DNA of 38,284 nt, taken from the NCBI GenBank assembly GCA_043799675.1, contig JAZDNN010000028.1, positions 1 through 38,284 on the forward strand. The letters are read 5' to 3'. The DNA comes from Candidatus Aenigmatarchaeota archaeon (lineage in GTDB: Archaea; Aenigmatarchaeota; Aenigmatarchaeia; Aenigmatarchaeales; JACQIB01). The notes under the pieces were generated by a model. It did not search any database and was not told the origin of the DNA. It worked only from the letters and a program-made list of their open reading frames with translations. The first letter of the stretch is position 1. Each line of letters opens with the position of its first letter. The position numbers were made by a program, and so were the translations under genes. Below are positions 1 through 38,284 of the stretch, piece after piece.

Positions 1-237
1 GTCATTGTAACTTACGTAGGCCACAATATACGGGAAGCGCCCGGTATGCGCCCGTGCACCGTAAATCGTCCCGTCATTTACCATGTGCTTATAATAATTG
101 TAGACCGAGGGACTGGCAACGGCAAGCTTTCTCAATGGACAGAAATGCCTGTTCGACATTGTCGCCCCTTCCTTTTTGAGCCGTTCAATTATCCTGCTTC
201 TTGCCAGCTTTCCCGGCATCTTTCCAGGCGTGTCCAT
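1..237 (-). CDS. Hypothetical protein, 3' end runs off the window
   Basis: Manually translated open frame from ATG at 237 (MDTPGKMPGKLARSRIIERLKKEG...) with no stop before the window edge; co-oriented just downstream of ychF. Confidence 0.5.
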   Translation of the reverse strand, partial: MDTPGKMPGKLARSRIIERLKKEGATMSNRHFCPLRKLAVASPSVYNYYKHMVNDGTIYGARAHTGRFPYIVAYVSYND

Positions 238-273
238 GCACAGTGCTGACTGAAAAAGGTTAAATACGGCGAT

Positions 274-1467
274 TCATTTCACCGCGCTGACAATCTCGAT
301 GATGTCCCTGTGCTTGAGCTTGTGGTCCTTGCCGAGCCGCATCTTGGTCCTGGCATCGATGGCGAACAGGAAGTTCTTGGCGAAGTCCTGGTGTATCTTT
401 CCCGCGAAGTCGACGGCGGTGGAGCCCGGGGGGAGCAGGAAGCAATCAGGAAGGATGTTCCCGTCCTTGTCCGCGAGCTTGGTGACCCCGCCCGGGAAGA
501 CGGCGATGTATTTCAGGAATTTGAACACGGCCGTTTCAAGAGTTTCCTGGATGCCCGTGCCGCCAATCTTCTTCATCATGTTCCGTATATACTCAAGGGC
601 GGATTTCTGCTTTTCACTGAGTGCTTCGGGCTTCAGAACCTTGAAATCCGCCGAGCCGGGAAGATAATCTATCAGGCCCTTTTTTGCGGCCTCCTTCAGG
701 GCAATCTCGGAATCGCCCGAGCAGGGGATGAACGTGTAATGGGGGAATTCCTTCTTCAGGCGTTCGTAATTCTCAAAGGAGCACGGCATGTCCATCTTGT
801 TGCAGGCGATGATTATCGGTTTGGTACCCCTGCGCAGCTCGACGGCCAGGCCTTTCAACTGTTCTTTTGGCCAGTCGGCGGGTTTTTCCCTGTCAAGACG
901 GAACTTTGTGATGGAATTCGCCACAAGCTCTTCGGTGACCCTGAAGGCGGAGAGCTGCTTCGCCAACGCCTCTTCTATTCCCAAGCGGTTCGACTGTATC
1001 TGGCGCGCGAACTTTTCCCAGCCCTTTTTCAGTATGCCGAGATACCACATGTCCAGTTCCTCCTCCAGGAAGCGGACATCGTTCGCGGGATCGTAACCGG
1101 TAGTTGCCTCGCCTTTCTCGTTGATGGTCCCCGAAGCGTCGACGATGTGAATCAGGACATCGGCACGGTTCAGGTCGTTCAGGAACTGGTTGCCCAGGCC
1201 CTTCCCTTCATGCGCCCCCGGCACCAGCCCGGCCACGTCCATGAGCTCGACGGGGACAAATCGCGTGCCTTCTTTGCAGAACCCGTAACGCGGGTTGCAC
1301 TGGACGCCGCGCTCGCGGTCAACACATTCCACCCGGACGAAGCCTATCCCGCGGTTGGGCTTGATGGTGGTGAACGGATAGGACGCTATCGCGACATCGA
1401 TGGAAGTGGCAGCCTTGAAGAAAGTGGACTTGCCGCAGGAGGGCTTCCCAACTATTCCTATGAGCAT
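274..1467 (-). CDS. ychF: YchF/Obg-family translation-associated NTPase with C-terminal TGS domain
   Basis: GKPSCGKST P-loop, YPFTTIKPN switch I, DVAGLVPGAHEGKGLGNQFL, NKMD, TGS-like C-terminus. Confidence 0.95.
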   Translation of the reverse strand: MLIGIVGKPSCGKSTFFKAATSIDVAIASYPFTTIKPNRGIGFVRVECVDRERGVQCNPRYGFCKEGTRFVPVELMDVAGLVPGAHEGKGLGNQFLNDLNRADVLIHIVDASGTINEKGEATTGYDPANDVRFLEEELDMWYLGILKKGWEKFARQIQSNRLGIEEALAKQLSAFRVTEELVANSITKFRLDREKPADWPKEQLKGLAVELRRGTKPIIIACNKMDMPCSFENYERLKKEFPHYTFIPCSGDSEIALKEAAKKGLIDYLPGSADFKVLKPEALSEKQKSALEYIRNMMKKIGGTGIQETLETAVFKFLKYIAVFPGGVTKLADKDGNILPDCFLLPPGSTAVDFAGKIHQDFAKNFLFAIDARTKMRLGKDHKLKHRDIIEIVSAVK

Positions 1468-1734
1468 TCACTTCACCCGTTTCTTCAGTTTCGTCAGCGT
1501 ATAGGCAATCTCGAACGCGACCACGGCGAGTATGGAGGCGTTTATGACCAAAAACACCGGGTCATGCACGAACCATGAGTAAAGGATGAGGGAACCGTTG
1601 CCCAACGCATAAACGGCGGCGAAACGCAGGTCGATGAGTGCCTTGTGCTTCTTGACCCCCTCGTAGGTCTCGAATACCCATGCGCCCAATATGAATATCG
1701 CACCGAGCACGCCTACTATTATTTCAGGTCCCAT
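1468..1734 (-). CDS. Small 3-TM membrane protein (PQ-loop/SemiSWEET-like size and topology)
   Basis: 88 aa, three hydrophobic segments, DPVFLVIN motif; abuts the ychF start. Confidence 0.7.
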   Translation of the reverse strand: MGPEIIVGVLGAIFILGAWVFETYEGVKKHKALIDLRFAAVYALGNGSLILYSWFVHDPVFLVINASILAVVAFEIAYTLTKLKKRVK

Positions 1735-1796
1735 CCAATCACCAGCATACTTACCTTTGCGGAACGCTTAAATTGATGCTGGGTGATATATTAGGC

Positions 1797-2297
1797 ATGC
1801 GCGCCCCGCTTTGCGAAGTGTGTTTGAATTCGGACATCCTGTGCCAGGGCTGCGCCGGCAAGCTGGAACGCGGGGAACTCTCCAAGGCCGATGTCGATGT
1901 GAGCAGGTTCGTATGGGGAATGAGCGAAAAGCTGCACAGCCTGAAGGAGGCGTCGATAAAGAAGGTCATTGACAGCGATGTCCTTCTTCTGGTCGCCGCC
2001 AAGGGGGACGGTGCGAAGCTGGTAGGCAAGGGAGGGGCGGTCGTAAAAGCACTGGCAAAGCAATGGGGAAAATCCATCAGAGTCCTTGAGGAGAAGGATT
2101 TCAAGCCGTTCGTGGCGGAGCTCCTGCATCCGCTGACGGTGACCGGAATCAACACGTTGTACACCCCGGAAGGGGAGATACTCAGGGTGAGGACACCGGT
2201 CGCACAGAAATCGCGGAGCATAATCACGCCCGAAGGCTTCAGCAGCATGGTGCAGAGCCTGTACGGTCACAAGGCGGAGCTGCTTTTCGAGGATTAG
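1797..2297 (+). CDS. Archaeal NusA-like KH-domain protein with N-terminal Zn-binding motif
   Basis: CEVC...LCQGC then KH signature LVGKGGAVVKAL; GGTGAT RBS-like sequence before ATG 1797. Confidence 0.85.
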   Translation: MRAPLCEVCLNSDILCQGCAGKLERGELSKADVDVSRFVWGMSEKLHSLKEASIKKVIDSDVLLLVAAKGDGAKLVGKGGAVVKALAKQWGKSIRVLEEKDFKPFVAELLHPLTVTGINTLYTPEGEILRVRTPVAQKSRSIITPEGFSSMVQSLYGHKAELLFED

Positions 2298-2842
2298 AAT
2301 TCCAGTCTTATCGTCCTGACGACCTTTTCCACGAACCTGTTATCAGCCTTCCATTTCACTACCAGCCAGCCGACGGCAGCACCGATCATGGCACCCATCA
2401 ACACGTCGACGGGAAAATGCACACCCAGATAGATGCGGGACAGCATCACCAGCGAAGCCAGGACGGCCAGCGGAATTTTCCGGCGCGGATAGTAACAACC
2501 GAGAACCACAGCACCCATCGTGGCCAGGGCGGAGTGCCCGGACGGGAAGCTCGGATCGTTTTCCAGCGGACCGTAAACCAGGGAGCTGACCCCCGGCAGG
2601 GCATCGAACGGCCGCGCAACCATCATGTCCCATTTGAGTGCCTGGACAAACAGGACCACGAAAAGGCTCGCGACCAGGAGGTCGACGGCGGGTTTCTTCC
2701 TTTGTTTGAGTACGAGCACAAACCCCACGGCCGCCCAGAAGAAGACGTTACCGGCCCATGTTATCAGATTGAAGAACAGGTTTGCCGCTTCGCTGTTGAA
2801 AGCGTTGTATATTGCAAAGAACAGGGCGATGTTCGGGTCCAT
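2294..2842 (-). CDS. PAP2-family membrane phosphatase
   Basis: K..RP, PSFPSGHS, SRIYLGVHFPVDV motifs; several TM helices. Confidence 0.93.
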   Translation of the reverse strand: MDPNIALFFAIYNAFNSEAANLFFNLITWAGNVFFWAAVGFVLVLKQRKKPAVDLLVASLFVVLFVQALKWDMMVARPFDALPGVSSLVYGPLENDPSFPSGHSALATMGAVVLGCYYPRRKIPLAVLASLVMLSRIYLGVHFPVDVLMGAMIGAAVGWLVVKWKADNRFVEKVVRTIRLEF

Positions 2843-2884
2843 GAATAGACATGCATTTTAGTATTTTAAAGCACCAAGCCTGAC

Positions 2885-3469
2885 ATGCCGCACCACTATT
2901 ACAAGGAAATCGTGCTGGAGCTCAGGCAGGATGTTTACGAGCCCCGCGAGGACTCGGAACTGCTGGCAGAGGCGGTCGAGCAGGAAGTCGGAAAAAGGAA
3001 AAACACGTCCTTTCTTGACATGGGATGCGGGACAGGCATAATTGCGATAACGGCTGCAAAGACGGGTGCAAAAGTGACTGCGGTCGATATCAACCAGAAT
3101 GCCGTTGAGCTGACCAGGCAGAACGCGAAAAACAACAAAGCGCATGTCGAATGCCTGAGGTCCGATCTGCTTGAAAGCGTCAGGGGAAAGTTCGAAATAA
3201 TCGCGTTCAATGCGCCCTATTTGCCTGAAGCAGTTGCGAAAGGAAATGAAGCATGGGCCGGAGGACAGGAGCTTGAAGTCATACGGAAGGCGGTTGAACA
3301 GGTCAAAACAAGGCTCATGCCTGAAGGGGTCTTCCTGATTGCGATAAGCAGCCTGACCGGCATGGGCAAGATTGGAAAACTCCTGGAATCGAACGGGTTC
3401 AACTGGCAGATAATCGCAGAACGGAAGGTGCCCTGGGAAACGTTGTTCGTCCTGAGGGCTGTTTTATAA
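2885..3469 (+). CDS. HemK2/MTQ2-like SAM-dependent protein methyltransferase
   Basis: VYEPREDSELL, LDMGCGTG, FNAPY (NPPY-like). Confidence 0.92.
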   Translation: MPHHYYKEIVLELRQDVYEPREDSELLAEAVEQEVGKRKNTSFLDMGCGTGIIAITAAKTGAKVTAVDINQNAVELTRQNAKNNKAHVECLRSDLLESVRGKFEIIAFNAPYLPEAVAKGNEAWAGGQELEVIRKAVEQVKTRLMPEGVFLIAISSLTGMGKIGKLLESNGFNWQIIAERKVPWETLFVLRAVL

Positions 3470-3491
3470 GCCAGCTCCAGAAAAATAGGTC

Positions 3492-5819
3492 ATGCGAGCG
3501 GTGCTGGTTGCGGTCCTTATAGTCCTTATTGCATTGCCGACGCTGGCGGCCGCAAAGGATATCCTGTATGTCACGAAGCAGAGTGCCGCCGGGCTCACGT
3601 GCGCGAGCCTGACAGGGGACGACAAGCTGTTCTGCAACCGGCTCGTGAAACTGAACTATGTCGTGAGCATAGCGACCGACTCGGACGTGCGGGACGACAG
3701 CCAGCTTTGGAAGATAATGCTGGAACGGTCCGACATGATATTCCTCGGGGACGTCAGCGCCAGGATGGTCAACACGAGCCTGGGCGACCGTGATGCGTTC
3801 TGCGGCAGTCTGGCCGGCAGCGGCAAGAAAGTATTCGCCACGTTCCTCAACTCAAAGAAGAAAGGGGACATAGAGGGCTGCGCGTTCAGCCCGCTGAACA
3901 TCGCAATTTTCACAGGCAGCAGCAACAACTGCACCGACAATAAGCTGTTCGTGCTTGAAAGCAACTACATAACCAAGGGTCTGGCCGTGGCGTCACCGGT
4001 CGTGGTCTACACCAAGAACAACGAGCTGAAGGTGTCCGGCGGGACGGGCAATGCCGCCGTCAACTGCAACCCGTCAGGTTTGGGGACGGACTTCTATTCC
4101 GCGATAGAGGTCAACGGCAAGGGCGTGTTCTGGGGACTGGACAGCCCCGGCAACTTCACGGATGCGGCATGGAGGCTGTTTGACCGGACAGTGCTTTTCG
4201 CCAACGGGGACAACGGTTGGAACGTGACCGCTTTTTTCATACCGCAGAAGGCGACGGTAAACGGGTCGGTGATGGTGTTTGCACGGGTAAGCAACGTCAG
4301 CGGTCCGGTGACGACCGGGACCGTCAAGGCGTTCATCGGGGAGACCGAGCTCGGCAACCTTTCATACAGCAACGGCACGGGATGGTGGGAGAACCGACGG
4401 CTCATCCTTCCCAATGGCGGGGACCTGCAGGTCCGGGCCGAGGACGGGGATGCGACATCGGGCATAGAGGCGGGATCGATGGAGATAAGCATAATTTCCG
4501 GAAATTATCAGCCGCCCAATTACACCGTCTCTGCACGGCCCCTGCTGAACGGGCAGGTCATAGCCGCCAACCTGAATTACCGCATATGGAATACGAACCT
4601 CACTGTCCTGAAAGAAGGCAGTCTTGAGTGCGGGGCGGATTTCTGCACCGCCACCACCGAACTGCAGGCTTCCGGCCAGTTGATTCTGGAAGTGTACGGG
4701 GCATCCGATACTCACACGGGCGGCTCGTTCAAACTGATTAACAAACAAGGGACCGCGGCCGGCGCAAGGGCCGAGCCTTCCCAATGGATAGTCACCGCGA
4801 CCTCGCCCGGAAGCGAGAGACGGACGTTCAACATCGTGGCCGATTCCAACCTGACCGGCATGGCGCTGCTTCCCGGAGGAGGACTGGCGGCAAGCATTGT
4901 GAATTTCTCCTCGATACCGGCGACCCTGACCGTCGGTTCCAGTACGAGCTTCAGTGCGATGCTGGACTGGAATGCGCTCGTGGAGGGGGAATATTCGGGC
5001 AGCATAATACTTGTCAACGACCAGAAGGTCCTGACCATACCGGTGACGCTCTACAGGTACAACATAATCGGCGATTACCTGGGCTCGAAACAGAAGTCGC
5101 TCAGCCTGAACGTGCCGGCGGGTGGAAAAGGGACGACCGTGCTAACCCTTACGGATTCCGCCGGGGTGCCGGCTACAAGTTTCTTCATCAGTGCGGATAC
5201 GCCCGAGCTGGCGCGTGCGGTCAGCATTTCAAACGACCTGATGGCGGTCCCGGCCGGGGGCCAGGCGGACCTGACCATAAAGGTGGATGCCGGCAGCCTG
5301 GGCGAGGGCAGCTTCAGCGGAAATCTGATAGTCTGGAGCAGCCTGGGCAACGAGACGGTCCCGATATCGGTGCGCGTCGGGCAGGACATAAGCGCGTTGC
5401 TGCGTTCCCTGAACAGCGATTACACGGAACTCATTGAGGGAAGAAAGCTGTCTTCCGACCAGCAGAGCCTTTCCAATAGCGTGAACAGCAGCCTTTCTGC
5501 GGCAAACACGGCAATCGCAGGAGGCGACTATTCCGCGGCAATGTCCGCATACAGGAGCGCAAATTCGACCTACTTCAGCCTCAAAGACAACATTGCCGCC
5601 CAGTCCGCTGGCGGCGATTATACAGTGATAATAATCGCGGTCTTAATCCTGGTGCTAATCGGCGGCGGCATCGCCTATCTTTACCTGACCGGCAAGCTCC
5701 CCTTCCTGAAGAAAAAGAAGACCGAGGCGGAAGAAGAGCAGCAGAAGGAAGAGGAGCAGGCGGAAATGCCCGGTGAGGAGAACGAGACCGACGAGAAGTA
5801 CCGGTTCGAATATTACTGA
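3492..5819 (+). CDS. Large secreted, C-terminally membrane-anchored surface glycoprotein
   Basis: Signal peptide, beta-rich Ig-like segments, many N-x-S/T sequons, helical stalk, TM helix, KKKK and acidic tail. Confidence 0.85.
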   Translation: MRAVLVAVLIVLIALPTLAAAKDILYVTKQSAAGLTCASLTGDDKLFCNRLVKLNYVVSIATDSDVRDDSQLWKIMLERSDMIFLGDVSARMVNTSLGDRDAFCGSLAGSGKKVFATFLNSKKKGDIEGCAFSPLNIAIFTGSSNNCTDNKLFVLESNYITKGLAVASPVVVYTKNNELKVSGGTGNAAVNCNPSGLGTDFYSAIEVNGKGVFWGLDSPGNFTDAAWRLFDRTVLFANGDNGWNVTAFFIPQKATVNGSVMVFARVSNVSGPVTTGTVKAFIGETELGNLSYSNGTGWWENRRLILPNGGDLQVRAEDGDATSGIEAGSMEISIISGNYQPPNYTVSARPLLNGQVIAANLNYRIWNTNLTVLKEGSLECGADFCTATTELQASGQLILEVYGASDTHTGGSFKLINKQGTAAGARAEPSQWIVTATSPGSERRTFNIVADSNLTGMALLPGGGLAASIVNFSSIPATLTVGSSTSFSAMLDWNALVEGEYSGSIILVNDQKVLTIPVTLYRYNIIGDYLGSKQKSLSLNVPAGGKGTTVLTLTDSAGVPATSFFISADTPELARAVSISNDLMAVPAGGQADLTIKVDAGSLGEGSFSGNLIVWSSLGNETVPISVRVGQDISALLRSLNSDYTELIEGRKLSSDQQSLSNSVNSSLSAANTAIAGGDYSAAMSAYRSANSTYFSLKDNIAAQSAGGDYTVIIIAVLILVLIGGGIAYLYLTGKLPFLKKKKTEAEEEQQKEEEQAEMPGEENETDEKYRFEYY

Positions 5820-5870
5820 GCTTTAAGAGAACCTAGGTTCCCCTTTGGGTTCATTTCTCCTAAATCGGTT

Positions 5871-6362
5871 TCACCATCCTTTCGGCATAGAACAAATCTG
5901 CCCGTTTTCGTTCCTGATCAGCGGGTTTTCCTCCGGAAAGAAATTATCTATCACGAATTTTTTGGCAACCTCATATCCGCCGTCAAAATACAACGCCCCG
6001 ACGAGGGCCTCCACGGAATCGGCAAGATGGGGATTGAATGTCGGAAAATGAAGCAGGTACTCGTCCAGCCTCTTCACGCGGGCGGTATAGTCCATGTACT
6101 TGTTGGATATGATATCCGATACGTTGTTCCCTATGTCGCTGCCGCGCATATCCGGAAACCTGTCATGATATTCCTCAGCCATGGCCAGAGTGTAAACCCT
6201 GTCGCCTATCTGTTCGAAGCGGCGAAACCGTTTATGGTCCTCATCAGACCAGGGAAAGCAGACGCTGGTAATGAATTCCACGTTTTTGAACTCGTAACCT
6301 ATCTTCTGCTGCAGGCACCCTGTCACGCCTGCCATTTCCCACTCTTTCTCGTAATCCGGCAT
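5871..6362 (-). CDS. Stand-alone RNase III catalytic-domain protein (no dsRBD)
   Basis: RRFEQIGDRV resembles ERLEFLGD; LADSVEALVGALYFDGGY; LQQKIGYEFKN; start chosen at ATG 6362. Confidence 0.85.
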   Translation of the reverse strand: MPDYEKEWEMAGVTGCLQQKIGYEFKNVEFITSVCFPWSDEDHKRFRRFEQIGDRVYTLAMAEEYHDRFPDMRGSDIGNNVSDIISNKYMDYTARVKRLDEYLLHFPTFNPHLADSVEALVGALYFDGGYEVAKKFVIDNFFPEENPLIRNENGQICSMPKGW

Positions 6363-6387
6363 GCGAGATACTGGACGGGAAAAGGAT

Positions 6388-6630
6388 TTATGCCACGTGC
6401 CCGTTTTCCCTCTTCTCAAATTCCGTTGCACGTTTATAGATGTCCTCAAAGACCTCTTCGGAGCTCTCCCCCTCGGACTGGAACGCCCTTCCCTTGTCCC
6501 TGCTCAGCACCACGCAATAGGTGCGGCGCTTGCCGCCGAGGGTGTAATGGTTCATGGCGACTATCCCGTAGCCCTTTTTCCATACCTCTTTCTCGAACTC
6601 CTCGAATTTCATGACGACTGATGGCGCCAT
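6388..6630 (-). CDS. Small hypothetical protein
   Basis: 80-aa ORF with protein-like composition between two co-oriented genes; start may be 6612. Confidence 0.65.
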   Translation of the reverse strand: MAPSVVMKFEEFEKEVWKKGYGIVAMNHYTLGGKRRTYCVVLSRDKGRAFQSEGESSEEVFEDIYKRATEFEKRENGHVA

Positions 6631-7268
6631 ATGCTAATAACCTTTTGTTTTCTCTTTATGATGTCTATCAGCCTTTCCACCGTCCTTTTGTCGTCCTTCG
6701 GATGGTGGGCGTCAGGGTAGATGTCCGCTCCCCTCACGTTCTTGTTCTCCATTATCCACCCGACCGTGTCGCAAACGAAGCCGTCGGTGGCCCAGACGTC
6801 AAGGTCGACGCTAAGATATACCTTGTCAGTTCCCCTCAGAAACTGCCTGAGCACGCCCTTGTGCAGCTTCCCGTCCGGCCTGCTGAGGTGCTCGACTTCC
6901 TTGAAGCGGGCCCTGTCCCTGTATGCTCTGTTATTGTTGCACCAAGAGGAGTACCTGCCTATGACACGGACATCTTTCACCTTTGAGGCGCCGGGGATGA
7001 AGCGCACGAAAGAGGCGCATGTTATCATGTCATTCGCGCTGCTGTCCGTGTCGTCCGGATGGGCATCGATGTGGACGTAGCCGGTCGCGTCGGTGCGCGC
7101 CACCAGTCCCAACGTCCAGTGGTGCAGGTAGTTGTGCTTTCCCAGGGTCAGGACCCTGTGGCCGTCCGACTCCGGCATTATCCTATCAAGATAGGCGGAG
7201 AGGTCGCCGACATCAGAGAAGTCGCTCCTGCAGTAGGCCCTGAGATCCGCTACCATCCACTTTGACAT
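6609..7268 (-). CDS. Arginase/ureohydrolase-fold protein, divergent and short
   Basis: YVHIDAHPD and YLSVDLDV metal-ligand motifs; upstream LG...HH. Confidence 0.8.
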   Translation of the reverse strand: MSKWMVADLRAYCRSDFSDVGDLSAYLDRIMPESDGHRVLTLGKHNYLHHWTLGLVARTDATGYVHIDAHPDDTDSSANDMITCASFVRFIPGASKVKDVRVIGRYSSWCNNNRAYRDRARFKEVEHLSRPDGKLHKGVLRQFLRGTDKVYLSVDLDVWATDGFVCDTVGWIMENKNVRGADIYPDAHHPKDDKRTVERLIDIIKRKQKVISIWRHQSS

Positions 7269-7382
7269 GGGATGCGCATGGGTGCAAAAGGATAAGAACA
7301 CTGCGGCGATATTTCTGCTTATGAGTAAGACACATGTGATATTAAGACTGGCTTACTCACATGAAAACAGGAGGTTTTCATA

Positions 7383-8213
7383 GTGCCCATCAACGCGACG
7401 CCGGAATATGCCCTGGCGCACCGAAAGTATCTGGAAGCGAAGACAAAGGGCGAGAAGATTGCCGCGCTCGAAGAGATGATAAAGCAGGCTCCGAAGCACA
7501 AGGGAGCTGCCAACCTTTTGATGCAGCTGAAGCAGAGGTTGGCGAAGTTCAAGAGCCAGAAGGAGACGAAGGCGGGGAGAGGAAGCTTTTCGCTGCCGAA
7601 AGAGGGGGATGCGCAGATATGCCTCATCGGTTTGAGTCAGTGCGGCAAGAGCACCCTGCTGTCGAAACTGACCAACGCCAGACCCGAGATATCCGACCGG
7701 CAATTCACCACAACGGTGCCGCAGGTCGGGGTGGCGGAGTGGAAGGGAGTCAAGCTGCAGCTGGTTGAGATTCCAAGCACCTTCCAGCCGGTGTACATGA
7801 ACGTTGCGCAGAATTCGGACGGCATACTGTTCGTGTTTGACAGCGGGAAGGACCCGAATGAGCAGCTCGGTAAGTTCAAGGAACTGAGGGAAAGGTTCAG
7901 ACTCGAGGCCATCCCGAGGGCCAGCGTGTGGGGGAAGAAGGAACCGGTCCCTGACAAGATATTCGGCGACGTCTGGAGCAAGCTGGGCCTGATACGGATA
8001 TACACGAAGGAGCCCGGGAAGGAGCCCGAGACAAGGGCGATGGTGATGGAGGCGGGAGCGACAGTGGAGGAGGCCGCCGGCCGCGTGCACAAGGAATTCA
8101 TCAAGTTCTTCAAGTACGCGCGAATCTGGGGAAAATCAATCAAGCATGAGGGGGAAAGGGTGGGTCCGAACCACCTGCTTGAGGACGGGGACGTGCTGGA
8201 GATACACGCCTAG
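7383..8213 (+). CDS. DRG/Rbg1-like GTPase with TGS domain, reduced
   Basis: PKHKGA N-terminal motif, GLSQCGKST, FTTTVP, LIRIYTK, ARIWGKS..LEDGDVLEIH; AGGAGG before GTG. Confidence 0.9.
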   Translation: MPINATPEYALAHRKYLEAKTKGEKIAALEEMIKQAPKHKGAANLLMQLKQRLAKFKSQKETKAGRGSFSLPKEGDAQICLIGLSQCGKSTLLSKLTNARPEISDRQFTTTVPQVGVAEWKGVKLQLVEIPSTFQPVYMNVAQNSDGILFVFDSGKDPNEQLGKFKELRERFRLEAIPRASVWGKKEPVPDKIFGDVWSKLGLIRIYTKEPGKEPETRAMVMEAGATVEEAAGRVHKEFIKFFKYARIWGKSIKHEGERVGPNHLLEDGDVLEIHA

Positions 8214-8286
8214 CGTTTTCCTCGTCATGTCCCTTGCGACGGAGCAATATAATAGCCATAAATATCACCTCCACGTTAATTCGGGC

Positions 8287-8673
8287 ATGGCAGCATCGCG
8301 TTACGTGAGCTATGCAAGGGCTCCCGAAGGGGCTACGGACGACTGGTACCGCAATGTGGAGAAGGCCAAGGAAAAGGCCCGCAGGTTCAATAATATGATA
8401 ATGGGGATCGATCAGAAGTCGAGCGTCATCGTGGGAATAGTCACGGCGGTGGATATCGACAGGTTATGGCAGTTCAAGTATCCTTATTGCAAGGTCAGCA
8501 TGGTGAAGGCGGTCAGATTCGCCCCGAACGGGTTCACAGAAGCCAATCTCGGGGATACCGGCGTGTTCTGGCTGAACAACCCGGATAATGTACTTCCGTT
8601 GGACGAGCTCGTCAAGAAGTACCCGAGGGTGCATGCGGAAGTGCAGATGAGGATCAAGGGCGGCGGCTGGTAA
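8287..8673 (+). CDS. Hypothetical protein
   Basis: 128-aa ORF from ATG 8287 with host-like codon usage. Confidence 0.7.
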   Translation: MAASRYVSYARAPEGATDDWYRNVEKAKEKARRFNNMIMGIDQKSSVIVGIVTAVDIDRLWQFKYPYCKVSMVKAVRFAPNGFTEANLGDTGVFWLNNPDNVLPLDELVKKYPRVHAEVQMRIKGGGW

Positions 8674-8759
8674 TACCCTTTTGTTCGCACTTCACATCAG
8701 TGCTCCAAAATGTTAATCAAAACCGACTGCCGTGCAAAACCAAAAGCAAGAGGATGTTT

Positions 8760-8975
8760 ATGGCTCTAAGAACGACCAGAATGAAGGAAGAAGACCCGAA
8801 AATCTGCCCGAAATGCATGCATGAACTGATAACGATTGAAGGCAGGCTGACCAAGTGGCTGACCTGCCAGAACTGCAAGTGGAAGAAGCTGGTCGGGAAG
8901 GAGAATGTCAGCATGATACAGGTCACGCCGATGGGCGGGGAGAAAGGGGATGTTCTGAATGAGCATCGTTCTTGA
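8760..8975 (+). CDS. Small Zn-ribbon protein
   Basis: CPKC...CQNC; start uncertain (8760 or 8781). Confidence 0.7.
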   Translation: MALRTTRMKEEDPKICPKCMHELITIEGRLTKWLTCQNCKWKKLVGKENVSMIQVTPMGGEKGDVLNEHRS

Positions 8976-9123
8976 ATCCGTCCTGGGATTTTTCCTGGCC
9001 TTTTTTATTTCCGTGGTTGTTGCCGCATCGGTATTTCAGATGACAGACGTTCCGAGCATGATATTCTGGGGCGTGATAACCGGGATTATTGCGTTCTTCC
9101 TGCTGTTTTTGAGAATGCTATAA
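8959..9123 (+). CDS. Small 2-TM membrane protein (54 aa; not in ORF track)
   Basis: MSIVLESVLGFFLAFFISVVVAASVFQMTDVPSMIFWGVITGIIAFFLLFLRML; purine-rich RBS-like sequence; overlaps the upstream stop. Confidence 0.65.
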   Translation: MSIVLESVLGFFLAFFISVVVAASVFQMTDVPSMIFWGVITGIIAFFLLFLRML

Positions 9124-9154
9124 GTCGCTTGTTGCAACGGGTTCAAGCGGAAAT

Positions 9155-9457
9155 CTACTGGTCAAAACCGATAGGGTCCAATCTTTCCGCTTCCCTTTCG
9201 CCTTTCATGTAAAGACGCATGCAATCACTGCAGCGTTCTTTCAGCTCGGGCTTGTCAGCCGCATAAAGGCCGAGAAGGGCCAGGACGACACTGCGGTACG
9301 TGCGCTTGGTTTCGATTTTCTGTTTATTGAAATGGGCCGCAGTTGAGCCGGCCGCGTAATAGCAGCCGTCCAGACAAATGCCCCTGATGACGCCCATCCT
9401 ATCGACACCAGGGGATTTCCTATCTATCATGTGCTCTTGCATGCGAACCTGTAGCAA
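9155..9457 (-). CDS. Hypothetical protein with two Cys pairs
   Basis: CLDGC and CSDC; co-oriented downstream of the HD gene; start uncertain. Confidence 0.55.
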   Translation of the reverse strand: MLQVRMQEHMIDRKSPGVDRMGVIRGICLDGCYYAAGSTAAHFNKQKIETKRTYRSVVLALLGLYAADKPELKERCSDCMRLYMKGEREAERLDPIGFDQ

Positions 9458-9481
9458 GAAAAAGGATTTAAACGCACGTTG

Positions 9482-10042
9482 CTATCCGAATAGCTGCCAC
9501 AGCGCTTCCTTGTACTGCCGATACATGGGCAGGTCGTCTATCTGGTCGAAAGCCTTCAATACGGCGTACATGTGCTCCTTTTGCTGTTCCTTGCCGGCAT
9601 TGAAGTATGTCCAGATCCTGTCACCTTCAGTCCTCAAGCCGTCAATCATGTCCCGGGTGTTCGCGAGCTTGTCCGCGCACTTGAGCATTTGCACGTCCCT
9701 GTTGGCGCCTTTCAGCTTGTGCAGTGCCGCTGCCTTGCGTTCCTTCCATGGCAGGCTCTTGTCCTCCTCGGTGACCGCCATCACAAGGTCGGTGACCTGC
9801 CTGCCGAACAGCCTCAATAAATCGTCTTTCGTGACGCCGGTATACTTGCTTTCCTCGACAGTGTCATGCAGCGCGCCGGCGCTCAGGAGGTATTCCTGAG
9901 CCCCGTTCTTTGCCAGTATGGAGTCGACATCCAGCAGGTGGATATAGAACGGCACATTGAATATCTTTCTGGTCTGGCCGCGGTGCATGTCATACATGAA
10001 CAGCAGGGCTTCCTTGAACCTGCCGTTGGCCTGCTTCAGCAT
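9482..10042 (-). CDS. RelA/SpoT-type HD hydrolase (Mesh1/small alarmone hydrolase-like)
   Basis: HRGQTRK...PFYIH, ALHDTVEE, VTEEDKSLPWKERK, KCADKLAN. Confidence 0.9.
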   Translation of the reverse strand: MLKQANGRFKEALLFMYDMHRGQTRKIFNVPFYIHLLDVDSILAKNGAQEYLLSAGALHDTVEESKYTGVTKDDLLRLFGRQVTDLVMAVTEEDKSLPWKERKAAALHKLKGANRDVQMLKCADKLANTRDMIDGLRTEGDRIWTYFNAGKEQQKEHMYAVLKAFDQIDDLPMYRQYKEALWQLFG

Positions 10043-10180
10043 GCAATGCTTGCGGAACAAAATGTTATAAGCTCGACCCGATGCGAACTTCTTTAAATAG
10101 AGAACGGCTATTTCTGCTATGAAGTTTGCTTTTGGATGCAAGTATGCAAACACACTTTCATCATCTTTACGGGGAGGTGG

Positions 10181-11548
10181 ATGAAAGTGAACGGCCTTGA
10201 AAATTATTCTCCCGCGGCGCAGAAGGCATTGAAGGCGGCCAAGGCCGCGGTTTGCGACAGGATACGGGTCAGGAAAGGGGACTCATCCTTTGAAGGCCTG
10301 CTGCTGCCGCGCAGCGAGCTGGGCGACAGGGACAGCATCATTCTCAAGCTGGACAACGGATACAACATCGGAATAAGGGTGGAGAAGGGAACGACAGTGG
10401 AGAAAATAGGGCACGCGAAGCTCAACCAGGAGGAAAAGTTCGAGTTCGGCAGGGAGAAGGTGGAACCGCAGCACTTTGATTCAAACAAGCCGGCGATAGG
10501 CTTCGTGGCCACCGGAGGCACCATAGTCAGCAAGGTCGAATACGCCACGGGCGGAGTGGTAGCCCTTGAATCACCCGTCGAGTTGCTGTCCAACATACCG
10601 GAGCTGAAAAGCTTCTGCAGCATCCCGGAAATCACCATCCCGTACACCAAAATGTCTGAGGACCTGCTCGGTTCCGACTGGCAAAAGCTGGCTGCTGCCG
10701 TCGCCAAGGAAGTGAACAGGACCAACGGAGTGATTGTGACCCACGGTACCGATATGCTCCACTATACCGCTGCCGCACTTTCGTTCATGCTCAAGGACCT
10801 GAAGAGGCCGGTGATAATCACGGGCAGCCAGCGCTCCTCGGACAGGGGCTCAAGCGACGCGTTCATGAACATCTTGTGCTCAGCGAGGGCGGCGCTGGCC
10901 GATTTTGCAGGAGTGTACGTATGCATGCACGCGACGCCCAACGATGATTACTGCCTGCTGATACGGGGGACGAAGGCGAGGAAGATGCATACGAGCAGGA
11001 GGGACGCATTCAGGCCGGTGAACGAAAGGGCGATTGCAAAGATATGGCCGGACGGAAGGGTCGAGATGTTGAACAATAACCATCAAAAACGGTCCGAAGG
11101 AAAGTGCTCAGCGGACACGAAGTTCGAGAGCAAGGTCGGAATCCTGAAGACCTATCCAGGAGCGGACCCGGCATTGCTGGATTGGATGGTCGCCAAGGGA
11201 TACAGGGGGATAGTGATTGAGGCAGGAGCGTTGGGGCATGTGCCGACCGAGAGTGAGAACAGCTGGATACCGTCCATCAAGAAGGCCGTCAAGAAAGGCA
11301 TCCCGGTCGTGGTAGCCTCACAGTGCATTTACGGAAGGGTGAATGCCAACGTGTACAAGCACCTGCGCATCCTTTTCCATGAGGCCGGTGCAATTCCTGC
11401 CGAGGACATGACGGCTGAGACCGCATATGTAAAGCTGTGCTGCGTGCTGGGACATTCAAAAAGGGCGGAGGACGTAAGAACGATGATGGTGCAGAACATG
11501 GCAGGCGAAATCAACGAGCGCCTGACCGAGGAAGAATTCCTGTTGTGA
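10181..11548 (+). CDS. gatD: Glu-tRNA(Gln) amidotransferase subunit D
   Basis: LKLDNGYNIG N-domain, TGGTIVSK, HGTD, GSQRSSDRGSSD, RKMHTSRRDAF; GGAGGTG RBS. Confidence 0.97.
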   Translation: MKVNGLENYSPAAQKALKAAKAAVCDRIRVRKGDSSFEGLLLPRSELGDRDSIILKLDNGYNIGIRVEKGTTVEKIGHAKLNQEEKFEFGREKVEPQHFDSNKPAIGFVATGGTIVSKVEYATGGVVALESPVELLSNIPELKSFCSIPEITIPYTKMSEDLLGSDWQKLAAAVAKEVNRTNGVIVTHGTDMLHYTAAALSFMLKDLKRPVIITGSQRSSDRGSSDAFMNILCSARAALADFAGVYVCMHATPNDDYCLLIRGTKARKMHTSRRDAFRPVNERAIAKIWPDGRVEMLNNNHQKRSEGKCSADTKFESKVGILKTYPGADPALLDWMVAKGYRGIVIEAGALGHVPTESENSWIPSIKKAVKKGIPVVVASQCIYGRVNANVYKHLRILFHEAGAIPAEDMTAETAYVKLCCVLGHSKRAEDVRTMMVQNMAGEINERLTEEEFLL

Positions 11549-11553
11549 TTGAC

Positions 11554-11832
11554 ATGGTTCTGGAAGAATTCGCGAACGTGCTTGGTCCGATAGTGACAGC
11601 AACCGGAAGCATACTTGCTCTCGCCTACTTCCCTCAGGTATACAAGATATGGAAGAAAAAGAGCGTGGAGGACATATCCCTGACGATGTACGGCGTGGCC
11701 TTTCCATGCCTCATATTATGGCTTCTTTACGGGTTGAGCATAAACAACCTTCCTCTCATAGCTTCCAACGCAATCGCGGTGGTGGCGTCAGGCATGATAA
11801 TCGTGCTTTATCTGAAGTACAAGAGGAGGTAA
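11554..11832 (+). CDS. SemiSWEET/PQ-loop transporter
   Basis: YFPQVYKIWKKKSVEDIS, WLLYGLSINNLPLI. Confidence 0.9.
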   Translation: MVLEEFANVLGPIVTATGSILALAYFPQVYKIWKKKSVEDISLTMYGVAFPCLILWLLYGLSINNLPLIASNAIAVVASGMIIVLYLKYKRR

Positions 11833-12281
11833 TGGATATGGAAACATGCAAGTTCTGCGATTGGAAGAAACTGAAGAGCGAGATATTCTATGAAACCCAG
11901 AGTTTCGTGTGCCTGTACAACATACGGCCGGTGTTCCCGGGACATTCCCTGATAATTCCGAAGCGGCACATGGAATCGCTCATGAGCATGAACGAGAGCG
12001 AGATTGAAGAATTACCGTCGGTAATCAAGCTGGTATTTGTTGCGCTCAAGAAAGCCTACAAAGCGGAAGGGTTCAACGTAATGCTGCAGGAGGGTTCGGC
12101 CGGAGGAGCGACCATCAAGCACACGCACTTCCACGTTTTGGCGAGGCACAAGGGCGACATACCGCCGCATACCGAATGGATGGAATACTTCAAACAGCAC
12201 GAGACCGCCCGCAAGAACCTCTCAAAAGAGCAGATGTCAAAGGAAGTCGACAAGATAAAAGGCGCGATAACCAAGATATGA
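11832..12281 (+). CDS. HIT-family nucleotide hydrolase
   Basis: CKFC, PVFPGHSLIIPKRH, HTHFHVL histidine triad. Confidence 0.93.
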   Translation: MDMETCKFCDWKKLKSEIFYETQSFVCLYNIRPVFPGHSLIIPKRHMESLMSMNESEIEELPSVIKLVFVALKKAYKAEGFNVMLQEGSAGGATIKHTHFHVLARHKGDIPPHTEWMEYFKQHETARKNLSKEQMSKEVDKIKGAITKI

Positions 12282-12291
12282 CGTGTTCGCG

Positions 12292-12927
12292 ATGGCTGAA
12301 GTGAAAGTGCTGATTGAGGGATACGTCAGGGAGGAGAACAAGAGGTTCTTCGCCTCCCCCGCCACCGTCCTGATAGTCGACAACGGCGTGAAAGTTCTGG
12401 TCGACCCCGGAGCCAACAAGGAAATGCTGCTGAGTGCGCTCTCCAAGGAAGGGATGAGGCCGCAGGACATCGACATAGTCTTCCTGACCCATTACCACCT
12501 CGACCACTCGCTGAACATCGGGCTGTTCCCTGACAAGGACATCCTCGACGGCGACATGATTTACAGGAAGGACGAGGAGATAGTGTTCTCCCACAGGATA
12601 CCGAACACCAACATAGAAGTGATTCAGACACCAGGCCATGCGCACGAGCACGTTTCCCTGATGGCAAGCACGGACAAGGGAAAGGTGTGCATTGCCGGCG
12701 ACCTGTTCTGGTGGATGGACAAGCACAAGCAAAAGACCGATACCAAGAGCCTGCTGGAGCTGAAGGACCCGTACGAGAAGGACCACGAGAAGCTGGTCGA
12801 GAGCAGGAAGATGATACTCAAACAGGCTGATTGGATAATTCCCGGCCATGGGAAACCCTTCAGGGTTTCCCGGACTGTTCAACCGAAAGTTGAACATCAT
12901 GGCAAGATGTTCAAGGTGAAAGAGTGA
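12292..12927 (+). CDS. MBL-fold metallo-hydrolase
   Basis: VLVDPG, THYHLDH, TPGH, IAGD, IIPGHG. Confidence 0.93.
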   Translation: MAEVKVLIEGYVREENKRFFASPATVLIVDNGVKVLVDPGANKEMLLSALSKEGMRPQDIDIVFLTHYHLDHSLNIGLFPDKDILDGDMIYRKDEEIVFSHRIPNTNIEVIQTPGHAHEHVSLMASTDKGKVCIAGDLFWWMDKHKQKTDTKSLLELKDPYEKDHEKLVESRKMILKQADWIIPGHGKPFRVSRTVQPKVEHHGKMFKVKE

Positions 12928-14381
12928 TACCTACGGATTACGAACAAGTCGGCTTCAAGTGCGGCATAGAGATACACAACCGCCTTGCCACAAAACACAA
13001 GCTGTTCTGCAACTGCAGCCCGCGATTCTCCACTGCAAGGTCCATCGCTACGGTAAAGAGAAACCTAAGGGCGGTCGCAGGCGAACTCGGTACCAAGGAT
13101 GCCACGGCCGTGTTCGAATACCTGCGCAACAGAACGTTCTTTTACGAAAAATATCCGCAAGAGACCTGCCTGGTCGAGGAGGACGAGGAGCCTCCGCACG
13201 AGGTGAACAGGGAGGCGCTCGAGGTGGTGCTGCAGGTCGCAAAGTTCCTCAGGGCGGAGATACCCGACGAGATACAGTTCATGCGCAAGACGGTGGTTGA
13301 CGGCTCCAACACCGCGGGTTTCCAACGGACTGCAATCGTGGGGATGAACGGCAGGCTGGAGACGTCAAAGGGAATTGTCAGGGTCGCGAACATCAGTCTG
13401 GAAGAGGAAAGCGCAGGAATCGTTAGTCATGAAGATGGAAACATCGTATATCGGCTTGATCGACTGGGTATACCGTTGATTGAGATAGGGACCGAAGCCG
13501 ACGTGAAGGACCCGGAGCATGCGAGGGAAGTGGCCGAGAAGCTGGGCATGATTGTCAGGTCAACAGGAAAAAGTCAACGGGGAATCGGAGTAACAAGGCA
13601 GGATCTCAATGTTTCCGTGAGGGGAGGGGCAAGGGTGGAGGTGAAAGGCTTCCAGGAACTGGACATGATTCCGAAGGTGCTGGATGGAGAGGTGCAGAGG
13701 CAGCTCGAGCTGTTGAAAGAAGGAAAACAGGTGGAGGAGGAGACGAGGCAGGCCCAGCCCGATGGGACCACAAAGTTCATGCGGCCGCTGCCCGGCGGGG
13801 AGAGGATGTATCCAGAGACGGACGTTCCGACCATTCCGATTACAAAGGAGATGCTTGCAAAAATCAATATTCCTGAAAATTGGGAACAGAAACTCGAAAG
13901 GCTCAAGCAAAGCCTGCCCGCCGACCTAGCGGAGCAGGTGCTCAAGAGCGAGTATCTGGAACTGTTCGAAAGGCTGTCAAAGAATTACGAACCGATGCTT
14001 GTTGCGACCATGCTGGTTTCCACACTCAAGGATTTGCGGCGGCGCGGAATTGCAGTTGACAAACTTTCAGACAACCATATCGAGGGCGTGATGCAGGCAA
14101 TCAAGATGGGCAAGACCGCGAAGGAATCTGTTCCCAAGCTGCTGGAAGTGCTTGCGGGAAAGCCAAGCCTGACGGCAGGCGAGGCGATAACCGAGCTGGG
14201 GGCGGGCGCGCTGACCGAGCATGAATTGCGGGAGATAGTCAAGAAGACATTCGAGAAGTTCCCGGACCTGGTCAGGGACAACAAGCAGGGTGCATTGATG
14301 GGTGAAGTGATGAAGGCGGTCAGAGGAAGGATTGACGGCGGTACTGTCGCTAAAGTTCTGAAAGAGATGCTGGGTCAATGA
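12924..14381 (+). CDS. gatE: Glu-tRNA(Gln) amidotransferase subunit E (short form)
   Basis: GFKCGIEIH, KLFCNC, MRKTVVDGSNTAGFQRT, LDRLGIPLIEIGT, RQDLNVS, RPLPGGERMYPETD. Confidence 0.96.
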   Translation: MIPTDYEQVGFKCGIEIHNRLATKHKLFCNCSPRFSTARSIATVKRNLRAVAGELGTKDATAVFEYLRNRTFFYEKYPQETCLVEEDEEPPHEVNREALEVVLQVAKFLRAEIPDEIQFMRKTVVDGSNTAGFQRTAIVGMNGRLETSKGIVRVANISLEEESAGIVSHEDGNIVYRLDRLGIPLIEIGTEADVKDPEHAREVAEKLGMIVRSTGKSQRGIGVTRQDLNVSVRGGARVEVKGFQELDMIPKVLDGEVQRQLELLKEGKQVEEETRQAQPDGTTKFMRPLPGGERMYPETDVPTIPITKEMLAKINIPENWEQKLERLKQSLPADLAEQVLKSEYLELFERLSKNYEPMLVATMLVSTLKDLRRRGIAVDKLSDNHIEGVMQAIKMGKTAKESVPKLLEVLAGKPSLTAGEAITELGAGALTEHELREIVKKTFEKFPDLVRDNKQGALMGEVMKAVRGRIDGGTVAKVLKEMLGQ

Positions 14382-14569
14382 AGATTTCGCGTGTCGTCAG
14401 GAACGCATTCTATTCATTATTGCTGGCATGTTTGGCATGGGTGCTTATTTTTGTATGGGTAACTCACGATGTTCTGATTTCTGTTATCATGGCTTTTGCA
14501 GTGTTCGCGATATGTTTTCTCGGATACTCGAAAAAGAAAAAACACGATGAGAGTTCAATGTCCCGTTAA
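14378..14569 (+). CDS. Small 2-TM membrane protein
   Basis: 63 aa, two hydrophobic helices, ATGA overlap with the gatE stop. Confidence 0.65.
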   Translation: MKISRVVRNAFYSLLLACLAWVLIFVWVTHDVLISVIMAFAVFAICFLGYSKKKKHDESSMSR

Positions 14570-14618
14570 GCATCGCACGTCCAGCTCGGTTTAAAAGCCA
14601 TACTGGCAAGCTGGTTCA

Positions 14619-15131
14619 ATGAAAAACAGGTTCGTGGGATTCGTGCTCATAGGGGTCGCCGTCCTGATAGGTTTCATAATATTCTCGTTCAACAGCGCCA
14701 TGACCACCATAGTCGGCACCTCATGCTCGCACGGGCCGAGTTGTCCGATGTGGGGGACGATCGATTTCCAGACCAACGTCAGCATCGCGATAATGGTCCT
14801 TGTGATTGCCGTGGGCTTATACCTCGTGTTTTTCGGCACGGAGGAGAGGATAATAACCAGGTTCAGATTCAGGCCGGCCAAGCAGGTCGAAATGAAAAAA
14901 ATAACAAGAGAGGAATACAAGAGCGTCCTTGAAAAGCTCGATAACGAGGAAAAGGACGTCTTTGAAAGACTCATAGCGGCGCAGGGTTCCATGCTGCAGT
15001 CGGATCTTGTCGGTGACGATACCGGAATGAACAAGGTCAAGGTCACAAGGGTACTTGACAGGCTCGAGGTCAGGGGCCTGGTAGAAAGAAGGCGGCGCGG
15101 GATGACGAACATAGTGGTCCTGAAGCGCTGA
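14619..15131 (+). CDS. Membrane-anchored winged-helix (MarR-like) protein
   Basis: Two TM helices flanking CSHGPSC; C-terminal QSDLV..MNKVKVTRVLDRLEVRGLVERRRRGMTNIV wHTH. Confidence 0.85.
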   Translation: MKNRFVGFVLIGVAVLIGFIIFSFNSAMTTIVGTSCSHGPSCPMWGTIDFQTNVSIAIMVLVIAVGLYLVFFGTEERIITRFRFRPAKQVEMKKITREEYKSVLEKLDNEEKDVFERLIAAQGSMLQSDLVGDDTGMNKVKVTRVLDRLEVRGLVERRRRGMTNIVVLKR

Positions 15132-15179
15132 AACTGGTTTCACACCATACCTAATAAGCTATTTCTGGCGTAGTCCGCC

Positions 15180-16544
15180 ATGGAAAATAAGGAAAACAGA
15201 AAATCCGAGATAAAAACAATCGGCATCAAGGGGATGAGTTGCAAGAGCTGCGTGTCAAAGATCGAGGACGCCCTCAACGAACTCAAGGGCGTTGAAACGG
15301 CAAAAGTGAACTTGCTTGAGGAGCAGGCCGTCGTGGTATTCAATCCGGACATGATAGCCGCCGACAGGATCGAATCGAGAATCAAAGAACTCGGTTACAA
15401 GGTCGATGCGGCAAAACAGGAAGCTCAGGAAGAAGCGGAGGACGACGAGGCTGACGACGGCATAGAAGCAGGTAACAACAATCCTACATTCAGGAAAAGC
15501 TTGGAACCTGACATGGAGAAAAAGAAACCCAGTACGATAATGCAGGGGATAACTTACGGACTCATGCCGCACATAGGTTGCATAGCTTTCATATTGTTCT
15601 CGGTGCTCGGTGTCACTGCCGCAACATCGTTGTTCACGCCGCTGCTGCTGAACCCTTATTTCTTTTACATCCTGATAGCGATGTCGTTCGGTTTTGCCAC
15701 GATATCGATTGCAATATACCTGAAGCGGAACGGGCTGCTGAGCTGGAAGGGAGCATCGCATAAGTGGAAGTACATATCCACCATGTACGGGACCACCATC
15801 GGGGTGAATCTCCTGCTCTTCCTGGTGATATTTCCATATGCCGCCAATGCCGCCACCATACCGTCATCCCAGAACGGGATAACCGGGGCGGCAATCGGCC
15901 TGCAGAGCAATCTGGCATCGATGAAGCTCCAGGTGGAAATACCGTGCTCGGGCCATGCGTTGCTGATCTCGGAGGAACTGAAGAAAATAAGCGGCGTTGC
16001 CGGTGTCCAGTTCAGTTTCCCGAACTATTTCGACGTGAAGTATGACCCGTCCAAGACATCGAAAACGGAGATACTGGCGCTGGAAGTGTTCAAGACGTAT
16101 GCGGCGAAAGTGGTCAGTGAAAGCAACCCCGTTTCCGCGCCTTCAGGTGCGGCAGTCGCCTTGAGCGGATCCTCAGGCGGAAATGTGCAGACGGTCAAAT
16201 TAAGCGTCTCGGGCGGGAATTACGTTTTAGAGCCATCAACGTTCAAGAAAGGCGTTCCGGTCAGATTGGAAGCCGACTTATCCAAGATGCCGGGATGCTC
16301 CAAATCGGTCGTCATATCCGCATTCAATGTGAACAAGTACCTGGCTCCAGGGGACAATGTCATCGAATTCACACCGGACAAGGCAGGGACGTTCAACATC
16401 GCCTGCTCCATGAACATGTACAAGGGCACATTCACGGTCTTGGAACCGGACGGGACCCGCTCAAATTATGCGCAGCCTTCCTCAAGCTCAGGAGGCAGCT
16501 GCGGGGGCGGCAGTGGAGGCGGCTGCGGCGGCTGCGGGGGTTAG
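15180..16544 (+). CDS. Multidomain heavy-metal membrane protein (HMA, TM, HMA-like, cupredoxin, Cys/Gly tail)
   Basis: GMSCKSC, PHIGC in TM region, IPCSGH, EFTPDKAGTFNIACSMNM, CGGGSGGGCGGCGG. Confidence 0.85.
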   Translation: MENKENRKSEIKTIGIKGMSCKSCVSKIEDALNELKGVETAKVNLLEEQAVVVFNPDMIAADRIESRIKELGYKVDAAKQEAQEEAEDDEADDGIEAGNNNPTFRKSLEPDMEKKKPSTIMQGITYGLMPHIGCIAFILFSVLGVTAATSLFTPLLLNPYFFYILIAMSFGFATISIAIYLKRNGLLSWKGASHKWKYISTMYGTTIGVNLLLFLVIFPYAANAATIPSSQNGITGAAIGLQSNLASMKLQVEIPCSGHALLISEELKKISGVAGVQFSFPNYFDVKYDPSKTSKTEILALEVFKTYAAKVVSESNPVSAPSGAAVALSGSSGGNVQTVKLSVSGGNYVLEPSTFKKGVPVRLEADLSKMPGCSKSVVISAFNVNKYLAPGDNVIEFTPDKAGTFNIACSMNMYKGTFTVLEPDGTRSNYAQPSSSSGGSCGGGSGGGCGGCGG

Positions 16545-16551
16545 AATCAAG

Positions 16552-16770
16552 ATGACCAGATTGAAATTTATACGATTGAAATTGAACGGGATGACTTGCG
16601 ACGGCTGCGCAGCCGTCATAGAAAAGGAGCTGGGGGCAAGGAAGGGAATCACAAGCATACATGTTGATTTTAAGAATCGTCTTGCACATATTGAATTTGA
16701 TGGGGACTGTAGCAGTAAATCCGAAATCCGGCAGGAAATAATCAACCTGGGTTACGGTATTGCAGGATGA
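16552..16770 (+). CDS. CopZ-like HMA metallochaperone
   Basis: 72 aa, GMTCDGC, ends ..LGY.. Confidence 0.85.
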
Positions 16771-16789
16771 TGTACGGGTGAACGATAAG

Positions 16790-18958
16790 ATGGCAAAAAT
16801 AAGCCTTAAGATAACCGGCATGCATTGTGCCAGCTGCGCGGTCAAGATAGAAAATACCCTGAAAAAGACGAAGGGCATAAGCTCGGCGAACGTGAATCTC
16901 GTTACAGAGAACGCGAACGTGGAATTCGATGCCGCAGCAATATCGCAGGACAAGATAATCCAAATAATAACAAAGCTGGGTTACCAGGCGATGCCGGCCG
17001 ATGAGGGCGTGCATGACCATGAGAAGATGATGCGCAAGGCCGAAACGGCAAGGCAGAGGAACCTGCTCTTCCTCAGTGCAGCCCTCTCGGTCCCGACATT
17101 GCTCATCAGCATGTTCGCCATGGACCTGCCCTACCGTTCCTTGATACTTTTCCTTCTTGCGACGCCGGTCCAGTTCGTCGGGGGTTCCCAGTTCTACAGG
17201 GGCATGTTCATTGCTTTGAAAAACCGCACGTCGGACATGAACACACTGATAGCGACAGGAACTTCAGCAGCTTATTTCTATTCGGTCGCAACGGCCTTCT
17301 TCATAAGCGGCGACCTTTACTTCGAAACTTCCGCGCTGCTCATAACGTTCGTGCTTCTGGGCGAGTGGCTCGAGTCAGTCGCGCGCGGAAGGACATCGGG
17401 TGCCATAAAGGCGCTGATGGGCCTGGCGTCAAAGACGGCCCGCATCCTGCGCGGGAAAACGGAAATCAGGGTACCGCTCGAGGACGTCAAGGTCGGAGAC
17501 ATTCTGGTGGTCAGGCCGGGCGAGAAGATGCCCGTGGACGGGGTGGTGCTTTCCGGGTCTTCCTCGGTCGACGAATCGATGATAACGGGCGAATCGGTGC
17601 CGGTGGAGAAGAGGAAAGGGGACAAGGTGATAGGTGCGACTTTGAACAAGTTCGGCACGCTCACCTTCAGGGCCACGGCGGTCGGGAGCGCGACCGCGCT
17701 GAGCCGCATAATAAAGCTGGTCGAGGAGGCGCAGGGCTCCAAGGCGCCCATACAGAGATTCGCGGACGCCGTTTCGGCGCGTTTCGTACCGATAGTGCTG
17801 GTGATATCGCTGGTTGCATTCATTCTTTGGTTCACGTCCGGGCAATCGTTCCAGTTCTCGTTGCTGGCTGCGGTAGCAGTTCTGGTGGTGGCATGCCCGT
17901 GCGCGCTCGGCCTTGCCACGCCTACCGCCCTGATGGTGGGGATGGGAAAGGGCGCGCAGGCGGGGATACTGATAAAGAACGGCGAGGCGCTCGAGACCGC
18001 CTGCAAGATCGATACGGTCGTGTTCGACAAGACGGGCACCTTGACCAGGGGGAAGCCTGCGGTAACCGATGTCCTGCCCGCGAATAATGCCAGGCGGATA
18101 GTATCGCTCGCAGCTTCGCTGGAAAGGGCTTCCGAACATCCGCTTGCCGAGGCCATAGTCGCACGGGCTGAAAAGGAGGGTGCAAGGCTTTCTCCTGTGA
18201 GCGGCTTCAGGGCAGTACCCGGAAAGGGCATTGCGGGCAGGGTCGCAGGTAAAAGCATACTCCTTGGGAACGCGAAACTGATGGCAGGCGATTCGATTCC
18301 CGTAAAAGCCCTCTCGGAAACGGCCGCCAAGCTCGAGTCCGAAGGCAAGACGGTGATGTACCTTGCGGAGGGCAAAAGATTGCTGGGGCTGATTGCGGCC
18401 GCCGACACGTCCACCCATTATGCTCAGCCCGCGATGAAAGAACTGCGTGCGATGGGGATAGAGACCGTGATGATAACCGGAGATAACGCGCGCACGGCAA
18501 AAGCCATGGCCGACCGGCTAGGCATCAAACGAGTGCTGGCCGAGGTGTTACCGGAACAGAAGGCCGCTGAGATAAAGAGGCTGAAGACGTCAGGCAGACG
18601 GGTCGCGGCGGTTGGTGACGGCATAAATGACGCCCCGATGCTGGCTGAAGCTGACATAGGCATCGCGATAGGCAGCGGCACCGATGTGGCGATAGAGACC
18701 GGCGGAATAGTGCTGATAAAGAACGACGTTAGGGATGTTGCCAAAGCCATAAGACTGTCCAAGCGCACGATGGGTAAGATAAAGCAGAACATGTTCTGGG
18801 CGCTGTTTTACAACACGCTGGGGATACCGATAGCCGCCGGTGCTTTGTATTCCGCCTTCGGCCTGTTGCTGAGGCCGGAGATTGCCGCGGCAGCGATGGC
18901 ACTCTCCTCTGTCTCCGTGGTCAGCAATTCATTGACGCTGAAGCGGGGGAAGCTCTGA
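16790..18958 (+). CDS. copA: Cu(I)-translocating P1B-type ATPase
   Basis: [41 protein letters not shown] and MALSS P1B-1 motifs. Confidence 0.96.
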
Positions 18959-19909
18959 TCATTCCAGCACATCGACGCTGTCCAGTATGCCGTCCGAGTC
19001 CGCATCGATGCCTTCGACCACCTTTGCCAGAATTTTCGGGTCCTTCCTGTTGCCTGCGCATAAATCATCAAACTTTGTGAGCAAGGCGAGGACGGCGGCC
19101 TTGGTGCCTGCGCTCCTCCTGCCTGCAAGAACGAGCACCTCTTTGGTCCTGTCGAACGGATTGCGGGTCTTGACGACAATCCCGTGATTTTCCTCGCTGT
19201 AGCTCCTGTGCGAAACATCCGAGTAAATGCTGGAGAACTTGAACGCGCCGTGCTCGACCTGCTTCATGCGGATGGGCAGCTTCTCGTTCAGGCGGGCCAT
19301 TATCATGTTCACGGCCGGTCCTCCAACGACTATCAGGTTACGTTTGAGGTCGCTTTCCCTGATTTCGGTGTCCAGTCGAACGCACTGCTCGGGAATGTAA
19401 TTGAGGAAGCTTCCGAGGAAAAGACCAAGCTCCGCCGCCTCGGTGCCGTCCTTGGCCCGCACCTTGGTGGGGCCGTGCGGCTCGGGGCTTCCCATGATTA
19501 TCAGGGCGTTCAGCTTCCCGTCAATCACGAACGGCTCAAGGAAGCGTTTGTGCTCGCTTTTCAGGGACTGCAGTTTTGCCGATGGTTGGAGGGGTTTGAG
19601 TAGGACGGCAAGGGCGGAGGCGTCGGCAGAGTAGATTTTGGCCATTGCACCCTGCCGGCCTTCGTTGCGGAGCACCCTGATCAGGCCAGCTTTTTCGAGG
19701 TTGCGGATGTGGTAATAGACCTTCTGTTCATGCACCTTCAGCTGCCGGGCCAGGTTCTTGGGATAGTCCGGCTTTTCTGTCAATGCTTGGAGTATTTTCC
19801 AAGCTAGTGGGCTGAGTGCGGTCGCCATTTGTCGGGGTTGCACGAGCTTCGCTGGTGCACTGACAGTCTTGCCGTTTTTCTGTTCAAATATATAGACCAT
19901 GTATACCAT
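18959..19909 (-). CDS. ArsR-like HTH regulator fused to a C-terminal alpha/beta domain
   Basis: PKNLARQLKVHEQKVYYHIRNLEKAGLI HTH; NLIVVGGPAVN and LVLAG...GTKAA motifs as in S-layer-like C-terminal domains; divergent from the glm operon; start 19900-19915 uncertain. Confidence 0.85.
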   Translation of the reverse strand: MVYMVYIFEQKNGKTVSAPAKLVQPRQMATALSPLAWKILQALTEKPDYPKNLARQLKVHEQKVYYHIRNLEKAGLIRVLRNEGRQGAMAKIYSADASALAVLLKPLQPSAKLQSLKSEHKRFLEPFVIDGKLNALIIMGSPEPHGPTKVRAKDGTEAAELGLFLGSFLNYIPEQCVRLDTEIRESDLKRNLIVVGGPAVNMIMARLNEKLPIRMKQVEHGAFKFSSIYSDVSHRSYSEENHGIVVKTRNPFDRTKEVLVLAGRRSAGTKAAVLALLTKFDDLCAGNRKDPKILAKVVEGIDADSDGILDSVDVLE

Positions 19910-19927
19910 TAACAACTAAATTTTACT

Positions 19928-19961
19928 ACTATTACAATAGTTTTAGTGGTATTTAAATACC
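19928..19961. promoter_or_regulatory. Divergent promoter region with two palindromes (candidate operator and TATA box)
   Basis: ACTATT-AC-AATAGT (19928-19941) and perfect GGTATTTAAATACC (19948-19961) containing TTTAAATA on both strands. Confidence 0.6.
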
Positions 19962-19997
19962 TATTCTCACCATTATTCGGATTAGCGGACTGATAAA

Positions 19998-21089
19998 ATG
20001 GAACTGGATTTAACAAAACTGTTGGATGGGCTTGAGATCAGGACGCCAGCCGGTAAAGGGCGGCTGACTGTCATAAATAAAGGCGGGAGATTTATCGGTG
20101 TTTCCTATGTTTATAGAAGAAATATGGATAGGGTGAACAGAACCAGCAGTTTGGTGCTTCGAAAAAACATTGTCCTTAACACACAGAACGTTTACAGGGT
20201 CGCCCTGCTCGTTTCCGAGGGAAGTCATTTACGACCTAACAAAGTTGCGAAAAACAGTTACTTCAAATTCACAAATACGGATAAAGCGATGATGCATGAA
20301 GCTTTACGATTTTTTGAATATCTAATCAAGGATGGAAATATAAAGTTTGAGCTGAAGTGCCCACCGAAAATGTCCAAACAGCAAGCAGTATGCGCGTGGG
20401 CAAGCTGCCTGAGCGGGAGCGCTTACACAATCAGTCGCAGCAGCAGAACGGGCACTGCTTCTTGCGGTGCCTATGTCAATAAAGTCTTCTTGACGCATAT
20501 AATAGATAGGATTGCAGAAGCCACCATTATGCACATCAAAAATGATAAAAAATTGTTAAGGTCTTGGTTCGCGGGCCGGATAGACGGGGACGGATCGATA
20601 CATCCTACCTATCATAGAATAGATATCGCTTATCATAAAGTCGATGAAGCAGTATTAATGAGGACAGAAAAGACACTTCTTCGCAGTATGGGAGTGAAGT
20701 TTGTCAAAGACAGGTTGTTAAACGGCAAAAACATTGTCGTCCTGCAGATATGCGGTTTAGATAACATGATAAAGCTGCTTGACCCAAGAACGGGCTTGAA
20801 AAACAAGGTAAGAATCTTTTGTCTTATAAAACGGACCAAGTTTTATATCGATTTAAATCAACGTTTCAGAGAATCTTTACCCGTTCGGTGTTCAAATATA
20901 ACGCAACAGAAGAATTGGACCAGATATCTGAACGGAAGCAGGAGAATGCCGCTTTCTGTTTACGAGGGTACGTTCGGAACGGCATGCGTACACAGCATAA
21001 AAGACATGAGATGCGGTAATAAAATCATTGCAGACAAAGACGTTATACGAGGCATTTTGGACGTGAAACGTCTCACGGGAGGTGAATGA
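19998..21089 (+). CDS. Free-standing double-motif LAGLIDADG homing-endonuclease-like protein
   Basis: Motif 1 VALLVSEGS followed by FKFTNTD; motif 2 WFAGRIDGDGSI; visibly AT-richer than neighbours; no intein splice motifs. Confidence 0.8.
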   Translation: MELDLTKLLDGLEIRTPAGKGRLTVINKGGRFIGVSYVYRRNMDRVNRTSSLVLRKNIVLNTQNVYRVALLVSEGSHLRPNKVAKNSYFKFTNTDKAMMHEALRFFEYLIKDGNIKFELKCPPKMSKQQAVCAWASCLSGSAYTISRSSRTGTASCGAYVNKVFLTHIIDRIAEATIMHIKNDKKLLRSWFAGRIDGDGSIHPTYHRIDIAYHKVDEAVLMRTEKTLLRSMGVKFVKDRLLNGKNIVVLQICGLDNMIKLLDPRTGLKNKVRIFCLIKRTKFYIDLNQRFRESLPVRCSNITQQKNWTRYLNGSRRMPLSVYEGTFGTACVHSIKDMRCGNKIIADKDVIRGILDVKRLTGGE

Positions 21090-21090
21090 G

Positions 21091-22894
21091 TTGTGCGGAA
21101 TAATCGGCTATGTCGGTAGCAATTGTAATGTGGGCGAACTGCTGTTGAATGGCCTTAGGAACTTGGAGTATCGTGGATAGCGGCCAACGGTTACGTTGGC
21201 GGCCCACATACGACTCCGTGGGGATAGCCGTTCTGGATAATCAGGGAAACATAGTCGTCAGAAAGGACGTCGGAAAGATAAGTGACGTTGATCAGAAGCT
21301 GAATTTTTCTGAGTTCCCAGGAAAGGCAGGCATGGGTCATACGCGTTGGAGTACACATGGTGCGGTCACCCAGGCTAACGCTCATCCGCACCTCAGCAAC
21401 GATAAGAGCATAGTTGTGGTCCACAACGGGATAATCGAGAACTACCAGGAACTGAGAAAGGAATTGCAGGGGAAGGGATTCGTCTTTTTGAGCCAGACGG
21501 ATACCGAGGTGATACCGAACCTGATTCAACTGGAAATGCGTGACAAGCCGTACGTTGAGGCGGTCAGAGTCGCACTGAACCGGCTGGACGGGAGCTTTGC
21601 AGTGGTCATAGCAAGAAAGGGGGAGAAGCGGCTGATAGCTGCCAGGAAAGAAAGCCCACTGGTCTTGGGGGTGGCAATCCACGGACTGTTCGTTGCATCC
21701 GACATACCCGCTTTTCTGGATCAGACCAAGAACGTGATTTATCTCCACGATAAGGACATGGTGTTGCTTGAACAGAAGCCGCAGGTGTTCAGCCTTGTTA
21801 CCGGCCTGCCCGTGGAAAGGAACATGGACAGCATAGCATGGGACATCGAGTCCGCCAAGAAGGGCTCTTTCGAGCATTTCATGCTGAAGGAGATAAGCGA
21901 ACAGGCCGAGACGGTATCAAAGGCAATAGAACAGAATAGAGAAAGCATAGAGGAAATCGCGGAGGCCATACGGAACGCGAAGGGCGTATACTTCGTGGCA
22001 TGCGGCTCCAGTTACAACGCATGCAAGGCGGCCGAGTACAAGTTCTCATGGCTCGCGAAAAAGCACATCAACGTGGCCTTGGCTTCGGAGTTCCCGAACT
22101 ACAAGGACTTCCTGCTTCCTGAAAGTCTTGTCATAGCAATCTCGCAGTCCGGTGAGACTGCGGACGTATTGTCCGCCGTCAGGGCGGCCAAGGAAAAGGG
22201 AGCGAAGGTCATCAGCATAGTCAACGTGATGGGGAGCAGCTTGGCAAGGGAGAGCGACAAGTCCGTGATGATGAATGCCGGGCCGGAGATTTGCGTGCTT
22301 GCGACCAAAAGCTATACCAGCCAGCTTGCAATTCTGACCCTCATTGCTTACGCGCTTGCAGGCAGGTATGATGAGGGAAAGGGAAAATTGAAGGAACTGA
22401 TAAGGCATATTTATTATCAGACCTCGGCCAACATGCGTGCATACGTCAAGCAGCTGGCGAACCAGCTCAGGTATACGCATCATATCTATGTCATCGGCAG
22501 GGGGATGCAATATCCCACCGCGCTTGAAGCGGCACTCAAGATCAAGGAAGTCAGCTACATCCATGCGGAAGGTTTCGCCGGCGGTGAACTCAAGCACGGG
22601 AACATAGCGCTCATCGAGCACGGGACTCCCTGCATAATTTTCATGAGCAAGGACAACGAGAAGGAAATGATGGGGAACGCGATGGAGCTGAAAGCCAGGG
22701 GAGCATACATAATCGGAATCGGTCCGAACCCGAACGAGGCGTTCGATTTCTTCATCAAGGTCAGGGAATCCGAAGAGGCTAACAGCATCTGCCAGATAAT
22801 CCCGGTGCAGCTCCTGGCCTACCAGCTTGCGGTCTTAAGAGGCTGCGACCCCGATAAACCGAGGAATCTTGCGAAGTCCGTCACGGTGAAATGA
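21091..22894 (+). CDS. glmS: Glutamine-fructose-6-phosphate transaminase, join(21091..21178,21210..22894), 590 aa
   Basis: TTG start after GGAGGTGA gives MCGIIG...LEYRG; resumes YDSVGIA, GHTRWSTHG, HNGIIEN, SQSGET, KPRNLAKSVTV after a 31-nt insertion. Confidence 0.93.
21179..21209 (+). other. Putative 31-nt BHB-type mRNA intron in glmS
   Basis: GTGG-ATA-GC-G-GCCAACG-GTTA-CGTTGGC-G-GC-CCAC-ATA; cutting after base 2 of each ATA bulge joins CGT GGA T^AC GAC TCC (RGYDS). Confidence 0.85.
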
Positions 22895-22954
22895 TATGAA
22901 TGAAAACTTCGTTTTCAAATCAGCAAACTATGCAGTGAACAGGAGTGTTTGCTG

Positions 22955-24298
22955 ATGACAGGAATATTCAGGGCATACGACATACGCGGCATCTACGGAA
23001 AGGACCTGAACGAGGAGATAGCTAAGCGGATAGGCGCGGCGTTCGGGACAATCAACAAGGGAACGATTGCGGTGGGGATGGATGCGAGGCTGAGCGGGCC
23101 ATCTCTCAAGACAAAGTTGATGGAAGGTCTCAGGTCAACCGGTTGCAACGTGGTCGATGTCGGCATGATAACCACACCGATGATGATTTTCGCCGTAGGC
23201 AACTACAAGCTGGATGGCGGAGTGATGGTCACCGCTTCCCACAATCCGAAGGATTACAACGGGTTCAAGTTATTCACCAAAGGGGCGATGCCTCTCAGTT
23301 ATGAGAGCGGGGGCCAAAAGGTGGAGGAACCGGTGAAGAGCGGGAATTTTACCAAAGGGACAGGCGGGGTCAAGAACATGGATGTCGTTGGTGATTATTC
23401 GAATTTCATACTGGGCTATGTCAATGTCAACGGAAAAGGGATGAAGATAATCGTGGATGCCGGCAACGGTTCTGCGGGAAGAATACATTGCGACGTTCTG
23501 CGGAAGGCGGGCTTTGAGGTGACGGAGCTGTTCTGCGAGCCCGACGGGAACTTTCCGAACCATGTACCTGACCCGACGGAGCCGAAGAACATCGAGATGC
23601 TCAAACAAAGAGTGAAGGAAACCGGAGCGGACATGGGAATTGCTTTTGACGGGGACGGCGACAGGCTCGGAGTGATTGACAGGCACGGGAACGAGGTCAT
23701 TCCGAACGACATCTTCATAATGTTGGCGAAGCATGCGCTCAGGATGCACGGCGGGGGGAACGTGGTGGTTGACCTCGCATGCTCGATGACCGTTTCCGAT
23801 TCCATAGGCAAAGCCGGCGGAGTGACGCACAGCTGCAAGGTCGGCCATACATACATAGCGCAGATGATGGCAGAACAGAAGGCGGTGTTCGGCGGCGAGC
23901 TGTCCGGTCATTATTTCTTCAGGGAGACGTTCAGCGGGGACGATGCGCTGTTTGCAAGCCTGAAGCTGCTGGAGTTCCTTCATCTGAACAACACCTCCTT
24001 TGAGAAAGAGAGCGCGGCAATCCCGAGATATTTCTCGCAGATAGGGGAACACCAGGCCATCCCGTATGACAGCGCCAAGGGCAATCCTATAGAGAAAATA
24101 AAGCGCATGTACAGGGAGAAGGGATGCAAAGTGGATGACAGGGACGGCGCCAAGATAATGTACAAGGACGGCTGGATGCTGTTCAGGCCCTCCAACACTT
24201 CCCCTCTCATAAGGTACGGGTTCGAGGCCAGGAGCCGGGAGACGTTCGAGGAGATGCGGAAGATGGTCGAGGAAATCAAGGGGATGATTCCAGCATGA
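22955..24298 (+). CDS. Phosphohexomutase (PMM/PGM/GlmM family)
   Basis: IFRAYDIRG, TASHNPKDYNGFK, FDGDGDR, GGELSGH, RPSNT. Confidence 0.95.
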   Translation: MTGIFRAYDIRGIYGKDLNEEIAKRIGAAFGTINKGTIAVGMDARLSGPSLKTKLMEGLRSTGCNVVDVGMITTPMMIFAVGNYKLDGGVMVTASHNPKDYNGFKLFTKGAMPLSYESGGQKVEEPVKSGNFTKGTGGVKNMDVVGDYSNFILGYVNVNGKGMKIIVDAGNGSAGRIHCDVLRKAGFEVTELFCEPDGNFPNHVPDPTEPKNIEMLKQRVKETGADMGIAFDGDGDRLGVIDRHGNEVIPNDIFIMLAKHALRMHGGGNVVVDLACSMTVSDSIGKAGGVTHSCKVGHTYIAQMMAEQKAVFGGELSGHYFFRETFSGDDALFASLKLLEFLHLNNTSFEKESAAIPRYFSQIGEHQAIPYDSAKGNPIEKIKRMYREKGCKVDDRDGAKIMYKDGWMLFRPSNTSPLIRYGFEARSRETFEEMRKMVEEIKGMIPA

Positions 24299-25587
24299 AG
24301 GCAATTGTTTTGGCCGGAGGGATAGGGAAACGGATGCAGCCCGTCCAGAAGGACAAGTGCCTGCTCAAGTTCGTCGGAAAGGAGCTGATACTTCACCAGA
24401 TTGAGGCGTTGGAGAAGGCGGGAGTGAAGGAGTTCATAATCATCTGCAACAGCATGAACGTCGACAAGGTGAAGGAGCTGGTAGGAAAAAAGGCAGAATA
24501 CGTGGTCCAGCAGGAGGCGCACGGGATGGCCGATTCCCTGCTTTCAATCAAAAACCCGCCGCGCGAGGCGCTGATAGTCGGAACCAGCGACATACTGGAT
24601 TGGGACGCTTACAGGACCGTGCTGGAAAAGAAGGAAGGGGATTCGGTGCTCATCGGATACAAGGTCAAGAGCTACTTCCCGGGCGGATACCTGATGACCG
24701 AGGGCGACAGGTTGAAGGGAATGATTGAGAAGCCCGGGGCGGGCAACGAGCCGAGTGACATGATAAACCTGGTGGTCCATTACCACCGGCATTTCGACAA
24801 GCTGATAGAGACCATGAAAATCACGGTCAGCGACAAGGACGACGTGTACGAGAAGGCGATGGATACCATGATGAAGAAGTACGATTTCAGGGTGGCGCCT
24901 TACGAGGGGCAGTGGGTCCCGCTGAAGTTCCCGTGGCATGTGCTTGATGCAGCGAAGTTCTTCATGGAGAGGGCGGAAGGAAAGATAGCTCCTTCAGCCA
25001 CCGTGTCGGACAAGGCAGTGATAACCGGCAAGGTGATAATCGAAGACAACGTCAAGATATTCGAGAACGCCGTGGTAAGAGGACCCTGCTACATCGGGAA
25101 GAACTCGGTCATCGGGAACAACACGCTAGTGTGGAGCGGCTGCCATTTCGGTGACAGGTGCGTGGTCGGCTGCGGTTCGGAGATAAAGCACAGCTATTTC
25201 GGGGACGAATCATGGTCGCACAGGAACTACATCGGGGATTCGGTGGTGGCAGACAACTGCAATTTCGGTGCAGGCACAATCACGGCCAACTGGCGGTTCG
25301 ATGCGCAGCCTATCAGCGTCAACGTAGGTGACAAGAAGATATCCACGGGCACGGACAAGTTCGGTTGCATCATGGGTGAGGGCTCCAAGACAGGCGTACA
25401 CGTTTCAATAATGCCCGGCGTGAAGATAGGACCCAACTCGATAATAGGGGCGCATGTTATGGTCCCGAAGGACGTCGGGCCGGGAAGGTTCGTGGTGCTC
25501 AAGGAAACGATAGAGGAGAAGGAGAACATGCTCAAGAGCGCCGGCAGCAAGGAAGAATTGCTGAAGAAAATGATGGGGGAGAAATGA
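24295..25587 (+). CDS. glmU: Bifunctional sugar-1-phosphate nucleotidyltransferase/acetyltransferase (archaeal GlmU-like)
   Basis: LAGGIGKRM..K N-domain, hexapeptide beta-helix, YIGDSVV..NCNFGAGTITAN. Confidence 0.88.
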   Translation: MKAIVLAGGIGKRMQPVQKDKCLLKFVGKELILHQIEALEKAGVKEFIIICNSMNVDKVKELVGKKAEYVVQQEAHGMADSLLSIKNPPREALIVGTSDILDWDAYRTVLEKKEGDSVLIGYKVKSYFPGGYLMTEGDRLKGMIEKPGAGNEPSDMINLVVHYHRHFDKLIETMKITVSDKDDVYEKAMDTMMKKYDFRVAPYEGQWVPLKFPWHVLDAAKFFMERAEGKIAPSATVSDKAVITGKVIIEDNVKIFENAVVRGPCYIGKNSVIGNNTLVWSGCHFGDRCVVGCGSEIKHSYFGDESWSHRNYIGDSVVADNCNFGAGTITANWRFDAQPISVNVGDKKISTGTDKFGCIMGEGSKTGVHVSIMPGVKIGPNSIIGAHVMVPKDVGPGRFVVLKETIEEKENMLKSAGSKEELLKKMMGEK

Positions 25588-25588
25588 T

Positions 25589-26137
25589 ATGGAATTTTAT
25601 GTAAGAAGGCTTACCGCAAAAGACCTGCCGGAAATAATGATTGAAGAGAAAGAGGCATGGGTGGCGCAGGGGCAGCCTGATCTCAGTGCCGATGAAAGGA
25701 CGGTAAAAGAACGGCTGGAGAGATATCCTCCCGGTAATATCGGGCTTTATGATAAGGAAAAAAATCAGCTGGCCGGAAAGTGCGTCTGGCAGCCGGTGCG
25801 CGAAGTCACTGAGAGTTGGGAAGCGAACGTATCGAAGGAGAAAATGGACCCGAAAAGCAGGGATTGCTATGTCATCAATTTCGATATCAGGCCCTCCTAC
25901 AGGGGGTCCGGAGCTTCCGACGCCCTGATGCAGGCGGCCCTGGAATCGATGCAAAAGGTCGGCATGAAGACGATGTGGCTCGGCGGCAGGAACGTCCCGA
26001 GCAACCACAGGTTCTACGGCCGCTGGCTGGAGCATGTCAATGTAATTGATAACTATTGGACGGAAGATGTGGAGTCCGAGGGAAAAGGGGTCCTTTACAG
26101 ACGCGACCTGACAAAGCCGATAGAAAGAAAGGAATGA
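25589..26137 (+). CDS. GNAT-family acetyltransferase
   Basis: VRRLTAKDL, IRPSYRGSGASDALM, N..FY motifs. Confidence 0.8.
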   Translation: MEFYVRRLTAKDLPEIMIEEKEAWVAQGQPDLSADERTVKERLERYPPGNIGLYDKEKNQLAGKCVWQPVREVTESWEANVSKEKMDPKSRDCYVINFDIRPSYRGSGASDALMQAALESMQKVGMKTMWLGGRNVPSNHRFYGRWLEHVNVIDNYWTEDVESEGKGVLYRRDLTKPIERKE

Positions 26138-26301
26138 TGATGGGTTTCGGCAGCTGGGCGCGGTTCCTGATCGGTATTGTCTTGTCGGTGGAAATAATCC
26201 GGACGATGATTTTCGGCGGGGAACAAAGCGGCCTGCTGGTCCCGCTTGCAATCGTTTATCTCTTGTTGTCGGCATTATGGGTCTTCACGAAAATTGTTTG
26301 A
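26134..26301 (+). CDS. Small 2-TM membrane protein
   Basis: ATGA overlap with the GNAT stop; two hydrophobic helices. Confidence 0.6.
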   Translation: MMMGFGSWARFLIGIVLSVEIIRTMIFGGEQSGLLVPLAIVYLLLSALWVFTKIV

Positions 26302-26776
26302 CGTGCTTCCCGAATTCTTTCATGGCTCTCTCGATTTCCGTCACGTATTGCTTGGGTCTCTTGACGTGCTTGAAAATCAGCTCGCATTCCTCATGGGTCC
26401 TTCCGCCGGACGAGCCGACGGTTATGGTACCATAGTTCAGGAGCCGCTGGACGTATCCCTGCTTGAAGTTGACGTCGACTATGTTGTTGAAGAACACGGC
26501 TTTCCTCGTTTTCTTGAATATGCCGTTCTCGACCACCACCTGGTTGGGGGTTATCTTGTAAATCGAACGGATGCGGGTGATTTCCACGGTGTAAATCAGC
26601 ACCAAAGCCAGGCCGCCGGCTGCGGGGAAGCTCCAGAAGTTTATCGGCAGGCCGAAGTATGCCAGGGCGGCCATCAGTATCGCCGGGACCGCTGCCAGCA
26701 GATAGACGTCCATGAAAGCGACGCGGGCAGGGCGCAAAATATGCAGGGGCGCATCCACTGTCATGTATCTATCCAC
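26285..26776 (-). CDS. Membrane protein with bacterial PH (bPH_2-like) domain
   Basis: Two TM helices then YKITPNQVVVENGIF...QGYVQRLLNYGTITV. Confidence 0.85.
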   Translation of the reverse strand: MDRYMTVDAPLHILRPARVAFMDVYLLAAVPAILMAALAYFGLPINFWSFPAAGGLALVLIYTVEITRIRSIYKITPNQVVVENGIFKKTRKAVFFNNIVDVNFKQGYVQRLLNYGTITVGSSGGRTHEECELIFKHVKRPKQYVTEIERAMKEFGKHVKQFS

Positions 26777-26872
26777 GTTTTACCGACATAAATCCCTGAC
26801 TTAAACCAGTCCTTTTTTTGGTTAATAACATCGGGTTAAATCTTTTGCGAGGTTTACTATTTGTTGGTAATT

Positions 26873-27700
26873 ATGGGTCTCTGGAACACGAAGGCAGTGG
26901 GCAGGAAACTGGATGCGGAACTCGAATACACGAGCCCCAGATACATAGAAAACTATTACCGCTCGAACACGAAGCTGCACAAGGAAGTGGTGGGTTCCGG
27001 GGCCACGAAAAACCTCAAACGGCCGGAGTGGGTGGGAAGGTACGCGAAGCACCATTTCGTCTCCGTGCTTGATGACAAGGAATGGTCGAACGAAAGGATG
27101 AGGGAGATATCGAGGAAGATAGTTGACAGGCTGGAGAAGGACGCACGGGAGTACGAGAGGGCGGGCGACAGGACCGCGGCCGAATACACATATACTTTTC
27201 ATTCGGCCGCCACGGGGCTGGGCAACGATATGCACATGGAGTTCGAGAAAGAGCTGGGAAGGATTAAAAAAATACAGAAGGAAGGCAACACGTTCAAAGG
27301 CTGGATAAAGGCGGGGGCGGACGTCCTCGGGTTCAGGCTCGGCACAGGCATAGCAATGTACGAGGTGCTTGACGGGCCGTTCTCGGACGCGGAAATAGAC
27401 GTGTGCGGCGTGAAGGTAACCGGACGCGACATAAAATACCTCGGTCTGGCGATTGGCATAGGAATAACGTCGATGATAAGTTATGCATGGGGAAAGTCCA
27501 AGGAAGAGGAAATATGGAAAATGTTCAGGCAGAACATCAAGAAATGTGCGGAAGATTCCGCAGAGGAGGTCCTCAGGTCCTTCGAGGCCAAGTATCCGGA
27601 CGCCGTAAGAAAGTATATACCCAAGAACGATGAAACCATAAGGAAGGGAATCAAGGAAATGGGGGCGGATTGCAGTGAAGACGTTCATCCAGACTCTTAA
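26873..27700 (+). CDS. Hypothetical helical protein with possible TM segments
   Basis: Long ORF with host-like codon usage; may continue into 27675-27983 via a frameshift. Confidence 0.75.
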   Translation: MGLWNTKAVGRKLDAELEYTSPRYIENYYRSNTKLHKEVVGSGATKNLKRPEWVGRYAKHHFVSVLDDKEWSNERMREISRKIVDRLEKDAREYERAGDRTAAEYTYTFHSAATGLGNDMHMEFEKELGRIKKIQKEGNTFKGWIKAGADVLGFRLGTGIAMYEVLDGPFSDAEIDVCGVKVTGRDIKYLGLAIGIGITSMISYAWGKSKEEEIWKMFRQNIKKCAEDSAEEVLRSFEAKYPDAVRKYIPKNDETIRKGIKEMGADCSEDVHPDS

Positions 27701-27983
27701 CATGATGGACCTGAGGAAGAAGCAGAACGAACTCAGCGTCAGGCTTCCCGAAATGCGGAAAGACATAAATTGCGCCCTCATCCTCTACAGGCAGATACTC
27801 AGGGTCGAGGAATATATGAGGGATACGCTGGCCAACGCCGGGGACAATGCGACATCCGATGATTTGGCCGCATATCATATGCAGCAGCAGCTCAGGAAAA
27901 GGGCGGAAGAGGAAGCAAGAAACCACTATGACGGAGATTGGGACAAGCTCATTTCGCAACCAGCTTCACAGCAGAAATCATAA
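27675..27983 (+). CDS. Hypothetical helical protein or C-terminal part of the upstream gene
   Basis: Coding-like frame overlapping the upstream ORF by 26 nt. Confidence 0.55.
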   Translation: MKTFIQTLNMMDLRKKQNELSVRLPEMRKDINCALILYRQILRVEEYMRDTLANAGDNATSDDLAAYHMQQQLRKRAEEEARNHYDGDWDKLISQPASQQKS

Positions 27984-28620
27984 AGCGACCGGAGTTGCCA
28001 TCCCACTTATTCTCAGCCGCGGTGATTTTCATCCTCTGCTTGAACAGCGGGCAGTCAAGCACTGCGGTCTCGTATTCCCCACCCTCACCGACAATCGAAA
28101 TCTTGTGCTTCTTCCGCAAGGCAAGCAAGTCGTCAATGCACTTGTTGTCTATCCTTCTTCCGAGCCATTTTTCGGTGAAGCCGTCAGCTGCCACTTCGGT
28201 AATCACTACATCAAAGCCCTCCTTGATCAGCTCATGAAGATATTTTTCTTCGTCGATATGCCACATGGGAGCAACAAGCTTGAGATTCAGGTCCTTGCAG
28301 ACCTTGGCAACCCTGTCTTTTTGGTAGTTGCTCTTGATGGCCCCGCAGACCACCCCGTCCACTTCCATGTTCTTCAGCAAGTTCTCAATCTCGTGGACTT
28401 CCTTCTCCTTCTCCCCGGTGCACTGGCTGCTGACCAGCTTCATCCCCATGGCTACAGACTGGAACACGGTGAGGCCGATGTTCGCGGTGTGGTACATGTA
28501 GCTTTCGGGATTGCTGGAATGGACCGTGGCAAGGTAGGAAATGGTGTGGCCTTCCTGCATCGCCTTCCAGATGGCGAACATGCTGTCCTTCCCGCCGCTG
28601 AACAGGGCTGCGAGCTTCAT
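27949..28620 (-). CDS. Diphthine-ammonia ligase (Dph6, PP-loop ATPase)
   Basis: MKLAALFSGGKDS, ESYMYH, GAIKSNYQ, GEGGEYETAVLDCPLF. Confidence 0.93.
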   Translation of the reverse strand: MKLAALFSGGKDSMFAIWKAMQEGHTISYLATVHSSNPESYMYHTANIGLTVFQSVAMGMKLVSSQCTGEKEKEVHEIENLLKNMEVDGVVCGAIKSNYQKDRVAKVCKDLNLKLVAPMWHIDEEKYLHELIKEGFDVVITEVAADGFTEKWLGRRIDNKCIDDLLALRKKHKISIVGEGGEYETAVLDCPLFKQRMKITAAENKWDGNSGRFMISAVKLVAK

Positions 28621-28868
28621 ACCAGAGGTTCGAAGTCGGTTCTTATAAGACTTTTTTCGTGCCATTTACGCGACATCATTTTGTCGCAATCATGGCATGA
28701 ACTGGCAATTTTTGGCGCGATTCGCCTGAAGAAATCGGATATAACCGTATTAATTATGTCACATCGCTGTTATAGCATAGATTTTCCATTATATACTTAC
28801 ATGGACGTGCCAGCGGAGCAGGTAGCGACAGCGGCAAACCCGTCACGATTCAGGGATATATATATGTC

Positions 28869-29792
28869 GTGATTTGCGTTGTCACCGTCTTACTCTCTTT
28901 GGGTCTTTATTTTACCACGATCGGAATCGGGGCCGAAGACCTGCAATCAGGCAACTTTTTCTTTCTCGACCCTTCAGGCCCAAGCATGGACATGAGCCAG
29001 TTCCTGGAAACGAAAAACAATTATACCGTTTCTTACATGCCTCTGAAAGAGGAAATCACCCAAATCCTTTCGGATGCTGACGGTGATTTCGGGGTTTACT
29101 TTGAAGACCTGGAAATTGATGCATGGTTCGGTGTGAATGAGCGCGAAGCATTCAGGCCTGCCAGCTTGCTGAAAACAACAACCGTTGCAACGATACTCAA
29201 GGAGGTCGAGGAGGGTGAGGCATCGCTGGACACAGAGGTTGCGCTGACGAAAGGCGATATCGCCAACTTTGAGTTCGAGAATTCATATGCGAAAGAGGAT
29301 CAAAATATGACCATAAGACAGCTCATCGAAATAACGCTGATTCATTCGGACAATACCGCGCTCAATAAACTGTACGGTTATGTGATCAATGACAGGTGGA
29401 TAGAAACACGATTGAGAATGGGCATGCCACTGTCGGTGAGCTTTGAAAGCTCCGGGGATATCGCCTTGTCACCAAAAGAATTCAGCAATGTCTTCCATTC
29501 CTTGTATTATTCGGGTTATCTTAGCAAGTGTTCTTCAAACTGGATGCTAATGCTGATGTCAGAGACGGATTTCGTCGATGGGATTCCCGCGGGAGTTTCA
29601 AAGGGCGTCGTGGTATCTCATAAGATCGGTCTCTGGGCGGATTACGGCAGCGTGCATGACTGCGGAATAGTGTATGCAAAAAGGCCCTATATACTGTGTA
29701 TAATGAGCAAGAACACGACCCTAGAGGAAGGCAATCGCGTGATAAAAGAGATCTCAGAAACGGTTTACGATCACGTTTCAGCACCCCTTTAA
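28869..29792 (+). CDS. Membrane-anchored class A beta-lactamase-related serine hydrolase; true start possibly 28801 with a frameshift
   Basis: PASLLK (SxxK), SDN, HKIG, HDCGIVY..PYILCIM; N-terminal TM helix. Confidence 0.88.
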   Translation: MICVVTVLLSLGLYFTTIGIGAEDLQSGNFFFLDPSGPSMDMSQFLETKNNYTVSYMPLKEEITQILSDADGDFGVYFEDLEIDAWFGVNEREAFRPASLLKTTTVATILKEVEEGEASLDTEVALTKGDIANFEFENSYAKEDQNMTIRQLIEITLIHSDNTALNKLYGYVINDRWIETRLRMGMPLSVSFESSGDIALSPKEFSNVFHSLYYSGYLSKCSSNWMLMLMSETDFVDGIPAGVSKGVVVSHKIGLWADYGSVHDCGIVYAKRPYILCIMSKNTTLEEGNRVIKEISETVYDHVSAPL

Positions 29793-29827
29793 ATAGTATT
29801 TAAATAGGGTCCAAGCGAGTAATTGAG

Positions 29828-30364
29828 ATGCCGTTTGGGATTCGGATTGAGAACGTCGTCGCTTCTGCGAACCTGAAGGTCGAAATTGCGCTGGAGAAAG
29901 TTGTTCAGAACCTTGAAGGAATCGAATACGAGCCGGAACAATTCCCTGGAGTGGTCATGAGGCTGAAGGACCCGAAGGCAGCCGCGTTGATTTTCAGCAG
30001 CGGGAAGATAGTCTGCACGGGTGCGAAGAGCCCGAAGGATGCCAAGCTGGTCGTGGCAAAGATAGTGTGCAGGCTGCGCAAGCTCGCGATAAAGGTGCCG
30101 AGGAACTACACCATGAAGCTTGAGAATATAGTCGCCAGTGCCAAGCTGGAGAGGGAGCTCAATCTGGACCATATTGCGTTTACACTTGAAAACACGGAGT
30201 ACGAGCCTGAGCAGTTCCCGGGACTGGTTTACAGGATGGACGACCCTAAGGTCACGTTCCTGCTGTTCGGTTCTGGAAAGGTCATTTGCACCGGCGGAAG
30301 AAGCATTGCTGATGTCGAGAGGGCCGTGGCCAAAGTGGACAAGAGACTGAGACAGCTGAAGTAG
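29828..30364 (+). CDS. tbp: TATA-box-binding protein
   Basis: Two repeats of ENVVAS...YEPEQFPG...LIFSSGKIVCTG. Confidence 0.98.
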   Translation: MPFGIRIENVVASANLKVEIALEKVVQNLEGIEYEPEQFPGVVMRLKDPKAAALIFSSGKIVCTGAKSPKDAKLVVAKIVCRLRKLAIKVPRNYTMKLENIVASAKLERELNLDHIAFTLENTEYEPEQFPGLVYRMDDPKVTFLLFGSGKVICTGGRSIADVERAVAKVDKRLRQLK

Positions 30365-30383
30365 TCCGCCTTAAATCCTTTTC

Positions 30384-31175
30384 GTGCGAGAGCTGTTCAT
30401 GGATTTTGATATAGGGGAATACTGCTCAATCGGGTTGCGTGGAATATTAGATAGGAAGGGTCTGGTTGAACGGCCCTCATTCTCGCTGCAAATCAAGAAA
30501 CGGCCCGTCTTTCGGTACCTCGATTACCTGCAGGAAAAGTACGGCCTGAAGCTGGTCCGCGAATTTCACATAGGTTGTTCATGGGACAGCCGGCCGCCGA
30601 ACATAAGGTATACGGCCAGAAGGAATGAGTGGGACGGGGAGATGGTTTTTTGGTCCGAGCAACGGCTGACTCAGATTGTCTCTTTACGAAACGGGTATTT
30701 TCACGATGAAAAAGGCAAGAGGGACCTGCTGGCGGTCTCCAAGGCGATGAACGACCAAGAAAACATCGAACAGCGCATTGTGGTCGGTTGGTCGGGTTCC
30801 GCGCAGGCCCTCGGATTGTCCGAGTACAATCTCGGCAGGTCCGGATACTTTCGAATCATCGTTCAAAAAAACAGGTGGAAGCACGTCGACGGTCTGGATG
30901 ATTTTATTGAGCATCCGTTTGGCACAAAGGAGGTCGAAAAGGCCGTTCTTGGCAGGATAGTGGAAGGTACGGATTCGCCGTTTGCCCGCCCCGAAATCCG
31001 CGAAGCCATAAAGGAATACCAGTTCATGGACGCGAAGGAATTCTCCGCCGTGACCGGCATGCTGCTGGCGGACGCGGTCGGGGAGGCGACTAAGATATTC
31101 TGGCCGCAGCTCAGGAAAGAGACAGCCGAGGAAAAAGTGTTCAGGGACCAGACCTTCGGCGGCATGCGGATGTAG
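30384..31175 (+). CDS. Hypothetical protein
   Basis: 263-aa ORF with no recognisable motif; start may be ATG 30399. Confidence 0.75.
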   Translation: MRELFMDFDIGEYCSIGLRGILDRKGLVERPSFSLQIKKRPVFRYLDYLQEKYGLKLVREFHIGCSWDSRPPNIRYTARRNEWDGEMVFWSEQRLTQIVSLRNGYFHDEKGKRDLLAVSKAMNDQENIEQRIVVGWSGSAQALGLSEYNLGRSGYFRIIVQKNRWKHVDGLDDFIEHPFGTKEVEKAVLGRIVEGTDSPFARPEIREAIKEYQFMDAKEFSAVTGMLLADAVGEATKIFWPQLRKETAEEKVFRDQTFGGMRM

Positions 31176-31249
31176 TTTAAGTTCCGGAAAAAGAAATACT
31201 GTCCATGGTCATCCGTAAGATTGGCAAGCAGAAGTGGAGACTTTACAGC
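31170..31249 (+). repeat. Diverged 80-bp direct repeat, copy 1
   Basis: ATGTAGTTTAAGTTCCGGAAA...CCATGGTCATCCGTAAGATTGG...CTTTACAGC matches 32521-32600. Confidence 0.9.
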
Positions 31250-32503
31250 GGGTGCATATGTTTGTTATTGATTTCCGTAGTTCTGATCGGTGGAATTGCC
31301 AGTTATGTTCCTGCTCAGGTAAATGAGCAAGAAATTAATAAAACCGGAGTACCAGATACCGAAGAAGCATGTAAAAATCTGAACGGGATTTTATGCGGGG
31401 AACATGAATATTGCAATACCAAAACAATTGAGCTGGAAGGGACTGATCGCTGTTGCCCCAAAGGATATGTGGATACCGTGACCCAATTTGATTTTTCGAC
31501 CAAAAGGATATGCGGGAGAAATCCGGAAACTGGGAAGTTTAATTATTGCCATTGTGAACCGAATAATGAGAAAAACAAGATAGCGGTAATTATTGCAAAG
31601 AACGGTGTCTATGATTCCGATGTTGTTACTTCCCAAATTTTGGAATATTTCAATGCGGTCAAAAAAGACCTGAATACGGAAAATGCGGGCATACGGAAAT
31701 TTGAAGGAAAAACAATGAACGAATTGGACGATTTTACCGGAAATCTCTACACGAATGAGAACGTGGGTTACATTATCTTAATTGGAGATGATTTGCCTGT
31801 TGCCGAGACCACGGAGGACAGCATCCAGAATCTTGCGGATATACAGGGGAAACTGGCCTGCGCAAACAAGGACTGCGAGTTGCGTTCTTGCAAGGACATG
31901 GCTATTTCTTACATACTCCCTCCGGTCTTGTACTCAAGCAGTCAAAAAACCGATTTTGTTTCCAACGTATTGGAGAAGTATGCCGATTATCACAATAATT
32001 TTGCCATCTATAATAATACATACCAAAAATCGGTTATTTCCATAAATGATGCCGAATTTTCCATCAGAAGAAACGGTTATGAACTGCCTACAACCGATGT
32101 TTTTAATAACGAATCCGGAAAAATAAATGACGAATTTAAGAAAAAGAACATGGTCCTCTTGACCCAGGTGCATGGTGCAAGCACAACAATGGGCCTGGGT
32201 CTCGGGAATACCGTTTATACCACTTTGGAAGATTATTCCGATTTTGCGAAAATAAACGGCGCGCCGGCTCTTTTGTTTGATGCCAGTTCATGCCAGTCAG
32301 TTACGATAAGGCAAACGGGCATAAATTATTGCTGCTGGCCACAGATAACAATGGAATCCGGAATTTGGGCATATTATTCCATTGGCGGAGAAACAGAGAT
32401 GCAAGGTGCTTTTGCCAGAGAAGAAACAATAGGTCTGGCGCTTAGAAAAGAGATAGTTCAACAATCCTACATATTCGGAGATGTTTTGGCGCACGTAAAT
32501 TAA
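31205..32503 (+). CDS. Secreted Cys-rich protein with probable peptidase C25 (gingipain-like, clan CD) domain
   Basis: Signal/TM segment, Cys-rich N-domain, YIILIGD, VHG and SSC candidate His-Cys dyad, IFGD near the C-terminus; AT-rich. Confidence 0.7.
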   Translation: MVIRKIGKQKWRLYSGCICLLLISVVLIGGIASYVPAQVNEQEINKTGVPDTEEACKNLNGILCGEHEYCNTKTIELEGTDRCCPKGYVDTVTQFDFSTKRICGRNPETGKFNYCHCEPNNEKNKIAVIIAKNGVYDSDVVTSQILEYFNAVKKDLNTENAGIRKFEGKTMNELDDFTGNLYTNENVGYIILIGDDLPVAETTEDSIQNLADIQGKLACANKDCELRSCKDMAISYILPPVLYSSSQKTDFVSNVLEKYADYHNNFAIYNNTYQKSVISINDAEFSIRRNGYELPTTDVFNNESGKINDEFKKKNMVLLTQVHGASTTMGLGLGNTVYTTLEDYSDFAKINGAPALLFDASSCQSVTIRQTGINYCCWPQITMESGIWAYYSIGGETEMQGAFAREETIGLALRKEIVQQSYIFGDVLAHVN

Positions 32504-32520
32504 ACTTTTAATCTTAATGA

Positions 32521-32600
32521 ATGTAGTTTAAGTTTCCGGAAACGAAATGCTGCCCATGGTAATCCGCAAAATTGGGACAAGGAAATGGCGGCTTTACAGC
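32521..32600 (+). repeat. Diverged 80-bp direct repeat, copy 2
   Basis: ATGTAGTTTAAGTTTCCGGAAA...CCATGGTAATCCGCAAAATTGG...CTTTACAGC. Confidence 0.9.
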
Positions 32601-32708
32601 AGGCACATCAACCCCAAGACGGGCAGGAAACGGAACCTGGGAACATTTTCAAGCAAGGCTGCCGCACTCAAGCATGAAAGGGCGGTCCAGTTCTTCAAGC
32701 GGCGCTGA
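32556..32708 (+). CDS. Small basic protein, 50 aa (not in ORF track)
   Basis: MVIRKIGTRKWRLYSRHINPKTGRKRNLGTFSSKAAALKHERAVQFFKRR; differences from repeat copy 1 are largely synonymous. Confidence 0.8.
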   Translation: MVIRKIGTRKWRLYSRHINPKTGRKRNLGTFSSKAAALKHERAVQFFKRR

Positions 32709-32785
32709 CATTTCACATGCTTCCGATGCAGCGAAATTTCGTCTGGCCTTAAATAGATTAAGCCCAATCTTAGTATCGCATCCGT

Positions 32786-34795
32786 ATGGTTGATGACGTT
32801 GAAAGACTGGAGGAATTCTTCTCGCGGTTCTACCAGCGCGAGTTGATGGACGCGGCCGCGACCGGAAAGAAGGCGATAACCGTGGATTTCAATCAGCTCG
32901 ACAAGTTCGACCACGTTCTTGCGGACAAGCTGTTGGATTCGCCGGCGGAGATGCTGCCGATAATCGCGGATGTGATAGCGGCAATGGACACCCCGTATGG
33001 TTCGCTGAAGCTGGTTCCGCGGTTCACGAACCTTCCGCAGGAGAGCTCCATCCGCATCAGGAGCCTCCGCAGCGAGCACATAGGGAAGCTCATGCTCATA
33101 GACGGCATCGTCAGGAGGGCCGGTGAGGTCCTGCCGGAAATATCGGTGGCCATATTCAAGTGCCCGGCATGCGAGAAGCACATCGAGGTGCCGCAGACCG
33201 AGAAAACCCTCAAGAAGCCGTTTTTCTGCGATGATGACGAGTGCGGTTACAAGGGACAGTTCGAGATGATTGACCGGAAGCTGTTCGACAGCAGGTGGCT
33301 CTCCCTGGAGGAGCCGCACGAGGTGGCGACCGCCGAGCAGCCCGGCAGCGTGCACGTCTACATGCGGGACGACCTGACGACCCCCGAAATGCAGCGGAAG
33401 TGCGATGCCGGCAGCAGGCTCAAGGTGGTGGGCATAATCAAGGAGATGAAGGATTTCAACAAGGGCGCAATGAAGACGCAGATGCACATCTTCATCGAAG
33501 CCAATCATGTCGAGCCGACGGAGATAGAGTGGGACGAGATTGTCGTCACCCCGGAAGACGAGGAAAAGATAAAGATGCTTGCGAGCGACCCGCAGATTTA
33601 TGACAAGCTGGTGCAGAGCATCGCGCCGAGCATATGGGGGCTCAACGTAGAGAAAGAGGCGATAGCATACCAACTGTTCGGCGGGGTGCAAAGGATAGCT
33701 GCTGATGGCACCAGATTGAGAGGGGATATTCATTTACTACTAGTCGGTGACCCCGCGGTTGGAAAAACACAACTTTTGAAATTGGTCAGCAAGGTCATCC
33801 CCCGCGGGAAGTATGTTTCCGGAAAGGGAGTCACGGGCGTGGGATTAACCGCGTCGGTCACAAAAGATGAGGAGCTGGGCGGCTGGGTGCTTGAGGCCGG
33901 AGCGATGGTGCTTTGCCACAAGAGCCTGATAGCGATAGACGAGTTCGACAAGATGAACAAGGACGACCAGATAGCGATGCACGAGGCGATGAGCACGCAG
34001 ACCATCTCCATTGCCAAGGCCACCATCATCGCGACCCTTCCGTCGCAGACGGCCGTTCTTGCGGGAGCCAATCCCAAGCTGCAGCGGTTCGACATTTACA
34101 GGCCGCTGCCCGAGCAGATAGACATCCCGGAAACCCTGCTGTCACGTTTCGACCTGAAGTTCGTGCTGCGCGACGTGCCGAACAAGGAAACGGACACCAG
34201 GATAGCGGAACATATCATGAAGGTCAGGATGGCGCCGGAGGAGGTGAAGCCGCTGATACCCACGGAGATGCTGAAGAAGTTCGTGGCGTATGCCCGCTGG
34301 AACTGCCGTCCGGTGCTGACACCAGAGGCGGCGGAACGACTGAAAAGCTACTACCTGGAGATGCGAGGAATGTGGCATGATACAACCGATTCATTGGCCA
34401 TCACCGCACGGCAGCAGGAAGGGCTCGTGAGGCTCTCGGAGGCGGCCGCAAAGGTCAGGTTGAGCGAAAAGGTGACCATAGCCGACGTGGAAAGGGCCAT
34501 AAGGCTCATGGAATACAGCCTCAAGCAGCTCGCGTTCGACAGGGTGACCGGCAAGATAGACATAGACAGGGTCGAGGGGGTCGGCACGAGCAAGCGCAAT
34601 GCCATCCGCACTGTGCTGGACATAATTGATGCCTTGGAGAAGGCGATGGGAAAGAAGCTGCCTATTGTAGAGATAATCACCGAGGCGCAGGAGAAAGGAG
34701 TGTCAGCCCACGAGGTCGAGGACATAGTCAACAACCTCAAGCGGGAAGGCAGGCTGTTCGAGGTCCAGAAGGACCACGTGCAGAAGCTGTGGTAG
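32786..34795 (+). CDS. mcm: MCM replicative helicase
   Basis: CPAC Zn finger, GDPAVGKTQLL, IDEFDKM, LLSRFDL, TARQQEGLVRLSEA, C-terminal wHTH; no intein. Confidence 0.98.
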   Translation: MVDDVERLEEFFSRFYQRELMDAAATGKKAITVDFNQLDKFDHVLADKLLDSPAEMLPIIADVIAAMDTPYGSLKLVPRFTNLPQESSIRIRSLRSEHIGKLMLIDGIVRRAGEVLPEISVAIFKCPACEKHIEVPQTEKTLKKPFFCDDDECGYKGQFEMIDRKLFDSRWLSLEEPHEVATAEQPGSVHVYMRDDLTTPEMQRKCDAGSRLKVVGIIKEMKDFNKGAMKTQMHIFIEANHVEPTEIEWDEIVVTPEDEEKIKMLASDPQIYDKLVQSIAPSIWGLNVEKEAIAYQLFGGVQRIAADGTRLRGDIHLLLVGDPAVGKTQLLKLVSKVIPRGKYVSGKGVTGVGLTASVTKDEELGGWVLEAGAMVLCHKSLIAIDEFDKMNKDDQIAMHEAMSTQTISIAKATIIATLPSQTAVLAGANPKLQRFDIYRPLPEQIDIPETLLSRFDLKFVLRDVPNKETDTRIAEHIMKVRMAPEEVKPLIPTEMLKKFVAYARWNCRPVLTPEAAERLKSYYLEMRGMWHDTTDSLAITARQQEGLVRLSEAAAKVRLSEKVTIADVERAIRLMEYSLKQLAFDRVTGKIDIDRVEGVGTSKRNAIRTVLDIIDALEKAMGKKLPIVEIITEAQEKGVSAHEVEDIVNNLKREGRLFEVQKDHVQKLW

Positions 34796-34871
34796 CCCTA
34801 AGGAAGAATGGCGCTAAACGCGCCTTCCACGGAAGTCCAAGTATTTATGCCTTTACGTCTCCAAGTCATGC

Positions 34872-35576
34872 ATGGAAGAATATTCCGAGAACGGTCGGCT
34901 CCCACCGGTGACAGAGCAGAAGTACCCCTGGAGCTGCGAGATCTGCACAATAAAGTACGCCCTGGATTATCTGCTCAAAACGAATATCTCTGAGGATGAG
35001 ATACTTTCCCGGGTCACAGCCGTCGAATCATCAGGCAAGCTTTTAGCAGATGTGATGCGGGACAAGCCGGAAATAAAGATTGCCAAGCCGAATTACACCC
35101 CTTCACTGCCGCATCTCCGGTACGTGGGGCTGGGCACCGTTGCCAGGAGCCTTTGTAAAGGGCAAGCAGAAGTAAACTTTCTCGATTCTTTTAACATGAC
35201 TTATTTTCTTGAAAAAAAGTGCAGTCGGGATGACAAGAAAACGATAAAGGTCCATGTCCATCCGATGCCCGAATTCATCCACGGCATTGATCGTGGGCTG
35301 GAAGACGAGGTAAAATATCAAGTAATCAAGGAAATGCTAGAGGAAGACGGGGTCATTATTGCCGGTGGATCCAGGAAAAGGGTTAACGGTATTGACACGG
35401 GAGCACGTCACGCTTTTCTGATAAAAGGGGTCGGAAAGGATGGCGGCGAACAGTTCGCAAAGGTATTAGACTCTAATTACAGAAGACAAGGTCTGTTGCC
35501 CGAATACTTGATTCCATTGAATAAACTAAGTCTTGACATTGTTTTCTATAAACGGGTTGACCGGGAACATGGATAA
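34872..35576 (+). CDS. Hypothetical protein, possible papain-like (C39-related) fold
   Basis: EQKYPWSC (Q-x5-C), RHAFLIKG, KVLDSN in C39-like order. Confidence 0.6.
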   Translation: MEEYSENGRLPPVTEQKYPWSCEICTIKYALDYLLKTNISEDEILSRVTAVESSGKLLADVMRDKPEIKIAKPNYTPSLPHLRYVGLGTVARSLCKGQAEVNFLDSFNMTYFLEKKCSRDDKKTIKVHVHPMPEFIHGIDRGLEDEVKYQVIKEMLEEDGVIIAGGSRKRVNGIDTGARHAFLIKGVGKDGGEQFAKVLDSNYRRQGLLPEYLIPLNKLSLDIVFYKRVDREHG

Positions 35577-35602
35577 ATGCTTTTGACGGCATTGGTGTTC
35601 CC

Positions 35603-36352
35603 ATGGAACGCAAGAGGTTGACGGCAATGAAGGCGGGGCTGGCAGAGCTTTCAAGCGGGAAATGGGTGAAGAAGGGCGGTTTCGAGAGCAGCTATGTGCT
35701 GACCTCGCTGGGAAGAAGGCTTTCCAGGGTCAGGGTGATGGGGCTGATAGTGGACAAGTGGGCGAGCGAGGACGGGAACTACGCGACCCTTTCGCTGGAC
35801 GACGGGAACGAGACCGCGCGGTGCAAGATTTTCGTGAATACCAAGATGTTCGACGGGCTCGCCTCGGGCGACCTGGTGGACGTGGTCGGAAAGCTGCGCG
35901 AGTGGCAGGGTGAGATTTACGTCGCTCCCGAGACCGTAAGAAAAATGACTGCGAACTGGGAGACGCTCAGGATGCTCGAACTCAAGGCGGCCTACCGGGC
36001 CCAAAAAGCGCTGATTGCGAAGGTCCGCGAGATGCAGAAGCATACGTCGGATGTGAACGAAATCAAGTCCCTTGCGACAAAGACCGGATTCGATACGGAT
36101 GCCGTTCTTGCAATACTGGAGGCGCAGGAAATGAACATAGTGGAGCAGGAAAAAGCGGTACAGGCGAGCAGCGAGGTCAGGGACAAGGTGCTCAAGTTGG
36201 TCATCCAGCTGGACCGCGGGGAAGGCGCGGATTACGGCGACCTGCTGAAGCAGGCAGGATTGCCCGAGCAGCAACTGGACGATGCGGTGACCGAACTGCT
36301 TGAGAGCGGGGTCTGCTTCGAGCCGAAGGCGGGCAAGATAAAGAAGCTGTGA
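35603..36352 (+). CDS. RPA32-like OB-fold ssDNA-binding protein with C-terminal winged helix
   Basis: SRVRVMGLIVDK, LDDG, DLVDVVGKLRE, ELLESGVCFEPKAGKIKKL. Confidence 0.88.
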   Translation: MERKRLTAMKAGLAELSSGKWVKKGGFESSYVLTSLGRRLSRVRVMGLIVDKWASEDGNYATLSLDDGNETARCKIFVNTKMFDGLASGDLVDVVGKLREWQGEIYVAPETVRKMTANWETLRMLELKAAYRAQKALIAKVREMQKHTSDVNEIKSLATKTGFDTDAVLAILEAQEMNIVEQEKAVQASSEVRDKVLKLVIQLDRGEGADYGDLLKQAGLPEQQLDDAVTELLESGVCFEPKAGKIKKL

Positions 36353-36358
36353 TTTTTC

Positions 36359-36769
36359 ATGGAAGCGACGATACCTGTGAGTGATTCCGAAAGAAAAGAC
36401 CTGAGTAAACTGATAGCAGAGCTCGGCGTTGGCACGTACATGTGCAAAAAAGAGACCGCCAAGGCGAACAGGGAAATCGGGGACAATGCAAGGGCCGATG
36501 AGTTCATGGAATATGCGAAACGCGACGCCCCGTTGTGCGTGAACGGACTGGTGCTGCATCTGAGCGTCGGCGACAAGGAAGGAGTCATTGAAGGTGTGGC
36601 TTTTTCCCGCATGGTCGAGGCCGTGAAGAGGTTCGGGGAAACCGAAGGCCTGGAGATGAGCGAGGATGAGCTGAAGGCGGCCGTAGAGGAGGCAAAGTAC
36701 GAGGGACTCATCATCGAAGATTTGCGCGGGTTCTACAGGACAAAAGGTGCTCAGGCCGCAAAAACCTGA
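36359..36769 (+). CDS. Hypothetical protein, possible C-terminal winged helix
   Basis: 136-aa ORF tightly packed in a co-oriented run; EEAKYEGLIIE..GFYR ending. Confidence 0.7.
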   Translation: MEATIPVSDSERKDLSKLIAELGVGTYMCKKETAKANREIGDNARADEFMEYAKRDAPLCVNGLVLHLSVGDKEGVIEGVAFSRMVEAVKRFGETEGLEMSEDELKAAVEEAKYEGLIIEDLRGFYRTKGAQAAKT

Positions 36770-36804
36770 GCTTGATTTATAAACATCGTAGCAGTATGCG
36801 TTCC

Positions 36805-37212
36805 ATGCAGACCTACGAGGAGATGCTCAAGCAGGCGATGGCCAAGATACCGAAGAAGGAAGGCTCGGGAGAGCGCTTTGAGATGCCCGTGATTGAGACC
36901 AACATACAGGGCAGCGTTACCATAATGAGGAATTTTGCTGCTGTGGCAGCCAAATTAAGAAGGGAGCCGAAGCACGTGCTGAAGTGGCTGACCAAGGAAC
37001 TTGCCGCTCCCGGGAACATTGAGGGGGACAGGGCCAGCATACAGGCAAAATTCGGCCAACGGGTCATCCAGAGCAAGCTTGAGAGTTACGTGAAGGAGTT
37101 CGTGTTCTGCAAGATATGCACGAGGCCGGACACCAAGATGGTCAAGGAGAACGGCGTGCTGATAATGCGCTGCGAGGCATGCGGCGCGAGGAATGCCGTG
37201 AGAGAGATATGA
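36805..37212 (+). CDS. eif2b: Translation initiation factor 2 beta subunit
   Basis: YEEML, ERFEMP, LRREPKHVLKWLTKELAAPG, CKICTRPDT...CEACGA. Confidence 0.96.
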   Translation: MQTYEEMLKQAMAKIPKKEGSGERFEMPVIETNIQGSVTIMRNFAAVAAKLRREPKHVLKWLTKELAAPGNIEGDRASIQAKFGQRVIQSKLESYVKEFVFCKICTRPDTKMVKENGVLIMRCEACGARNAVREI

Positions 37213-37691
37213 AGCTCATTGTAAGGAACGCAAAGCCGGAGGACGCGGAAATCGTCAAGGTCTTTGTCAAGGAGCATATGGTCAGGAATTACCCGGAAAC
37301 GCCGTATGCGCAACTGAAGGAGAAGGCCGAGGCGGACATCGAAAAGCACTGCGCGGGACCGACGTCGTTCGTTCTAGAGCTGGACGGGAAGGTCATAGGT
37401 TATCTCGGCGTGAGCGTGGACACTGACAGGTATACCAAACAGAGGATAGGCGTGGTACACATGATACACATTGCCGAGTCATATAGGGGCAAAGGATATT
37501 CTCATCTGCTGATGGAAAGGGCGGACGAGTTCTTCGAGAAGAACCATGTGGATTTCAAGGAAATAAGCGTGAACGCCAACAACGAGCCCGCGATAGAGTT
37601 GTACAAGAAGCACGGTTACAGACTGTGGAGATGCACGTTCAAGAACCTTCCGAGGCCGGAGCAGCTACGGAAGAAGCGTCAGTCCGCTTGA
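37209..37691 (+). CDS. GNAT-family acetyltransferase
   Basis: VRNAKPED, YRGKGYSHLLM, NEPAIELYKKHGY; ATGA overlap. Confidence 0.9.
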   Translation: MKLIVRNAKPEDAEIVKVFVKEHMVRNYPETPYAQLKEKAEADIEKHCAGPTSFVLELDGKVIGYLGVSVDTDRYTKQRIGVVHMIHIAESYRGKGYSHLLMERADEFFEKNHVDFKEISVNANNEPAIELYKKHGYRLWRCTFKNLPRPEQLRKKRQSA

Positions 37692-38284
37692 ACGAAGTTC
37701 TTCATGAATGAGAGTTCAGACCTGATTTTTCTGGTCGAGGAATGGGTGGCGATGGCAAGTTCCTGACAGAGACCGTTATCGGCTGCAAACTGCAGCCTCG
37801 GCTGCCTGTAACTTACAAAGCGGTTGTCGGGCTTCGAGCGGATGGACGAAAAGCCGGCGAGCATGCTCGCGCTGTTCCTCGTCCTGTGCCTTGTCGCGTT
37901 GAAGCGGCTCAGCAGCTCGAAGGCGGCCGCCCTCTCACGCGGGTCGATGAACTCGTTCGGGATGTTCTCCTCTATCCACCACATGAGCGAGGACGGGTCC
38001 TTGTCGCAGCATTCCATGGCGGCCTTGGCAACGGACGGGGGGCCGTGGAATACCGAGCGCAACGTCTCGAACACGGTGCTGCTCCTGTCCCTTGAAGCCA
38101 TTCCGCTGTCGAGGTCTATCATCGCCGCGCGGATGTCCCCTCCGGCAAGTTCCGCAAACGCCTTTATCGGTGCCTTCGGCTGGATGTTTTCCTTGCTCGC
38201 TATTTCGGCCAGGGTGCCTTCCATCGCGAAGGCGGGAATCTTCTTGAAACTAACGATTTCGCACAATTGCCTGACGGTCCTCAG
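37679..38284 (-). CDS. rfcL: Replication factor C large subunit, C-terminal part (5' end outside the window)
   Basis: GGDIRAAMIDL, RDR...FETLRSVF, WIEENIPNEF; frame open to the window edge. Confidence 0.85.
   Translation of the reverse strand: MRTVRQLCEIVSFKKIPAFAMEGTLAEIASKENIQPKAPIKAFAELAGGDIRAAMIDLDSGMASRDRSSTVFETLRSVFHGPPSVAKAAMECCDKDPSSLMWWIEENIPNEFIDPRERAAAFELLSRFNATRHRTRNSASMLAGFSSIRSKPDNRFVSYRQPRLQFAADNGLCQELAIATHSSTRKIRSELSFMKNFVQAD

Follow-up and report, generated by a model that had tools for sequence, protein, structure and literature searches.

The glmS gene of this Candidatus Aenigmatarchaeota archaeon is interrupted by a 31-nt insert and adjoins, at its 5' end, a separate gene for a predicted LAGLIDADG endonuclease, which raises the question of whether gene and insert are two parts of one mobile unit. 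We addressed this question in a window of 38,284 nt, the whole stretch of contig JAZDNN010000028.1 that was analyzed, in which all of the features described below are on the forward strand.

The free-standing gene (19998..21089) is in the list of open reading frames (ORFs) as 363 codons plus a TGA stop. As the preliminary description had it, this is an AT-rich ORF ahead of glmS: its GC content is 0.426, below that of the window (0.531) and of the adjoining genes (0.54-0.56), and its GC at third codon positions (GC3) is 0.471. The Shine-Dalgarno sequence that we read for glmS, GGAGGTGA (21078..21085), is indeed within the last codons of the ORF; the gap between the stop codon (21087-21089) and the TTG start of glmS at 21091 is, however, 1 nt rather than the 2 nt first reported. 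The placement of the ORF outside any intein or intron also stood, as it has a separate frame, no Rfam match at E ≤ 1 was obtained across 19300-22000 and no flanking repeats were found. An intein- or intron-encoded endonuclease was rejected on the grounds that the ORF has its own start and stop upstream of glmS and that the region matched no Rfam family at that threshold; the 31-nt intron contains no ORF, and the endonuclease gene does not lie within it. The junctions between ORF, glmS and intron are not an assembly artifact, because other contigs span them: an independent contig from another study's run (X2 record 11) covers 20859-21329 with 15 mismatches and 0 gaps, the intron included, and a second one (X4 record 26) covers 19918-20306, the upstream junction. 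The strain from the other study, approximately 97% identical, keeps the end of the endonuclease ORF, the glmS start and the intron.

Comparisons with relatives' loci identify the ORF as an insertion into a conserved spacer between glmS and a divergent HTH gene. The HTH gene is the divergent neighbor of glmS in 16 of 29 relatives' loci, and the spacer measures 1175 nt here vs. ~65-90 nt in the two relatives' loci that were worked out (L011 and L012). Judging from synteny and from the comparison with relative G003, the ancestral spacer (19916..19997) would now provide the promoter and leader of the endonuclease ORF. It carries a TATA-like TTTAAATA (19952-19959) and the leader GGACTGATAAA (19987-19997); in G003, the same TATA box and a GGACTGA(A/T)A leader stand immediately 5' of the glmS ATG. 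The family of the ORF is sporadic, with four relatives among 1.84 billion representatives, no close relative among the 371 genomes of the class (best E 5e-10) and no member upstream of 50 relatives' glmS loci. One homologue, P0003, likewise adjoins a glmS start, and its tail (DVVRNNRICR) is an out-of-frame reading of the glmS start; the C-terminal GGE of the ORF is kept in both P0002 and P0003. Sporadic occurrence, insertion relative to synteny and deviant composition are what is expected of a free-standing mobile gene. No fewer than 10 LAGLIDADG ORFs of the genome are free-standing; the majority adjoin genes without introns, and some are found at the 5' ends of intron-less pdaD and ABC ATPase genes.

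The double-LAGLIDADG identity proposed for the ORF held up in an alignment with distant relatives, a confident AF2 model and a fold search, while the sequence libraries gave no match. Searches of Pfam, NCBIfam and PDB sequences with the 363-aa ORF returned 0 relevant matches, and none of the Pfam LAGLIDADG_1/2/3 families matched at E ≤ 1. The relatives P0002 and P0004 reached sub-threshold scores against Pfam LAGLIDADG (18.1 and 16.4 bits, cut-off 22.5), with sub-threshold LAGLIDADG_3 matches at motif 2 (E 0.0033 and 0.011, respectively), and weakly related ORFs from relatives' genomes exceeded the cut-off (L004, 53.2 bits; L006, 76.3 bits). The AF2 model (pLDDT 85.5, pTM 0.79) had Foldseek matches at E 1e-6 to 1e-3 and VIA Z values of 12-13.8 (TliVMA, 13.8; PI-PfuI, 13.1; I-Tsp061I, 12.4). 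It contains the two LAGLIDADG helices and the beta sheets of the monomeric double-motif fold, and its residues 58-275 match I-DmoI with 173 of 191 residues aligned (Z 12.9-13.0, rmsd 3.4-3.6). From this structural match we assigned the double-LAGLIDADG core to aa 58-280 (20169..20837).

Motif 1 (YRVALLVSEGSH, 20193..20228) is at the C-terminal end of helix 62-72 in the model and includes the candidate catalytic residue E74 within RVALLVSEG; in the 11-row alignment it pairs with GLYLGDG, GLIQAES, GYYRAEG, ALYFGEG and GILIGEG of distant relatives. Motif 2 (FAGRIDGDGS, 20568..20597), with candidate catalytic D198, ends helix 184-198 and aligns with LRGYFAAEG, FRGLLSGDG and LRGVIEGDG. Save for an S/T exchange at its final position, it is the same in all three close relatives with coverage of the motif. 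The residue at position 8 is acidic in both motifs (E74 and D198); both residues are kept in the close relatives covering them and are D or E in six distant relatives. Preceding the core is a beta-rich domain of unknown fold (aa 1-57; 19998..20168; AF2 pLDDT 83-95), which is kept in distant relatives, lies outside the range aligned with I-DmoI (58-275) and, going by the model, is presumably an extra DNA-binding module. The helical domain that follows the core (aa 281-363; 20838..21086; pLDDT 73-89) is probably a further DNA-binding domain; conservation within the close family is highest here (NWxRYLNGxR), and the invariant columns cluster there. As modeled, then, the ORF product is an active-looking double-LAGLIDADG homing endonuclease and a candidate nuclease with both catalytic acids present, and nuclease activity would be expected of it.

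The locus holds the sole glmS of the genome. Its TTG start is the codon immediately 5' of the catalytic Cys codon, and 31 nt with an in-frame TAG split the gene between EYRG and YDS. Exon 1, as read from the sequence (21091..21178; TTG start plus MCGIIGYVGSNCNVGELLLNGLRNLEYRG), ends with the second base of the Tyr codon, and exon 2 (21210..22894; Pfam GATase_6/7 and two SIS domains) extends from the last Tyr-codon base of YDS through the stop. The insert (21179..21209), located ~88 nt from the glmS start, has the features of a bulge-helix-bulge (BHB) micro-intron; its ends are ambiguous over an ATA repeat and were set by the BHB cleavage rule. The fold comprises a helix H (GUGG/CCAC), a 5' bulge (AUA), a GUUA loop and a 10-position stem made up of 9 bp and a single G.G. 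Helix H, the 5' bulge and the inner stem correspond to the canonical motif; the 3' AUA is part of a 3x5 internal loop followed by an outer helix (GGAGU/ACUCC), a relaxed BHB form. The centroid fold has a z score of -3.87, and 0 of 200 shuffles were equally stable. A cut behind the second base of the bulge on either side takes out exactly 31 nt and restores CGT GGA TAC GAC (LEYRG-YDS), as expected if the insert is the intron it had been taken for. Two other genes here, rtcB and aEF-2, have introns of the same architecture (10-position stem, 4-nt loop) that obey the same cleavage rule, as do the aEF-2 introns in G038 and G027. Two endA genes in tandem, both comprising an N-terminal plus a catalytic domain, are also encoded in the genome, as is the intron-bearing rtcB.

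The 5' end of glmS differs in origin from the rest of the gene, as far as its informative sites and composition indicate. Compared with two alleles, the intron-bearing P0010 and the intron-less P0006, exon-2 residues 1-52 are like P0010 at 15 of 17 informative sites, whereas beyond residue 52 the gene is like P0006 at 101 of 114 (Fisher 2e-10, with the breakpoint picked post hoc). The predicted protein of P0010 begins with MPTYDS, a reading of the same intron 3' end. GC3 follows a similar course, with 0.47 in the ORF, 0.57 in exon 1, 0.52, the minimum among 11 windows, in the initial 150 nt of exon 2 and 0.71 in the remaining glmS; the impression by eye that the gene is AT-richer at its 5' end was thus correct. 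Both the mosaic and the GC3 shift are as predicted by the earlier suggestion that ORF and intron move by co-conversion, in which endonuclease gene, intron and exon flank are expected together. The probable co-conversion tract comprises exon 1, the intron and approximately the first 41-52 codons of exon 2 (21091..21365). Hence, the ORF, exon 1, the intron and ~45 exon-2 codons look to have been co-acquired by recombination, in a cassette (ORF plus tract) that probably measures ~1.35 kb, from 19998 to ~21365.

The explanation that we favor, and whose prospects as a whole we judge to be evenly balanced, is that of a ~1.35-kb cassette whose enzyme cuts intron-less glmS and whose intron immunizes against the cut. 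With regard to the direction and mechanism of transfer, we infer that the cassette entered this lineage as one block by homologous recombination. This event would have placed the endonuclease gene precisely at the boundary of glmS leader and start codon and would have supplied a replacement glmS 5' end (exon 1, the 31-nt intron and the ~45 exon-2 codons). The former glmS promoter would then drive transcription of the endonuclease gene, at the head of a glmS-glmM operon, glmS would be translated from the ribosome-binding site inside the last codons of the endonuclease ORF, and the intron would be taken out of the mRNA by the host splicing endonuclease and the RtcB ligase. The predicted target of the enzyme is endonuclease-less, intron-less glmS, within the conserved coding DNA of the 5' part and most likely directly at, or close to, the codons of EYRG|YDS that are separated by the intron. 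With a cassette-bearing copy as the template, repair would transfer endonuclease gene, intron and exon flank jointly, and the intron, in its putative immunizing role, would render the carrier's own allele uncuttable. Such a system would represent collaborative homing in an archaeal version, and the locus has the corresponding layout of a free-standing endonuclease gene (1 nt away) beside a gene with an ORF-less intron (~88 nt from its start).

A pairing of introns and endonuclease genes is also apparent at other loci, although the observations on the expected co-occurrence of endonuclease gene and intron across genomes point both ways. Among 50 glmS loci of relatives, 46 were uninterrupted, one had a 1-nt frameshift and three were unclear. 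Pooling glmS, EF-2 and rtcB (101 loci), a free-standing LAGLIDADG ORF adjoins four of nine intron-bearing vs. 2 of 92 intron-less loci (Fisher 4e-4), and without the loci of this genome (G000) the proportions are 2/6 vs. 2/92 (p 0.018); the compared genomes are related, and both tests overstate significance. This association and the strain of G000 support the co-occurrence. Against it is G059, in which a LAGLIDADG ORF dissimilar to that of G000 occupies the same glmS junction (GGTGATTGATTTGTGCGGAATAAT, vs. GGTGAATGAGTTGTGCGGAATAAT here) beside an uninterrupted glmS. An endonuclease gene at the glmS junction therefore needs no intron, and the start-codon site may itself be a homing site. In G003, a weak LAGLIDADG ORF lies between an uninterrupted glmS and glmM. 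The remaining five of the nine intron-bearing loci had no adjoining LAGLIDADG gene within the examined flank: aEF-2 of this genome (217 nt of upstream flank examined), aEF-2 of G021 and G038, and rtcB of G006 and G053.

The G059 locus lends weight to a different reading of the same cassette, which we consider doubtful yet worth serious attention. The enzyme would target its own insertion junction (the glmS leader, start and MCGIIGY codons), and the intron, co-converted or separately acquired, would be a passenger without an immunity role. In homing of the classical kind, it is the inserted element that interrupts the target. Dissimilar LAGLIDADG ORFs at one position in G000 and G059, with near-identical junctions and a TTG start of glmS, fit a junction target, as do the absence of an intron from G059 glmS and the free-standing ORFs at the 5' ends of the intron-less pdaD and ABC ATPase genes. 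The MCGIIGY codons are as conserved as EYRGYDS, but the upstream half of the target would be non-conserved leader DNA. A junction target also leaves unexplained why micro-introns and adjoining LAGLIDADG genes co-occur above expectation (4/9 vs. 2/92) and why the intron sits in a second, equally conserved stretch only ~88 nt off.

A further possibility is that enzyme and intron are functionally unconnected. The endonuclease gene and the intron may have come independently, the latter through a general proliferation of BHB introns (e.g., by reverse splicing or intron transposition), with the mosaic resulting from ordinary allelic recombination. We regard this as unlikely. Introns of the same architecture are indeed present in rtcB and aEF-2 here and in six relatives' genes, several of them without an endonuclease gene in the examined flank, and a genome with many LAGLIDADG genes is expected to have some chance adjacency. 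However, a rough estimate (~10 ORFs in a 0.75-Mb genome) puts such adjacency at a few percent per gene, whereas two of the three intron-bearing protein genes here have a LAGLIDADG neighbor and the third had only 217 nt of upstream sequence examined; the association at p 4e-4 argues in the same direction. Moreover, the mosaic tract and the GC3 drop start at the endonuclease gene and stop ~135-155 nt past the intron, as one contiguous foreign block. Least probable by far is a role as a domesticated, nuclease-dead LAGLIDADG DNA-binding protein of the WhiA type or as an RNA maturase for the glmS operon. WhiA structures are also among the matches of the model (Z 11.4-12.2), there are additional domains at both termini, with the C-terminal one the most conserved part of the protein, and the ORF would be co-transcribed with glmS. 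WhiA-like regulators combine a LAGLIDADG fold devoid of the catalytic acids with a C-terminal HTH domain; we nonetheless rejected a WhiA-like regulator because both catalytic acids are kept. The very sporadic family (four relatives in 1.84 billion, none close in 371 class genomes) and the AT-rich, inserted gene also speak against a domesticated function. BHB splicing is done by the EndA and RtcB proteins, and we know of no maturase requirement for it.

The cassette explanation that we favor has its closest precedent in the collaborative (trans) homing of phages, where F-CphI is encoded beside an ORF-less group I intron in psbA of cyanophage S-PM2 and T4 mobE is associated with the defunct I-TevIII intron of nrdB (PMC6083498, PMC2790892). 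At the glmS locus, as in these systems, a free-standing endonuclease gene adjoins a conserved gene that is split by an ORF-less intron at a conserved site; joint movement of endonuclease gene, intron and exon markers through the repair of double-strand breaks is expected, and the glmS mosaic tract is consistent with this. Unlike the phage systems, the archaeal locus is in a cellular chromosome, its predicted enzyme is of the LAGLIDADG rather than the HNH or EndoVII-like type, its 31-nt intron is protein-spliced instead of self-splicing and its endonuclease gene takes the promoter of the host gene.

Among LAGLIDADG enzymes, the monomeric double-motif endonucleases of rRNA BHB introns (I-DmoI, I-Tsp061I and I-PorI) have the whole core fold in common with the ORF product (Z ~12-13, 160-176 residues aligned), as well as the acidic residue ending each motif and an archaeal host with BHB introns. 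The ORF differs from them in being located outside its 31-nt intron, in its extra N-terminal (57 aa) and C-terminal (83 aa) domains, in its protein-coding host gene and in a sequence similarity that is under library thresholds. The endonucleases borne by inteins, such as PI-SceI and PI-PfuI, are the best structural matches (Z 11-13.8) and are aimed at the most conserved codons of essential genes. Here, by contrast, the ORF precedes glmS as a gene of its own, without in-frame embedding, and no Hint splicing domain was demonstrated in it. A relative of the same family, G004, has a glmS intein at GH|TRW. In fungal mitochondria, free-standing endonuclease genes replace the ends of genes, leaving 3'-terminal duplications. 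Both there and at the glmS locus, the endonuclease gene lies at a gene boundary with a replacement copy of the neighboring gene end; in our case, however, it is the 5' end that was replaced, and the replacement bears an intron. In G005, a LAGLIDADG ORF follows top6A and the tail of the ORF mimics the Top6A C-terminus.

For the intron itself, the relevant precedent is the BHB intron in the cbf5 pre-mRNA of Crenarchaeota, which was gained and lost sporadically and is presumably removed by the tRNA splicing enzymes (PMC2738675). The glmS intron is likewise of BHB type and in an archaeal protein-coding gene. It differs in its host gene and DPANN host, in its length of 31 nt and its fixed plan (10-position stem, 4-nt loop), a plan that is common to rtcB and aEF-2, and in having an endonuclease neighbor and a co-conversion signature. 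To our knowledge, no endonuclease association has been noted for the cbf5 intron. In the literature that we searched, cbf5 had the sole described protein-spliced intron of an archaeal protein gene, and we found no description of a LAGLIDADG gene paired with a BHB micro-intron.

For the movement of BHB introns from gene to gene and from genome to genome, the glmS locus offers a concrete and testable route. What is new here is that an endonuclease ORF, the 5' end of glmS and an intron were apparently acquired jointly; the exchange that apparently imported endonuclease gene, 5' exon and 31-nt intron as one block is recorded in a recombination scar that can be measured. Should the enzyme cut intron-less glmS alleles where the intron is inserted, collaborative homing would extend to cellular archaea and to enzyme-spliced introns, and the positions of micro-introns in P-loops and active-site codons would be accounted for. 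The enzyme would also recognize a highly conserved glmS sequence and could be a possible meganuclease scaffold with extra DNA-binding domains. As a tentative generalization, which we think somewhat more apt to fail than to hold, BHB micro-introns in archaeal protein genes would owe their spread and maintenance to a role as the immunity half of gene-drive cassettes of the LAGLIDADG type: the gene would dock at a 5' boundary and bring along an exon with a target-splitting intron, and the repair of double-strand breaks would let the whole block home from species to species. The tRNA introns at odd positions may, by extension, likewise be immunity halves of LAGLIDADG cassettes. Such a gene drive would provide archaeal protein-spliced introns with a DNA-level mechanism of mobility and would explain why they are positioned in the most conserved codons.

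The gene under study (19998–21089, forward strand) encodes a 363-aa protein, ends in a TGA codon at 21087–21089 and lies immediately upstream of glmS on contig C35 of a 0.75-Mb genome (G000) assembled in 45 contigs and 83% complete. Its GC content (0.426; GC3, 0.471) compares with 0.531 for the window, 0.557 for the upstream HTH gene and 0.543 for the downstream glmM. A single nucleotide separates its stop from the TTG start of glmS (21091), which directly precedes the catalytic Cys codon, and the sole plausible glmS ribosome-binding site (GGAGGTGA, 21078–21085) sits within the final codons of the ORF. The preliminary description had thus located the binding site correctly but had put the distance to the glmS start at 2 nt. 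The glmS gene is single copy in the genome, with glmM and a nucleotidyl-transferase gene downstream of it. It reads MCGIIGYVGSNCNVGELLLNGLRNLEYRG up to a 31-nt stretch that opens with an in-frame TAG, after which YDSVGIAV continues in a different frame. Both ORF junctions were present in independent contigs from other studies' runs (record 26 of contig set X4, matching 19918–20306, and record 11 of set X2, matching 20859–21329); the latter runs from the end of the ORF across the glmS start and through the intron, with 15 mismatches but without gaps. None of the contigs from these runs, which gave thin cover, skipped the ORF or the intron. A search of 19300–22000 against Rfam matched no family, and no terminal or flanking repeats were found around the ORF.

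The Pfam and NCBIfam libraries returned no family for the ORF, and sequence and 5-row profile searches of the PDB gave chance matches alone (E ≥ 0.2). The ORF family is very rare, with four relatives among 1.84 billion representatives (P0002, P0003, P0004 and P0005, at 70, 65, 40 and 37% identity, respectively). No close relative was recovered in 60 related genomes or in 371 genomes of the class (best E, 5e-10), none was confirmed in metagenome contigs, and a WOR-3 bacterium gave the one weak match (57 residues) among genome contigs. The weak matches within the class are free-standing ORFs of 180–530 aa that carry two motifs when aligned with the ORF family (alignment A2, 11 rows): RVALLVSEG of the ORF aligns with GLYLGDG, GLIQAES, GYYRAEG, ALYFGEG and GILIGEG, and FAGRIDGDG with LRGYFAAEG, FRGLLSGDG, LRGVIEGDG and LKGLIAGEG. 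Pfam LAGLIDADG_3 also matched P0002 and P0004 below threshold. AlphaFold modeling depended on alignment depth, with 5 rows yielding a pLDDT of 56.5 and an unusable core, and A2 a pLDDT of 85.5 and a pTM of 0.79. The leading fold matches of the A2 model were all LAGLIDADG proteins: the TliVMA intein endonuclease (Z 13.8), PI-PfuI (13.1), I-DmoI (12.9–13.0, with 173 of 191 residues aligned), I-Tsp061I (12.4) and WhiA (11.4–12.2). In the model, the LAGLIDADG core spans residues 58–280 and places E74 and D198 at the C-terminal ends of helices 62–72 and 184–198, the position of the catalytic acids in the family; a β-rich N-terminal domain (1–57) and a helical C-terminal domain (281–363), the best conserved region of the close family, complete the protein. 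The LAGLIDADG assignment made earlier from the sequence alone is borne out at this level: the modeled protein has the fold and both catalytic residues, and it is predicted to be an active nuclease. We also considered the N-terminal LLDGLEIR as a leftover of a duplicated glmS exon 1 (LLLNGLRNLEYR) and rejected this reading, because the same pattern recurs in distant relatives located away from glmS and the segment lies in a confidently folded domain.

Comparison with related genomes located the insertion. The divergent neighbor of glmS is the same HTH gene in 16 of 29 relatives' loci. In the two closest loci, for which we worked out spacer coordinates (L011 and L012), about 65–90 nt separate the two genes; the spacer is 1175 nt in the window, with the ORF inside. 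A TATA-like TTTAAATA and a GGACTGA(A/T)A leader precede the glmS ATG in G003, the closest relative with glmS, and precede the ORF ATG here, indicating that the ORF was inserted between the glmS leader and its start codon. Judging from this arrangement, the ORF is now the putative first gene of the glmS operon, under the former glmS promoter. The gene for the homologue P0003 also appears to adjoin glmS, since its C-terminus (...GGEDVVRNNRICR) corresponds to a glmS start translated out of frame (the equivalent in the window is GGE*VVRNNRLCR). When 20 relatives were searched with the DNA of the junction, no match came up.

The 31-nt glmS insert is best read as a bulge-helix-bulge (BHB) intron. 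The centroid fold of the region (z −3.87; none of 200 shuffles equally stable) comprises an outer helix (UGGAGU/ACUCCG), a 4-bp helix (GUGG/CCAC), a 3-nt 5′ bulge (AUA) and an inner stem of 10 positions (9 bp and one G·G) closed by a GUUA loop; the 3′ AUA is within a 3 × 5 internal loop. In tRNA introns, canonical BHB cleavage occurs after the second base of the bulge on each side. Applied to glmS, this rule excises 21179–21209 (forward strand) and leaves CGT GGA TAC GAC, which restores EYRG-YDS across an expected exon junction of ...CGTGGAT/ACGACTCC.... From our reading of the sequence we rejected T4 gene-60-type bypassing and a +1 frameshift at GGA-TAG, because the codon before resumption is ACA, not Gly, and the +1 reading would add 10 residues to EYRG-YDS. 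The genome encodes the splicing ligase RtcB and two tandem EndA proteins, both of which combine an N-terminal with a catalytic domain, in overlapping frames of 191 and 226 aa stop-to-stop (contig C10, 51446–52584, reverse strand; L123:2446–3584). Heterotetrameric splicing endonucleases are reported to tolerate relaxed BHB motifs (PMC5829648), and the gene pair suggests a two-subunit enzyme of this type.

Two further genes of G000 carry introns built on the same plan as that of glmS (4-bp H, 3-nt bulge, 10-bp stem, 4-nt loop, 31 nt in total), and the canonical cleavage rule repairs their frames too. The rtcB intron (C16:57868–57898; L059:2369–2399) separates MPDGHWG from YGFPIGG, and rtcB is broken at or beside this site in G006, G016 and G053. 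At the same site, rtcB of G003 and G004 has long open frames (977 and 1018 aa) suggestive of inteins. The aEF-2 intron (C2, ~5630–5660, reverse strand; L058) interrupts the P-loop codons (NIGIVSH/IHHGKT) 87 nt into the gene, and the contig stops 217 nt upstream. Relatives have aEF-2 micro-introns of 32 nt (G021), 33 nt (G038, lying 9 nt further on), and 31 and 30 nt (G027, 15 nt apart); open frames of ~1230–1270 aa across this region in G005, G008 and G053 are probable inteins. A genome-wide scan by structure alone was not enriched (262 matches against 236 in the shuffle), and scans with loose coding filters returned mostly noise (4385 and 2998 candidates); glmS, rtcB and aEF-2 were the only three candidates that restored conserved motifs. 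As the introns were found through restored motifs and the structure-only scan was unenriched, three is a lower bound for the genome.

The 5′ end of glmS appears to have a different ancestry from the remainder of the gene. Over the first 200 residues, the closest GlmS homologues are P0006 (73% identity) and P0007 (70%), both uninterrupted, and P0010 (71%), from a genome outside the 371 of the class. P0010 is predicted to start with MPTYDSIGIAV, whose PT is encoded by ...CCCACA, the sequence with which the same intron ends; in P0015 and P0030 an N-terminal truncation falls within the same region, and a search for short glmS fragments beginning in the intron frame found none close. In the first three windows of exon 2, G000 is identical to P0010 at 27, 24 and 23 of 30 positions and to P0006 at 16/27, 11/27 and 17/29. 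From residue ~46 onward, it is identical to P0006 at 20–30 of 30 positions (at least 24 in 32 of 36 windows) and less so to P0010. There are 131 informative sites; G000 agrees with P0010 at 15 of the 17 that lie within the first 52 residues and with P0006 at 101 of the 114 that follow (Fisher 2e-10, for a breakpoint picked post hoc among ~290 positions and with these two comparison alleles). The recombination breakpoint falls at ~21332–21365, at the conserved GHTRWSTHG codons. Base composition follows the same division, with GC3 values of 0.47 in the ORF, 0.57 in exon 1, 0.52 over the initial 150 nt of exon 2 (the minimum of 11 windows) and 0.71 in the remainder. The AT-richer 5′ end suspected in the preliminary description is therefore real, and signs of the separate 5′ ancestry that its co-conversion model called for are seen as well. 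Taken together, the mosaic, GC3 and synteny indicate that 19998 to ~21365 is one foreign block containing the endonuclease gene, exon 1, the intron and the 5′ part of exon 2. Such a block is the trace that would be expected of double-strand-break repair with co-conversion, from a donor allele that presumably carried the endonuclease gene. In the same family, G004 has a ~430-aa intein with LAGLIDADG motifs inside glmS (L026; C3:109246–113805, reverse strand) at GH/C...HN/SRWATHG, a position ~150 nt 3′ of the micro-intron site that is close to the breakpoint found in G000.

Free-standing LAGLIDADG genes are numerous in G000: at least 10 ORFs, nine above Pfam thresholds plus the one under study. 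The others, on contigs C6, C10, C12, C16 and C31 (loci L120–L126), neighbor genes for form III RuBisCO, pdaD, purE, endA/top6A, tyw1, RNA polymerase subunit N and an ABC ATPase. Three LAGLIDADG ORFs of the genome adjoin the 5′ end of the next same-strand gene; pdaD and the ABC ATPase gene, which LAGLIDADG ORFs adjoin, are without introns, and the Pfam impression that pdaD is truncated was dismissed on finding one open frame. A 413-aa LAGLIDADG_3 ORF with an N-terminal HTH-like region (C16:59044–60282, reverse strand; L127:245–1483) lies just 3′ of the intron-bearing rtcB, in convergent orientation, its stop-to-stop frame extending ~170 nt into the 3′ end of rtcB. The gene immediately adjacent to this ORF encodes a 361-aa reverse transcriptase (RVT_1; C16:60335–61417, reverse strand; L127:1536–2618). 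Three long ORFs with internal LAGLIDADG motif pairs (an RNR of 1581 aa, and frames of 908 and 1384 aa) are probable inteins. Elsewhere, a 349-aa distant homologue of the ORF in G005 (contig C2, L002/L042; L002:1408–2454) lies ~230 nt past the topoisomerase VI subunit A gene, and its tail (...FVSDKYLPEKNKEEGLD) resembles the C-terminus of Top6A (...FISDVYLPEKIKKRDFLD), as if the endonuclease gene had brought along, or pushed aside, a duplicate of the 3′ end of top6A.

Across relatives, the ORF family was upstream of glmS in none of 50 loci, 46 of which have an uninterrupted LEYRGYDS, one is frameshifted and three are unclear (one intein, two divergent). The frameshifted gene, in G131 (L140; C24, ~nt 1490–1500), was examined as intron-interrupted and rejected; it has one extra G in a six-G run at the EYRG/YDS codons, which would be either an assembly error or a pseudogene. 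Considering glmS, aEF-2 and rtcB together, an adjacent free-standing LAGLIDADG ORF accompanies 4 of 9 intron-bearing and 2 of 92 intron-less loci (Fisher 4e-4, with flanks of up to 1.5 kb, a purpose-built LAGLIDADG HMM and genomes related to one another). The association holds after removal of the G000 glmS locus (p 0.003) or of all G000 loci (p 0.018). Twelve loci (3 glmS, 3 aEF-2 and 6 rtcB) were set aside as unclear by automatic call, and visual inspection settled two of the three aEF-2 cases. In G027, with two aEF-2 introns, a 407-aa LAGLIDADG_3 ORF adjoins the aEF-2 start, and in G016, with an interrupted rtcB, a 211-aa LAGLIDADG ORF is upstream and divergent. Upstream of 25 uninterrupted aEF-2 loci, no LAGLIDADG ORF was detected by Pfam (27 larger ORFs at 24 loci, the remaining locus having 418 nt upstream and no ORF long enough for Pfam) or by the LAGLIDADG HMM (0/25). 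The pairing of endonuclease gene and interrupted neighbor put forward in the preliminary description thus stands as a statistical association but not as a rule, because LAGLIDADG ORFs also lie beside uninterrupted glmS in G059 and G003. In G003 (73% identity), a 412-aa weakly LAGLIDADG-like ORF (L011, C20, 243–1478, reverse strand; A2 HMM E 1.2e-8; Pfam 19.9 bits, below cut-off) is between glmS and glmM, and the first 81 glmM codons are likewise uninterrupted. In G059 (L033, C7, 3269–4336, reverse strand), a 356-aa LAGLIDADG ORF of a different subfamily adjoins the start of an intron-less glmS. The junctions are nearly identical (GGTGATTGATTTGTGCGGAATAAT in G059, GGTGAATGAGTTGTGCGGAATAAT in G000), with the same SD, stop and TTG glmS start, and endonuclease genes seem to dock repeatedly at the glmS start-codon boundary.

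In the literature searched, the only protein-gene BHB intron described was that of cbf5 (PMC2738675), and the open-access papers and preprints covered reported no BHB intron of a protein gene that has a free-standing LAGLIDADG gene as its partner. The nearest known systems are those of collaborative (trans) homing in phages, where F-CphI goes with psbA and mobE with I-TevIII (PMC6083498, PMC2790892, PMC2988022); archaeal rRNA-intron LAGLIDADG enzymes such as I-DmoI are also close to the ORF, by structural match.

How the endonuclease gene and the intron came to lie together admits several readings. Their independent arrival seems unlikely to us, as it leaves both the contiguous foreign block and the association of introns with LAGLIDADG genes unexplained. 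Domestication of the ORF as a nuclease-dead protein is very improbable, being at odds with the retained acids, the rarity of the family and the composition of the gene. The main competing explanation keeps the same cassette but makes the insertion junction by the glmS start codon the target and the intron a passenger; its best support is G059, and we regard it as a real, if minority, possibility. The reading that we favor, and to which we give an even chance, sharpens the model of the preliminary description, in which the enzyme cuts the EYRGYDS coding DNA, the intron immunizes glmS and both move by co-conversion. On this account, the endonuclease gene and the intron would form a LAGLIDADG gene-drive cassette, with the intron splitting the enzyme's own target in conserved 5′ codons of glmS.

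Follow-up and report, generated by a model that had tools for sequence, protein, structure and literature searches.

The window analyzed here, i.e., the entire 38,284-nt stretch of contig JAZDNN010000028.1 (assembly GCA_043799675.1) from a Candidatus Aenigmatarchaeota archaeon, contains a glmS gene whose reading frame is interrupted close to its 5′ end. A search of the genome recovered no second copy of the gene. Upstream of it lie a gene for a LAGLIDADG homing-endonuclease-like protein and, further out on the opposite strand, a conserved divergent neighbor; downstream it is followed by two intact genes for GlmM-like and GlmU-like enzymes. The following features were delineated at the locus:

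18959–19915, minus strand: HTH/S-layer-like gene (Pfam HTH_20 and S_layer_C), the conserved divergent neighbor of glmS, which serves as a synteny anchor
19998–21089, plus strand: free-standing, double-motif LAGLIDADG homing-endonuclease-like gene, 363 aa (hhalign, AF2, Foldseek)
21077–21085, plus strand: Shine-Dalgarno-like sequence GGGAGGTGA, which ends 5 nt upstream of the TTG, as read from the sequence
21091–21178, plus strand: glmS exon 1, coding for M-CGIIG…LEYRG plus the first base of a Tyr codon (22 of 28 residues are shared with P0083, an intact GlmS, at its N-terminus)
21091–21398, plus strand: recombinant (co-conversion-like) tract spanning exon 1, the intron and about 52–63 exon-2 codons (mosaic test)
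21165–21169, plus strand: 5′ strand GGAGU of the outer exon–exon helix, with its partner ACUCC at 21213–17 (centroid structure)
21173–21176, plus strand: exon strand GUGG of the central 4-bp helix (sequence and fold)
21177–21179, plus strand: 5′ bulge AUA, predicted cut after U21178 (fold; rule checked on the genome's own tRNA introns)
21179–21209, plus strand: candidate bulge–helix–bulge (BHB)-type intron, 31 nt (sequence, fold, register test, splice product)
21180–21203, plus strand: inner helix and hairpin, comprising GC/GC, a G-G mismatch, a 7-bp stem and a GUUA loop (sequence and fold)
21204–21207, plus strand: intron strand CCAC of the central helix (sequence and fold)
21208–21210, plus strand: 3′ bulge AUA, predicted cut after U21209, in an internal loop on the relaxed side (centroid versus minimum-free-energy fold)
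21210–22894, plus strand: glmS exon 2, from the rest of the Tyr codon through DSVGIAV… to the stop (Pfam GATase_6/7 and two SIS domains)
22949–24298, plus strand: intact gene for a GlmM-like phosphoglucosamine/phosphohexose mutase (four PGM_PMM domains)
24295–25587, plus strand: intact gene for a GlmU-like nucleotidyltransferase and hexapeptide acetyltransferase (Pfam NTP_transferase and Hexapep)

Translation from the TTG at 21091 yields MCGIIGYVGSNCNVGELLLNGLRNLEYRG and then runs into a TAG (21178–21180), beyond which YDSVGIAV… resumes in another frame, namely that of the ORF 21149–22894. An earlier interpretation of this stretch made from its letters alone (hereinafter, the sequence-only reading) had reported this break, with YDS reappearing after 31 nt, and had proposed that a rule-based removal of 21179–21209 gives RGYDS and a 590-aa GlmS; re-reading of the sequence and in silico excision, respectively, confirm the two claims. 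The excised version is 1773 nt long and has 590 codons with no internal stops, and the cut dictated by the BHB rule restores both the invariant LEYRG|YDS motif and the N-terminal Cys. Indeed, LEYRGYDS is read at this site in every intact glmS relative that was examined. Each exon is an open frame in its own right, with 29 codons including the start codon in exon 1 and 561 in exon 2, and exon 2 is 84% identical to the intact GlmS P0001. The junction peptide of the spliced protein is predicted to span …LEYRGYDSVGIAVLDNQGNIVVR, with the segment from the conserved motif running LEYRG-YDSVGIAVLDNQGNIVVR. For genome annotation, the case matters in that a gene with an intron of this kind will otherwise be wrongly recorded as a truncated gene or a pseudogene.

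Structure of the insert and the splicing machinery of its host

The core of the insert is the central helix formed by GUGG (21173–76) and CCAC (21204–07), which is Watson–Crick throughout and carries an AUA 3′ of each strand, in keeping with the 4-bp helix and paired bulges that define the BHB motif. Toward the inside, the 5′ bulge is closed by two pairs (G21180–C21203 and C21181–G21202), followed by the G-G mismatch and the 7-bp stem (21183–89/21194–200). Toward the outside, the GGAGU/ACUCC helix is set off from the central helix by an AUC/CG internal loop, or AUC/AUACG when the 3′ AUA that lies in it is counted. As no pair lies directly outside this AUA, the insert is not a strict hBHBh′ motif, in which helices close both bulges; it is of the relaxed HBh′/BHL type. 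The centroid fold from RNAfold (−28.5 kcal/mol) is exactly this structure, with a z-score of −3.27 and none of 200 shuffles as stable. The helix, bulge and hairpin positions put forward in the sequence-only reading were thus all recovered, and its description of the outer side as relaxed and BHL-like held up, the 3′ AUA being in an internal loop rather than a closed bulge. The minimum-free-energy fold (−29.0 kcal/mol, 0.5 better than the centroid) instead pairs GUAU (21168–71) with AUAC (21208–11); this places the 3′ AUA in a helix and would therefore bury the 3′ cut site.

We assessed this register by placing random 31-mers drawn from the same genome at the glmS site: a 4-bp helix with at least two inner pairs in register arose in 9,129 of 1,000,000 inserts (0.9%) when G-U pairs were allowed, and in 213 of 1,000,000 (0.02%) with Watson–Crick pairs only, as is observed here. 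Because AUA occurs at both ends of the intron, four cut registers lead to the identical product. The rule itself, i.e., cutting after the second base of the bulge, was checked on two canonical tRNA introns from the same genome (C10:42136 and C20:2787), where it leaves anticodon loops of the proper 7 nt. We also considered whether the insert is a repeat or a MITE, and rejected this since no further copy is found in the genome, where the best other BLAST matches extend over only 13–14 nt.

The host is predicted, from its gene content, to possess the enzymes for removing such an intron. Two adjacent genes code for EndA proteins (84.5 and 56.6 bits in profile searches with tRNA_int_endo), one of which retains the Tyr and His and has 3iey_A as its best PDB match, while the other lacks the His; in the alpha-like EndA an Ala is aligned with the catalytic Lys position. 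A gene for the RtcB ligase is likewise present (524 bits with the RtcB profile). Together, they would constitute a relaxed-motif EndA and a ligase for the exons. According to PMC5829648, relaxed BHB motifs of this HBh′/BHL type are cut only by the (alpha-beta)2 and epsilon2 types of EndA.

The rtcB gene is itself interrupted by a 31-nt BHB insert, the removal of which restores the frame and GHWGYGFPIGGV. This second mini-intron from the same genome resembles that of glmS in its length, its 4-bp helix between exon 1 and the intron 3′ end, its strong inner hairpin, the lack of an adjacent outer helix, and the restoration of both frame and motif upon excision. It lies about 1.3 kb from the nearest LAGLIDADG ORF, which is on the opposite strand. 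Elsewhere in the genome the tRNA genes are rich in introns, and cbf5 is uninterrupted in its TruB_N domain. We abandoned a genome-wide count of frame-fusing BHB inserts: a loose scan returned 748,618 candidates, an ORF-fusion filter left about 157,000, with an equal number from controls whose cut was shifted by 1–2 nt, and a codon-usage coding score left about 1,650, again equal to the controls and with the true glmS register below the threshold. As the scan is indistinguishable from the shifted-cut controls, we make no claim regarding the number of mRNA introns in this genome.

Distribution of the insert and the mosaic 5′ end of glmS

A contig from a different study (X2 contig 11, about 89% identical) gives an ungapped alignment over 21611–21183, which reaches 27 nt into the insert; the comparison establishes the 31-nt insert as real DNA. 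The 31 listed differences between the two are concentrated at third codon positions (25, against four at first and two at second positions), a distribution that speaks for purifying selection on an insert-bearing glmS allele. A more distant GlmS from a Logan assembly, P0015, is 565 aa long, 72% identical and intact in frame; it begins MPT-YDS, where PT corresponds to the CCC ACA of the intron end in the window read in the exon-2 frame. The intron is hence seen in full in one sequence and in part in the other two, with 27 nt covered by the X2 contig and only the last two codons by P0015. It is rare, being observed or deduced in just these three sequences among those examined. Alignment of glmS from other sources shows it to be patchy: it is absent from all 18 loci in relatives and all 80 metagenomic loci, and the gene is intact in both sets. 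A phylum-wide search found glmS matches in 274 of 371 genomes; among the 150 matches listed, alongside which there are 154 further ones, there was no other insert-bearing glmS. Just two of those listed, in the genome studied here (G000) and in G116, have a match that begins around residue 23–24 and is not at a contig end, and G116 was rejected as a carrier because it has one extra G in a run of Gs.

The ORF at 19998–21089 fills the otherwise conserved divergent intergenic region between the HTH gene and glmS. The HTH homolog is separated from the glmS start by 68–419 nt in 19 loci of relatives as opposed to 1175 nt here, and the ORF ends 2 nt before the start of glmS, with the intron following 88 nt into the gene. 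Its GC content of 38–47% differs from the 51–62% of its flanks, no other copy was found in the genome, and it is absent upstream of glmS in the relatives. By these comparisons, it is an inserted, AT-rich gene that is optional across the relatives' loci. At threshold, Pfam assigns it to no family (LAGLIDADG_3 at 14.6 bits versus a cut-off of 22.5), and direct and profile searches of PDB sequences gave only chance-level matches. However, hhalign connects it at 98.7% to a family whose members do pass the LAGLIDADG_3 threshold, with both motifs aligned. These motifs (…LLVSEGSH and …GRIDGDGS) are conserved in the homologs that cover them, and both acidic motif residues are kept in four homologs. 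An initial structural model from a five-sequence alignment was poor (pLDDT 56.5) and was discarded; the subsequent AF2 model (pLDDT 87.7) matches 23 PDB chains at E ≤ 0.001 in Foldseek, with those listed being LAGLIDADG enzymes, inteins or WhiA, and the top matches all LAGLIDADG enzymes. The modeled product has the LAGLIDADG fold.

The family is a small one, with only four homologs among 1.84 billion representatives. One of these, P0175, reads through into a glmS start. Another, P0174, is recorded on a 3814-nt Logan contig, as is an N-terminally truncated GlmS, P0016; going by the equal length, the two may be on one and the same contig. No close homolog of the nuclease was found for the contig of P0015.

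Beyond the adjacent gene, the 5′ end of glmS is itself of mixed affinity. Over exon-2 residues 1–55, identity is 80% with P0015 but 53% with P0001, whereas the remainder of exon 2 is 83–97% identical to P0001, and exon 1 is closest to another clade. Informative sites split 14:0 to the left and 13:101 to the right of a breakpoint at nt 21365–21398 (exon-2 residues 52–64), 155–190 nt downstream of the intron, with a maximum chi-square of 58.8 that was reached in none of 2000 permutations. On this comparative evidence, the 5′ end of glmS is a tract whose ancestry differs from that of the rest of the gene, the pattern that co-conversion of flanking exon sequence leaves. Both the LAGLIDADG gene upstream of glmS and the mosaic 5′ end appear to be newly noted here, and the sequence-only reading had remarked on neither.

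A probable spliced intron, its possible mobile origin and the alternatives

Given the above, the explanation that comparative evidence supports best is a BHB-type intron that the tRNA-splicing machinery has to excise from the glmS transcript, and we consider it probable that the insert is indeed a spliced intron. The claim of the sequence-only reading for a spliced mRNA intron in a metabolic gene hence gained comparative backing; its further suggestion of a control point for amino-sugar synthesis found none. In the mechanism we propose, glmS would be transcribed with the insert, and CCAC at the 3′ end of the intron would pair with GUGG in the last codons of exon 1, thereby presenting the two AUA triplets to the two-subunit tRNA-splicing endonuclease. 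EndA would then cut after the second base of each AUA and RtcB would join the exons, so that the resulting mRNA could be translated into the 590-aa GlmS with its N-terminal Cys and LEYRGYDS. Taken as a whole, an explanation combining a relaxed BHB intron in the single glmS of this DPANN archaeon with its arrival on a cassette is, in our judgment, likely.

As for the origin of the intron taken separately, a cassette or homing event is slightly favored. A selfish mobile origin is suggested because the insert is absent from other glmS genes, lies beside an inserted nuclease gene and falls inside a recombinant tract. The cassette would comprise the LAGLIDADG gene (19998–21089), exon 1, the intron and about 55 exon-2 codons, and would have entered by recombination. 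As in collaborative homing, the insert interrupts a highly conserved site at which the nuclease presumably cuts alleles that lack the intron; the carrier would thereby be shielded as the nuclease propagates itself together with the intron. The nuclease activity and its target in glmS are in turn posited from that parallel. One may go further and ask if BHB mini-introns in archaeal protein-coding genes are in general the immunity half of mobile LAGLIDADG cassettes, a proposition for which we regard the chances as evenly balanced. Here, the nuclease would cut the invariant RG|YDS codons, the 31-nt insert would split this site and be erased from the mRNA by the splicing enzymes, and homing would transfer nuclease gene and intron, along with adjoining exon sequence, from one diverged lineage to another. 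If so, this would be a general and testable route for the entry of introns into archaeal protein-coding genes, and the glmS locus a fresh example that still bears the scar of co-conversion.

It is less probable, if still to be taken seriously, that the insert is an intron whose link to the nuclease is incidental, having entered by reverse splicing or ordinary recombination, with the LAGLIDADG gene being an unrelated invader. This genome is rich in such genes (21 LAGLIDADG_3 matches in 0.75 Mb), so that their adjacency could be due to chance; moreover, the nuclease has no detected counterpart for P0015's contig, and the rtcB intron is about 1.3 kb from the nearest LAGLIDADG ORF and on the other strand. 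Yet a chance neighbor sits ill with the 2-nt spacing between the nuclease gene and the glmS start, the position of the intron only 88 nt into the gene, and the tract of foreign ancestry that runs from exon 1 through the intron into the first part of exon 2. Further, the nuclease has only four homologs, of which at least one, P0175, likewise lies directly against the start of a glmS gene.

We think it unlikely that glmS is a pseudogene, dead or dying, inactivated by a hairpin that the nuclease cassette, or a repair event, left behind. The insert does break the frame, and its 3′ site departs from the canonical motif. Within the order, glmS is patchy, with a match in 22 of 41–42 genomes; with no match in about half of them, its loss would be tolerable in principle and the gene may be dispensable. 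A decaying gene is, however, at odds with the intact exon frames, start codon and Shine-Dalgarno-like sequence, with the 25 of 31 listed differences at third codon positions in the insert-bearing relative, and with the open frame maintained by P0015 at its greater distance. The downstream glmM- and glmU-like genes are likewise intact, and the insert has the precise splice register.

Translational recoding, either as a bypass from GGA-UAG over the hairpin or as a +1 frameshift at the UAG, is highly improbable, though the insert does recall a well-known viral system. The take-off site in gene 60 of phage T4 combines the codon GGA with the stop UAG and a take-off stem-loop, and the ribosome hops between matched GGA codons, with the landing codon having to match that of take-off (extract of PMC7026636); the 50-nt bypass insert is there paired with the homing endonuclease MobA (Bonocora 2011, as excerpted in PMC7026636). 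In glmS too, a short non-coding insert at a conserved coding site follows GGA UAG and opens with a stable hairpin, which starts from 21180, i.e., within 3 nt. Nevertheless, glmS differs from gene 60 in lacking a matching landing codon and in having a precise BHB register: the triplet before the resume codon (UAC, 21209–11) is ACA, and the sole GGN triplet of the insert in the exon-2 frame is GGC (21182–84). Landing on the latter, or a +1 shift, would add 8–10 residues (…QRLRWRPT) inside the invariant RGYDS, and the step of the P-site from GGA to GAU is not a slippery one. On these grounds we rejected both the bypass and the frameshift; given the missing landing codon and the precise BHB register, removal of the insert should occur at the RNA level.

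Least credible is an assembly or sequencing artefact whereby the 31 nt are not in the DNA of the organism. In its favor, the window was assembled from a metagenome, 31 is widely used as a k-mer length, and a search of sequencing runs listed no RNA run and two DNA runs with small shares, none of them covering as much as half of the words sampled from the window. Against it, 27 nt of the insert occur on a diverged strain's contig from a different study, the translated P0015, which stems from yet another assembly, has the matching 3′ end, and the insert copies no other sequence of the genome.

Parallels in known systems and significance

Our literature searches recovered no report of a BHB intron in glmS, nor a paper on the rtcB mini-intron. 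In the portions of the literature that they covered, BHB introns within archaeal coding sequences are reported only from the crenarchaeal cbf5 pre-mRNA (Watanabe 2002; Yoshinari 2006; Yokobori 2009, PMC2738675); a 2025 paper on tRNA-splicing enzymes, in the part available, cites only the cbf5 work for such introns, and the BHB intron of Haloferax HVO_1309 is described, in the excerpt of PMC7714728, as lying in the 5′ UTR. As far as these excerpts go, the cbf5 intron shares with that of glmS its short length, its location in a protein-coding gene, a patchy pattern of gain and loss and, as predicted for glmS, recognition by the tRNA-splicing endonuclease in a host with a hetero-oligomeric EndA. 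The glmS intron differs in that its host gene codes for a metabolic enzyme, its lineage is DPANN, its motif is relaxed on the 3′ side, and it lies within a recombinant tract and next to a homing-endonuclease gene. A precise BHB intron, to all appearance functional, in a gene of core metabolism from a DPANN archaeon would widen both the substrates of the tRNA-splicing system and the lineages that use it on mRNAs. Likewise, the inserted nuclease gene and the sharp recombinant tract flanking the intron suggest how such introns arrive, making the origin and spread of archaeal protein-gene introns testable at the bench via this locus.

The closest parallel for the proposed cassette is the collaborative homing described for cyanophage S-PM2, which couples the endonuclease F-CphI with an endonuclease-less group I intron in psbA (Zeng 2009, as excerpted in PMC6083498). 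There, the extract of PMC6083498 gives it as proposed that the intron blocks self-cleavage and that intron and F-CphI move together. In the S-PM2 system, to the extent that it is covered by that extract, a free-standing endonuclease gene lies beside a gene in which a nuclease-less intron interrupts the conserved site, as is seen in glmS. Unlike in S-PM2, the glmS intron is a 31-nt BHB element that would be spliced by the host rather than by itself, the nuclease is LAGLIDADG rather than Endo VII-like, and the carrier is a cellular archaeon; at glmS, both cleavage and protection are posited by analogy.

BHB introns in archaeal rRNA genes encode LAGLIDADG endonucleases, such as I-DmoI, inside long introns. 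They share with the glmS locus the combination of a BHB intron with a LAGLIDADG endonuclease, and differ in that the nuclease gene at glmS is outside a 31-nt protein-gene intron instead of inside a long rRNA intron. Chains of I-DmoI are indeed among the fold matches of the protein encoded at 19998–21089, with target-normalized TM-scores of about 0.55–0.61.

A 31-nt insert in the glmS reading frame

The genome assembly (0.75 Mb in 45 contigs, 83% complete, 54% GC), in which the window is contig C35, carries a single copy of glmS, followed by intact GlmM-like and GlmU-like genes. Its frame opens as follows:

21091, plus strand: TTG start codon of glmS, preceded by GGGAGGTGA and opening MCGIIGYVGSNCNVGELLLNGLRNLEYRG

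This frame ends at the TAG at 21178-21180, and the remainder of GlmS (YDSVGIAV... to 22894), with its glutamine amidotransferase domain and pair of SIS domains, lies in a different one. A sequence-only reading had held that removing 21179-21209 yields a 590-aa GlmS, and this is borne out: the excision leaves a 1773-nt frame of 590 codons with no stops. All elements of the fold that it had described recur in the RNAfold centroid (z = -3.27 versus shuffles), which has a core helix GUGG/CCAC with an AUA behind either strand. Inward of this helix come two G-C pairs, then a G-G mismatch and a 7-bp hairpin; outward of it lies an internal loop that GGAGU/ACUCC closes. The MFE structure beats this centroid by only 0.5 kcal/mol and pairs the 3′ AUA with exon-1 UAU (GUAU 21168-21171 with AUAC 21208-21211, C21172 bulged); thus, the 3′ site is relaxed rather than canonical. 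The MFE pairing would conceal the 3′ splice site, and the two conformations may compete.

We propose that the insert represents an intron of bulge-helix-bulge (BHB) type that would be spliced by the tRNA-splicing endonuclease EndA and the ligase RtcB, with predicted cuts after U21178 and U21209. When 1 million random 31-mers from the same genome were put at the insert site, 0.9% gave a 4-bp helix with at least two inner pairs in the single gene-restoring register if G-U was allowed, and 0.02% reached it with Watson-Crick pairs only, as in the observed insert. Applied to two of the genome's canonical tRNA introns, the BHB cutting rule also gives correct anticodon loops. A literature search, with most subscription journals outside its reach, turned up no description of a BHB intron for glmS or for any DPANN protein-coding gene; PMC7714728 gives cbf5 as the only such example besides the 5′-UTR intron described in that paper.

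A LAGLIDADG-like neighbor and a mosaic 5′ end

The earlier reading overlooked a 363-aa ORF (19998-21089, plus strand) that stops 2 nt short of the glmS start and carries two LAGLIDADG-like motifs. It has zero Pfam matches, and 1.84 billion representatives contain just four homologues of it. A search with its profile recovers ORFs from 20 further genomes of the phylum; three of the five that were aligned pass the LAGLIDADG_3 cut-off. Profile-profile comparison aligned both motifs over 293 columns (98.7% probability), and the best PDB matches recovered by Foldseek for its AlphaFold model (pLDDT 87.7, 11-sequence alignment) are the inteins TliVMA and PI-SceI, I-DmoI, WhiA and I-AniI, every one a LAGLIDADG protein. 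These comparisons and the model point to a LAGLIDADG protein. The HTH gene (18959-19915, minus strand) is the divergent neighbor of glmS in 19 relatives' loci at a spacing of 68-419 nt; here the spacing is 1175 nt and is occupied by the ORF, the GC content of which is 38-47% versus 51-62% in its surroundings. One homologue of the ORF, P0175, reads through the stop into a frame-shifted glmS start, while another, P0174, and an N-terminally truncated GlmS, P0016, each have a 3814-nt contig as their recorded source. The ORF thus appears to be an insertion between the HTH gene and glmS. Distant LAGLIDADG relatives of it at two other loci (L120 1390-2436, plus strand; L119 1270-2454, minus strand) bear a C-terminal tail …IGNMRGFVSDKYLPEK… resembling that of the neighboring 372-aa gene, …GVSFISDVYLPEKIKK…, and may represent a nuclease cassette with a spare copy of the host gene's 3′ end.

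The 5′ end of glmS itself is a mosaic: residues 1-55 of exon 2 are 80% identical to the GlmS protein P0015 and 53% to P0001, whereas over the rest of exon 2 the identity is 83-97% with P0001 and 53-84% with P0015. Informative sites divide 14:0 left of residue 52 and 13:101 right of it (maximum chi-square 58.8, a value reached in 0 of 2000 permutations). Exon 1 is closest to P0083 (22/28 residues) and P0074 (21/28), which by their N-terminal sequences group with P0015, not P0001. Hence, what looks like one imported tract in a P0001-like glmS takes in the nuclease gene along with exon 1, the intron and some 55 codons of exon 2.

The split site LEYRG/YDS is the most conserved stretch of GlmS, and such a stretch is a typical homing target. 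We suggest that the intron arrived together with the nuclease gene through double-strand-break repair, the ORF acting as a predicted nuclease on a predicted target. This would be the same arrangement as in collaborative homing, where F-CphI accompanies a cyanophage psbA intron (PMC6083498), and as in the pairing of nuclease and insert in the T4 MobA/gene 60 cassette (PMC7026636). It is also possible that the adjacency of intron and nuclease gene is incidental, given 21 LAGLIDADG_3 matches in the genome, 11 of them plainly above the cut-off. Examples are (genome G000, contig:positions):

C16:59314-59592, minus strand: LAGLIDADG_3 match
C6:12867-13088, minus strand: LAGLIDADG_3 match
C10:53588-53842, plus strand: LAGLIDADG_3 match
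C31:8941-9465, minus strand: LAGLIDADG_3 match

Three matches, probably inteins, fall within open frames of great length; one is situated shortly downstream of the intron-bearing rtcB, and several adjoin the EndA genes and tRNA genes rich in introns. In a genome of the same family (locus L116, G004:C3), glmS has an open frame of 1021+ aa containing an intein with LAGLIDADG motifs at the GHTRW motif (...IAFAH/C...HN/SRWATHG). This position is some 45 codons downstream of the intron site and near the window's mosaic breakpoint; for homing elements of this family, glmS seems to be a hot spot.

Insert-bearing alleles and their rarity

Relatives at 89-95% identity are present in two public DNA runs. 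A contig from one of these, X2, gives a gap-free alignment from 21611 to its own end at 21183, 27 nt into the insert, with 25 of the 31 listed differences at third-codon positions. An insert-less strain would carry exon 1 left of 21210, where by our own comparison only about 4/18 positions match the insert, so that the alignment would have been clipped. Furthermore, P0015 (565 aa, 72% identical) begins MPT-YDSIGIAVLD, where every intact GlmS has RG before YDS; its PT is what CCC ACA, the end of the intron in the window, encodes in the exon-2 frame. Insert-bearing alleles with open frames throughout thus appear in at least three assemblies with as much as 28% protein divergence, which argues against both an assembly or sequencing artefact, as the assemblies are independent, and a decaying pseudogene, as these alleles are under selection. 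The sequence-only reading had named missing DNA support and a second intact glmS as grounds for doubt; the X2 contig and P0015 speak against the former, and the genome has one glmS. Two further GlmS proteins, P0019 (557 aa) and P0034 (554 aa), are similar to P0015 in their initial residues, start at MAVLD/MAVLN, 8 residues past YDS, on short contigs, and may be likewise interrupted upstream.

A gene-60-like ribosomal bypass would find its GGA-UAG and hairpin here but lacks a matching landing codon, and a +1 frameshift at the break would place about 10 extra residues within RGYDS.

The comparison of glmS across relatives, also proposed earlier, found the insert absent: no interruption occurs in any of the 18 relatives' loci whose N-terminus is readable, nor in any of the 80 metagenome loci. 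A phylum-wide search matched glmS in 274 of 371 genomes, and among the 150 matches listed a late start away from a contig end occurs only in the window's genome and G116. The latter was rejected as a second intron case: this distant relative's glmS (L151, G116:C24, locus position ~2290) is frame-shifted at the exact RG/Y site by one additional G in a G-run six or seven long (AGGGGGGTAC), probably a sequencing error or simple frameshift.

Splicing machinery, rtcB and tRNAs

The tRNA-intron-endonuclease domain is encoded by two adjacent genes, one retaining the catalytic Tyr and His (best match PDB 3iey_A) and the other lacking this His, which would fit a structural subunit. According to PMC5829648, cutting of the relaxed motifs HBh′, hBH and BHL is confined to enzymes of the (alpha-beta)2 and epsilon2 types. 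In the alpha-like EndA (L030 1474-2040, minus strand, on G000:C10), the Tyr and His positions are kept, and an Ala (AHNIRANML) stands opposite the Lys of 3iey_A (...AHSTRKKML). We take this Lys to be catalytic; the organism clearly depends on tRNA splicing despite the Ala. The rtcB gene is present and interrupted by an insert of 31 nt, which has a 4-bp UGGG/CUCA helix and an inner hairpin of 10 bp but lacks an adjacent outer helix; its removal by the same cutting rule restores GHWG/YGFPIGGV. This shows that the glmS motif follows a pattern shared by another insert of the same cell. The tRNA genes detected by ARAGORN number only 17, most with introns, so that many multi-intron tRNAs were probably missed. 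ARAGORN calls SeC(tca) for two tRNAs (C10:42136-42257 and C20:2787-2905), the anticodon loops of which after BHB excision, CUUCUAA and CUUCGGA, respectively, are those of tRNA-Arg.
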